A stretch of DNA of 46,578 nt from a virus (Duplodnaviria > Caudoviricetes). The notes beneath the pieces were generated by a model, which saw nothing but the letters and a program-made list of their open reading frames with translations, was not told the origin of the DNA and did no database searches. Shown here in pieces: positions 1 to 46,578 of this stretch. The stretch is taken from IMG/VR virus record IMGVR_UViG_3300022670_000061, positions 1-46,578 of that record; one strand, given 5' to 3'. The number at the start of each line of letters is the position of its first letter. The first letter of the stretch is position 1. A program made the position numbers and the translations under genes.

Positions 1-31
1 TTCAGGTAATGTTGGGGAACCTGTTACCGGA
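1..31. repeat. Terminal overlap with 46548-46578 (circular assembly junction)
   Basis: TTCAGGTAATGTTGGGGAACCTGTTACCGGA is identical at both ends; it lies inside the 69-bp repeat array. Confidence 0.95.
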
Positions 32-439
32 ACTTTGGCTGAAACATTAGACGATATCACTTTAGCCGCTTCAGGTGATGTTGGGGAACCAGTGACAGGA
101 ACTCTAGCTGAAACTCTAGATGATATTACTTTGGCAGCTTCAGGTAATGTCGGAGAACTAGTAACAGGAACTCTAGCTGAGACTCTAGACGATGTCACTT
201 TAGCTGCTTCAGGTAATGTTGGAGAACCAGTAACAGGAACTCTGGCTGAAACTCTAGACGATATCATTTTAGCTGCTTTCGGTATAGTGGGAGAAGTAAC
301 GGCTGATCCAAATGATGTGAGCCTAGATGGGCAGTTCGGTTTTGGTCCAGTAGATTTGATAGGGGATTTAACTTTATCTGATATAAATCTAATATCCACT
401 TTAGATTTATTAGATGTAAACTTAATAGGTGAATTATGA
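1..439 (+). CDS. 3' part of repeat-containing virion fibre-like protein (continues from 45799 across the junction; about 395 aa with 6 repeats)
   Basis: The frame is continuous across the 31-nt overlap; 23-aa repeats GEPVTGTLAETLDDITLAASGNV; the listed TTG start at 35 is an edge artefact. Confidence 0.8.
   Translation, partial: SGNVGEPVTGTLAETLDDITLAASGDVGEPVTGTLAETLDDITLAASGNVGELVTGTLAETLDDVTLAASGNVGEPVTGTLAETLDDIILAAFGIVGEVTADPNDVSLDGQFGFGPVDLIGDLTLSDINLISTLDLLDVNLIGEL
14..289 (+). repeat. 69-bp tandem repeats, copies 3-6 of at least 6
   Basis: Units start at 14, 83, 152 and 221; differences are mostly synonymous. Confidence 0.95.
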
Positions 440-762
440 ATGCTGATGAATTCGGTAATGTCTTAAGATTGAATGTCAATGAAGACATATCCGCTAACGT
501 AAATATATTAGAACTGACCAGTCCAGATCCTGTATATACTAAAAAGAGTATAGGTGTTGTAGATGGGTTATCAGTTGGCACTCAAGACGTAATCACACCA
601 GATGATGGCACGTTTAAAGCAGATGAATATGTGGAGTATACTATAGAACAGGGTGACATATTCATTCCAGGAGTATGGCGGGCGCGGTTGTTTTCTGAAA
701 ACGTAGGGGACGTCACACGCAAAACCACTAAAAATGATATATTTTTTACAGTAGACCCATAA
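436..762 (+). CDS. Small beta-rich virion protein, BppU-N/Ig-like adaptor
   Basis: 108 aa; YTIEQGDIFIPGVWRARL resembles BppU-type domains; ATGA overlap with the upstream gene. Confidence 0.55.
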   Translation: MNADEFGNVLRLNVNEDISANVNILELTSPDPVYTKKSIGVVDGLSVGTQDVITPDDGTFKADEYVEYTIEQGDIFIPGVWRARLFSENVGDVTRKTTKNDIFFTVDP

Positions 763-768
763 ATCAAT

Positions 769-797
769 TTGCATTTAAGGCAAATTCAATTTAATAT
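769..797 (+). promoter_or_regulatory. sigma70-like promoter upstream of the head genes
   Basis: TTGCAT-17 nt-TAATAT in the intergenic gap. Confidence 0.5.
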
Positions 798-824
798 GGT
801 ATCTTAAAATCGGGATTTTAATTT

Positions 825-1976
825 ATGTTTCTAAGCGACAAAATTAACTTAGGCACTAAAAGGATATACAGTGTTGAGGGATTTCTACAAGTCCCTGCAT
901 GTATATCGCGGATAGGGGTTCAAAACTATACCGCTCTTGAAATGGGGTTATCTGATAGAGACCCTAAAGATGTGATACGGGTTTTCCGCCCTGAAGAAGA
1001 AGTATTTGCAGAAGAATCAATGCTGTCTTTCGCGAGTAAACCTGTTACTGATAATCACCCCCCTGAAGCAGTAACCTCCAAAAATTCAAAGAAGTTCACC
1101 GTAGGGCATTCAGTACCTGAAGTGACTCATGATAATAAATTCGTTAATACCACCCTTCATATATTAGATGCTGCCACAATAGCCAAGATAGAAAGCGGCA
1201 AGGTTGAACTATCTAATGGCTATTCAGCGGATATAGATTGGGTATCAGGAATTTCCCCAGAAGGCGAACAGTTTGACGCTATTCAGAGGAATATCAAAGG
1301 CAATCATATCGCGATTGTCGATCGTGGACGTGCGGGACCAACATGTAGTCTGGCCGACAACTCAACTCCAACCAAGGACGCAAACGTTATGAAAATTATC
1401 ATAGACGGGGTCGGGTATGAAATGCCTGATCAATCAGCTGAAGCTGTCGCAAAGCTACAAAAGCGACTATCGGATACTGAAGAAGAAATGAAAAAGAAAG
1501 ATACTGAACACAAAAAAGAAAAGGACCAAGCCGAAGAAGAAAAGAAAAAGAAAGATAAAGAGTTAGAACAGGCCAAGAAGGATACTGAACACGCTAAATC
1601 CAAACTGCCTACTTCTGATGCTCTTTCTAAAATGGTTGCTGATCGTGCTGCACTTATCGGTAAGGTTAATAAGATTGATAAGGATATCACTTGCGATGGC
1701 AAGAGTGATGAAGATATCATGAAGGAAGTTGTATCTTCCAAATTACCAGATCTTAAATTAGATTCTGTATCTGATGATTATATCCGAGCCCGCTTTGATA
1801 CCATTGTAGAAAGTGCTGGCTCCGGTGGCTCCCAACGGGAGTTAGATGATGTTTTCCGTGATAAAGCAAAGGGCGGTAATAAAACTGAAATTAAAGACAC
1901 TCGTCCGGACAGTGTTATTGCTCGTGACGAAATGATGGAAAAAAGCCGAAACGCTTGGAAGAAAGGAACTAAATAA
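825..1976 (+). CDS. Prohead protease/scaffold (DUF2213 family)
   Basis: SRIGVQNY, KPVTDNHP, ELSNGY and NHIAIVDRGRAG motifs; charged coiled-coil C-terminal scaffold. Confidence 0.9.
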   Translation: MFLSDKINLGTKRIYSVEGFLQVPACISRIGVQNYTALEMGLSDRDPKDVIRVFRPEEEVFAEESMLSFASKPVTDNHPPEAVTSKNSKKFTVGHSVPEVTHDNKFVNTTLHILDAATIAKIESGKVELSNGYSADIDWVSGISPEGEQFDAIQRNIKGNHIAIVDRGRAGPTCSLADNSTPTKDANVMKIIIDGVGYEMPDQSAEAVAKLQKRLSDTEEEMKKKDTEHKKEKDQAEEEKKKKDKELEQAKKDTEHAKSKLPTSDALSKMVADRAALIGKVNKIDKDITCDGKSDEDIMKEVVSSKLPDLKLDSVSDDYIRARFDTIVESAGSGGSQRELDDVFRDKAKGGNKTEIKDTRPDSVIARDEMMEKSRNAWKKGTK

Positions 1977-2455
1977 TGGTTGCTCAACTAACTTATGAAC
2001 TAAACCAGCCTCTTGCATATGCTGGTCTCATTTATGCTCAAGCTCCTCATGATATTGTATCCCGTAGTGTTGAAACGGTTGCAGGTATTGAATTCGGGGT
2101 AGCGGTCAGCCGTGGTACTGATAAAGATAATCAAGTTGTTCTTGGCGGTACTGACTTCACTGGTATTACAATTCGTGATCTTAGTCAAGAAGGTGTTGCT
2201 AATACAGGCGCTATTAAGTGGGATGAAACTGAAACAGCGGGTATCCTTCGTGACGGTTATATTTGGGCGGTTTGCCCTTCCGGATGTAATCCAGGAGATT
2301 CTGTGAATTATGTTAACGCTACGGGCGTTCTTGACGCTGGGACCGCTGTTGCAGGCGAGACTCAACTTGATGGTGCTGAATGGGATACAACTGCCTCGGC
2401 TGGTGAATTAGCAGTTATCCGTCTTAACTCTCTTCTTACAACTGCTGGATCATAA
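1976..2455 (+). CDS. Head decoration/cement protein
   Basis: 159 aa, Gly/Ala/Thr-rich, IEFGVAVSRG motif, located between protease and major capsid protein. Confidence 0.8.
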   Translation: MVAQLTYELNQPLAYAGLIYAQAPHDIVSRSVETVAGIEFGVAVSRGTDKDNQVVLGGTDFTGITIRDLSQEGVANTGAIKWDETETAGILRDGYIWAVCPSGCNPGDSVNYVNATGVLDAGTAVAGETQLDGAEWDTTASAGELAVIRLNSLLTTAGS

Positions 2456-2466
2456 AGGAACCTAAC

Positions 2467-3507
2467 ATGAAACATAAATTAAAAAACCATGCTTCCCATC
2501 TAGTTATTGACGGTATGATGGCGTCAGTGGTTATTGATGATAAGACGCTAACTATAGATTCTGTCATCGTGACAGCAATGAATGATAATATCATTGATGC
2601 TGATGGGGCTGTATTCTTTCAGCGCCAACTAGAGCATATCAAAGCCAAAAGTTATGACGTCATATATGCTAACCTTATCGCGCGTACCCTTTTTCCTGTG
2701 TCTAATGATGGCGGTGCTGGTGTTACTAGTATCACCTATCGTACATATGATCAGGCAGGAGCAGCTAAGATTATCAATGCCTATGCAGATGATCTACCTC
2801 GTGCAGATATTGCAGGTCAAGAAACAACCATCCCAGTTCGTTCTGTGGGCATCTCATATGGTTATAACATATCTGAAATTCAATCTGCTCAACTTACAGG
2901 ATTCCCACTTGATCAACGTCGGGCCAATGCTGCTCGTCGTGCTAATGAACAAACGGTCAATGATGTCGCGTTCTTTGGGGATGCTGTCTCTGGCCTTGGC
3001 GGGTTATTTGATAATCCAAATATTCCAACCGGAGCCGTTGTGGATCCAGGATCAGGAACAGAATGGGTTAACAAAACTCCGGATGAAATCTTATTTGATA
3101 TTAACGATCTATTCGCTGATATCTTTGAGACAACTAAGATGGTTGAACGGGGCAACACATTGTTATTGCCTGTCGCTCAGTGGTCATTCATTATGTCTAC
3201 CGCACGGTCAGCAAATAGTGATACTACTATTGCCCAATACATTGTCAACAACAGTCCGTATATAACTAGTATGGAAGATATTATCCCAGTGAATGAATTC
3301 TCGGCGGCTAATAATCCTGAACTATCTACGGATGCTATGATGGCGTATGACCGTAACCCTGACAAGCTTCAACTTGAAATCCCTGTAGAACTTCAATTCC
3401 TGGCTACTCAAATGAAAAACCTTGAGTTTGTTATTCCAGGACATTCACGTCTCGGTGGTCTCAATATCTACTACCCACTTTCACTCGCAATCGCAACAGG
3501 AATTTAA
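2467..3507 (+). CDS. Major capsid protein (DUF2184 family)
   Basis: 346 aa; FFQRQLEHI, NDVAFFGD..GLGGLFDNPN and GGLNIYYP motifs; AAGGA RBS. Confidence 0.92.
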   Translation: MKHKLKNHASHLVIDGMMASVVIDDKTLTIDSVIVTAMNDNIIDADGAVFFQRQLEHIKAKSYDVIYANLIARTLFPVSNDGGAGVTSITYRTYDQAGAAKIINAYADDLPRADIAGQETTIPVRSVGISYGYNISEIQSAQLTGFPLDQRRANAARRANEQTVNDVAFFGDAVSGLGGLFDNPNIPTGAVVDPGSGTEWVNKTPDEILFDINDLFADIFETTKMVERGNTLLLPVAQWSFIMSTARSANSDTTIAQYIVNNSPYITSMEDIIPVNEFSAANNPELSTDAMMAYDRNPDKLQLEIPVELQFLATQMKNLEFVIPGHSRLGGLNIYYPLSLAIATGI

Positions 3508-3509
3508 TT

Positions 3510-3935
3510 ATGGCTGGTATATTAAACAAGACAGCACGTCAATTCAATTTGAAAACGTGTACCAAGAAAGGGCATCGCGCTACCGTGCGCGTTGCTCCAG
3601 GATTCAATATTGTTAATGATGAACATTGGGCTCATTTCAAAGATGACAAATATGTCGCCCAATTGAAAAAAGAAAACAAAATTGATTTCGGAGATCACAT
3701 TGATGATCTTGAACTTGAAAGGGATGCAGATACTGTTTCTAAATCCAAAGTGGTGCCTACTCCTAAGACAGGCCCAGATGCGTTGAAATCTGCTCAGGCC
3801 GAAATTGATCAAATGATCAAAGATGCTAAGGCCACATTAGCGACCGAAGTTAAAGCAGCTAAGGGCGAAGCTAAAAAGATATTAGATGAAGCTAAGGCTG
3901 ATGCCAAGAAGATAAAAGCTGATGCTAAAAAGTAA
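3510..3935 (+). CDS. Capsid-associated hypothetical protein with Lys/Ala-rich helical tail
   Basis: Follows the capsid gene; VAPGFN motif; C-terminal AKKILDEAKADAKKIKADAKK. Confidence 0.7.
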   Translation: MAGILNKTARQFNLKTCTKKGHRATVRVAPGFNIVNDEHWAHFKDDKYVAQLKKENKIDFGDHIDDLELERDADTVSKSKVVPTPKTGPDALKSAQAEIDQMIKDAKATLATEVKAAKGEAKKILDEAKADAKKIKADAKK

Positions 3936-3971
3936 TTTCCTCCCGTTGTCTGTAACAGGATAACAAACTTG

Positions 3972-4000
3972 CCCCCGCTTTAATTAGCGGGGGTCTTCTA
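3972..4000 (+). terminator. Rho-independent terminator after the capsid genes
   Basis: CCCCCGCT-ttaatt-AGCGGGGG hairpin followed by TCTTCT. Confidence 0.75.
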
Positions 4001-4037
4001 TAATTTTAATTATATTATACAAGAACGGGGTTGAAGG

Positions 4038-4322
4038 ATGAGCGGAATGGATGTATCAGAAAAAAGATTATGGAAAACCTTAGATTCTATATCAACACGC
4101 CTAGACACCATTGATGAAAAATTATCAGATATAGTCCGGTTGGAAGAAAAGGTTATATCGTTGAGCAAAGACGTAACTGTCTTGCAAGAGGAAGTTGATT
4201 CTTTAAAAGAAGCAAGGGATGTTACTAAAGGTAGAAATGAGATAATTGCTAAAGTATTCAAATGGGTTATGGGAATAGCTGCGGTGGCTATTACTGTTAT
4301 GTTGACAGGCAAGTGGTCATGA
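4038..4322 (+). CDS. Coiled-coil protein with C-terminal TM helix (XhlA-like architecture)
   Basis: Heptad pattern followed by the hydrophobic segment WVMGIAAVAITVMLTG. Confidence 0.6.
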   Translation: MSGMDVSEKRLWKTLDSISTRLDTIDEKLSDIVRLEEKVISLSKDVTVLQEEVDSLKEARDVTKGRNEIIAKVFKWVMGIAAVAITVMLTGKWS

Positions 4323-4711
4323 TAACTGTAGCAACATTCAGAACTAGATTCCCTGAATTTTCAGATGATATAGAATTCCCTGAAGAAAGGATTCAGCTTT
4401 TCATTGATGATTCTGTTATCCTGTACATGGGGGATGATGAAAATCATTGGAGGGGCAAGTATGATATCGCCCAGTCATATGTGACTGCCCATTTGTTTTC
4501 AGTAGCCACGGGATCAGAAGCTGGCGATGCAAGTTCCAAGGGAGGGCCGATAAGTTCTAAAAGTGCAGGAGGTGTATCTCTAAGTCGTTCTATTTCTGTC
4601 AAAGATCGTTCTGATGGCGATGACTTCTTAATGGCTACTACATACGGACAACAGTTCCTGAGTATTCGTAACAAGTGCTTTGTAGGTGTATTGGTGGCGA
4701 ACCAATTATGA
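4319..4711 (+). CDS. Head-tail adaptor (DUF4054 family)
   Basis: ITVATFRTRFPEF, YVTAHL, SKSAGGVS and TTYGQQF motifs; start moved to ATG 4319 (ATGA overlap). Confidence 0.88.
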   Translation: MITVATFRTRFPEFSDDIEFPEERIQLFIDDSVILYMGDDENHWRGKYDIAQSYVTAHLFSVATGSEAGDASSKGGPISSKSAGGVSLSRSISVKDRSDGDDFLMATTYGQQFLSIRNKCFVGVLVANQL

Positions 4712-5163
4712 AATCAAAAGTAAAAATAATTAAGAAACCTGAAAACGTTATTAAAGAAATTGAACGTTTGAACAAACAGTTTAAAGGCCCGAACTCAGTC
4801 AAAGTGGGATTGCCTAAAGGTAGCAATGATTATCCTGATGGAACGTCTGTGATTATGGTTGGTACTGTTCATGAATTCGGTAGCCCTAAACGGAGTATCC
4901 CCCAACGTAGTTTTCTTCGTTCTACAATTCAGGAAAAGCGACGACCTTATAAACGCATGTTCGCTAAATTGGCTAAACAGATTATAGCAGGTAATAAGAC
5001 TTTGAAAGAGTCATTAGGTCTTGTTGGGTTGCAAGTTCAAAGTGATGTTCAACAGAAGATACGAGATATTAAGTCTCCTCCTCTTAAGCATCGCAAAGGT
5101 AATCCCCTTATAGATACTAGTCATTTACAGCAATCTATAACTTTTCAGATAGGTGATGAGTAA
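4708..5163 (+). CDS. Neck/tail-completion protein
   Basis: VKVGLP, VHEFG, IPQRSFLR and PLIDTSHLQQSI motifs; start at ATG 4708. Confidence 0.82.
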   Translation: MKSKVKIIKKPENVIKEIERLNKQFKGPNSVKVGLPKGSNDYPDGTSVIMVGTVHEFGSPKRSIPQRSFLRSTIQEKRRPYKRMFAKLAKQIIAGNKTLKESLGLVGLQVQSDVQQKIRDIKSPPLKHRKGNPLIDTSHLQQSITFQIGDE

Positions 5164-5519
5164 TGGTTATCAATGTTTCAGAAGCCTTATGTACTGACAC
5201 AGCAGAAACTATAACTGTCACTCGTGTTTCCGAGGGAGGCTTTATAGACGGCTTGTATGTTAAAGGGACTAATTCTACTTTTAAGACGCTGGCAAGTGTT
5301 CAGCAACCTACCCCTAAGCAATTGGAGATATTACCAGAGGGTGAGCGTAACAAAGACAATAGGGTGTTTATATCCAAGAAACCAATACGGACATCTGATG
5401 ACGCTTTAAATCTTCAGGCAGATACGATAAGACACAAAGGCACAGATTATAAAATTGTATTCTCAGCTGACTGGGATTCATATGGCTACACAATGGCGAT
5501 AGGAACTAGAAACCCATGA
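5163..5519 (+). CDS. Head closure (stopper) protein
   Basis: SVQQPTPKQLEILPEGER and DWDSYGY motifs; gene order. Confidence 0.8.
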   Translation: MVINVSEALCTDTAETITVTRVSEGGFIDGLYVKGTNSTFKTLASVQQPTPKQLEILPEGERNKDNRVFISKKPIRTSDDALNLQADTIRHKGTDYKIVFSADWDSYGYTMAIGTRNP

Positions 5520-6052
5520 TATTAGAAGAAATCATAAATAAGCTATTAAGGGATACTGTTAATCTAGTATTGGCTACTTCTAATTTTGCGATTAAATCTA
5601 AGCAAAAAGATGCACCGCGTCCAAGCGGATCATACGCAGATGTCGATTTTATCAATGATACGTCAATAGGATGGGAACAACGGGTATTAGAAAACAATGG
5701 GGGTGATCCTGATCTTACTGAGACTATTTCTGGCAATAGAGAAATAATGATGTCCATAGGGTTTTATAGAGATGATGCGGTAGATAATGCGAGAAAAGTA
5801 CATCTTGGATTTATTCGCGAAAGTGTACAAGATCTATTTCGTTCTGCTAAATTAGGATTAGTTAGAAGATCTGAAGTAAGAGAGATTTCTGAACCGCTTG
5901 AAAGCGGGTTTGAAGAAAGAGCACAATTAGATATTGTGTTGAGTGCTATCGGCACAGATACGGATATTATTCGTTCTATAGAAACTATAGATATAGCGAG
6001 CATATTTGAAAGCCGTGGCTTAATTTATAATTTTAACATAGAGGTACAATAG
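5516..6052 (+). CDS. Tail terminator protein
   Basis: 178 aa directly before the sheath; APRPSGSY and FEERAQLDI motifs. Confidence 0.75.
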   Translation: MILEEIINKLLRDTVNLVLATSNFAIKSKQKDAPRPSGSYADVDFINDTSIGWEQRVLENNGGDPDLTETISGNREIMMSIGFYRDDAVDNARKVHLGFIRESVQDLFRSAKLGLVRRSEVREISEPLESGFEERAQLDIVLSAIGTDTDIIRSIETIDIASIFESRGLIYNFNIEVQ

Positions 6053-6053
6053 G

Positions 6054-7541
6054 ATGTCTATTCCAATTTCCACTGTTGCCAGCGTATCTATCGTTATCGG
6101 TGCAACATTCCCAGCTCGGGCGGGCTTTGGCACTCTCAATATAGTCACTAAGGAAACTGGTGTGATTGGGATTGCCGAACGTATCCGTTCTTATAACAAC
6201 TTAGATGGCGTTGTCGCAGATTGGCCGTCTAATTCAGAAGTGGTTGCAGCGGCGACTGCTTATTTTAGTCAACAGCCTAAACCTACAACACTGAAAGTAT
6301 CAACTCGATATGAAGCGGATCAGTCCGCACAGTTAAGAGGCGGAGGTGTCGTGGATAACGCGGTTAACTTAGCGTTGTTCACACCGATATCTGATGGTTC
6401 TTTTACAATTTCGATTGATGGCGACCCACAAGATATAACAGGTCTAAACTTTACAGTGGATACTGACCTGACTGAAGTGGCTGACGCTATCCAAACCGCG
6501 TTACAAGCTGTAGGATCTGGCGGATATACAGCGGCGACATGTGTACACACTACTGATCGTTTCTTTATAGAGTCAGGCACGACTGGTGTCTCTTCTACAA
6601 TTAGTTTCTTAACTGAGGTGTCACCTGCATCTGGAACAGACATTTCTTCACTATTAGAAATGCGAAGTGGGCAAGGCACGAAGGTAGATGGCATCGCTGG
6701 TGAAACTATTACTGCTTCATTAGATGCTATTCAAAATGTCAATGAAGACTGGTATGGATTATCGTTCACTAAAGAAGTTCGGGACCTTGTTATTATCAAT
6801 GCTGAAAATGCAGTTGACGCCGCCGCCTCATGGAGTGAGGCTCGTGTCAAGGTATTCGTTAACACCTCCAATGATATTGATGTTCTGGATAGTGTCACGA
6901 CTACAGACATTGCTTCTGTGTTGAAAGCTGCTAATTATCGTAGGACAATGACTACCTTTAGTTCTTTTCCTGATCAGTACCCTTCAGCTTCTATTGTAGG
7001 GCGGGCGTTTACTGTTAATTTTGATCAACCTAATAGCACGATCACTCTTAAGTTTAAGCAAATGCCTGGGATTACTGTAGAAGATTTAAGTCAAAATCAG
7101 AAATCAGTTCTAGATTCTAAAAATGCTAATGCCCTAATAGTCATAGGTGCTAGTGATATGTTCGCAGAATCCTTTATGGCTGATGGGGTATTCTTTGATG
7201 AAGTCCATGGCGTGGATTGGTTGACTAATGCTATTGAAACTAATGAGTTTGGTTATTTGTTAACTAGAGCGACAAAAGTACCATACACTAATAAAGGCGT
7301 CGCGGCACTTGAACAGCAACTAATCAAGGCTCTTGATGAAGGGGTTAGGAATGGGCTGTTAGCTCCTGGATTTACTATAGATGGTAGGTTCTTGCCCAAT
7401 GGCTACGAAACGACAGTAATCCCAGTAGAAGATATTAGTGCTTCTAGTAAAACTGCTAGAGATTATCCCGGACTTAGCTTCATAGCTATAGGGGCAGGGG
7501 CAATTCATAGTACACAAATCAACGGCGTATTTGAGCGATAA
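6054..7541 (+). CDS. Contractile tail sheath protein (DUF3383)
   Basis: AYFSQQPKP, ITLKFKQMPGI, FFDEVHGVDWL, KVPYTNKG and GAIH motifs. Confidence 0.93.
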   Translation: MSIPISTVASVSIVIGATFPARAGFGTLNIVTKETGVIGIAERIRSYNNLDGVVADWPSNSEVVAAATAYFSQQPKPTTLKVSTRYEADQSAQLRGGGVVDNAVNLALFTPISDGSFTISIDGDPQDITGLNFTVDTDLTEVADAIQTALQAVGSGGYTAATCVHTTDRFFIESGTTGVSSTISFLTEVSPASGTDISSLLEMRSGQGTKVDGIAGETITASLDAIQNVNEDWYGLSFTKEVRDLVIINAENAVDAAASWSEARVKVFVNTSNDIDVLDSVTTTDIASVLKAANYRRTMTTFSSFPDQYPSASIVGRAFTVNFDQPNSTITLKFKQMPGITVEDLSQNQKSVLDSKNANALIVIGASDMFAESFMADGVFFDEVHGVDWLTNAIETNEFGYLLTRATKVPYTNKGVAALEQQLIKALDEGVRNGLLAPGFTIDGRFLPNGYETTVIPVEDISASSKTARDYPGLSFIAIGAGAIHSTQINGVFER

Positions 7542-7552
7542 GGAGAACTACA

Positions 7553-7975
7553 ATGAAAGAATACAGCTTTTTAGATACCTTACTGCTTGTTAACGGTATT
7601 GAAATCACAGGGTTTGATGAAGGTGATGACGTTATTATATTGGATCGTATAAACGATTCCGCTTCACATAAGGTCGGAACAGATGGTGAAATGAGCGTTT
7701 CAATTAGTGCTGATAGATCTGGTACAGTTACATTCAGGTTAATGCAAACATCTGACTCTAATGCATTTTTGTCAGGGCTTATCAGTGCTCAAGAGAATGG
7801 CATATTTGTTCCTATCTTTGTTCAGTTTAAAGATACAAAAGGAGGCGACCTAGGTTCAGGCACACAAGGCTATATTACCAAGCCCGCCCCTATGACAAGA
7901 GGCACAGCGGTTAATGCTCAGGAATGGGTGTTAACTGTAGAAAGATTAGATCTACTCTATCTCGGGGGATCTTAA
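7553..7975 (+). CDS. Tail tube protein (DUF3277)
   Basis: YSFLD, VGTDGE and SGTVTFRLMQTSDSNAFL motifs; AAGGAG RBS. Confidence 0.9.
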   Translation: MKEYSFLDTLLLVNGIEITGFDEGDDVIILDRINDSASHKVGTDGEMSVSISADRSGTVTFRLMQTSDSNAFLSGLISAQENGIFVPIFVQFKDTKGGDLGSGTQGYITKPAPMTRGTAVNAQEWVLTVERLDLLYLGGS

Positions 7976-7980
7976 TTAGT

Positions 7981-8062
7981 TTCTGAGGGGGGCGTGATGG
8001 CAATATTTATTATCTGACCAGCCGAGATAATAGATGCTCTCCTCAGAATTCATATGGCTGGT
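7981..8062 (+). ncRNA. Putative structured cis-RNA (long hairpin plus loop pseudoknot)
   Basis: 7981-7995 pairs with 8034-8048; 8007-8015 pairs with 8025-8033; loop ACCAGCC (8017-8023) is complementary to GGCTGGT (8056-8062). Confidence 0.5.
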
Positions 8063-8086
8063 AATTGATTAAGACTGGAAATCAAA

Positions 8087-8527
8087 ATGACATGCAATAC
8101 TGAAAGTAAAGTAATAGGAGACCATGAGTATAGTGCTACTCAATGGTCAGCTGAAAAAGCTATGCTAACTAAGTTCAAACTCATCAAAGTGTTTGGGTCT
8201 TCTTTGGCACTACTCGGCGGGGGAGAAACAGATAGCAAGAATGAAAATGAGGGCAAGACTAATGCAGAGTTATTATCCAAAGGTTTAGGGGTTCTATTTG
8301 AAAATAGCTCACCTGAAGAAATTACTTCCCTGATTAAAACATGTGTCCTTGGAACTGCGTGTGATGGTACTAAAATAACAGAATCTTCTTTTACCGAATT
8401 GTTCTCAGGAGATACTCTATTAGAATTATACCAAGTATTCTTTTTTGTTTTAAAGGTTAATTTCGCAAATTTAATGAAAGGCCAGTTGGTAGACAGCCTT
8501 CTGGCCCGAGTAAAGGGAAATCTATAA
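8087..8527 (+). CDS. Tail assembly chaperone (gpG-like)
   Basis: 146 aa between tube and tape measure; ends with the slippery heptamer G GGA AAT. Confidence 0.85.
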   Translation: MTCNTESKVIGDHEYSATQWSAEKAMLTKFKLIKVFGSSLALLGGGETDSKNENEGKTNAELLSKGLGVLFENSSPEEITSLIKTCVLGTACDGTKITESSFTELFSGDTLLELYQVFFFVLKVNFANLMKGQLVDSLLARVKGNL

Positions 8528-8688
8528 ACATGAATGGATTCCCAAATATTATTTCATATTTGCATAGGCCGTTGCTAGTTGACCCGCCGATGTGTTCATT
8601 GAAAGAATTACAAGATGGAACATATTCTATAGAGGACTTGGCTATGATGCATGAGTTACTGGATTTTAAAATAGTATCTAATAAGTAG
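8515..8688 (+). CDS. Tail chaperone frameshift extension (gpT-like, -1 frame; in-frame ATG at 8530)
   Basis: The -1 frame reads GKSINMNGFP..RPLLVDPPMCSLKELQDGTYSIEDLAMMHELLD to TAG 8688; missing from the ORF track. Confidence 0.8.
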   Translation, partial: GKSINMNGFPNIISYLHRPLLVDPPMCSLKELQDGTYSIEDLAMMHELLDFKIVSNK

Positions 8689-8700
8689 AAAGATAAGAAC

Positions 8701-10071
8701 GTGGCATTTATTGATGAATTACTTGTAGGGCTAGGATTTGAATATGATCCTAAAGAAGCAAAGAAATTCACTAAAGATCTTAATAAGACTGTCAATTCTA
8801 TTAAGAGCCTTACTCGTGTCGCAATAGGAGCCGCCGCTGCTCTTACAGGCTTAACCGTGGCGTCTACTCTAGCATCAGATGAACAGGGCAAACTAGCTAA
8901 TGAAATTGACGACACTGTTGAGAATATAGACGCCCTACAATTTGCGCTCAGACGTTCTGGTGGCACGGCGGATGGAATGTCCAACAGCCTTAGAACTTTG
9001 GCTATCCGAATTGCTGAGACAGCTCGAGGGGCAGGTTCTGGGATAGAAGCTTTTGGTCTACTTGGTATATCTGTCCATGAAGCAGATGGGCAATTGAAAT
9101 CAGCTAGTGACTTGCTCCTAGAAATATCTGATAGATTTAACAGGTTCAGTAAGATTCAACAATTGGAACTAGCAGATAAACTCGGAATACGAGATACCAT
9201 ACGGTTACTTCAACAAGGTCCACAAGCTATTCGTGAGCTGACAGATGAAGCCAAACGCTTGGGAGTAACCACCGCTGAAGACGCATCTGTCGCCAAAGAA
9301 TTTCAAGAGTCACTCACTGACATATGGCAAATCACCAAACAACTAACTAGATTATTGACAAGATCATTAGCCCCAATACTGAAAAAGGGGAACAAGGAAT
9401 TCACTGAATGGTTTAAGATTAATCGTAAATTAATCGAGCAGAATTTGCCAAAATGGATTGATCAGATAGTAATAGGGTTAAAGATATTGACAGCTGTCGC
9501 GGCTGGCTTCATAGCAATCAAACTTATAACGACCATCACCACATTAATAACTTTGTTTAGAGCCTTATCATTATCTATCCTCGCAGTAAATGCGGCGGCG
9601 CTAATACTCCCTATTCTTGTCGGCCTTGCCGTGGCAGCATTGGCGGCTGTCATAGAGGACATAGTCGTATTTGTTCAAGGAGGGGAAAGCCTTCTTGGAG
9701 ATCTTATAAAAGATTTTCCTCTATTGGAAAAGGCAGCCATCAAGGTTAAAGAAGTGTTTGAAGATATAAATGAGTTGATAGAGAATATAACATCTAGCGC
9801 CCCGTTTGCTTCTATAAGTGAGGACATAGCCACCACTATACGGAACACGCCTATCCTTAAACAGCTGAGTGATTTTGGCAAATCATTAAACCCATTCAGT
9901 AATGACGTTCCTCCAGAGTCTGCGGCTAACGTTAAGTCATCTAGCATAATAGTGGAAAAGGTAGAAATAAATGTGAATGGTGGTATAAATTCTCCTAGGG
10001 CTATAGCAGAAGAAGTTGCTAGTGTATTCCAACAGACAACCCAAGATCTAACAACAGTGGTGGAACAGTAG
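8701..10071 (+). CDS. Tape measure protein
   Basis: 456 aa, GTG start, IDELLVGLGFEYD N-terminus, helical with a hydrophobic central segment. Confidence 0.88.
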   Translation: MAFIDELLVGLGFEYDPKEAKKFTKDLNKTVNSIKSLTRVAIGAAAALTGLTVASTLASDEQGKLANEIDDTVENIDALQFALRRSGGTADGMSNSLRTLAIRIAETARGAGSGIEAFGLLGISVHEADGQLKSASDLLLEISDRFNRFSKIQQLELADKLGIRDTIRLLQQGPQAIRELTDEAKRLGVTTAEDASVAKEFQESLTDIWQITKQLTRLLTRSLAPILKKGNKEFTEWFKINRKLIEQNLPKWIDQIVIGLKILTAVAAGFIAIKLITTITTLITLFRALSLSILAVNAAALILPILVGLAVAALAAVIEDIVVFVQGGESLLGDLIKDFPLLEKAAIKVKEVFEDINELIENITSSAPFASISEDIATTIRNTPILKQLSDFGKSLNPFSNDVPPESAANVKSSSIIVEKVEINVNGGINSPRAIAEEVASVFQQTTQDLTTVVEQ

Positions 10072-10686
10072 ATGGCCTTTGAAAATTTATTCATACGAAC
10101 TCAACGGTCTATTGGTGGCATAGAATTAGATGCAGTATTGTCTGAATCCCATAATAGCACAATACTTTTAACAAAAAATCCTGTGGAATTGGGAACACAA
10201 ATAACTGACCATTCTATAATAGAACCTAAGAAGATAAATATTATTGCTGAAGTATCAGACACTCCTTTGGGGCTTGCGGCTTTTGGACAAATCGTAGATG
10301 TCATTACAGGTCTATTTGGGACATCAACTGTGGAAAGCATTACTAGGAGCAATGCTGCTTACGGTGCAATGATACTTCTCCAAGAAGCAAGAGAGCCATT
10401 AGAGATACAGACTAAATTAAAACTTTATCAAGATATGATTATCACTAATATATCTACCACTCAAGATAAAGATACTTCTCGTATTGTGAGCATGTCTATA
10501 GACTTAGAAGAGATACTAATAGTTCAGTCTGAATTGGTGCAATTGGATCCGTCCCAATTGCAAGACGGATCTCCTAAAGAACAAGCTTCTCCGCCTGTTC
10601 AAGAAGGACGTAAAGAACCAATTGATCCTAATGATAACACCAACAAATCAGTTCTTAAAACCATAAAAGATTGGATCGTAGAATGA
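10072..10686 (+). CDS. Baseplate/tube initiator (Dit-like) protein
   Basis: LDAVLSESH, TKNPVELGTQITDH and YQDMIITNIS motifs. Confidence 0.82.
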   Translation: MAFENLFIRTQRSIGGIELDAVLSESHNSTILLTKNPVELGTQITDHSIIEPKKINIIAEVSDTPLGLAAFGQIVDVITGLFGTSTVESITRSNAAYGAMILLQEAREPLEIQTKLKLYQDMIITNISTTQDKDTSRIVSMSIDLEEILIVQSELVQLDPSQLQDGSPKEQASPPVQEGRKEPIDPNDNTNKSVLKTIKDWIVE

Positions 10687-10994
10687 TAGAAATACCCCTT
10701 ACATCCGATCCAGAACAGTTATTTAACATTACGATCGAAGGCGAGAATTTTGATATAAGAGTTATATTAAATTCTAGAACATCAGTATGGTCTATCAATT
10801 TTTCTCAAGCTGGAGTGGATCTTATTGAAGGAGTGCCACTGTTGGGTGGTGTTGATATATTAAAGCAACATAATTTGCCTATTAGTAATATTTTTCTTGT
10901 TAATCTAGATGATTCTAATTTGGATCCGGATAAAACTAATTTAGGTACAGCCGCTAGATTGTTTATACTAGAAGATGAGGAAGTACCAACGTAA
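10683..10994 (+). CDS. Small baseplate protein
   Basis: MIEIPL..PEQLF and GVPLLGGVDIL motifs; start at ATG 10683. Confidence 0.78.
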   Translation: MIEIPLTSDPEQLFNITIEGENFDIRVILNSRTSVWSINFSQAGVDLIEGVPLLGGVDILKQHNLPISNIFLVNLDDSNLDPDKTNLGTAARLFILEDEEVPT

Positions 10995-11863
10995 TGTCTC
11001 GTCAATATAAAAGATTATATAAACTGACAATAACCCCTACTGATGGGGAAGCCAGAGTTGTGTCAGAGTTAAGGGTATCATTTGAGATAACTAAGAGCGT
11101 ATTGAGCTATCCTAACAGAGCTAAGATAATAATCTATAACCCGAGTCCGAATACATTGGCTTCCTTGCAAAAGAAATTTACAAAGATATCTCTTGACGCG
11201 GGATATGAAGGGGCTATACGATTAATATTCAAAGGTGAAATCAGAAATGTGTTTCAGTCTAAGATAAGCACAGATAGACTGATAACTGTATACGCTGGCG
11301 ATGGGGAACAAGACTGGCAAAATTCATCTTTCAATAAAACGTTTTCTGAAAATGTGGCGATGTCAAATGTCATAAAAGAAGTTATGCAATCTTTTAAAGA
11401 GACAACGATCGGAATACTAGAAGGACTACCAGATATAGCTGATAAACTTATGGGACAAACATTGTCTGGATCATCTAAAGCTATCCTAGATGAATTTGCA
11501 GAAGAGTATGGGTTTGATTGGAGCATTCAAGATGGTGAAATAATTACTACCCCATTTGATGAGCCATTGAGTAGTTTAGAAGCTGTACTAATTAACTCAG
11601 CGTCGGGCATGGTAGGTTCCCCGATACTAACTGAAATCGGTGCGGATGTGATAACTCTACTTAATCCAAGGTTAGTGCCCAATACAGCATTTCAAATAGA
11701 ATCAGTAGGAGCTGACATAGCTATTGGTAATTTATTTTTTAGAAATATACGAAAGACTTCTGCTGAAGGTATTTACAAAGTTCAAGAGACAATGTTTAAA
11801 GGGGATTCTAGAGAAGGAGTATGGTTATCTTCTGTTAAAGGGAGAAACATAGGTGCCCAATAG
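10994..11863 (+). CDS. Baseplate hub protein
   Basis: AKIIIYN, LDAGY, IFKGEI, WSIQDG and GMVGSP motifs. Confidence 0.85.
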   Translation: MSRQYKRLYKLTITPTDGEARVVSELRVSFEITKSVLSYPNRAKIIIYNPSPNTLASLQKKFTKISLDAGYEGAIRLIFKGEIRNVFQSKISTDRLITVYAGDGEQDWQNSSFNKTFSENVAMSNVIKEVMQSFKETTIGILEGLPDIADKLMGQTLSGSSKAILDEFAEEYGFDWSIQDGEIITTPFDEPLSSLEAVLINSASGMVGSPILTEIGADVITLLNPRLVPNTAFQIESVGADIAIGNLFFRNIRKTSAEGIYKVQETMFKGDSREGVWLSSVKGRNIGAQ

Positions 11864-12575
11864 TAAACAGAATAATATAGCTACCCTTGCTTCTACTATA
11901 GCCTTAGCTGTTAATAATCGCCTTAAGGATCTCCATACTTCTATGCCTGGGATTATAGAAAGCTTTGATCCAGCTACACAACTAGTCACGGTCCAGCCTG
12001 CTATAAAGAGAATATTTATAACCACAGAAACTGACAAGGAAATACTTGTCCCAGTGGATATACCATTGTTGATAAATGTGCCTGTATGTTTCCCTAGGGG
12101 TGGGGGGTTCTCATTGACATTCCCAGTAACTAAAGGGGATGAATGTTTATTAGTATTTTGTGAAAGGTCCATAGATAACTGGCATCAATTCGGAGGAGTT
12201 AAGGAACCTATTGCTAGAAGATTCCATGCCCTTTCAGATGCTATAGCATATGTCGGCTTATCTTCATTGCCAAATAAAGTGCCTGATTACAGTTCAACAG
12301 ATGTAGAACTCAAAAAAGATGACGGTAGTTCCAAGATTACTATTGCGGCTGATGGGACAATGACTTTAAAAACAGATGTCAAAGTGACAGTGGATACGCC
12401 TGATGCAGAATTCACAGGCAATCTGAAAGTGTTAGGGAATTTAGAAGTAGTCGGGGAAACTGCATTGTCAGAAACAGTTACTTCAAATAGTAAAGATATA
12501 AGTGATACTCACACGCATATAGGTTCAGCGACAGCGCCGACAGGGCCGAAAGTTAACACAGGAGTTGTGGTATGA
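11853..12575 (+). CDS. Baseplate central spike (Gp138/gpV-like)
   Basis: TSMPGII, VPVCFPRGGG, GDECLLVFCERSID and C-terminal HTH metal-binding His pair. Confidence 0.88.
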   Translation: MPNSKQNNIATLASTIALAVNNRLKDLHTSMPGIIESFDPATQLVTVQPAIKRIFITTETDKEILVPVDIPLLINVPVCFPRGGGFSLTFPVTKGDECLLVFCERSIDNWHQFGGVKEPIARRFHALSDAIAYVGLSSLPNKVPDYSSTDVELKKDDGSSKITIAADGTMTLKTDVKVTVDTPDAEFTGNLKVLGNLEVVGETALSETVTSNSKDISDTHTHIGSATAPTGPKVNTGVVV

Positions 12576-12937
12576 TAGGCAGGGGACTAGATTCTAATAA
12601 TGATTTTATAGTACAAGGCGGTACGTTCCAACTAGTTCAGGACGGAGAAGAAGTCGTGCAGCATGTCAGAACAAGGCTTCAGTTTTATCTGGAAGAATGG
12701 TTCTTAGACATATTAGCGGGTGTGCCTTATACTCAAAATATATTTACAAAGCCCGCAAATTTAGCTAATATAGAATCCATACTAAAAACCAAGATTTTGA
12801 ATACTCCCGGAGTAGAAAAATTGACAGAATTTGCTATGAATTATGAAGGGCAGTCCATAAGGAAATTAACAGTTTCTTTTTCCGCAGAAACTAGTTTCGG
12901 GATAATTAACGAAGAGAAGGTGACTATAAATGTCTGA
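12572..12937 (+). CDS. Baseplate wedge/sheath initiator (gp25/gp46-like)
   Basis: VRTRLQFYLEEWFLD..GVPY and ILNTPGV motifs. Confidence 0.82.
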   Translation: MIGRGLDSNNDFIVQGGTFQLVQDGEEVVQHVRTRLQFYLEEWFLDILAGVPYTQNIFTKPANLANIESILKTKILNTPGVEKLTEFAMNYEGQSIRKLTVSFSAETSFGIINEEKVTINV

Positions 12938-14108
12938 TGATTTTGGTATATCTGAAACAGGTTTTAATCGTAAAAGGTTAGATGAATTATTATCTGAATT
13001 GAATGGGGCAATGCAAGCTATATTCGGGCTTAACTTTAATATTTCTCCTGAGTCTCCTGACGGACAAATCAATGGCGTAATTTCAGAATCCAATGCTAAT
13101 CTATGGGAAATTGCAAATGAAGCCTATGACGCATTTAACCCCTCGGCAGCTACAGGAATTACTCTTTCAAATCTTGTGCAGATGAATGGCATCACTCGTT
13201 TAGCTGCCACTAATTCAAGAGCATCATTAACCATAACTGGAACAGCTAACATCACAATCCCGTCTGGGAGTCAAGTAAGCACTTCAGATACAGGCAGTGT
13301 ATTTATAACTGAATCCGAATTAGTGCTAGACGGAGCAGGCAATGGTGTCGTATTTGCTAATGCTTTTCTCACTGGCCCTGTCATAGCACTTGCAGTAACA
13401 CTCACTGTTATTGACAACCCTGTTACTGGATGGGATACTGTTACTAATGGTGCGGATGCCACATTAGGAACTAACGAAGAAACTGATGTAGATTTACGAG
13501 CAAGAAGAGAACGTTCTGTATCTAAAACGGCTCAAGCTATTGTTGACGCCATGTTTGCAGCGATAGCTAATATTGACGGGGTCACAGCCGTAACAGTATT
13601 AGAAAATGATACTGACATAGTTGATGCTAACGGCTTACCTCCTCATTCCACACAAGCCATAGTTGTCGGCGGAGATGATGCTGAAATTGCTGAAAGTATT
13701 TTCTTAAAGAAAGCGGCAGGTATAACACCATTTGGAACAACGACTGTACCAGTTTTAGATAGTCAAAGTATATCTCATGATATATCTTTTTCAAGGCCTG
13801 CTGAGGTGGATATATTTGTTGAGGTAGATTTGACAACAGATTCAGATTATCCTTCAAATGGAGATGATCTAGTTAAACAAGCTATTGTGGATTATGCTAA
13901 TGGTATACTAGTTCCTGGTAGAGGATTTCCATTAGGAGAAGATGTAATATTCACTAGACTGTATACTCCTATAAACTCAGTTCAAGGCCACTTCATAGCT
14001 GATTTGCAAGTCGGGCTAGTTGCCCCAGCTTCTGGCACTTCTAACTTACCCATACTTATTACAGAAATATCTAATTTTGTGATAGCTAATATTGTGGTGA
14101 ATTCATAA
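12930..14108 (+). CDS. Baseplate J-like wedge protein
   Basis: SPDGQ, GTNEETDVDLRARR, VLEND, GLPPHS and AAGI motifs. Confidence 0.9.
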   Translation: MSDDFGISETGFNRKRLDELLSELNGAMQAIFGLNFNISPESPDGQINGVISESNANLWEIANEAYDAFNPSAATGITLSNLVQMNGITRLAATNSRASLTITGTANITIPSGSQVSTSDTGSVFITESELVLDGAGNGVVFANAFLTGPVIALAVTLTVIDNPVTGWDTVTNGADATLGTNEETDVDLRARRERSVSKTAQAIVDAMFAAIANIDGVTAVTVLENDTDIVDANGLPPHSTQAIVVGGDDAEIAESIFLKKAAGITPFGTTTVPVLDSQSISHDISFSRPAEVDIFVEVDLTTDSDYPSNGDDLVKQAIVDYANGILVPGRGFPLGEDVIFTRLYTPINSVQGHFIADLQVGLVAPASGTSNLPILITEISNFVIANIVVNS

Positions 14109-14812
14109 TGGCAACAACTATAGACCATAAGAAACAAGCGGTATCCAGATTAGCTGTACAGTTTTCTGAATCAACTAATTTTATAAACTATATGATCACA
14201 TTATTGACAGAAGCAGATACATTGGAAGAAGTCTTTCAATCTATTATTGATGAGAGATTTATAGATACTGCTATCGGTGTTCAGCTGGATGTGTTAGGTG
14301 CGATAGTCGGTCAACCTAGGGAATTTATAGGCGCTGATATATTTGGTTATTTTGGCTTTGCAGTTAACCCCGCTTCAGGTTCATTCGGTTCAGTACTGGA
14401 TCCATCACTAGGTGAAAGATTTAGAGTTTTAGGAGAACCTATAACAGGAATAAGAATACTAACTGATACTGAATACAGACTTTTTATACGAGCTAAAATA
14501 ATTGCGAATAAAACACTATCCACCCCAGAAGATATTATTGAGCAAATCAGTTTCTTGTTTGCAGCTGATCAAGTAATATTTCAAGATGGAGATACAGAAT
14601 ATAGTGTTGCTATTGGTAGAGTCTTATCTTCTGAAGAAAAAGCAGTATTATTCAATACGGACATAGTCCCTAAGACCGCCGGAGTTAGGGTTAACTATAC
14701 AGTAAATTATGATTTTGAAAACTTTTTCGGATTTGCAGGTGTCCCTAATAGTGCTGGATTCGGTTCAGTGGTTGATCCAAATCTAGGCGGCGCATTTGGA
14801 TCGTTAATATAA
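14108..14812 (+). CDS. Baseplate wedge protein (DUF2612)
   Basis: IDTAIGVQLDVLGAIVGQPR, YRLFIRAKIIAN and PKTAGV motifs; duplicated FGF motif. Confidence 0.88.
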   Translation: MATTIDHKKQAVSRLAVQFSESTNFINYMITLLTEADTLEEVFQSIIDERFIDTAIGVQLDVLGAIVGQPREFIGADIFGYFGFAVNPASGSFGSVLDPSLGERFRVLGEPITGIRILTDTEYRLFIRAKIIANKTLSTPEDIIEQISFLFAADQVIFQDGDTEYSVAIGRVLSSEEKAVLFNTDIVPKTAGVRVNYTVNYDFENFFGFAGVPNSAGFGSVVDPNLGGAFGSLI

Positions 14813-14831
14813 TTTATAGGAGAAATATGAA

Positions 14832-16958
14832 ATGAGTACAATTAAACCAAATCTAGTTCGTGTATGGGCATCAGCTGCTCCAGGAGGTAATATTGTTGAC
14901 CCAGACGTAACCACTACAGATAAATTTATAGATGGATGGCTTGCTGAAGTGCCTCCGTTTGAACATTTTAATTTTTTACAAAACTTGTTCACCGCTGCAC
15001 TAGCCCATAACAATGAGCAAGGGACTAACGTATGGGACACAGACACTACCTACCCTATCGGGGGTGTGGCTAAGGGTTCTGATGGGGATCTGTACATCGC
15101 TCTTGTTGAACAAAATGGAAATGATCCAGTTACTGATTCAGGTACTAACTGGAGATTAGCTTATCTAAAAGCTGAAGACATGCCTGCTACTGCTAAGGAG
15201 TTCGGCGCGTTGGATGATGGGGCTATGCTGTACACCACTGAAATCCAAGCTATGTTTGATGACATTGACGAAGCGGAGGGCAGTGATTGGTGGCTAAAAG
15301 GCAGAGTTGGTCATGTAAATGCGGCTAAACGAATCACCACTGCTCATTTTGAAGATAGCGTAGCTGGCATAATTAAATTTGAGGATGTAGATTGGTCATT
15401 AAATACAACAATTGAATCTTTTGGGGCATCAAGACAGGTTGTTTGGCATATTAATAATATTTCAGATGGAGGAACCCCTGTTAATGAGTTTAGAATTCAT
15501 GCGCCATACCATCCTGGACTTGTATTAGACTATAAACCACCTCTATCGTATGCACCATTTATTCAAGAAGCTCAAGGAATTAGTGGAGGTGAAGAATTTG
15601 TATCAATCGTATATAACAGAGATAGCTATAATATTATGCAGGTCTTTGCAGATACAGAAAATGCAATATTCCAATGGAAAACCTTTCCAGAATATTTATC
15701 TCAAAGTTTTCTTAACCCGTTATCTAAAGTCCAAGCTATTGATATTATTACAGGCAACCAAACTATTCAGGCATCTACATTTGATATTAATGAGGATGTA
15801 TCGTTGCAAGTTGGAGAAGCTATAAAAATTCGTTCAGGAGCGGTTGCCATTAACGACCACACTTTTCCAGAACCTAGATTATATCTGCATAATGGCAATA
15901 CTGGTCAGCGATCTCACTTCGGTTTAGCATCTGATGATTCCTTCTTAGCGCAAGAAATTACAGGTATTTCTCAAGGAAGCAATCTATTTACAATAAGTAA
16001 TTCCGTTGTATTTGAGAAAGCCACGGCTTCTGCTCCTAGCGCCACGAATGCGGCTTTGCAGATAGGACATAACAATGTAAATTCAAAGTCTATTAACGCC
16101 ACCGGAACGATTAATGCCAGCGGTGCTGACTATGCTGAATACATTAAGAAGTCACTAAACTGTGGTACTATTTTAAAAGGCGACATATGTGGTATCAATA
16201 GTGATGGTCATGTAACTGATAAATATGATGAGGCTATTTCATTCGTAGTTAAATCTACAAATCCTAATCTTGTCGGTGGAGATACATGGGGCACAAATGC
16301 GCCAGAAAAAAGATCGCCTGAATGGTTTACATGGTTTGACGAATTACAAGGCATGATTAAGGAGCGGCCTGACATGGAAGCATGGAACCATGAAGCTTGG
16401 AAAAAGGGTCATGATCATTTAATGCTGATAAAACCTACTAAGGAATCAGATAGAGTTATTGATTGGAAATCTAAAGTACAAAAATTAAAAGCTATGAAGC
16501 CTGAGGCTGACACGTTAATGTTTGAAACTTGGAATGATAAAATGAGTAGTCTTTTATCTAACGATCCTCAAAAGGTTTGGAAGTCTCAGTACAAAAAAGT
16601 AATGACAGATGAACCTGATATTGATTTTGAAAATCATAAAGATTGGTTTGCTAGGGTAGAAGCTTTTCAACAAACGCAACCCACTGAGTCTTCTGAAGAA
16701 TGGAAGACATGGGCAGAAGTATCAGAAGTTGAAAGACAGAAATATGATCGTATTGCTTTTTCTGGTATTGCGCCCGCTAACTGTACCGCAATAGTAGGAG
16801 ATCATGTACTGCCATTTCGTGAAAACGATGGCAGTATAAGCGGCTTTGCAATAAGCGATGATGATATATCTTTCCAGGATTATAAACGATCTGTCGGCAG
16901 GGTATGGTATATAGATTCTGAAACTAGTATACCTGTTCTATGCATAAAGGTATCGTAA
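14832..16958 (+). CDS. Tail fibre/spike with C-terminal autoproteolytic chaperone (Peptidase_G2/IMC-like)
   Basis: N-terminal VWA..GWLAEVPPFEHFNFLQN baseplate anchor; ASGADYAEY, STNPNLVGGDTW and DRIAFSG chaperone motifs. Confidence 0.85.
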   Translation: MSTIKPNLVRVWASAAPGGNIVDPDVTTTDKFIDGWLAEVPPFEHFNFLQNLFTAALAHNNEQGTNVWDTDTTYPIGGVAKGSDGDLYIALVEQNGNDPVTDSGTNWRLAYLKAEDMPATAKEFGALDDGAMLYTTEIQAMFDDIDEAEGSDWWLKGRVGHVNAAKRITTAHFEDSVAGIIKFEDVDWSLNTTIESFGASRQVVWHINNISDGGTPVNEFRIHAPYHPGLVLDYKPPLSYAPFIQEAQGISGGEEFVSIVYNRDSYNIMQVFADTENAIFQWKTFPEYLSQSFLNPLSKVQAIDIITGNQTIQASTFDINEDVSLQVGEAIKIRSGAVAINDHTFPEPRLYLHNGNTGQRSHFGLASDDSFLAQEITGISQGSNLFTISNSVVFEKATASAPSATNAALQIGHNNVNSKSINATGTINASGADYAEYIKKSLNCGTILKGDICGINSDGHVTDKYDEAISFVVKSTNPNLVGGDTWGTNAPEKRSPEWFTWFDELQGMIKERPDMEAWNHEAWKKGHDHLMLIKPTKESDRVIDWKSKVQKLKAMKPEADTLMFETWNDKMSSLLSNDPQKVWKSQYKKVMTDEPDIDFENHKDWFARVEAFQQTQPTESSEEWKTWAEVSEVERQKYDRIAFSGIAPANCTAIVGDHVLPFRENDGSISGFAISDDDISFQDYKRSVGRVWYIDSETSIPVLCIKVS

Positions 16959-16959
16959 A

Positions 16960-17412
16960 ATGTCCAGAGTCATAACACAGATAATTATTCATTGTTCAGA
17001 TACTTATGTAACTATGGATATCGGGGCAAAGGAAATTCGTAAATGGCACACTGATCCAAAACCAAAAGGACGAGGATGGTTAGGTATAGGATATACCAAT
17101 GTGTTAAGGCGCAACGGAGTAATTGAAGCGGGGCGAGACTTAGACAACGATGGTGATCTTGATGAAGAGATTGGTGCTCATGCACTAGGCCATAACCATA
17201 ATAGTATAAGTTTATGCATGGTAGGCGGCAGAGGTGTTGATGGAAAGCCGGAAGCCAATTTTACTATGCATCAGTATGCCTCTTTAACTAGATGGCTACT
17301 TGAAAAGAAAGTGTTGTATCCCAACGCTGAAATACTAGGTCATTGCGACTTGGCTGGGGTCACAAAAGCTTGCCCCTCTTTTAATGTAAAAGCTTTTATA
17401 AAAGGAGAATAG
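16960..17412 (+). CDS. Endolysin, N-acetylmuramoyl-L-alanine amidase (T7 lysozyme-like)
   Basis: IIIHCS, GWLGIGY, IGAHALGHN, ILGHCDL and KACPSF Zn-amidase motifs. Confidence 0.93.
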   Translation: MSRVITQIIIHCSDTYVTMDIGAKEIRKWHTDPKPKGRGWLGIGYTNVLRRNGVIEAGRDLDNDGDLDEEIGAHALGHNHNSISLCMVGGRGVDGKPEANFTMHQYASLTRWLLEKKVLYPNAEILGHCDLAGVTKACPSFNVKAFIKGE

Positions 17413-17414
17413 AT

Positions 17415-17630
17415 ATGAGTAAGTTTTTTCTAAAGAGTAAGACTGTGCTCGGAGTGCTGATAAGCATTGCTCCGACAGTGTTGCCACTTGTAGGCATAGA
17501 TTTTAATCCCGATGACGCAACTATGTTTACATCCACTGCTGACTTAGTTATCCAAGCCGTCGGAGCTGTGCTGGCTCTTTATGGCCGAGTTAAAGCTAAG
17601 GTCGCATTGGCTTTAGGGACAGGAGAATAA
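17415..17630 (+). CDS. Putative holin (2 TM segments)
   Basis: 71 aa; KFFLKSKTV..LALYGRVKAK pattern with two hydrophobic helices; next to the endolysin. Confidence 0.7.
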   Translation: MSKFFLKSKTVLGVLISIAPTVLPLVGIDFNPDDATMFTSTADLVIQAVGAVLALYGRVKAKVALALGTGE

Positions 17631-17632
17631 CG

Positions 17633-18004
17633 ATGAAACATTTTATTAACGGTTTAATAATTCTATCTGTAATGCTTATTCTTTCAGCTTGCGCTGGGGC
17701 AGTTCCATGGAACATGCAGAATTACGCGGGGATAAATAAAATAACCTTTTCATGGTGCAAAGCGGCTGACGGAAATGAATATCTCCCATGCAACGTTACT
17801 ATCATAAACGGTAAAGAAAACGGAGCTGTTGATTTTAAATTTGAAACATCCGATGGGAGCATATTGAATTTCGCGGCGGATGATGTCAAGGCATTTGAAG
17901 GTCAAGATATTAGGGCTAGGGTAGAAAGTCTGATAGCAGAAAAGGGGTTTGAAGTAGCGCCTGAAATTGTGGATACTATTATTAAGGCCATGGGCGGTAT
18001 ATAA
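17633..18004 (+). CDS. Lipoprotein (possibly spanin-like or exclusion protein)
   Basis: Signal peptide with lipobox LSA-C20; no C-terminal TM helix. Confidence 0.7.
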   Translation: MKHFINGLIILSVMLILSACAGAVPWNMQNYAGINKITFSWCKAADGNEYLPCNVTIINGKENGAVDFKFETSDGSILNFAADDVKAFEGQDIRARVESLIAEKGFEVAPEIVDTIIKAMGGI

Positions 18005-18005
18005 A

Positions 18006-18125
18006 ATGAGAAAACCTCGTAAAGTTAAAAAGGTTAATAAGCCTAAACGCGACAAGGATATAGTTCGTCCGGATAGGCCTGATAGACCTGATAGGCCAGA
18101 AAGGCCCGTTAGGCCAAACAAATAA
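18006..18125 (+). CDS. 39-aa Lys/Arg/Pro-rich peptide with RP[DEVN] repeats
   Basis: MRKPRKVKKVNKPKRDKDIVRPDRPDRPDRPERPVRPNK; starts just after the lipoprotein stop (TAA-A-ATG) and fills the gap; repeat codons vary synonymously. Confidence 0.65.
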   Translation: MRKPRKVKKVNKPKRDKDIVRPDRPDRPDRPERPVRPNK

Positions 18126-18133
18126 GATTATAA

Positions 18134-19579
18134 CTACAGAGCTTTTAATTTGGCTCTGTAGTTTCTCAATGCATCTCTCAAATCTTGTTGTTGATCAGCT
18201 CGTTGCCCCAGACGAGATAGCATCGCTTCATCAGTAGTGTGCCGAGCAATCAGATGGTGAACCATAACCGCCCCTTTGACACCTTGCCTATAGACTCTTT
18301 TAAAGAATTGCAAATAATCTTCAAGGTTCCATGTCAAACTAAAGAAGCAGATATTCTGAGCCGCCCCCTGCATATTCAATCCATGCCCCATACTAACCGG
18401 ATGCCCTAGGAGGACAGGTATTTTACCAGCATTCCAATCGGCTTTAATTCTGTCTGTTTCTGTAGGAGACACTCCTGAACCGATATGGGGTATGTCTTTC
18501 CCTAATGCTTTTCTAAGAGCTTTCAAGTCATGTTTGTAATGATATCCCACTAGAAGAGGTTTGCCGTTTAACTCGCCGATAAGATCTTTCAACGCTTCTA
18601 TCTTAGCATCGTGAACAAAAAGAGTCTTACGAGTTTTTCTAAACTCTCGTTCTTCTTCCTCGTCGAGGTCATCGGGGATATCCTCGTAGACTTGCCCGTT
18701 CGCTATTTGGTGGCACTTACCCCCCGCTATCGCCGTCGCATCTGCTGAGGCTGTAAGATCATCTATTTTAATTAAGAATTCCCTTTCCATTTCCTTGTAG
18801 TATTTCAAAGCTTTGGGGGGCAGGTCTATATAGATATCATTGTATGAAAGTGGGGGCATATCTAAATAATCATCAGCGGACATATCTAGTATTAAGGGGG
18901 CTATTGCGTCATGAATTTGGCCTTCTGAGAAATCATTCAATTCCCAGTTGTATTTATTGTATTTGCCACGAGTATAGAATTTGTCTCTGAACTTTACAAA
19001 GTTATTACCGAGAGCAGCCCCCTCATCTAGTATAAATGTTTGTGACCACAAATCCAAAAGAGCGCGAGGGGCGGGCGTGCCAGTCATTATATATGATCTG
19101 TTAAACAAAGGTCTCATATCTTTTATAAGGAGGAATCTTGCTTCTGCTTCTGGGTTCTTAAACTTGGTGCTTTCATCTATCCAAAGAATATTGAACGGGC
19201 ATTTTTCACCCGATTGGAGGCCCCATAACAATTCTTCATATAGCCATTTCAATCCTTCTGGATTGATAAGGTATATATTTTTCTGTTCTCCCCATAAAGA
19301 TTTCTTACCTTCTTCATGAAGTATGTTGTATGTGATGTCGTTGAAATTAGACCACTTGTGAATTTCTTCAGGCCATACATTATGAACCACTCTAAGCGGA
19401 GCAACTATGAGAACACCCTTGCCTCTTGTCATGCCTGAATTTATTAAGATTTTAATAGCAGCCAAGCTGATAGATGTTTTGCCTAATCCAGGATCTAGGA
19501 ACAGCCCTGCTCGCCGATTAGACAATAGGAAACTTATCGCGGTCAACATATATCCGTGAGGTTTCCATAGTTCTGACAT
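18134..19579 (-). CDS. SNF2-family DNA helicase
   Basis: LFLDPGLGKT, IDEST, MTGTP, GHGLNMQ and RVYRQG motifs. Confidence 0.93.
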   Translation of the reverse strand: MSELWKPHGYMLTAISFLLSNRRAGLFLDPGLGKTSISLAAIKILINSGMTRGKGVLIVAPLRVVHNVWPEEIHKWSNFNDITYNILHEEGKKSLWGEQKNIYLINPEGLKWLYEELLWGLQSGEKCPFNILWIDESTKFKNPEAEARFLLIKDMRPLFNRSYIMTGTPAPRALLDLWSQTFILDEGAALGNNFVKFRDKFYTRGKYNKYNWELNDFSEGQIHDAIAPLILDMSADDYLDMPPLSYNDIYIDLPPKALKYYKEMEREFLIKIDDLTASADATAIAGGKCHQIANGQVYEDIPDDLDEEEEREFRKTRKTLFVHDAKIEALKDLIGELNGKPLLVGYHYKHDLKALRKALGKDIPHIGSGVSPTETDRIKADWNAGKIPVLLGHPVSMGHGLNMQGAAQNICFFSLTWNLEDYLQFFKRVYRQGVKGAVMVHHLIARHTTDEAMLSRLGQRADQQQDLRDALRNYRAKLKAL

Positions 19580-19924
19580 TTATTCATCCCATAAGAACTG
19601 TTCTAAGTGTTTTTCTGCTTGGCCTATTTTATCACATACGAAATATTTAAATCCTAATGGTTTGATTATGGTATCCCGTACTTTTTCTTGAAGCTTTGTT
19701 GGCTTCTTATTCTTACGTTTAAATTCTATAAAAAATATACGTCCCCCAGGACATAGCACTGATCTATCTGGAAATCCTTTCTTACTTAGGAATATTAGTT
19801 TTAGAGCTTTGCATTTATTATTTTTAGCGTATTTAACGAATGCATCTTCAATATCTTCTTCTTTGATTTCAGCCTTTTTGGCAAGGCGCTTTTCAGCATT
19901 TTTTATGAAATCATTTACAGCCAT
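19580..19924 (-). CDS. VRR-NUC domain nuclease
   Basis: EEDIE..GFPDR..FFIEFKR..PTKLQ. Confidence 0.9.
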   Translation of the reverse strand: MAVNDFIKNAEKRLAKKAEIKEEDIEDAFVKYAKNNKCKALKLIFLSKKGFPDRSVLCPGGRIFFIEFKRKNKKPTKLQEKVRDTIIKPLGFKYFVCDKIGQAEKHLEQFLWDE

Positions 19925-19926
19925 AG

Positions 19927-19958
19927 AAAAAGGGTAATGCTACAATATAACATTACCC
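19927..19958 (-). terminator. Rho-independent terminator
   Basis: GGGTAATG/CATTACCC stem followed by a U5 tract on the - strand. Confidence 0.8.
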
Positions 19959-19965
19959 ATATTCT

Positions 19966-20319
19966 TTAAAGTTCAGATAAAGCAGTAGCAGCTTCTGCGA
20001 ACCTAGTAGTCGTTTCAGAAAGCTTGCCTGCTACAGAAGTGATTTGCTCAGCGAGTATTTCGATTTCCTTCGGCTCGCCTTTGGAAAGTGTTTCGTAATG
20101 ATTAGAGATAACTTCACGAAGTTCAGCTTTCTGAACCTGAGCATCTTTACGGCATTCAGCCATGGTTTTGCGAAGTTCTTTACGTTCTTCTTTGCCAGCG
20201 TTAACTTCTTCACGCAAAGCAGCTTGCTCTTCACGAATAGCCTTTGCTTTTAAGTTAGCTTCTTTAAGCTGTTCAGATGGGCTTAGGGTTACTTCTTCAG
20301 TTTCAGTTTCATTTGGCAT
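19966..20319 (-). CDS. Coiled-coil hypothetical protein (own promoter and terminator)
   Basis: 117 aa, E/K/A-rich; GAGGAGG RBS. Confidence 0.8.
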   Translation of the reverse strand: MPNETETEEVTLSPSEQLKEANLKAKAIREEQAALREEVNAGKEERKELRKTMAECRKDAQVQKAELREVISNHYETLSKGEPKEIEILAEQITSVAGKLSETTTRFAEAATALSEL

Positions 20320-20355
20320 ACCAGCCTCCTTATATGTTTAAAATTAAGTCTGATC

Positions 20356-20384
20356 ACTATATCTCATATCTATGGATATGTAAA
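20356..20384 (-). promoter_or_regulatory. sigma70-like promoter
   Basis: TTTACA-17-TATAGT. Confidence 0.7.
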
Positions 20385-20388
20385 GGGT

Positions 20389-22200
20389 TTATTGTGCATT
20401 TTTATATCCTACTTCTTTCAACATTTTCTCAGCTTCTGTCACGTACCATTCTATGTCTACATCATTTGGGAATTTATCTGGCAGTTGCATTATTGGCTTG
20501 GCCCCATCTGACCGTGGAACCTTATTGCCATTATCTGCGACGTACATACTATCCAATTCATTCTTGCCGTAATACCATCTCACGGCCTTGCCTACTAACT
20601 TCCCGTCGTACGTTGCCCCGCCGTTGTTAACAGTTCTGACAGTAAGGAACTTAGTAATATCATCACAGTATTCAATAGTGTCTCTTACGGGTATACTATT
20701 CTGTAAGAATTCTTTAGTAGCTATAGCACAGATCTCATTGACTGGATTTTTCTTAAGCATATTTTTAGGTGAATGCGGATCACAATATACCCCTATGGAT
20801 TTAACGTAATCTCCTTCTGCCCCAATTGCTATATAGTTATTGACATCACGGCTATGCACTGACTTATAGTAAGTATATTCCATGTCATAAGATGTATCAA
20901 ATTCCCACTGCTCTACTATTTCTTTCATCAGCGTTTTCTGATTAGGTCTTAGGCTGACGACAATACCATCAGTATTGGCGCTTAGTATTTTAAAGCCCGC
21001 TAGTGTTAGTCTTTCAATCAACATCAGCAAGGACAACTGACCTGTTATAGTTACTTGCGCCATGAGATCAGGGGAATAAACTATAGACCATTTATTGCCG
21101 AACTTACCAAATAGTCCGTTAATAGTAATTTTCAAGCTTGCGTCTACTTCCTTGTCTCCATCATCCTTGGCTTTTAATCTTCTTTCTACAATGGACCTGT
21201 ACACGTCTAAGAATGGACGACCTAAATGCTTTGGATATAGTTCATTATTTAATATGATATTAGGGTAGAATGCGGCAACATCAATATCAACTAGCAATTT
21301 GTTTTCATTTGCGTAATGTGATATTTTCTTTTCTACGCTGTGCATACCCCCAATCCCTATCTTATATTTGAGATCATTATACATAAATTTCTCTTCAAAT
21401 AAAAGCGAATCTTGTTTAACATGCCCCGATGATTGCACGACTATAGGTATAGAGCAATACTCATTATAAATTTCTTTGAACAATTTGGTTTCAAATATTA
21501 AGCTGCTAGGGGGTTTGTAGTAGAATTGAGTACCTGCTTCTATCTTTGGTCGCTTGGCTTTTATGCCATAATGTTCTCCCAGTTCATGCTTGATGACTGC
21601 TTCTGCTATCTGTGCATCTGACTTAGATCTTAGATCAACTTTGTATTCTTCACTCATGTGCAACCTAAGATCTAATTGCTTTTCTAAAGTGTTAAGCAGT
21701 AGAATAGGCCCGTCATTATCATTTTCACAATACAACCTCATTTCTGGTAGGTCTGATTCTTTGATAATCGCATCTGGCTTTATAGGTAAGTCTTGCATTT
21801 TTGGGGCATGCATTCTTCCCATATACATTTTAAGGGAAGCAGATAAGGGGGCTACTTGTATTAAGTCTATAGATTCATAGTAAATCTTACCCGCCCCCAT
21901 TTGTTTGAGTACTTGCCAAGGCTGTTTTCTATCAACAATCAGCATGTCACTTCCTGCTTTGATAGCTTCATTACTTAATCCTCTTAATAACAAGGCTAGG
22001 ATTACGGAATCATATTTATCACCGTTGAAAGTAACTATGTCATACTTATTAAGTATGTAACATATATTATCTCTATTGATATCACTATCGTTGAACTTTT
22101 CAAAATAGATAACGTCTTTAGAAATCACCTTTTTAAACATAACTAGGCAATAGTTCTTATAAGTTTCGGTATCGCATATGATTGCCGAACTGTAATCCAT
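20389..22200 (-). CDS. DNA polymerase, family B-like, with 3'-5' exonuclease
   Basis: ExoI CDTETY, ExoII TFNGDKYD, motif A DVAAFYP, motif B KITINGLFGK, motif C SANTDGI. Confidence 0.9.
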   Translation of the reverse strand: MDYSSAIICDTETYKNYCLVMFKKVISKDVIYFEKFNDSDINRDNICYILNKYDIVTFNGDKYDSVILALLLRGLSNEAIKAGSDMLIVDRKQPWQVLKQMGAGKIYYESIDLIQVAPLSASLKMYMGRMHAPKMQDLPIKPDAIIKESDLPEMRLYCENDNDGPILLLNTLEKQLDLRLHMSEEYKVDLRSKSDAQIAEAVIKHELGEHYGIKAKRPKIEAGTQFYYKPPSSLIFETKLFKEIYNEYCSIPIVVQSSGHVKQDSLLFEEKFMYNDLKYKIGIGGMHSVEKKISHYANENKLLVDIDVAAFYPNIILNNELYPKHLGRPFLDVYRSIVERRLKAKDDGDKEVDASLKITINGLFGKFGNKWSIVYSPDLMAQVTITGQLSLLMLIERLTLAGFKILSANTDGIVVSLRPNQKTLMKEIVEQWEFDTSYDMEYTYYKSVHSRDVNNYIAIGAEGDYVKSIGVYCDPHSPKNMLKKNPVNEICAIATKEFLQNSIPVRDTIEYCDDITKFLTVRTVNNGGATYDGKLVGKAVRWYYGKNELDSMYVADNGNKVPRSDGAKPIMQLPDKFPNDVDIEWYVTEAEKMLKEVGYKNAQ

Positions 22201-22664
22201 TACTTCTTGCCCTTGGCTTTTTTCGGAAGCTTAACTTCACTTTTGGCGGTTGCTGTTTTGTCAGCTGATCTTTTTAATGTGACCGCCCCGATGAGTTTAT
22301 TGATAAGACAAAGAACTTTGATAAGATCAATTTCATTTTTCCAATTCATTAAGTTCATACAAATTTGGTTTTCAGGATAGAAAACTTCTGTATCTGCACA
22401 GAATTTGCCCCATTGGAATTCCAATTCTGTGGAAGGTATCGCAGGGTTGTCCCTGCCATTAACATTATATTCTTCTAATATTTTGAAGACATAATGTTCA
22501 GCCTTTTCAAGATCCCTTAGTCCATCTTTTCTTTGCCAGCGGATAATATATTTGGTGGCACAGCCTTCAAGATATCCCATGTGGTTTTGTTCGACCATGT
22601 CCCAGTGCTGAGCACCTTTTGTCTTGTAATGATCACCTGATATTTGTGTACTATTTGCAGTCAT
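22200..22664 (-). CDS. DUF3310 family protein (putative nucleotide kinase-related)
   Basis: ANSTQISGDHYK..GCATKYIIRWQRKDGLRDLEKAEHY. Confidence 0.85.
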   Translation of the reverse strand: MTANSTQISGDHYKTKGAQHWDMVEQNHMGYLEGCATKYIIRWQRKDGLRDLEKAEHYVFKILEEYNVNGRDNPAIPSTELEFQWGKFCADTEVFYPENQICMNLMNWKNEIDLIKVLCLINKLIGAVTLKRSADKTATAKSEVKLPKKAKGKK

Positions 22665-23178
22665 TTAACCGTACCTCTTTTGATGAGTATTCTATAAATT
22701 GTTCTATACCTACGACTTTACCTACATACACCCCTAGCATTTCACAACATCTCTGTATAACATGTATTATATTGCGGTTGCCCATATTGAGCTCTTCTAC
22801 ACAATACATGATTAATTCTATAACATCTGCACATTTAGCAATGTCTTTAGATAGGCCTAGCAATTTGGGTATATCTGGCAAATACATAGATTCCCATGAT
22901 TTTTCAGCATGTTTCAAAGCCATGCTTAGTTTTGGATATGCGGCTTTAGCGTCAGAAGGCATGTCTCCGAAACGCTGTTCAGCTATGTCATGTTTAGCCA
23001 TATAGATAACAATCTTATAAGTAGCTTCCATATTCATGCCATTAACTTTGCACAACTCATCAGCTATCAAAACCGCATTGGCGCTATGATGCCCATTAGA
23101 ATACGGCTGTATATGGGGTATAGTATGCAATCTTTCTACTCGTAGCCCTTTCCGATATAGTAATATTTCTTTTAACAT
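22651..23178 (-). CDS. HD-domain 5'-deoxynucleotidase (YfbR-like)
   Basis: VERLHT, NGHHS, KHDIAE..GDMPS and KCAD motifs. Confidence 0.85.
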   Translation of the reverse strand: MLKEILLYRKGLRVERLHTIPHIQPYSNGHHSANAVLIADELCKVNGMNMEATYKIVIYMAKHDIAEQRFGDMPSDAKAAYPKLSMALKHAEKSWESMYLPDIPKLLGLSKDIAKCADVIELIMYCVEELNMGNRNIIHVIQRCCEMLGVYVGKVVGIEQFIEYSSKEVRLNDCK

Positions 23179-23179
23179 T

Positions 23180-24190
23180 TCATTTCACCCTATTTTCTAA
23201 CCAGTTATGGACACCTATTCTCCAGTCATCTGCTTGGATAGCTGATAACATAGGTAATGTAATAGAAGGCCCGTTAGATTTGTACACCAGATACATTTGT
23301 AGCATGGGGTAAACCAACTCTTTGAAATAATCAGACTGGCAACTAATAGCCCCATTCATGTTCATAACTCCTCCTAACCCGAATTCGTCATAATCCCTAA
23401 AAAATGCGTCTAAATCATTGTTGAACCACACCATTTCATTTGGCTGCATTAACGTAGAGTAATGCTCACAATGATAAACAGGATGCTCCATTGAAATACC
23501 GTGTTTCATCTTCTCCCATAACTTGCCCCCTGCTCCGCCAAGATATACATGAAATGAATTGCTTACCTGAGTATAAGTTCCCATGGGAATATTCACTGAG
23601 GCAGCAACGTATTCTTGGAGCATACTAAACTGAACCACATTTGCCCCATAAGCCCCCCAAAGCATATCGTTTGACCTGTTATACACTGTGATATCTAGGC
23701 GGCCCTGACGGATCCTAAAAAGAACACAGAGATTACAGGGTTTATCTTTCGTGGTTTCATTTTCAAGATCAAATTTATCCCAGATTTGTAAGACGACTTG
23801 ACGACTTTCTGGCTTCTTTTTTAGAATACAAATTGCAGTATGAATTTGATCTGTTCCGCAGACTGTTCTCATGCGTGAGCCATAAGGGGCGTTAAACGTT
23901 ACTCCGTCATCACTGAAATTAGCCATGCGTTTGTTGAATTCAGTTAAGAACTTGACATCTTTACGCCCTGCCAGTATCCACAATGCTTCAAAGAAGTGAA
24001 AGAATGGATTGGCATTCCGGTCCTTATTCACAAGAACTCTTTGCCAAGGTGTTTTGTAAACGGTTGCCACCGGATACGGAACTTCTATAATATCACCTGC
24101 TCGGCTTTCCTGTTCTATACCGTCTGTGTTGATCAGCATGATCCCTTGATTAAGGGCTTCTTCTACTGTGTATGCTTCTATCACATGCAT
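23180..24190 (-). CDS. Thymidylate synthase superfamily enzyme, probably dUMP hydroxymethylase
   Basis: NPFFHFFEALWILAGR, SRQVV, DKPC catalytic Cys, RSNDMLWGAYGAN (Asn indicates dUMP type), SFHVY, and a long C-terminal extension. Confidence 0.85.
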   Translation of the reverse strand: MHVIEAYTVEEALNQGIMLINTDGIEQESRAGDIIEVPYPVATVYKTPWQRVLVNKDRNANPFFHFFEALWILAGRKDVKFLTEFNKRMANFSDDGVTFNAPYGSRMRTVCGTDQIHTAICILKKKPESRQVVLQIWDKFDLENETTKDKPCNLCVLFRIRQGRLDITVYNRSNDMLWGAYGANVVQFSMLQEYVAASVNIPMGTYTQVSNSFHVYLGGAGGKLWEKMKHGISMEHPVYHCEHYSTLMQPNEMVWFNNDLDAFFRDYDEFGLGGVMNMNGAISCQSDYFKELVYPMLQMYLVYKSNGPSITLPMLSAIQADDWRIGVHNWLENRVK

Positions 24191-24192
24191 AG

Positions 24193-25059
24193 TTATTTTC
24201 CTTTCCCGTTGTATTTACGTTTAGACCTTCCGGTCCCGTTAGTAACTCTCATGAACTTATCGTATTCACAAAAACAATTTTGAAGATTTTGCTGGCATAG
24301 GATATGTAGTATCTCATCAGGCAATTCCCATTCTAAAATGCTTTCAGCTTCTAATATTCTGGCCTTGTAGTTTTTGTTTGTAACTTTTTCGTTAAAGAAC
24401 CATTCTAAACCGCGCAATGACCCAGGACCAGGAGCACTAAATGACCACCAGTCAGGGGCGTGGTGTAATGGGTGGCCTTTGGTGTTTTTAAGATCAGCTA
24501 TGATCTGAGCACCTATGAAATTACCAATACCATTTATATCTATAAGTAGTTCATGAGTATATTGTAATGTAGATTTTCGAGAATGCATACTTCTACTAAA
24601 AGGAATATGCAATTCTTTCACATTTTTAAGAACTTCTATACAGTACTTTCCTTTATCCATTTTCTTGCCATTGGTAGAAACTATGTACGCCCCATTCCAA
24701 ACATTGTCTCCTCTGTCTCTACGGTCGTAAATCACATCAGATAAATTTTCAATCCAGTCAGCATACCCGAATGAATGAGGTTGCCCGATTTCTTCAAGAG
24801 TACTAGGCAAGTTGAACAGCCTAGCTGCTGTCATTGCTAGTACTAGGAAATTATCTTCATTCGGAAATCGGGAATCATAAACCCAATTATTACGAATCCA
24901 CTTTGTAACCGTATCATCTTCCCTGTTCACATTGCAGAAATAGGTGTCTTGCATCACCGTATTATCTGACCATGGGGCTGCTTCACCTGCTTCTTTTTTC
25001 TTACGTATAGATTCCCGTTCGTTAATCCAATACACTAGCTGTTCTTGATTAGGGGTCAT
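24193..25059 (-). CDS. aGPT-Pplase1 / HMUDK-helical family DNA base hypermodification protein (HhH-glycosylase-like fold)
   Basis: ERESIR..PWSD..FCNVNREDD, GIGNFIGAQIIADL, GPGSLRGL and QNCFCEYDKF motifs. Confidence 0.85.
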   Translation of the reverse strand: MTPNQEQLVYWINERESIRKKKEAGEAAPWSDNTVMQDTYFCNVNREDDTVTKWIRNNWVYDSRFPNEDNFLVLAMTAARLFNLPSTLEEIGQPHSFGYADWIENLSDVIYDRRDRGDNVWNGAYIVSTNGKKMDKGKYCIEVLKNVKELHIPFSRSMHSRKSTLQYTHELLIDINGIGNFIGAQIIADLKNTKGHPLHHAPDWWSFSAPGPGSLRGLEWFFNEKVTNKNYKARILEAESILEWELPDEILHILCQQNLQNCFCEYDKFMRVTNGTGRSKRKYNGKGK

Positions 25060-25355
25060 GAGGTTATCTCTTCAGGAAAAGAAGCTTCAAAAATATCATT
25101 TAAAACGTTATTCAATTTTGCCCAATTATCTCCACCAGATTTGAAATACTCATGCATTTGAGTTTCTTCTCCAGCGGCGGCTATCCAAAAAGAATGGCCC
25201 AAATCATTAGGATCATCTTTGAAAAATCCTAAAATGAGCAAACCATCTATTGCAGGGATAGCTCTTTCTTTATTTTCAGGGCTAAGATAGAACGCACCAC
25301 CATTGTCTGATTTTAATACTTCCATTAATTGGTTTAACACTTCTTCACTAGTCAT
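25056..25355 (-). CDS. Hypothetical protein (99 aa) inside the modification cluster
   Basis: Start at MTSEEVL (25355) with GAGGA RBS; overlaps the next gene by ATGA. Confidence 0.7.
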   Translation of the reverse strand: MTSEEVLNQLMEVLKSDNGGAFYLSPENKERAIPAIDGLLILGFFKDDPNDLGHSFWIAAAGEETQMHEYFKSGGDNWAKLNNVLNDIFEASFPEEITS

Positions 25356-25356
25356 T

Positions 25357-26157
25357 TTATAATCCTCTTCCAAATTCAAAAGCTTTCTTCCACTGCATCC
25401 TAACATCAGTTCGCGTTTCCATTCCGTTGGCGTGCCAAGCTGTTTTGGATTGCTTCTGCACGACCGTGACAAAATCAGGATAGCGTTCTTTAAGGGCTAA
25501 GGCGCAAGCGCGTTGAAGTTCAGGGGTTCTAAATGTGCTGCATCCCCCTTGCATACCGGACCCGCCCTTTTGATCAAAACAATATTTGTAAAACACGCGG
25601 TTTGGAATTCCTTGCGTAAACATATCTAGGAGCAGATTGAAATCCTCCATAACTTCAGAGGTATCAAACCTGAGACCCTCTTCTTTAAACTTTGCCACGT
25701 TAACCCCATGGAATCCCCCTTGCCTTGTGACGTCCTTATAGTCTTCCTGAACATGATTGTTCCCTGACCTTGCACTAACCCCTACAAGAGTGAATTCCTC
25801 AAAGCCTAGTGCATCAATAAGTGCTTCAAACATCTCTTCAACTTCGTCATCAGTAGACTTGCCTAGCTTATTGGTGATTTCATCTCTTTTGAAGAAAGCC
25901 AAATCATCATCCAACATGAATAGGAACTCTGTTTCACAGGTTTCTATACAGTGTTGGCGAGTGGCTGATATTCCATTAACATCATCAGGCAATATATGGA
26001 TATCACATATATCACTGTATTCAAATTCATGTTCATCAGCTTCATAATCTTTTACGACTAGGACCGCTGCTTCTCTTATCTCTTCAGGTAAGTTCATCAG
26101 TGTTGTTTGCATGTTGGCCCTCCCTAATGTAGGGATCATAATTGTGGCATAATCCAT
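25357..26157 (-). CDS. GT-A fold glycosyltransferase (TAGT/GREB1/JGT-like)
   Basis: IMIPTLGR, GISATRQ, FMLDDD (DxD), MEDF, GGCSTFRT and VRMQWKKA motifs; start at ATG 26157. Confidence 0.82.
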   Translation of the reverse strand: MDYATIMIPTLGRANMQTTLMNLPEEIREAAVLVVKDYEADEHEFEYSDICDIHILPDDVNGISATRQHCIETCETEFLFMLDDDLAFFKRDEITNKLGKSTDDEVEEMFEALIDALGFEEFTLVGVSARSGNNHVQEDYKDVTRQGGFHGVNVAKFKEEGLRFDTSEVMEDFNLLLDMFTQGIPNRVFYKYCFDQKGGSGMQGGCSTFRTPELQRACALALKERYPDFVTVVQKQSKTAWHANGMETRTDVRMQWKKAFEFGRGL

Positions 26158-26158
26158 A

Positions 26159-26851
26159 TTACCACCCCTCATCTTCTTCATCATAGGCTTCATACTGCCC
26201 ATTATCTTCATCGGCAGTAACATAACCTTCACGGATAGATCCTGCGATGTATCCGTTAGCATATTTTTCGTCACAGTCTTTAGCTGACATGAATGCAGAC
26301 CTAACCTCTTCAAATATAGCTTTATCCTCAAACTCTTCTATTATTTTCTGAATAAGGCCCATCACAGATGTAGGTTTTGCTTCTTTAAAAGTGATGTTTA
26401 ATACATTTCCTGCGAGCGATTTTGCTGTGATGCGCTTACCTGTCGGCGCTACCTTGGCAGGCTTAGCCGTGGTTATTTCTTTAGGTTCCTCAGAAGGATC
26501 TTTCATGGGTTTCTTAGCCGCTTTAACTTTAGCCCTAGCTTTCTTTGGATTGTATTCGGCCATGTAATCTTTCAATGGGAACTCTTCAAATCCATCATAA
26601 CCCTTTACTGCTTCAAGTATTGCTTCGGCTGCTTCATCATGGTTTTCAAATCCGAAGTCTGTATCCACCCCCATAATCTCAGCCATGTTTTCCAATTCAT
26701 CAAGCGGTATCATGAACTGTGATCTTTCATGGCTGTCAATAATGATCCATTGCTTGGATACATATTGGGCAGTAAGATTATCGGGTGTTCTTTCATTGCC
26801 CCCATTTAGGCATTCAATAACACCTTCTTTCTTATTAATAACGTAGAACAT
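26159..26851 (-). CDS. Hypothetical protein; C-terminal domain shared with the neighbouring gene
   Basis: 230 aa with a K/A/P linker; TSVMGLIQ..ANGYIAGSIREGY. Confidence 0.75.
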   Translation of the reverse strand: MFYVINKKEGVIECLNGGNERTPDNLTAQYVSKQWIIIDSHERSQFMIPLDELENMAEIMGVDTDFGFENHDEAAEAILEAVKGYDGFEEFPLKDYMAEYNPKKARAKVKAAKKPMKDPSEEPKEITTAKPAKVAPTGKRITAKSLAGNVLNITFKEAKPTSVMGLIQKIIEEFEDKAIFEEVRSAFMSAKDCDEKYANGYIAGSIREGYVTADEDNGQYEAYDEEDEGW

Positions 26852-26861
26852 ATTGATTTCC

Positions 26862-27317
26862 TTATTTTGTTTTTAAGCTAATATAGTCTTCACGAATAGC
26901 ACCGATAACATAGCCGCGAGCGAATGAATACGTGTTTTTCTTACTACTACGTGGGCAAGACCAATTTGATTGAAAATGTGCAATAGTCTTACTGATAGTG
27001 GGCGCTTGATTAGTGACATAGTCTTGAATAATACCCATAGCTGAAGTCTTATCTTTTGCAGTCTTATTCCCTTTGACAATCATAACCCTAGCACCATCAT
27101 CATACTTCTTGGCTGGGGATTTCTTAGGCTTATCTTCATAAAATTCATTAAACGCGTCAAGTCTTTCTCTGGCGTCACCTAGTTTTTTGCAAGCTGTAGT
27201 CTTGTCCCTGAATTTCTTAATCGGATTACCACTTATAATCTTCATGATGCTGTTGTACTCTTCAGCGATAGCTTTTAGAGTTAATGCTGCGATAGGTGAT
27301 GTTATTTCTTTAGTCAT
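26862..27317 (-). CDS. Basic hypothetical protein with the paralogous C-terminal domain
   Basis: 151 aa; TSAMGIIQ..ARGYVIGAIREDY; AGGAG RBS. Confidence 0.78.
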   Translation of the reverse strand: MTKEITSPIAALTLKAIAEEYNSIMKIISGNPIKKFRDKTTACKKLGDARERLDAFNEFYEDKPKKSPAKKYDDGARVMIVKGNKTAKDKTSAMGIIQDYVTNQAPTISKTIAHFQSNWSCPRSSKKNTYSFARGYVIGAIREDYISLKTK

Positions 27318-27361
27318 TGTAGTCTCCTGTTTTTCTGTTTTACTGTTTAACTATTGAAATG

Positions 27362-27390
27362 ATCATATCACAAAAGATTTAGGATGTAAA
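27362..27390 (-). promoter_or_regulatory. Strong sigma70-like promoter with extended -10, upstream of the modification/polymerase operon
   Basis: TTTACA-17-TATGAT with TGn; AT-rich UP element. Confidence 0.75.
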
Positions 27391-27409
27391 GTTTTATTTT
27401 CATTTTATT

Positions 27410-27456
27410 CAAAATAATATGAGACGAATGATCCAACCATTCATCCGCCCCATATT
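27410..27456 (-). terminator. Terminator hairpin after SSB
   Basis: AAUAUGGGGCGGAUGA/UCAUUCGUCUCAUAUU stem followed by AUUUUG. Confidence 0.65.
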
Positions 27457-27469
27457 AGATTAGATGAAC

Positions 27470-28018
27470 CTAGAACGGGATTTCGTCATCAAGGCTACCG
27501 TCACCCCATTCGTCATCTTCATCTTCGCTGTAATCGGCAAAGTCTTCACCCGCAGTGGTAGAACCATCTAAGCGGTCACCTTCTTTACGGAGCATAAGAT
27601 TATTGAAACCAGCGGCAACACCTTTGTTTCCGTCAGTATCAAATGCGTAGAAAACAACGGACACATGAAAATACGCCCCACTATAGCAAAGTTCTTGAAT
27701 ATCAGCAGAATCAGCAGGTTCATTATTTCTGTTAACAATCCCAGGTTTGCGGTTGCTGTTAGCGTTAAAGAAAGCCTTGCCTTCATATTGTTCTTCATCC
27801 CGCTCTTTATCACCATCGCGTAATGGGGTCTTAATCATTCCCATTTTTATGGATTGACCAAATTTTTCACGAGCAACTTGTTCTACGATTTTTTGTATTC
27901 TTTTGATTTGAGGGTCTTTTTTATCCAATATGATTTGAATACCATATCCCCCGTCTTTACGTTCATGATCCGCATACACATAAGAACCACGCACATCTTG
28001 TAATACTATTTTTGACAT
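27470..28018 (-). CDS. Single-stranded DNA-binding protein (DUF2815, T7 gp2.5-like)
   Basis: VRGSY, PLRDGD, FFNANS, YSGAY and GNKGVAAG motifs; acidic tail ending DDEIPF. Confidence 0.9.
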   Translation of the reverse strand: MSKIVLQDVRGSYVYADHERKDGGYGIQIILDKKDPQIKRIQKIVEQVAREKFGQSIKMGMIKTPLRDGDKERDEEQYEGKAFFNANSNRKPGIVNRNNEPADSADIQELCYSGAYFHVSVVFYAFDTDGNKGVAAGFNNLMLRKEGDRLDGSTTAGEDFADYSEDEDDEWGDGSLDDEIPF

Positions 28019-28038
28019 TTTTACTGTTTCCTTTTTAG

Positions 28039-28068
28039 AGTGTTTAAGTGTTTAAGTGTTTAAGTGTT
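28039..28068. repeat. 8-bp tandem repeat (AGTGTTTA)x3.75 in the SSB leader
   Basis: Units at 28039, 28047 and 28055, plus a partial unit at 28063. Confidence 0.9.
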
Positions 28069-28074
28069 GACCTA

Positions 28075-29298
28075 TTATAGATCGTTGAAATCACTGGTAA
28101 GGCTAGGCTCTACAGCTTTGCGCTTATCAGATAACGGGGCGATCACGATTTCGCCTTTAGCTTTAGTCGTGTTTTCCCTCATTATTCTTGCGGCCTCTTC
28201 TTTTCCGGCTGCTTTCTTTAGCTTAGCTTCAATTTTGCCCATCGCTAAAGGTTTAGTTTCTACGACATCTTCTGGTTGAAGATAATCAAATATTTCTGAA
28301 AAATCTTCATCCATAGCATCTTCTGTAAATTTACGATGCGTCGTTTTTTCACATAGTTTATGGGTATCTTCATAGTCTTTGCTGCCATGATCCATTTCAA
28401 GTTTCATTTGGTTTTCAACTGCAATGATGAAAGAATTGATGATACCGCCATACAGCATTATCTGTCGCTTTTCATCAGCGGTCAGCATATCAATGTCTGG
28501 CAAAGTAGGGGCATCATCAAGACTATCAAAATCTAAATGGGCAATTTCTTGTGTCTTTTTAGCAATAGCTTTGCAATTACCCATAGCAGGGCAGAATCTA
28601 CACCCTTCATGATCTGGTACTAACGGGGCGTCAGGGTCATGTGTGGCTTGAGCCTTAGGAATTAGTTCATCATTAGCCCATTCCCAAAGCTCACCTGATG
28701 TCATCTTATGTGATCTTATAGGCCCATCAGGGTGAAATGCTCTCGGCTGGCATATTCTTAAGTAGACGTCCCAGTCATCGTCAAACTCATCAATGCTCAA
28801 ATGGATAAGAGCTCCGAGACCATATTGCATAAGCTGAGTATTACCTTCGGGCTCTACGACGATACCCTTGCCATACTTAAGATCATCTACTATTATGTAG
28901 CGCTCAGACCTATTCACTAGCAGGGCGTCGCTGGTTCCTCCATCAAGACCTTCAACACCTAATGAAGTGAGAACACATTTGACTTCTACTTGCATCGCGC
29001 ATTCATCTTCATCACGGATATCGTCTACATAGATATCAATAGCATCTACCATTTCCTGAGTGACTGGAAACTTAAATCCCTGAGCAGGTATAATTCGTCC
29101 TAAAAAATCTTCAGGTTCTCTCCTATGTTGCAGGCATTTTTCACCTAACTCGTGAGCAGCCGTGCCTTCAGCTGCAAACTTACTCGGGATATCTTTAATC
29201 AATCCTTGTTTGGTCAGTTCTTCAATTAAACCTACTGAGCCAGCGCATGTCATCCATCGTTTTGATGCACTAGGACTTAGTTTTGAATGTGTTGTCAT
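28075..29298 (-). CDS. Cas4-like PD-(D/E)XK exonuclease (DUF2800)
   Basis: HSKLSPSASKRWMTC, AAEGTAAHE, GTSD, DLKYGKG, QLMQY and CRFCPA..C motifs. Confidence 0.92.
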   Translation of the reverse strand: MTTHSKLSPSASKRWMTCAGSVGLIEELTKQGLIKDIPSKFAAEGTAAHELGEKCLQHRREPEDFLGRIIPAQGFKFPVTQEMVDAIDIYVDDIRDEDECAMQVEVKCVLTSLGVEGLDGGTSDALLVNRSERYIIVDDLKYGKGIVVEPEGNTQLMQYGLGALIHLSIDEFDDDWDVYLRICQPRAFHPDGPIRSHKMTSGELWEWANDELIPKAQATHDPDAPLVPDHEGCRFCPAMGNCKAIAKKTQEIAHLDFDSLDDAPTLPDIDMLTADEKRQIMLYGGIINSFIIAVENQMKLEMDHGSKDYEDTHKLCEKTTHRKFTEDAMDEDFSEIFDYLQPEDVVETKPLAMGKIEAKLKKAAGKEEAARIMRENTTKAKGEIVIAPLSDKRKAVEPSLTSDFNDL

Positions 29299-29591
29299 TA
29301 ATCAGTTTCCTCTATCTCTGGCAAGTCTACAGTTTGTCCTTTCATATCATGAGTGCAATCACCAAGGAACTTAATTTTGCCATCTGTCACAAAGGAATGA
29401 CATCTAGGCATTGCCGGATTACTTAAATCTTTATTAGATAACATAGAAGGTGTGAAAGTGGGTTTATCAAGATTGCCATTAAATTTCCACATACTATCTA
29501 CAAATAGATGTATGTTGTTACAAGCGGGACATGTAATTCTATGACCGTAAAGTCTCCCAGTAGCATAATTTATTCTTTTAGCTCTAGCCAT
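29298..29591 (-). CDS. Small Cys/His metal-binding protein (DUF6527-like)
   Basis: CPAC..H, WKFNGNLDKPTFTPS and CHSFVTDGKIKFLGDCTH motifs. Confidence 0.75.
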   Translation of the reverse strand: MARAKRINYATGRLYGHRITCPACNNIHLFVDSMWKFNGNLDKPTFTPSMLSNKDLSNPAMPRCHSFVTDGKIKFLGDCTHDMKGQTVDLPEIEETD

Positions 29592-29593
29592 TT

Positions 29594-29842
29594 TTAACCC
29601 CTTATATAATCTGCTGGTCTACCAAGTTCAGTTTTTGCTTCTTCCTTACTCATAGTCGTAGATTGCCGTCTTTGAAGTTCAACTTCTACTTCTGATAAGG
29701 TTTCTTGTTGGCGTTCTATAGATATTTCAAGATTCAGTTTTTTATTCTCAAGCCGCCTATATGAAAAATGTTCAAAATTAGTAATCACTGTCGCCCCCTT
29801 TGGCCTGTTGATAAATTGATCATCGCATGCTGTACTGGTCAT
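29594..29842 (-). CDS. Hypothetical protein (82 aa)
   Basis: AGGAG RBS; fits the operon. Confidence 0.65.
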   Translation of the reverse strand: MTSTACDDQFINRPKGATVITNFEHFSYRRLENKKLNLEISIERQQETLSEVEVELQRRQSTTMSKEEAKTELGRPADYIRG

Positions 29843-29922
29843 TCTGTTCTCCTGTTTAAATAGGCCCTAGTTTTGATAACCCAGATCTAGGAACTGGCGT
29901 CAACTTCCTCAAACGATGGGGG

Positions 29923-30120
29923 TTAGCTCTCGGAAGTTAATATGATAGCGTTGTGCATCGAGTGAACTGCTTTAATCTCAACCTTGTCAAGAGCAATGAC
30001 ACAAACAACCTTTTCAAGAGCAGTTTGGATATCATCAGTTTTTATCATTTCAGTATAGGCCGAACCATGAACGGCTGTGCCACCTCTACGAATAACATAT
30101 TCTACGACATTAATAGGCAT
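29923..30120 (-). CDS. Hypothetical protein (65 aa)
   Basis: AAGGAG RBS; fits the operon. Confidence 0.65.
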   Translation of the reverse strand: MPINVVEYVIRRGGTAVHGSAYTEMIKTDDIQTALEKVVCVIALDKVEIKAVHSMHNAIILTSES

Positions 30121-30149
30121 TAGTATTCTCCTTAGGAGTTAGAGTGATA

Positions 30150-30761
30150 TTATACGAGAGCAGCAAACATGCCGATGAGTTGTTTATCACTGCATTCGCC
30201 GATTTTGCTCAGAGCCTTTGCCCCATGTTCAGCCATGATTTCTTTTGCTTCATCTTTACCGACAGACTTAGCATAGGCTTTCGCCGCCGCTTTTACCGCA
30301 TCAACAGTGGGGACTTCACTATCATCGTCATCATTCTCATTATCCCATTCATCTTCATCAGTTTCCGTGGTGCTGTCTTCACTAGGCCCTGCCACCCAAG
30401 ATGCAATGATTTCAACGTAAAGCCCTTTGTCAGTTGCTTTGCACATGGCGGGTAGAGTACCTTCTTTAACACCAGCGTCAACCAGCACTTGAAGAGTAAA
30501 TTCTTCGCCGTTATCTTTCTTACTGCCTATAGCGGCTTTCTTGAAAACGTCATAATTAACAGTGACTTTTTTCTTGCCCGCTGCTTTCTTTTTATCTTTG
30601 GGTTTTTCTTTGGTGGATTCACCAATATCAGCGTCTCCTGAGTCTGTGTTCTTGGTGCTTGTACGAGTATAGTCACCGATTAGCATTTTATTAAGTGTGT
30701 CAATCACCTCAGCATTTTCAGCAGTTAATGCGATTTGGTAATTAATAAATGATGTAGCCAT
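30150..30761 (-). CDS. Conserved replication-module protein with two helical repeats and acidic linkers
   Basis: PTVDAVKAAAKAY..GKDEAKEIMAEHGAKALSKI resembles genes found upstream of DUF2800/DUF2815 modules. Confidence 0.75.
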   Translation of the reverse strand: MATSFINYQIALTAENAEVIDTLNKMLIGDYTRTSTKNTDSGDADIGESTKEKPKDKKKAAGKKKVTVNYDVFKKAAIGSKKDNGEEFTLQVLVDAGVKEGTLPAMCKATDKGLYVEIIASWVAGPSEDSTTETDEDEWDNENDDDDSEVPTVDAVKAAAKAYAKSVGKDEAKEIMAEHGAKALSKIGECSDKQLIGMFAALV

Positions 30762-30841
30762 GTTGTATTCCTCTTTTCTATTTAAAAGTTAGTGTCTAAA
30801 AGTCACAGGGCTGTCATTCGTCCCCGAACCAAGTACAGGTC

Positions 30842-30935
30842 ACCATAATCGACATTTTAACAAAAGGCAAGCGTTATTTTAATTATTTTTATAAGTATAT
30901 TTTTACTTGCTTATGATTTTAAAACCGACTAACGT
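30842..30935. promoter_or_regulatory. Divergent sigma70-like promoter pair
   Basis: - strand TTGCCT-17-TATGGT (30870-30842); + strand TTGCTT-17-TAACGT (30907-30935); AT-rich core between them. Confidence 0.6.
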
Positions 30936-30967
30936 GCGGTCTCGTAATTTCTTAAAAGGGTAAATCC

Positions 30968-31234
30968 ATGACAACTTCAAAAACTACTAATATAAAGTCA
31001 ATACAGGCTATGATGCTTGACGAGCTTAACGATCATAAGGCTAAACAACTAGCAATACTCCTTGATCAGGCGGGTGGGACTGCTCATTTAGCGACAATGT
31101 TGAACGTGCATTACATGACTATTAGGGGCTGGATAGACCGAGCCCAAATAAGTAAAGAGGGTGCAAAATTGGTGGAAGACCACATGACTCTAGGAGAGTA
31201 TTTTAAAGCTAAACAACTTCGTCCTGACATGTAG
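30968..31234 (+). CDS. Cro/YdaS-like HTH regulator
   Basis: AGGTAHLATMLNVHYMTIRGW..LRPD. Confidence 0.78.
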   Translation: MTTSKTTNIKSIQAMMLDELNDHKAKQLAILLDQAGGTAHLATMLNVHYMTIRGWIDRAQISKEGAKLVEDHMTLGEYFKAKQLRPDM

Positions 31235-31250
31235 ATAAAGGGTTAGAATT

Positions 31251-33884
31251 ATGTCTTTTGACAGATCACAACTAAGACCCTACATGCAACAGAATGCAGA
31301 CCTCATACCTATTCATACGTGGAACAAACGTATCAAAGGGGTTGAGCGGGGGAAAACACCTATTCACAGTGACTGGGTGAAACGAGAATACAATTACAAA
31401 GATTATCCTAATTGGGTCAAAAAAGGTTACAATCTCGGATATCGCATAGGTAAGAATGAGGCAGTGGTAGACCTAGACCCTAGGAATTACGAAGGCCATG
31501 ATTGTTCTCAAATGGTGGCTGAACTCTTCGGCTATTTTGATATTGACGAGCTATGTGAAGATCTACCAGTGGTTAAAACAGGCGGCGGGGGATATCATAT
31601 ATATTGTAAGCTCCCAAAAGGAGCAGACTATAAGAATTACAAAGAAACAATTGATAGTCTCCCAGGAGTTGAGCTCAAGCGTCATGGTCGTCAGGTCTTA
31701 ACGGCGGGTAGCAAACATCCCAGCGGGAAGTTTTACAAATGGATTAATGATTTTACAGACGCTAATAAAGAGATTATACCTGATGAATTAATTACACTAT
31801 TTTTTAGAGAATTAAAAGAAAAGAATCCAGATCACAGTGACGGACGAGGCGTGTTGACCGGAGCACAATTGACCGAGCTAGTGCTAGACAAGCTAGATCC
31901 TTATCAATATAATACTAATGACTCTTGGTGGCCTATCCTGTGCGGTGCTCATCATGTAACAGACGGCGAAGGTATAGATGAATTCGTCAGTTGGTGTTTG
32001 GAGGATGAACAATATAGTGATGCTGAAAATCAGATCAGAGCTCGCTGGGAATCGCTAAGTCAAAAGGGCAATGAAATCACCGTAGGTTCACTTATCCATG
32101 CACTAAAGCAGTCAGGAGCTGAAGCTGATAATCTCAAAGCGGTCTTGTCTTTTAGCAGCTTACCTGATCTTAATGATTTTGAAGATTTCCAAGATGAAGA
32201 CAATGAAGAAGCCGTACTATTAAAAGAGGCACAAGAAGTCGCCGACGAAATCGATGTGCAGGATATGTATGAGTTGCCAGCAGGTGAAGCAGGAGTAGAA
32301 GGAGCAGCTACACAAGCGGCAAATGCCCTTAATCCTAGTAGTTCAAATGAAGACGTAATGAAAACTATGCGTCTTATTAAAGCGGCTGATGAATTGGAAG
32401 CAATACGAGCTCAAGAAATCATATTAGAAAAGAAACTATTAAAACAAGGCTCTATGAACAAGCTATTAAAGGGTATGGATGCAAAGATTATAGATGATTT
32501 GGCGTTACTAGTTAGTCAAAAGACACTGGAAAAGACTTTCAACAATGCTAAGCATCTCACTGCGCCCCCTAGTGGAATGTTATGGGCTTATCACAAGACG
32601 CATTGGAGACCTATGAGTGATGAGTTTCTTAGTCGCATGATTCAAAATGTGCTGCACATATTGAAAAAGAAAATGAAAATAGAAGCGAATGAACTAGTCC
32701 TCATCACGCAAGCTGTCAAATTGTCTCGTATACAAGTGAGCACCCTAACTGATCGTATTCATCGCACGACTTTGCCCCCTAGTGTAGTGAATTGTAAAAA
32801 TGGCGAGCTATGGATTGATAAGGAAGGCGGGCATGATTTACGTCAGCATAACTATCGGTCATATCTGTTGAATTGCTTAAACGTCGACTATGATCCTAGC
32901 GCCCAATGCCCCTTATTTGTGAAGACACTAACCGAGATATTCAATCACTTCCCAGACACTGAGGATATGGTCAGGCACATCGGGGAGATACTAGGCTATA
33001 CCATCCAGCCGCGCAAGAATATTGCTAGCTGGTGGCTTTTCAGAGGTCCGGGGGGTGATGGTAAGTCGACTATACTAAAGGTGTTGGGCGGTATACTACA
33101 GGATGCCATGTTAATGACAACGGTTAAGATTCTCGCCGCTGGGTCTACCAGCGCCAATAATCATGCTACTATGTCTCTTGTGGGCAAACTTGGCGTCGCC
33201 ATTGAAGAACTCCCAGCTAATGCCATGTTGAAAGACGAAGGGGTTAAGATGTTTAGTGAAAATACAAAGATGGAAGTTAATCCCAAAGCCAAGGACCCAT
33301 ATGATTTCATGTATGCCGGCAATTTAATTATGTGTAGCAATGGTTTCCCCGCAATTAGGGACCTTAGTCATGGTATGATCAGGCGGGCTAATGTGGTCCC
33401 ATTCAACAGGCAGTTTGATCTAAACGGTCTTGATGATTTAGATAGAGCTGAAAAGATACTAAGTAATCCTAAGGAAATGGCTGGGGTGTTGAATTTCATG
33501 CTAGCAGGCCTTCAAAGGTTACGAGACAGGGGCAAGTTCAAACCTCCAGTGTCTTGTGCTAAGGCGAAGAAAGAATGGTTAGGAGAAGCTAACAATATAA
33601 TACGCTTTATGGATGAAACGGCTACTAGGACATCTAACCAAGAAGATTGTCTAGGTGATCTCGGTAGCTTTTATGGCATGCACTATAATATGTGGTGTGA
33701 TGATAATGGTATTGAAGAAAATTATAGAAAGAAAAAGACCCACTTTATGAAAGATCTAGAGAACCTGGGATGGAAGATTAGGCGAGGCGGCGGTAATGTT
33801 GTTAAGATCTATGGTGGATTGTTGGTGGGGCATACTGGTGGGGTAGCTGAGGTCGAAGATGAAGGTTGTATGGATAAGTGGTAG
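31251..33884 (+). CDS. Primase-helicase (Prim-Pol, PriCT-2, D5_N, SF3 helicase, C-terminal winged helix)
   Basis: VVDLDPRN, TGGGGYHIY, SKHPSG, NCKNG, Walker A GPGGDGKST and MCSNGFP..GMIRR motifs. Confidence 0.93.
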   Translation: MSFDRSQLRPYMQQNADLIPIHTWNKRIKGVERGKTPIHSDWVKREYNYKDYPNWVKKGYNLGYRIGKNEAVVDLDPRNYEGHDCSQMVAELFGYFDIDELCEDLPVVKTGGGGYHIYCKLPKGADYKNYKETIDSLPGVELKRHGRQVLTAGSKHPSGKFYKWINDFTDANKEIIPDELITLFFRELKEKNPDHSDGRGVLTGAQLTELVLDKLDPYQYNTNDSWWPILCGAHHVTDGEGIDEFVSWCLEDEQYSDAENQIRARWESLSQKGNEITVGSLIHALKQSGAEADNLKAVLSFSSLPDLNDFEDFQDEDNEEAVLLKEAQEVADEIDVQDMYELPAGEAGVEGAATQAANALNPSSSNEDVMKTMRLIKAADELEAIRAQEIILEKKLLKQGSMNKLLKGMDAKIIDDLALLVSQKTLEKTFNNAKHLTAPPSGMLWAYHKTHWRPMSDEFLSRMIQNVLHILKKKMKIEANELVLITQAVKLSRIQVSTLTDRIHRTTLPPSVVNCKNGELWIDKEGGHDLRQHNYRSYLLNCLNVDYDPSAQCPLFVKTLTEIFNHFPDTEDMVRHIGEILGYTIQPRKNIASWWLFRGPGGDGKSTILKVLGGILQDAMLMTTVKILAAGSTSANNHATMSLVGKLGVAIEELPANAMLKDEGVKMFSENTKMEVNPKAKDPYDFMYAGNLIMCSNGFPAIRDLSHGMIRRANVVPFNRQFDLNGLDDLDRAEKILSNPKEMAGVLNFMLAGLQRLRDRGKFKPPVSCAKAKKEWLGEANNIIRFMDETATRTSNQEDCLGDLGSFYGMHYNMWCDDNGIEENYRKKKTHFMKDLENLGWKIRRGGGNVVKIYGGLLVGHTGGVAEVEDEGCMDKW

Positions 33885-33899
33885 AGGTTGCGGTTTTGG

Positions 33900-34080
33900 G
33901 TTACTTATGTTATCTAGTCAGGAAAGGGGGTTATCGAAATAGATAATATTATTAATAGGTAAAGATAAAATATAGTCAGTTATGGTATAACATAACACTT
34001 TAATACAATTTTTATTTATACGTATATATAATTTTATGTCTACCAGTAACCCTTAGTCCTGACTAGATAACATAAGTAAC
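33900..34080. repeat. 24-bp perfect inverted repeat around a 133-bp AT-rich spacer (candidate replication origin)
   Basis: GTTACTTATGTTATCTAGTCAGGA (33900-33923) is the exact reverse complement of 34057-34080. Confidence 0.85.
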
Positions 34081-34088
34081 TATAAACC

Positions 34089-34117
34089 TTTACAATAGGT
34101 TGTATCCATGCTACTCT
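34089..34117 (+). promoter_or_regulatory. sigma70-like promoter
   Basis: TTTACA-17-TACTCT with TGn. Confidence 0.6.
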
Positions 34118-34154
34118 CTTTTAAACCCCTTGGAAAACACATTGGAGAACACAA

Positions 34155-34442
34155 ATGGACGTTAATGCAGTCAGCAAGTATTTAGATAAATTAGATGAGA
34201 AAAATATAGATTTGGTCAAGTCTCTACAAAAGTTCTTAGTAAAACATGTAACGAGAGAGTCAGATGGGATAATATCAGTGAAGCAGTTGTATGATGAATA
34301 TATTGATTTCTGCACTAGTGGCAAACATCAAGCTATAAGTAAAAGGAAATTTACTATGGGTCTTAAGTTTAACGGAATTACAGTTAGGCGAGGCGGTGGG
34401 AACATATTAAAGGTGTATGGAGTTGAAAGTGATTGGTTTTAA
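34155..34442 (+). CDS. Stand-alone winged-helix protein paralogous to the primase-helicase C-terminus
   Basis: LYDEYIDFC..KRKF..L..G..VRRGGGNILKVYG versus YNMWC..KTHF..L..G..IRRGGGNVVKIYG. Confidence 0.8.
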   Translation: MDVNAVSKYLDKLDEKNIDLVKSLQKFLVKHVTRESDGIISVKQLYDEYIDFCTSGKHQAISKRKFTMGLKFNGITVRRGGGNILKVYGVESDWF

Positions 34443-34461
34443 TTTAAGAGAGGATATGTAA

Positions 34462-34662
34462 ATGAGTAGAAAAATAGACATGATACTAGTATCCAAGGGT
34501 GGTAAACTCGTGCATGAAGGATATCATCCAAAGACTGAAGAAGACCGAGTAGAGATACTTGCAGCACTAACTGAATTACAACGATATATGGAAAGAAACC
34601 GAGACGCCTTAGATGATAATATAGCTGAGGTCCGTAAAAGAAGAATGGCTCTACAAAAATAG
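34462..34662 (+). CDS. Hypothetical protein (66 aa)
   Basis: GAGGA RBS. Confidence 0.7.
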   Translation: MSRKIDMILVSKGGKLVHEGYHPKTEEDRVEILAALTELQRYMERNRDALDDNIAEVRKRRMALQK

Positions 34663-34718
34663 GGCTTGCTCTCTTAATGGTGGTATGGTACAAGACCTTA
34701 TAAGTTTAACAAGAGGAG

Positions 34719-35057
34719 ATGAAGATGGCTAAAAATGAAATTACTATACAATTAGATCAAGATCAGTTAAATGAAATTTATGCTGAAACACGAAACATGA
34801 TTGATAAGGAAATTGAAAACCTAAACATTAAATCACGTGATCAAGTTGATTCGTTCTTAGACACTCAGCTCGTACAGGTTGCGGGGGGTTACTATATACC
34901 TACTGACAATATAGACAAGATACTTGATTTTGTTTGTGGTGTAAATAGTGTCTTTAAGGAATGCAGGAGATGCAAGGGAACAGGTGAGTTAAGAATAAGT
35001 CATGCGGGTGCTATGGGGGCTTGCCATATATGCAGAGGAACAGGCGTCAAACTCTAA
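34719..35057 (+). CDS. Protein with C-terminal DnaJ-type CxxCxGxG zinc finger
   Basis: CRRCKGTG and CHICRGTG. Confidence 0.75.
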   Translation: MKMAKNEITIQLDQDQLNEIYAETRNMIDKEIENLNIKSRDQVDSFLDTQLVQVAGGYYIPTDNIDKILDFVCGVNSVFKECRRCKGTGELRISHAGAMGACHICRGTGVKL

Positions 35058-35398
35058 TGTTTACCTATAAGCCAAACTATGTCACAAGGAAACTGAAGCA
35101 GGGGTTAGAGACAGACCCTATCCGTGCTGCAATACGAAACCTTAGGATTAATATAGTTATATGTACCTATGCCTATGAGCATGACTATGAAGGGGAGTTT
35201 ATCCCAATAGTAGATGACTTCGACTTTGATGATATGGGAGAAGAGTTGATAGCCTTGCAAAGATACTTTCCTGAATATGCTAAGGATGCAGGGTTAATGG
35301 ATGATGTGTTTACGCATTGGACTAAACCGACAGGACTAGGATTGCCAAAGGATAAACGGATTAAACAACTATGTAAACTATATAGAGGAGATGAATGA
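35057..35398 (+). CDS. Protein resembling the N-terminal domain Ia of NAD-dependent DNA ligase
   Basis: YAYE..PIVDDFDFD....ELIALQRYFPE resembles LigA YY..P.ISD.EYD.L..EL..LE..HPE; start at ATG 35057. Confidence 0.6.
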   Translation: MFTYKPNYVTRKLKQGLETDPIRAAIRNLRINIVICTYAYEHDYEGEFIPIVDDFDFDDMGEELIALQRYFPEYAKDAGLMDDVFTHWTKPTGLGLPKDKRIKQLCKLYRGDE

Positions 35399-35628
35399 TG
35401 GATATTCCGATAACATTAATAATAGGTGATGATGTCATATTAGATATTACATTGCCGACTATACCTCATCAAGGGGATAACATAACAATAGCTAAATCAA
35501 TCTATAAGGTAGGCAGTACTGAATTTGTATATGATGAAGAATCTAGTACGTTTATAGTGTACTTAACAGTTTCAGTTCGTAAGGGGATTTCAATGGATAG
35601 ACCTAATCCAATACTAGGAGAAAGATAA
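35395..35628 (+). CDS. Hypothetical protein (77 aa)
   Basis: GAGGAG RBS; coupled overlaps with neighbours. Confidence 0.7.
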   Translation: MMDIPITLIIGDDVILDITLPTIPHQGDNITIAKSIYKVGSTEFVYDEESSTFIVYLTVSVRKGISMDRPNPILGER

Positions 35629-35864
35629 TGATTAGACGACCTGTAATAGAGGAAGATTTAAAACGGCAAGAAGAGGATGAAGGATCTACTCCTAACATTA
35701 AAATGGTGATATATTTTCTTAAGTGTTGTAAGACTTCATCCCAATGGCAAGCGTTTATTAATGTAGAGTTTAAACGATATGGGACACAGTCTTATGAATG
35801 CCACAAATACTATTATTGTAGTTCAGCACTTGTCAATTTATTAGCATATTCTTTAAAAGAATAG
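35628..35864 (+). CDS. Hypothetical protein (78 aa)
   Basis: AGGAG RBS; TAATG overlap. Confidence 0.65.
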   Translation: MIRRPVIEEDLKRQEEDEGSTPNIKMVIYFLKCCKTSSQWQAFINVEFKRYGTQSYECHKYYYCSSALVNLLAYSLKE

Positions 35865-35875
35865 AAAGCTTTACA

Positions 35876-36118
35876 ATGTTCAAGATATATAATATAAGAG
35901 GAACTCAGTACACGTATAGGAAGGTGTTTAATCACGGGACAGTAGGGACTCAATATAATTGGTTTTATCGTAATCATTTAGAACCGTTTCAAATAAAGTG
36001 TTCTACGCGGTATGTATCATCAAGGCGATTGAGCAGTGTCAGGGTAATGAAACATGGTGTTCGGGTTAATAGCTTCTTAAGTGTACGGGCTGCTCGTGAA
36101 TGGGCTAAGAAACAATAA
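35876..36118 (+). CDS. Basic hypothetical protein (80 aa)
   Basis: Fills the gap in the operon. Confidence 0.55.
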   Translation: MFKIYNIRGTQYTYRKVFNHGTVGTQYNWFYRNHLEPFQIKCSTRYVSSRRLSSVRVMKHGVRVNSFLSVRAAREWAKKQ

Positions 36119-36129
36119 AGGAAAAGAAA

Positions 36130-36342
36130 ATGAAAAATATAGGTTTATTTTGGAAAGGCTTATTAGTTATCTATTTGCTTCAAGTTTTTGTAGTTTTAGA
36201 ATTTAATCCAATATTGTGGATAACGCAAGTTAGAGAGACCACCGCGTTTATGATACTATTTTGGGTTATTGTATGCGGGATATTACATGTTATACAGGAA
36301 TGTGTGACTGCAACTAATTCAGAAGGAAAGAATCATGACTGA
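36130..36342 (+). CDS. Small membrane protein (2 TM segments)
   Basis: Two hydrophobic segments; AAGGA RBS. Confidence 0.65.
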   Translation: MKNIGLFWKGLLVIYLLQVFVVLEFNPILWITQVRETTAFMILFWVIVCGILHVIQECVTATNSEGKNHD

Positions 36343-36493
36343 AGAAATGTTGGAAGCGTTATTGGAAGTAATAGAAGCCAAAGTGATAGTAATGATCAGA
36401 GAAAATGATAGGGCATTAGGGACTGAAGAACTATCAAGATACATTGACTTAAAACAAGACTTTGTAGATACCTTTATATTTGGAGATGAGTAA
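36335..36493 (+). CDS. Hypothetical protein (52 aa)
   Basis: MTEEMLEALLEV...; AAGGA RBS; below the ORF-track cutoff. Confidence 0.6.
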   Translation: MTEEMLEALLEVIEAKVIVMIRENDRALGTEELSRYIDLKQDFVDTFIFGDE

Positions 36494-36894
36494 TGGATTA
36501 TTTGAAATGTAATGGTTGCGGGCAAAACGTCACATTGAATATTGCGGGATGGTGTAGCATATGTTTAAAGGCAGCAGAAGATAAACAAAAGGAATTTGAG
36601 GGAATTGATTGGCCTACCAGCCCTAATGATCCGCGAGTAAATTTAGTTTTAAAAGATCAAGTAGATGTTACTTATGAATGCAGACAATGCAGATGTGAGC
36701 GTGATTTTTACTTGCTAAGAGACTATCCCTCTCAATGCACTTGTATTGAATGCGGCGGCAGGATGCATGTAAGTTATATAGTCCCTTCCCATAAACGTTT
36801 TGACGCTTTCTTTATCACGTTCTTTAAAGTAGGGTTGTTAGTAGCCTTAGGTTATGGTGTTGCGTATATGATATTCATTAGGGGGATATTCTAA
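36493..36894 (+). CDS. Zn-ribbon membrane protein
   Basis: Four CxxC pairs and a C-terminal TM helix. Confidence 0.7.
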   Translation: MDYLKCNGCGQNVTLNIAGWCSICLKAAEDKQKEFEGIDWPTSPNDPRVNLVLKDQVDVTYECRQCRCERDFYLLRDYPSQCTCIECGGRMHVSYIVPSHKRFDAFFITFFKVGLLVALGYGVAYMIFIRGIF

Positions 36895-37046
36895 TGCCCA
36901 TTGAATGCAATTACTATGACCACAAGTCTGTTACCAAAATAAGACGTGACTGGAATCGCCATTATATAGGCAAAGGATGCCATAAAATTAAAGCGAATAG
37001 ATTAGCAGGTGAAAAAGCTAAAATGGGAAAAACATGTCCTTTTTAA
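36894..37046 (+). CDS. Hypothetical protein (50 aa, basic)
   Basis: MPIECNYY...; TAATG overlap; GGGGGA RBS. Confidence 0.5.
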   Translation: MPIECNYYDHKSVTKIRRDWNRHYIGKGCHKIKANRLAGEKAKMGKTCPF

Positions 37047-37075
37047 AGTATTTTCATTTTAATTGAAGATAATGC

Positions 37076-37104
37076 TTTACATCCTGATTGTTCCGTGATA
37101 TAAG
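37076..37104 (+). promoter_or_regulatory. Strong sigma70-like promoter, twin of 27362-27390
   Basis: TTTACA-17-TATAAG with TGn; shares CTTTACATCCT, GTGATAT and an 18-nt leader with the twin. Confidence 0.72.
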
Positions 37105-37149
37105 AGAATCATAATACAAACAGTAAAACAGAAAACAAGGAATTATCAA

Positions 37150-37443
37150 ATGGAAATGTATAAATTATATGAATTGGCTGATAACTGGTACAGTCTTGCA
37201 TATGAAGTACTTGAGCCACAATATAGTGAGACCCTTAATTGGGATGAAACTCTACTAGATACTTTAGAAGCGGCTTGGGATCATTTCCAACTATGGTTTG
37301 GTTCTAAATTTAAAAGGCACATTACTGATAAAGAATTTGATTTCTTTTCTATTTTGATTGAAGAGTATTACACTATTATCAAAGATGAGTGTGAAGATAT
37401 CTACTTACACCCTATAACTGAGTGTTATAGAAACGGACTATAA
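37150..37443 (+). CDS. Acidic, aromatic-rich hypothetical protein (97 aa)
   Basis: First gene after the promoter; AAGGA RBS. Confidence 0.7.
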   Translation: MEMYKLYELADNWYSLAYEVLEPQYSETLNWDETLLDTLEAAWDHFQLWFGSKFKRHITDKEFDFFSILIEEYYTIIKDECEDIYLHPITECYRNGL

Positions 37444-37467
37444 TTCTAACCAAACGGGAGAACTACA

Positions 37468-37653
37468 ATGAACAAGATATTCAACATGACTATCAAAATG
37501 GGTGCGGCTCATGATACAGTATCCATAGAAACTGATGCTGGTATGACCAAAGTGGACAGGAGTCATATGACCAAACGGGAGCGCTCTGATATGACTGAAT
37601 TGGTAGTGGATGCATATTCTGACCATTCCCATTATAAGCTGACACACAGATAA
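37468..37653 (+). CDS. Hypothetical protein (61 aa)
   Basis: GGGAG RBS. Confidence 0.65.
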   Translation: MNKIFNMTIKMGAAHDTVSIETDAGMTKVDRSHMTKRERSDMTELVVDAYSDHSHYKLTHR

Positions 37654-37835
37654 TGACTAATCAGCAGACAATCCGTGTAGCGTATGAAAAGGCGCTGCAT
37701 TTAATTCTTGAAAGCAGCGCTATTTGCGAAGAAGATGCTTCACGAATAGCATGTGATTTAGTAAGCATACGAATGGATAACATCCAGGAAAATGTAAAAG
37801 CACTGTTAGATATAATGGAGGAAACAAGGACATGA
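37653..37835 (+). CDS. Hypothetical protein (60 aa)
   Basis: TAATG overlap. Confidence 0.6.
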   Translation: MTNQQTIRVAYEKALHLILESSAICEEDASRIACDLVSIRMDNIQENVKALLDIMEETRT

Positions 37836-38098
37836 TTACAATTAGAATTCACAAGATAGACTTGATAGCGTTTATAGTAATGGGCTTAATGATTCTAATG
37901 GGTCTTAACCTGTATGTCTATAAAGAAGCCTATGTGAAAGCATTGGATGATCACAAGGCCACGCATGAACAGCAAGTAGATGATGCGCTATGGCAGGGGA
38001 GGGAAGAGAATTATCAGAGTATCACTAACTTCCTTTATGAAACTGAAATAGGCAAATGTATTATTGATGCCAAAGAAGCGGAGAAGTACAGTGGCTAA
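37832..38098 (+). CDS. N-terminally membrane-anchored hypothetical protein
   Basis: Hydrophobic residues 10-30; GGAGG RBS. Confidence 0.65.
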   Translation: MITIRIHKIDLIAFIVMGLMILMGLNLYVYKEAYVKALDDHKATHEQQVDDALWQGREENYQSITNFLYETEIGKCIIDAKEAEKYSG

Positions 38099-38723
38099 AG
38101 ATCAATCCATCATAGATAAGATCACAGCTCTTATTACCAAGTCCAAATGTGAAGGATGCACAGAAGCTGAAGCTCAGAGTTTTGCTGCCAAGGCGGCGGA
38201 GCTAATGGAGAAGCACGCTGTTGAAGAGCATGAGCTAGGGGGAGACAGACCTGATCATATTCAAAAGGACTATACTGTAAAGGATATAAATCCTTGGCGA
38301 AGACTCTTAATCCAAGGATGTGCTAAAGCGGCTTTCTGTGAATTGGTTACATATGGGGGATCTAAGGATGCTTCAATTGTAGGTCGTCCTCTTAATACTC
38401 AAGTTTGTATAGCCACATATGAGTTTATTGAAAAACAGGTTATACGAATTGCTAGGGAGTTGTTCCCAGGAGATACTAAGTCTGCTCGCAGGGCTGAAGG
38501 GGGCCTTGCTGAAGGAGTGCTTCATAAGCTATACAAAACTCAAACGTATAACCAAGAATCACGTTTGCCTGTCATACAAGAAAAAGAAGAAGTGTCAAAA
38601 GCTACTCATGTCATATTCCCTGAATTGCGGATAGTAGAATACAGGCAACCTAAAAGCACATTTGAGCATTTTGAAGGCAAGCGTAATGCAGACCGTATCA
38701 AAGTAAGAGAGGATATGCGATGA
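38091..38723 (+). CDS. DUF2786-domain protein
   Basis: IIDKITALI......TEAEAQSFAAKAAELMEKH; probable GTG start at 38091. Confidence 0.8.
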   Translation: MAKDQSIIDKITALITKSKCEGCTEAEAQSFAAKAAELMEKHAVEEHELGGDRPDHIQKDYTVKDINPWRRLLIQGCAKAAFCELVTYGGSKDASIVGRPLNTQVCIATYEFIEKQVIRIARELFPGDTKSARRAEGGLAEGVLHKLYKTQTYNQESRLPVIQEKEEVSKATHVIFPELRIVEYRQPKSTFEHFEGKRNADRIKVREDMR

Positions 38724-38905
38724 CTAAGATGCGACGCGATAAGGCCAAGAAGAAAAGCCGTATGCCTGTTAATGTCCGTGTTAGGATGCAACTCGTTAGG
38801 ACGTTGTTAAGGAGAGATATAAGCTTAGCGAGTAACCTGACAATAGATGGTTCAGTGGATCCTAAGTGTGATCATATGATATACAATAATGTAGATTTCA
38901 AATAA
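38720..38905 (+). CDS. Basic hypothetical protein (61 aa)
   Basis: ATGA overlap; GAGGA RBS. Confidence 0.55.
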   Translation: MTKMRRDKAKKKSRMPVNVRVRMQLVRTLLRRDISLASNLTIDGSVDPKCDHMIYNNVDFK

Positions 38906-38972
38906 GGCTTTACTTTCACACCCTACTATGATAAAAGAATAACATATAGCAATAATGGGAAGAAGATAATTC

Positions 38973-39518
38973 ATGAAACAACTTAGACACGCAATGATAG
39001 ATATTGAGTCCCGTGATATTATCCCTTCTGCTAAGATAGTGTCTATAGGGGCTGTCATATTTGACCCCCGCGCCAATAAGGTGAGCAAGGATACTTTCTA
39101 CAGCACTGTAGACCTGAAAACTCAGAAAGGTCGGACAGAGGGGAAGTCTACTCTTGAATGGTGGGATAAACAATCACCTCGTGCGCGTAAAGCTCTAAAG
39201 GGCACTGCCCAATTGCCTGACGTGTTAGAGGACCTCGCTTTCTGGCTACCTACTGATTGTAAGATATGGGGTAATGGGCCGAACTTTGATATGTGGTTCT
39301 TAGAGGATGCTTACAGATGGGCTGATATGGAATGTCCTTGGATTTATTGGAATATCCGTGATTGTCGTACTATAAAGGATCTGTATGAGTCTCGTCGTGG
39401 AGGCTATGGGGTAGTAACCAAAGAGCCAAGTCATAATTCTAGAGAAGATGCTATTCAGCAAACTAAAGACATATGCAAGATGTGGAATCAATTACTAGAT
39501 CCTAAAGGAGTAAGATAA
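38973..39518 (+). CDS. DEDDh 3'-5' exonuclease (ExoVIII/Rv2179c-like)
   Basis: MIDIES, SIGAV, TLEWW, WGNGPNFD, RDCRT and HNSREDA motifs. Confidence 0.88.
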   Translation: MKQLRHAMIDIESRDIIPSAKIVSIGAVIFDPRANKVSKDTFYSTVDLKTQKGRTEGKSTLEWWDKQSPRARKALKGTAQLPDVLEDLAFWLPTDCKIWGNGPNFDMWFLEDAYRWADMECPWIYWNIRDCRTIKDLYESRRGGYGVVTKEPSHNSREDAIQQTKDICKMWNQLLDPKGVR

Positions 39519-39766
39519 TGGTTATGCCTTATGAAAATAAACCTATAACGGATGATAGAATCAGGCCGGACATTGTCCCTTTTAAACGGCCTAAACCTAA
39601 GTTTGAAAAGACTAAGAGCAAAGGTTTTCTGGCATGGGTGGCTAGGTTAATTGGTAAGGGAGGGTATCATATGAGATTAGTGACCGGACCTCCTGAGCTA
39701 AACATTAATTGTAGATGTTCAATGGCTTATTCTAATTACGAGGTAAAGGAAGATGACCCTAGCTAA
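39518..39766 (+). CDS. Hypothetical protein (82 aa) with NCRC motif
   Basis: AGGAG RBS; TAATG overlap. Confidence 0.6.
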   Translation: MVMPYENKPITDDRIRPDIVPFKRPKPKFEKTKSKGFLAWVARLIGKGGYHMRLVTGPPELNINCRCSMAYSNYEVKEDDPS

Positions 39767-39956
39767 TGTGCATTGTAATGTTATAAAATGCGACCCTGAT
39801 TATATTATTATTGACGGGGGTGATGATCCAGATATACGGGTGCATACATCACATGTTTATGTCTACGGGAGTGACAAAAGTGAAACAACTCACTTAGTTG
39901 TTATGGAAGAACGCATAGCCAAGGAAATAGGCCTAGACTATATCGCTTCAAATTAG
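39753..39956 (+). CDS. Hypothetical protein (67 aa)
   Basis: Overlapping start; GAGG/AAGGA RBS. Confidence 0.6.
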   Translation: MTLANVHCNVIKCDPDYIIIDGGDDPDIRVHTSHVYVYGSDKSETTHLVVMEERIAKEIGLDYIASN

Positions 39957-39959
39957 GGA

Positions 39960-39988
39960 TTTACATTTTCACAAAATGGAGGTAAGCT
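39960..39988 (+). promoter_or_regulatory. sigma70-like promoter for the packaging genes
   Basis: TTTACA-17-TAAGCT. Confidence 0.6.
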
Positions 39989-40025
39989 GCTAGACATTGA
40001 ATTATTAAGTCTGAGAAAGCTTTAG

Positions 40026-40433
40026 ATGTCAGCTAAGCCGATAACAATAGAAGAGTTACGAGGGTACATTGAAGCAGGTGAATCCCCTGATCCTTTACTA
40101 TTTTTAGAAGCAATAATGAATGGACAAGACCCCCGCAACATATCAGAAGTTTATGAACTAGTTTGTGAAATTGATGATTGGAATGAAGGTGAAATAAACT
40201 TATCTGATTGGGGTGAAGTTGTAGAATGTATTCGTAAAAATTACAAGTACAATAAAGTATCCATAAGTGAATCCCATAGCGCGGCTGTTTCACTGGCTTC
40301 ATACCTGCATCCCAAACAGAAACAAGTAGAGTTGAGCGGGGGTGTGGCAACAGGTCATATTAATATTGCAGACTACCCGTTAACAGAAGAAGATATAGAA
40401 GTATTCAAGGAGAAATTCAATGATGAATTTTAA
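40026..40433 (+). CDS. Terminase small subunit
   Basis: PLLFLEAIMNG..AAVSLASYLHPK..VELSG; lies directly upstream of TerL. Confidence 0.75.
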   Translation: MSAKPITIEELRGYIEAGESPDPLLFLEAIMNGQDPRNISEVYELVCEIDDWNEGEINLSDWGEVVECIRKNYKYNKVSISESHSAAVSLASYLHPKQKQVELSGGVATGHINIADYPLTEEDIEVFKEKFNDEF

Positions 40434-41286
40434 TCCTAATTCTATAGACACTTACTCACGATGGTCATTTAATGAAAAACGTATGCTTAAATACATGTGT
40501 GAACAAGATGGCATGCAGTTCATGAGGTATTTCTTTAAGTCGCGCGAGGGTAGTAAGATGCTTTTAAACTGGCATCATTATGTTTTGGACTATATTCTCC
40601 AAGCTGTTTTGGACTGCAAGCTTAACCGAATTATAATTAATATTGCTCCTGGGTATACTAAGACAGAAGAGGCGGTATTACACTTCATCGCTAGGGGGTT
40701 AGCCTTAAATGCAAGAGCTAAGTTTATTCACGCGTCTTATTCAGGAGACCTTGCCCATAACAACTCATCACAAATAAAAGATATCATTGAGTCTTTTGAG
40801 TATCAAGAGCTATGGCCGATGCAGATAAGAAAAGACGCAAGCGGAAAGAAAAGATGGTTTACCCATGCAGGGGGTGGCATGATGGCTGCTCCAGCTGGTG
40901 GTCAGATTACAGGGTTCAGGGCAGGTCGTATGGAGTCAGGATTTACAGGGGCGTTTATACTAGATGATCCAGTGAAGCCTGATGATGCTTATTCTGCCCC
41001 TAAACGGTCAGCCATTAATACTCGTTTCAATAACACTATGCGCTCACGACTAGCCGTTGAGTGGAATCCATTTATAATTATCATGCAAAGAATCCATGAA
41101 GATGATCTTACGGGTTATCTTTTACGGGGCGGTTCGGGGGATATGTGGCATCATATTTCGATACCTACAATGTTTTCAGAGGAAATACTGGATGCGACAT
41201 ATCCCGAGGACTATACCCACGGAATACAAATCAAGTTGAATGATATATTAACTGCATTGCATGGGGGTCCGGCCTATGCTTTTTAG
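40420..41286 (+). CDS. Terminase large subunit, ATPase half
   Basis: NWHH, Walker A NIAPGYTKTE, GGQITGFRAG, Walker B FILDDP and MQRIHEDDL motifs. Confidence 0.92.
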   Translation: MMNFNPNSIDTYSRWSFNEKRMLKYMCEQDGMQFMRYFFKSREGSKMLLNWHHYVLDYILQAVLDCKLNRIIINIAPGYTKTEEAVLHFIARGLALNARAKFIHASYSGDLAHNNSSQIKDIIESFEYQELWPMQIRKDASGKKRWFTHAGGGMMAAPAGGQITGFRAGRMESGFTGAFILDDPVKPDDAYSAPKRSAINTRFNNTMRSRLAVEWNPFIIIMQRIHEDDLTGYLLRGGSGDMWHHISIPTMFSEEILDATYPEDYTHGIQIKLNDILTALHGGPAYAF

Positions 41287-42022
41287 TCATAATCAGATAC
41301 TAGACATTCCTAATTCGGTAGAGGTAGGAACTTCGCTTTGGCCTTATAAGCATGACATTGACCAACTGAGAGTTATTGAAGAAGGTGATCCCTATACCTT
41401 TTCTAGCCAGTATCAGCAAAATCCTAGCCCTCTTGGCGGGGGTATGTTTAAGGATAAGTATTGGAGCTATTATGATGTGCTCCCTACAGACATAACTGCG
41501 AGAAGAATGTATGGAGACACGGCTTCTAAAACAAAGGAGCATAATGACTGGAGTGTGTTTGAATATTGGGTTAGGTCACAGACTAAGGGTATTTTCTTAG
41601 TGGACTTAGTAAGAGGAAAATGGGAAGCTCCTGAGTTAGAATCTAAAATGGTTGACTTTTGGAATAAGCATAAGCCTACTCAGTTCAAGCCATATGGCGT
41701 TCAAGTAATGAAGGTGGAAGATAAGAGTTCAGGCACAGGATTGATACAGGGTATAAAGAAAGACTACATGATACCCATTGAAGGTATACAAAGGAATACA
41801 GATAAGGTTCTAAGAGCAATGGGTGTTATTAAATATTTTGCTAGTGGGTATGTTCATATCCCTAGAGAAGCTGAATGGCTGCATGATTTTAAAGAGGAGT
41901 TTAGAAAATTTACGCCACTAATGACACATAAGCATGATGATCAAATTGACCCTGCGATGGACGCAGTGGAAGACTTAATTATATTTGAAGATTCATTATA
42001 TACCGAACATGCACTCGGCTGA
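41276..42022 (+). CDS. Terminase large subunit, nuclease half (+1 frame relative to the ATPase half)
   Basis: LWPYKH, FSSQYQQNP, YGDTA, VEDKSSG and HDDQIDP motifs; ATG 41276 preceded by GGGGGT (alternative ATG at 41261). Confidence 0.9.
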   Translation: MLFSHNQILDIPNSVEVGTSLWPYKHDIDQLRVIEEGDPYTFSSQYQQNPSPLGGGMFKDKYWSYYDVLPTDITARRMYGDTASKTKEHNDWSVFEYWVRSQTKGIFLVDLVRGKWEAPELESKMVDFWNKHKPTQFKPYGVQVMKVEDKSSGTGLIQGIKKDYMIPIEGIQRNTDKVLRAMGVIKYFASGYVHIPREAEWLHDFKEEFRKFTPLMTHKHDDQIDPAMDAVEDLIIFEDSLYTEHALG

Positions 42023-42043
42023 TGATAGATAAAGGATAAAACG

Positions 42044-42586
42044 ATGAGTTCATTACGAAATGATTATAGCAGAATAACAAATAGTGAGTTGGGAGTGTTA
42101 ATACGTCCTGTATCTATAGACGGTACTTTAGGCGGTGATACTGATATGATGGTAGATGGCTCAAGTGTGCCTGTTAAGTTTTGGGTGCAACCTTTGCCGA
42201 CTACTAGATTTATAATAACACAAGCTTCCATAGAAATAAGTGATAACGGCAATCCCGAACTAGATGATTATGGGAGCGTTATGGGACCAATTCCTAACGG
42301 ATTGCAATTTTTCACAGAAATTGATGGAGTAGAAAACCTTTTCCCAACCCCATTAAAATCTAATTCAGAAATAATACAGCTATTTCCAGATATAGTTATT
42401 GTACCATTTCAAGGTTCTGTAATGTTAAGAACACATTCATTTGATGGGTTAGAGCATTCGCATTCTTTTATAGAGTTAAATGGTAATACTAATGATAAAT
42501 TCGGTGTAATAATTCAAGACGATTTTACAACATTGACTTGCCATAGCGTTGGTGTCAAGGGTAATATCAGAGCGGTAAATGTTTAA
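42044..42586 (+). CDS. Beta-rich putative virion accessory protein
   Basis: 180 aa; MVDGSSVPVKF motif; AAGGA RBS; lies between TerL and portal. Confidence 0.7.
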   Translation: MSSLRNDYSRITNSELGVLIRPVSIDGTLGGDTDMMVDGSSVPVKFWVQPLPTTRFIITQASIEISDNGNPELDDYGSVMGPIPNGLQFFTEIDGVENLFPTPLKSNSEIIQLFPDIVIVPFQGSVMLRTHSFDGLEHSHSFIELNGNTNDKFGVIIQDDFTTLTCHSVGVKGNIRAVNV

Positions 42587-42598
42587 GGAGAAATAAGT

Positions 42599-43138
42599 AT
42601 GTCAAGTTTACTAAATTCGTATAGAAAATTAACAGATGAAGTTAACCAAGGTGTGTTCAACACTGAAGAAATGTTGTTGTCGCAAGGTAGGGTATACAAG
42701 GGCAGTCAAATAGAACTTGTGCTAGGGGATGCCGCCGCTATTGACTTTGTTTTAAGTTCAGGTGATGACACAGTAGCCATTGCCGATATAATGATACAGA
42801 CCACATCTGAAGAAGTGTTAGTGGAATTTTTTGGTGGTCCTGTGTTTACTGTAGGAACACCTATTCCACTAGTTAATCAACTTGTGGGTAGTGTGAGACC
42901 TGCATTGGCGTCACTAGTATTGAATCCCACAATAACTGATGACGGTACGCTAGGCACTTCATCAATTATCCGAGGAGTGGCAGGACAAGGCAATAGAGAA
43001 GGATTTTCAGAAGGGGATGAAAGTTCGCTTAGTATTTTGGCTCCTAATACAGATATACTATTAAGGGTCACAAATCAAGGAGCAGTAGGCGTGGCTGATT
43101 TCAGTGTACGCATTGGTGAATTAGCAACTGTTATTTAA
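42599..43138 (+). CDS. Beta-rich putative virion accessory protein
   Basis: 179 aa; PTITDDGT and ILAPNTDILLRVTN motifs; AAGGAG RBS. Confidence 0.7.
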   Translation: MSSLLNSYRKLTDEVNQGVFNTEEMLLSQGRVYKGSQIELVLGDAAAIDFVLSSGDDTVAIADIMIQTTSEEVLVEFFGGPVFTVGTPIPLVNQLVGSVRPALASLVLNPTITDDGTLGTSSIIRGVAGQGNREGFSEGDESSLSILAPNTDILLRVTNQGAVGVADFSVRIGELATVI

Positions 43139-43148
43139 GGAACATATT

Positions 43149-44573
43149 ATGGAAAGAGCAGTTATAAAAATGAGAAAGGGACAAGGCCCTAATGATCCTG
43201 ATCTATTAATGGATGGGCTAGAAAACCTTGTAGCTCAATTAGGAACAGGGCAAGATAAACGTAATGCATCTAAATTTGTGAATGCTAAGCGGTTATCTGT
43301 TCAAGGCAACCATATAGAATTGAATGCCCTTTACCGTACTAATTGGGCAGCGGGTAAGGTTGTGGATATCATCCCTAATGATATGACCAGAGAATGGAGA
43401 ACCTTCAGTGGTGAGATAACCCCTGAACAAATTAAGATTCTTGAAGAGGAAGAAGATAGGCTACTCCTTATAAGCGCTTTTCGTCAAGCTCACAAATGGG
43501 CAAGACTATATGGAACCGCGTTTATAGTAATGTCTGTTGACGATGGTAATTTCCCAGAAGAACCATTGGATATGAACAGGGTTACTAAAGGGTCTTTAAG
43601 ACACATTAAGGTTGTAGATAGGCATAGGATTAACCATGCTGAGGTTATGCCTATTTCTGACCCACTAAATCCTTCATATGGCATGCCTGAATTCTATAGG
43701 TTCAATGAAACTTCTGTTAAGATACATTACACCAGAGTATTAAGATTTGATGGAGTACTGTTGCCGTTTGATGAATTCCGTAGAAACAACTATTTTTCCG
43801 ATTCGGTATTAGATAGAATGTATGATACTCTTACGAACTTCAGTACAGTTTCAGATAGTGCTGCGAGTATGGTTTATGAGACTAATGTAGATATCATGAA
43901 AATTAAAAACTTTATGTCTCAAATAAGCACTCCGCAAGGTGAAGAACTATTACGTAAAAGAATGACGTTAGCAGGGGTTCTTAAAAGTTTCAATAATATG
44001 TTGCTATTAGATACTGAAGAAGACTTTGAAACTAAGACTCAAACGTTTTCAGGGCTTCCTGATTTAATGGATCGTTACGGATGGCAGCTAAGTGCGGCGT
44101 CTGATATCCCTGCTACAAGGTTCCTAGGGCAATCAGCTAGTGGCCTAAATGCAACAGGTGAGGGCGATCTTAAAAATTACTATGATAAGATAGCAGCTGA
44201 TCAAGTCGCCGACTATAAGCCCCAATTAGATTACTTTGATCACATAATGGCTAAGAGTTTAGGTTTTGTAGATGATTCTGATTTATCTTATAAGTTTGAT
44301 CCCCTATTCCAAATGACCGAAACAGAAACAGCGGCTGTGGAATTAAGCAATGCCCAACGTGACGCGTTATATTGGGATAGAGATATAGTAACTGATGTGC
44401 ACATACTGAAAGATCTAAAACAAAATAATGTCTATACTAATATTAGTGACGAAGATATTGAACAATTAGAGGAAGAACCAGACAATGCCTTTGAATCCCC
44501 TAGTGACAACCCTGATACCGGAGAGCAGGAAGAAGAGACTAAAGAAAACCCAGAAGAGGGGGAAGATAGTTAA
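43149..44573 (+). CDS. Portal protein (DUF1073 family)
   Basis: LYRTNW.A.KVVDIIPNDMTR, WARLYG, IHYTRV and DIPATRFLGQSASGLNATGEGD..NYYD motifs. Confidence 0.93.
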   Translation: MERAVIKMRKGQGPNDPDLLMDGLENLVAQLGTGQDKRNASKFVNAKRLSVQGNHIELNALYRTNWAAGKVVDIIPNDMTREWRTFSGEITPEQIKILEEEEDRLLLISAFRQAHKWARLYGTAFIVMSVDDGNFPEEPLDMNRVTKGSLRHIKVVDRHRINHAEVMPISDPLNPSYGMPEFYRFNETSVKIHYTRVLRFDGVLLPFDEFRRNNYFSDSVLDRMYDTLTNFSTVSDSAASMVYETNVDIMKIKNFMSQISTPQGEELLRKRMTLAGVLKSFNNMLLLDTEEDFETKTQTFSGLPDLMDRYGWQLSAASDIPATRFLGQSASGLNATGEGDLKNYYDKIAADQVADYKPQLDYFDHIMAKSLGFVDDSDLSYKFDPLFQMTETETAAVELSNAQRDALYWDRDIVTDVHILKDLKQNNVYTNISDEDIEQLEEEPDNAFESPSDNPDTGEQEEETKENPEEGEDS

Positions 44574-45303
44574 GGCTCCTAAGTCTGTTGAAGTTAGATA
44601 TCGTCGGCAATTAGATAACTTGGTCACGATGTTAACTAGGGACATTCGGACTACTATCCTACCTATTCTAAGGGGGTCTGAGCACGAGTATGTTAATGAT
44701 GCCTATGCCACAACCTTGTCTGAAGCGTTTGATAATCTCAGGAGGTTCTACCGAAGCCTTGATAACAACGCTAAGATAGTAGCTAATTCATTTGTGTCAG
44801 CTACTAATCAAGTTAATAAGGATAGATTCTATGCCGCGATGGAAGAAGCAGTGGGGGTTAATCTTTCATCTGTAATCCAAAATGAGGGCTTGGAAGATAT
44901 ACTTGTAGCATTCACGACTGAAAATGTTTCTCTTATAAGATCCATACCTGAGGAGTATTTTAAAAAGGTAGAGTCCATCGTGTTTACTGGCACGACTCAA
45001 GGTAGTACAGCGGGCAGTATGATCAAACAGCTTCAGGAGTTAGGGGTTTCTACTTTTAAACGAGCCAAGCTTATCGCTCGTGATCAGAGTTCTAAAATAA
45101 ATTCGGCGATAAATCAACAACGTCAACAGAATCTAGGAGTTGAAGAATACGTATGGAGGACAGCGGGTGATGAAAGGGTTAGACCAAATCATGATTCTAA
45201 AAACGGTAAGACTTTCAGGTGGGATGATCCCCCAAAAGATACAGGGCATCCTGGAACAGATATACAATGTAGATGTGTGGCACAGCCGATTATTAATATT
45301 TAA
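44485..45303 (+). CDS. Minor head protein (MuF / SPP1 gp7 family)
   Basis: RAKLIARDQ, YVWRTAGDERVRPNH and HPGTDIQCRCVA motifs. Confidence 0.92.
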   Translation: MPLNPLVTTLIPESRKKRLKKTQKRGKIVKAPKSVEVRYRRQLDNLVTMLTRDIRTTILPILRGSEHEYVNDAYATTLSEAFDNLRRFYRSLDNNAKIVANSFVSATNQVNKDRFYAAMEEAVGVNLSSVIQNEGLEDILVAFTTENVSLIRSIPEEYFKKVESIVFTGTTQGSTAGSMIKQLQELGVSTFKRAKLIARDQSSKINSAINQQRQQNLGVEEYVWRTAGDERVRPNHDSKNGKTFRWDDPPKDTGHPGTDIQCRCVAQPIINI

Positions 45304-45308
45304 ATCCG

Positions 45309-45337
45309 TTGTGCGTAGGTAGTAAATATACTAAACT
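45309..45337 (+). promoter_or_regulatory. Possible sigma70-like promoter for the fibre cassette
   Basis: TTGTGC-17-TAAACT. Confidence 0.4.
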
Positions 45338-45364
45338 GATTATGAAATTTAGAAAGGAACTAAA

Positions 45365-45766
45365 ATGGCTTTAGAAGTAGACACAGCATTAATAAATACT
45401 AGACTTGATGCAATTAAAGACGCAGTTGATGCAGGAGCGGGCGCTGGTACACTCAAAATTTATGACGGAACTAGACCTGCCAAAGGCGGAACAGTTACTA
45501 CTCTTCTCGCAACGTTGACATTCACTGACCCTTCATTTCCAGCCGCTTCAGCCGGAGTTCTTACTGCAAGTGCAATTGCTCAGGATGCTTCTGCTGATGC
45601 CACAGGAACAGCAACTTGGTTTCGTGTTGAGGATAGTGTGGGTGGTTTTGTTATGGATGGTGACGTAGGTACTTCGGGTTCTGATCTTAACCTTAACACA
45701 GTCGCTATCGTAATTGCTCAACCTGTTAGTGTAACCTCATTCGTTATCACAGGGGCTAATCTCTAA
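45365..45766 (+). CDS. Virion structural protein typical of fibre cassettes
   Basis: NTRLDAI..LKIYDGTRPA..ADATGTATWFR..MDGDVGTSGSDLNL; Ala/Thr/Gly-rich. Confidence 0.75.
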   Translation: MALEVDTALINTRLDAIKDAVDAGAGAGTLKIYDGTRPAKGGTVTTLLATLTFTDPSFPAASAGVLTASAIAQDASADATGTATWFRVEDSVGGFVMDGDVGTSGSDLNLNTVAIVIAQPVSVTSFVITGANL

Positions 45767-45798
45767 TAGTTTAGTACTTTTGTGAAGGGTGCTAACTA

Positions 45799-46578
45799 AT
45801 GGCTCAATCTGTTGTCAATGTAGGTTCAGCGGGTAATCGCGGGACATCCATAACCGTTGCTCTAGGGGCGACCGCGACCAGCGGTAATATATTGGTCGCG
45901 GCTATTATGCGTCGTAATAATGCGGCGACGCCAAATACTCCAACAGGTTATGCAATAGCCCACTCGTTTACAACTAGCGGACGAGTAGTTGACTTCTTCA
46001 CTAAAGTATCAGACGGTACTGAGACTGATGTTGTCATAACATCCAGCAACGCGATACAACAGTGTGCATGGCTGCTTGAACTTAGCGGAACAAGTACTAC
46101 GATAAATACGACTGAAGATGTGGCACTTAATACGTCTTCTACTGCTGTTGTATTTTCTGGCTCTCTAACTGACGTCGCTAATGTCGTGGCTATTGCTCTC
46201 GGAGGCTTGGAAGATGATGACTTTAGCGGTGATAGTTGGTCTAATTCGTTTATAAAGCAGGGGGCGTTTGAAGTTGCGACGGGTGGCGGAGCTGATATGT
46301 CTGCTGGACTTTCAACTCGTATATTGACGGCGACAGGAACAGTTGGCACGACATTGTCTACAAGTTCAGGCGGTGCTGATGATACTTGGGGGGCAATGAT
46401 TTATATAGAAGAAGCAGCGGCGGGAGAACCTGTTACAGGAACTCTGGCTGAGACTTTAGATGATATTACTTTAGCTGCTTCAGGTAATGTTGGGGAACCT
46501 GTTACAGGAACTTTGGCTGAAACATTAGACGATATCACTTTAGCTGCTTCAGGTAATGTTGGGGAACCTGTTACCGGA
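45799..46578 (+). CDS. 5' part of repeat-containing virion fibre-like protein (continues at base 32)
   Basis: ATG 45799, 260 codons with no stop: MAQSVVNVGSAGNRGTSITVALGATATSGNILVAA...; missed by the ORF track because it crosses the end. Confidence 0.85.
   Translation, partial: MAQSVVNVGSAGNRGTSITVALGATATSGNILVAAIMRRNNAATPNTPTGYAIAHSFTTSGRVVDFFTKVSDGTETDVVITSSNAIQQCAWLLELSGTSTTINTTEDVALNTSSTAVVFSGSLTDVANVVAIALGGLEDDDFSGDSWSNSFIKQGAFEVATGGGADMSAGLSTRILTATGTVGTTLSTSSGGADDTWGAMIYIEEAAAGEPVTGTLAETLDDITLAASGNVGEPVTGTLAETLDDITLAASGNVGEPVTG
46423..46578 (+). repeat. 69-bp tandem repeats, copies 1-2 and start of copy 3
   Basis: Units start at 46423, 46492 and 46561. Confidence 0.95.

Follow-up and report, generated by a model that had tools for sequence, protein, structure and literature searches.

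A candidate route to glycosyl-hmU DNA in the kinase-less cassette of a marine phage

Which base does a phage place in its DNA when an operon of the thymidine-hypermodification type carries a glycosyltransferase and lacks an hmdU kinase? The operon lies in a complete 46.5-kb genome of a marine, myovirus-like phage. The window, the whole stretch of DNA analyzed here (46,578 nucleotides), is the entire genome; it has a 31-base terminal repeat and a completeness estimate of 100%, so the absence of a gene from it is meaningful. The cassette is a single minus-strand operon in which neighboring genes abut or overlap, in the order TAGT glycosyltransferase, 99-residue orphan, aGPT-Pplase1, thymidylate-synthase homolog, HD nucleotidase, DUF3310 protein, and polymerase. 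The initial annotation had described this content and order, and the Pfam families that we matched agree with it. Palindromes are depleted in the genome, T-free (CCGG, GGCC, GCGC) and T-containing (TCGA, CTGCAG) ones alike. The orphan gene (25056..25355, minus strand) has no match in Pfam, PHROG, or NCBIfam and no usable Atlas match, and a homolog is absent from all other fetched loci. It looks like a private insert outside the modification system. Two genes of 230 and 151 residues (26159..27317, minus strand) precede the position of the glycosyltransferase, hereafter the slot. In our own profile searches the nearest relatives keep both genes before the slot, and the two are weakly related to M6 gp49 and PhiJL001 gp18; searches of Pfam and NCBIfam gave no match for them.

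The thymidylate-synthase homolog (23180..24190, minus strand; Pfam Thymidylat_synt, E 3.7e-21) is 36% identical to gp58 of phage M6 over its full length (E 3e-66). Residues D149, C152, D175, and N184 correspond to L143, C146, D169, and N177 of ThyA. An acidic residue at the L143 position is a sign of a hydroxymethylase, Asn at N177 indicates dUMP, and Asp at D169 indicates that the enzyme is not a 5-hydroxy-dCMP synthase (PMC13326640). The window enzyme has the catalytic Cys, the Asn, the acidic residue, and the Asp of the M6 gp58 type, and gp58 carries the same motif. The N177D and D169N changes of dCMP hydroxymethylases and 5-hydroxy-dCMP synthases are absent. In a quick IQ-TREE phylogeny of 90 rows, an analysis that the initial annotation had called for, the enzyme lies inside an 87-row group with the synthases of M6, SP10, and ViI (SH-aLRT 91), apart from ThyA and the dCMP hydroxymethylases; ThyA and gp42 of T4 and CC31 stand outside on long branches.

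It is highly improbable that the homolog works as an ordinary ThyA or modifies cytosine, which would leave the glycosyltransferase either hmC or no DNA substrate at all. Such a reading could draw on the best PDB sequence match, which is a CMP hydroxymethylase, on the window's lack of a deaminase for dCMP or dCTP, and on the spacing between the Asn and the RSND motif, common to the synthase and T4 gp42. However, cytosine enzymes carry Asp at the place of Asn184, the Leu143-type gate of ThyA is replaced by Asp149, and scores against ThyA families (46–86 bits) fall far under the cut-offs of 108–405. The nearest relatives have a dCTP deaminase inside the cassette, and the grouping with M6, SP10, and ViI also speaks for a uracil enzyme. 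The synthase is likely a dUMP hydroxymethylase that makes hmdUMP, with hmdU replacing thymine in replication.

The HD-domain protein (22651..23178, minus strand) resembles 5'-deoxynucleotidases and dNTP triphosphohydrolases, as it matches the YfbR-like Pfam family (E 3.7e-11) and PHROG 7076, dATP triphosphohydrolase (E 3.4e-12). It is 31% identical to M6 gp59 and contains the H, HD, and D motifs; we infer that it removes thymidine nucleotides from the pool. The DUF3310 protein (22200..22664, minus strand; PF11753, E 8.1e-08; 37% identical to M6 gp61) is a constant companion of the synthase, found close to it in 64 of 107 clusters (best 80 loci per scan), and its role is probably related to the nucleotide pool. 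The family-B DNA polymerase (20389..22200, minus strand; PHROG 1252, E 3.1e-179, with weak NCBIfam family-B matches) would incorporate hmdUTP. Very probably, the synthase converts dUMP that host deaminases provide to hmdUMP, the HD protein and perhaps the DUF3310 protein drain thymidine nucleotides, and host kinases together with the phage polymerase place hmdU in DNA.

The two enzymes of the 5-HMUDK/AADT pathway, the P-loop 5-hmdU DNA kinase (PF18748) and the clade-2 amino acid:DNA transferase (AADT; PF18724), have no match in the window. Six-frame profile searches of the whole genome covered the kinase, AADT, PLP enzymes, two radical SAM (rSAM) types, two methyltransferase types, dCTP/dCMP deaminase, dUTPase, FAD lyase, acetyltransferase, and AlkB; the best E-value was at least 0.056 for every type. 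The sole GxxxxGK[ST] motif of the window sits in the primase, and no TET/JBP match was found by Pfam among the 76 ORFs scanned. The initial annotation had listed the P-loop kinase, PLP enzyme, radical SAM enzyme, dCMP deaminase, and TET/JBP oxygenase as missing, and these searches bear it out. Its statement that the kinase pyrophosphorylates hmdU has to be corrected, since characterized kinases attach one phosphate, not two. The Pfam name of PF18723, "5-hmdU DNA kinase, helical domain", raises the question of whether aGPT-Pplase1 is itself the kinase and the phage not kinase-less. We consider this barely conceivable: the name derives from the SP10 gp186 fusion, in which PF18748 spans 35–193 and PF18723 spans 313–598, the kinase domain by itself is active in the characterized case, M6 gp54 and ViI gp67 lack PF18723, and the window protein has no P-loop.

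The predicted hmU-DNA glycosyltransferase (25357..26157, minus strand) has 266 residues from an ATG at 26157; the 324-residue version that the ORF tool begins at a TTG runs into the upstream gene. The protein matches TAGT (PF20691, E 1.6e-20, 74.4 bits against a cut-off of 27.5) and PHROG 842, beta-glucosyl-HMC-alpha-glucosyltransferase (E 2.7e-47). R67, D83–D85, and E171-D172-F173 are conserved across 54 aligned homologs. The model (pLDDT 94) has a GT-A fold, with TarS/TarP matched by Foldseek at E of about 1e-7. Family, fold, and the R...DDD...EDY/F motif place the protein among TAGT DNA glycosyltransferases. The accessible part of 10.1101/2023.12.21.572611 reports this motif as common to phage glycosyltransferases and JGT, and shows activity of the same family on hydroxymethyl-pyrimidines in DNA. 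PHROG 842 owes its name to a T-even enzyme that adds to a sugar already in place; some members of the family are thus secondary transferases. The family comprises 3004 clusters at 50% identity (E up to 1e-10); a direct search of viral contigs gave no match, and an alignment-based scan gave matches. It is very unlikely that the DNA contains only hmdU and T while the glycosyltransferase acts on virion proteins or host surface glycans. Among solved structures, the protein best resembles cellular GT-A enzymes, those for wall teichoic acid included, but these matches are generic (TM about 0.5, 11–16% identity), and this TAGT-family gene lies within a replication operon and swaps with a DNA kinase.

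The swap is seen in the slot beside the aGPT-Pplase1 and synthase genes. Among 107 synthase clusters (best 80 per scan), the slot holds a glycosyltransferase in 64, a methyltransferase in 27, and a kinase in 15; glycosyltransferase and kinase occur together in two, glycosyltransferase and that methyltransferase in none, and 58 clusters combine a glycosyltransferase and aGPT-Pplase1 without a kinase. The loci were collected with the window's own proteins as queries, which makes the counts biased and not independent, and clusters were counted within 5 kb, a view outside which the AADT of loci L089 and L095 falls. Locus L105, with two glycosyltransferases, and locus L189, with a kinase, share 84% DNA identity from aGPT-Pplase1 onward, and their slots are unalignable. 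The kinase is absent throughout four near-complete genomes with the glycosyltransferase, and from PhiJL001, RSL1, and MW202897. A search for AADT in five kinase-only contigs, one of them complete, lacked a positive control and found none. The gene set occurs widely and is not special to the present genome.

Because kinase and glycosyltransferase replace each other, the glycosyltransferase most likely targets the hydroxyl of hmU that the kinase phosphorylates. Two complete genomes carry the glycosyltransferase and synthase without aGPT-Pplase1, so the glycosyltransferase is independent of the aGPT-Pplase1 product. We consider glycosyl-hmU its probable product; the sugar need not be glucose. An rSAM/SPASM gene occurs in nine clusters (best 80 per scan), all of which have a glycosyltransferase, to which it is fused in locus L108. 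A second glycosyltransferase, an epimerase, and GT61 also accompany the glycosyltransferase, and these are likely sugar-tailoring genes. Standing in for the kinase used by M6, ViI, PhiW-14, and SP10, the glycosyltransferase would probably transfer sugar from a host NDP-sugar to the hmU hydroxyl, with the glycan as the end product. The order that the initial annotation had proposed, synthesis of hmdU as a nucleotide followed by direct glycosylation, remains the best reading in view of the synthase residues, the glycosyltransferase family and motifs, and the swap among sister loci.

The aGPT-Pplase1 protein (24193..25059, minus strand; PF18723, E 3.1e-35, 122 bits against a cut-off of 25) is an HhH-fold paralog of amino acid:DNA transferases, has the synthase as a near neighbor in 102 of 107 clusters (best 80 per scan), and matches M6 gp55, not the M6 kinase gp54. 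The top VIA match of its model (pLDDT 93.6) is PaMx11 gp46 (8z2m; Z 9.5, rmsd 4.3 over 218), tied with HhH glycosylases and queuine-salvage hydrolases at Z 8–9. Foldseek returned no structure with an E-value of 0.001 or lower, and a PDB sequence search with the profile returned nothing meaningful. C264, E265, and K268 are invariant and form the C-terminal CExxK motif of clade 1. The Cys is present in 125 of 125 and 134 of 134 sequences of two alignments, and also in M6, ViI, PhiW-14, and SP10; by motif position and fold it is a candidate equivalent of the clade-2 nucleophile. By position, the clade-2 metal ligands E243/T244 correspond to Q260/N261 in the window protein; hhalign gave no alignment of the two clades. 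In clade 2 the E-T pair stands at −4 and −3 relative to the Cys, where other clade-1 proteins have E-H, E-G, E-N, or S-N. The protein is 91% identical between L105 and L189, across the kinase/glycosyltransferase swap, and dN/dS is about 0.05–0.2 in seven kinase-less pairs. This identity, the invariant Cys, and the kinase-less selection support the earlier suggestion of a kinase-independent step.

Virions of M6, ViI, PhiW-14, and SP10, which all have aGPT-Pplase1, contain T and not residual hmdU, and the hmU-to-T step in phage DNA has no assigned enzyme in the literature. The plain-hmU phage SPO1 and T4 lack aGPT-Pplase1, the clade-2 paralog with borohydride yields thymidine, and the M6 adduct can form without gp55. 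Tentatively, aGPT-Pplase1 is the best candidate for the hmU-to-T step. Cys264 might attack C6, the hydroxyl would leave to give an exocyclic methylene, and a hydride would convert this to T; in a kinase-less phage the enzyme would operate without phosphate activation. Several points count against such a reduction. A hydroxyl is a poor leaving group, and neither a hydride donor nor a cofactor domain is evident. Where clade 2 has its metal ligands, the window protein has, judged by position, Q260/N261. P26218 has the kinase and AADT without aGPT-Pplase1. SP10 lacks a clade-2 enzyme, so its aGPT-Pplase1 domain may instead be the glutamate transferase. The legend of a lysate test with the kinase and PaMx11 gp50, an aGPT-Pplase1, lists no thymidine product.

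It is also possible, but on balance unlikely, that glycosyl-hmU is made and aGPT-Pplase1 is an eraser of O-linked groups, an hmU glycosylase, or a base-flipping helper rather than a reductase. Partner independence and the invariant Cys suit an eraser equally, and the glycosylase and hydrolase matches level with AADT also favor this reading. However, the hmU-to-T step would be left without an enzyme, though aGPT-Pplase1 is the only shared gene that has no function assigned, excision and refilling require dTTP, which is absent from PhiW-14-infected cells, and adducts still formed in mixes with gp160 or gp55. With still lower probability, aGPT-Pplase1 adds a linker (amine, amino acid, or polyol) to hmU without a kinase, and the glycosyltransferase acts on the linker, as in YerA41 and SP-15. 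The group-transferase fold and Cys would fit, SP10 has aGPT-Pplase1 alone for glutamate transfer, and RP13 is reported to combine aGPT-Pplase1 with heavily modified DNA and no kinase. Against this, the kinase that occupies the slot in sister loci acts on hmU itself, the two complete genomes mentioned above keep glycosyltransferase and synthase without aGPT-Pplase1, and the window has no linker-making genes.

With moderate confidence, we favor a cassette in which hmU replaces T, the glycosyltransferase caps part of it with sugar in a base J-like manner, and aGPT-Pplase1 reverts the remainder to T. Uncapped hmU would be reduced before packaging, and virion DNA would contain T and glycosyl-hmdU with little free hmdU, to block host nucleases. 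That T-containing palindromes such as TCGA and CTGCAG are still depleted counts against this reading, although T-free ones are depleted too. We speculate, as a doubtful extension, that many small aquatic phages make glycosyl-hmU by the nucleotide-level route, with a kinase, glycosyltransferase, or methyltransferase in the slot, and that aGPT-Pplase1 reduces unactivated hmU within DNA by way of a cysteine adduct. If true, this would add a new phage DNA base and a new reaction on DNA, and close a gap left since the work on PhiW-14 and SP10. The swap names three alternative caps for one hydroxyl. Singling out aGPT-Pplase1 as partner-independent turns hmU-to-thymine conversion into a one-enzyme experiment, with the prediction that no phosphate is required. 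If specific for hmU, the glycosyltransferase would be a labelling tool from a large family.

Base J is otherwise eukaryotic, and the five-gene cassette offers a minimal, clonable test. The likeness to kinetoplastid base J (JBP and JGT) lies in the predicted O-glycosyl-hmU class and the GT-A motif, JGT being compared by its reported motif alone. Base J arises by JBP oxidation of T in DNA, whereas the window has no Pfam match to a JBP/TET dioxygenase among its 76 ORFs and encodes a synthase predicted to act at the nucleotide level. The glycosyltransferase shares its family with the TET/5mYOX-associated GT-A enzymes and the T-even glucosyl-hmC system, as far as described in the accessible part of 10.1101/2023.12.21.572611. 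There, the TET/5mYOX-associated enzymes decorate 5hmC in DNA with hexose, HexNAc, hexuronic acid, and other sugars, whereas hmU is the predicted acceptor here; ThyS-linked glycosyltransferase contigs are counted in that part without an assay. YerA41, SP-15, and RP13 (PMC13697223) also carry sugar on a thymine-position base, but on a long linker, in large phages with UDG-fused family-A polymerases; the window, unlike them, has no linker or sugar-nucleotide genes.

The clusters of M6, PaMx11, ViI, PhiW-14, and SP10 (PMC8989533, PMC5889632) likewise have an M6-type dUMP hydroxymethylase, aGPT-Pplase1, HD, and DUF3310 adjoining the polymerase in the same order. Unlike them, the window lacks 5-HMUDK, the clade-2 transferase, tailoring enzymes, and dCMP deaminase, and has a TAGT glycosyltransferase at the kinase position, a family-B polymerase, and myovirus-like tail genes. 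The initial annotation had put the system forward as undescribed, noting that similar neighborhoods had been predicted computationally. For the product, literature searches that reached few subscription papers gave no determined product base or aGPT-Pplase1 function, and no phage genome with directly glycosylated hmU. The neighborhood is published in pelagiphages and has the 58 similar clusters counted above (best 80 per scan). According to the available account in Lee 2022, aGPT and TAGT have their computational source in Iyer et al. 2013, which may already show such a neighborhood. The HTVC023P-type pelagiphage region has the same kinase-less gene set, with TS, aG/PT-PPlase1, 5'-deoxynucleotidase, and glucosyltransferase, and the accessible part of PMC9599517 describes it from genomes, without a product base, slot swap, or aGPT-Pplase1 role. 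PhiJL001 (gp19/gp22/gp24) and RSL1 (ORF230-238) share this kinase-less gene set with the window.

The window genome terminates in a 31-base direct repeat and has an estimated completeness of 100%, and is therefore called one complete phage genome. Genes for a tail sheath and baseplate mark the phage as myovirus-like. The one holder listed for this DNA, a marine sediment metagenome that may be its source, matches the window across 20000–28000. The minus-strand replication operon contains two unknown genes, followed by a TAGT glycosyltransferase (GT, PF20691; 26157–25357), a 99-residue orphan, aGPT-Pplase1 (aGPT1, clade 1, PF18723), a thymidylate synthase homolog, an HD nucleotidase, DUF3310, and a family-B polymerase. 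The initial annotation had proposed the same order from the GT to the polymerase, and ORF, Pfam, and PHROG annotation bears it out. Neither a 5-hydroxymethyldeoxyuridine (hmdU) DNA kinase (PF18748) nor a clade 2 amino acid:DNA transferase (AADT, PF18724) was detected in the window by tblastn with M6, PaMx11-like, and P26218 proteins, by Pfam genome searches, or by our own profiles in six frames. The same profiles found no PLP enzyme, radical SAM enzyme, methyltransferase, deaminase, or dUTPase, in line with the earlier claim that kinase, PLP, radical SAM, and deaminase genes are missing. Sugar-nucleotide genes are absent from the window, and its GT is the only one.

The kinase-type name that Pfam gives to PF18723 originates from SP10 gp186, in which PF18748 and PF18723 are fused. 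The kinase domain is reported to be active by itself (PMC8989533), and the window protein matches gp55 of the thymidine-hypermodifying phage M6, not its kinase gp54. These observations make it very unlikely that the PF18723 protein is an hmdU kinase. The name is misleading, and the window phage is truly kinase-less: the search of all ORFs that had been advised returned no kinase, and the PF18723 protein is of the gp55 type.

The position beside aGPT1 and the synthase is a slot with exchangeable occupants. Clustering 232 related loci with a full synthase at 90% identity left 139 clusters, of which 107 extend at least 3.5 kb upstream. Among the matches listed, in a sample that was seeded with window proteins and is hence biased, and whose clusters are not independent, a TAGT GT lies within 5 kb of the synthase in 64 of 107 clusters, a class-I methyltransferase in 27, and a kinase in 15. 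Within the same distance and among the same matches, GT and kinase occur together in 2/107 clusters, and GT and class-I methyltransferase in none (0/107). aGPT1 is present within 5 kb in 102/107 clusters among the matches listed; in two of the 107 it has no labeled partner, and the slot of one of the two gives a weak GT-B match. Locus L105, with two GTs, and locus L189, with a kinase, share 84% DNA identity from the start of aGPT1 onward and 73–78%, in stretches, upstream; no DNA alignment spans the slot itself. Loci L186 and L195 exhibit the same swap, with 6.3 kb aligning downstream. The kinase is absent anywhere in four GT-bearing genomes (97–100% complete), in a search that detected the kinase-slot control, and from PhiJL001, RSL1, and MW202897 in a Pfam genome search.

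Loci L228 (6754–7986) and L230 (6734–8011) encode slot proteins of 410–425 residues, that of L230 with weak GT-B matches, and both have a PNKP-type HAD phosphatase at the usual HD position. A marine phage group (L022–L097, 27 clusters among the matches listed; for example, L024 5022–5864) has its slot filled by the class-I SAM methyltransferase, and AlkB and denV-like genes precede it; these phages are candidates for methoxymethyl-uracil DNA. Sister phages (L007 6424–6996, L182–L184, L187, L189–L195) combine kinase and aGPT1 with no clade 2 transferase nearby, and a search lacking a positive control found none in the complete relative G002. Phospho-hydroxymethyluracil (phospho-hmU) may be their final DNA base; alternatively, aGPT1 may serve as a transferase there, as possibly in SP10.

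The window synthase aligns end to end with M6 gp58 at 36% identity (tblastn). Relative to E. coli ThyA, Asp149 replaces Leu143, Asn184 matches Asn177, and Cys152 and Asp175 are present. By the residue criteria described in PMC13326640, its sequence reads as a dUMP-specific, hydroxymethylating enzyme and not as a 5-hydroxy-dCMP synthase. The suggested phylogenetic check, a quick tree of 90 rows, puts it in one group with the synthases of M6, SP10, and ViI; ThyA and T4 gp42 fall outside this group on long branches. The nearest relatives encode a dCTP deaminase after DUF3310, so the window phage would rely on its host for deamination, a small gap.

The kinase acts on the hmU hydroxyl in DNA (PMC8989533), and since GT and kinase replace each other in the slot, it is simplest to suppose that this hydroxyl is also the one capped by the GT. 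TAGT-type phage GTs attach a variety of sugars to 5hmC in DNA, and an R…DDD…EDY/F motif is common to the phage family and JGT (10.1101/2023.12.21.572611). The window GT has R67, D83–D85, and E171-D172-F173, and its predicted model has a confident GT-A fold. Synthase residues, GT motif, and swap together support the initial proposal of direct glycosylation of hmdU made at the nucleotide level. MW202897 and the relative G008 have GT and synthase without aGPT1; thus, the GT requires no aGPT1 product. With one GT and no genes for sugar nucleotides in the window, the phage would be expected to draw on a host NDP-sugar and to build a mono- or short glycoside, for which glucose is one possible sugar.

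Radical SAM/SPASM genes occur in nine clusters among the matches listed, all nine with a GT; twitch-like examples lie beside or fused to the GT (L011 5937–7001; L108 3324–5063, the fusion), sometimes with FkbM methyltransferases. Other GT neighbors in relatives are FkbM methyltransferases, second GTs, one GT61, and epimerases. These genes likely tailor a DNA-borne sugar, and on this reading the glycan would be the finished product, not a leaving group. In the cultured Ralstonia phage RSL1 (L002 3669–12063), three GTs, a sulfotransferase, an APS-kinase-like gene, and a nucleotidyltransferase adjoin aGPT1 and the synthase, a candidate for a sulfated glycan on hmU.

Between L105 and L189, aGPT1 shares 91% identity and is no less conserved than the synthase (81%), and purifying selection acts on aGPT1 in 7/7 kinase-less pairs tested (dN/dS about 0.05–0.2). 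C264, E265, and K268 are invariant in 125/125 locus proteins and 134/134 distant representatives, and the cysteine is conserved in M6, ViI, PhiW-14, and SP10. Clade 2 holds a metal on O4 via E243 and T244 and uses C247 as nucleophile (PMC11472151); matched by position, the window protein has Q260, N261, and C264 there, while hhalign yielded no alignment between the clades. Because of the invariant cysteine, the purifying selection, and the identity across the kinase/GT swap, aGPT1 is likely an active enzyme with a job independent of cap type, which favors the earlier suggestion of a different or additional step without the kinase. The aGPT1 model is closest to the clade 2 transferase PaMx11 gp46 (Z 9.5, rmsd 4.3 over 218 residues), and its language-model neighbors are AADTs (0.92–0.93). 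HhH glycosylases tie with gp46 in structural score, and aGPT1 may instead be an eraser or glycosylase.

We tentatively propose, at somewhat below even chances, that aGPT1 would convert hmU to T in DNA. SP10, PhiW-14, M6, and ViI virions lack hmdU, the remainder being converted to thymine (Lee 2022); Kropinski 2018 (PMC5977210) describes this step as unknown and infected cells as devoid of dTTP. Clade 1 is listed for all four phages in Table 3 of PMC5889632, where the M6 gene numbers of clades 1 and 2 are reversed relative to Pfam. SH-Ab 15599, whose DNA contains dT plus adduct (PMC13458397), encodes aGPT1. The proposal rests on the presence of clade 1 in all four T-holding phages, on its dispensability for M6 adduct formation, on its not being found in SPO1 and T4, and on the formation of thymidine through an exocyclic methylene by a clade 2 enzyme with borohydride. 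Against it, a hydroxyl is a poor leaving group, and no hydride donor is evident. Clade 1 is absent from P26218, and no clade 2 gene was found in SP10, so that its clade 1 domain may transfer glutamate; both count against conversion. A further point against it is a lysate experiment combining the kinase with PaMx11 gp50, whose supplement legend names no thymidine product.

Elsewhere in the window, the large terminase (40420–42022, plus strand) consists of separate ATPase and nuclease ORFs that overlap at a ATGCTTTTTAG-type junction. The split, with a near-identical junction, recurs in 5/5 relatives and is thus not an assembly error; the alternatives are a terminase made by two coupled genes and a programmed +1 frameshift. 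Two genes of ~180 codons (42044–43138, plus strand), the second PHROG 5335, lie between terminase and portal. A small ORF (34155–34442, plus strand) resembles the C-terminal winged-helix region encoded by the primase gene immediately upstream, and a stand-alone Nlig-Ia NAD-binding domain (35021–35398, plus strand; PF22745, E 2.9e-08) lies among small early genes. On both strands, TCGA occurs 40 times against 138 expected, CCGG and GGCC are strongly depleted, and CTGCAG, TGGCCA, and GGTACC are absent from the whole window.

The window gene set is real and widespread. As had been stated initially, similar neighborhoods were already predicted: PMC9599517 describes a pelagiphage region in which synthase, aG/PT-PPlase1, 5'-deoxynucleotidase, and glucosyltransferase co-occur, 10.1101/2023.12.21.572611 counts ThyS-linked GT contigs, and PMC13697223 describes RP13 with aGPT1 and without the kinase. 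In the published literature searched, neither a determined product base of this gene set nor a function of clade 1 was found. The cassette predicts a new base and suggests an answer to the old hmU-to-T question, and both can be tested. The system can be likened to base J (glucosyl-hmU) glycosylation grafted onto the M6 pathway, but without JBP, kinase, and AADT it belongs to neither.
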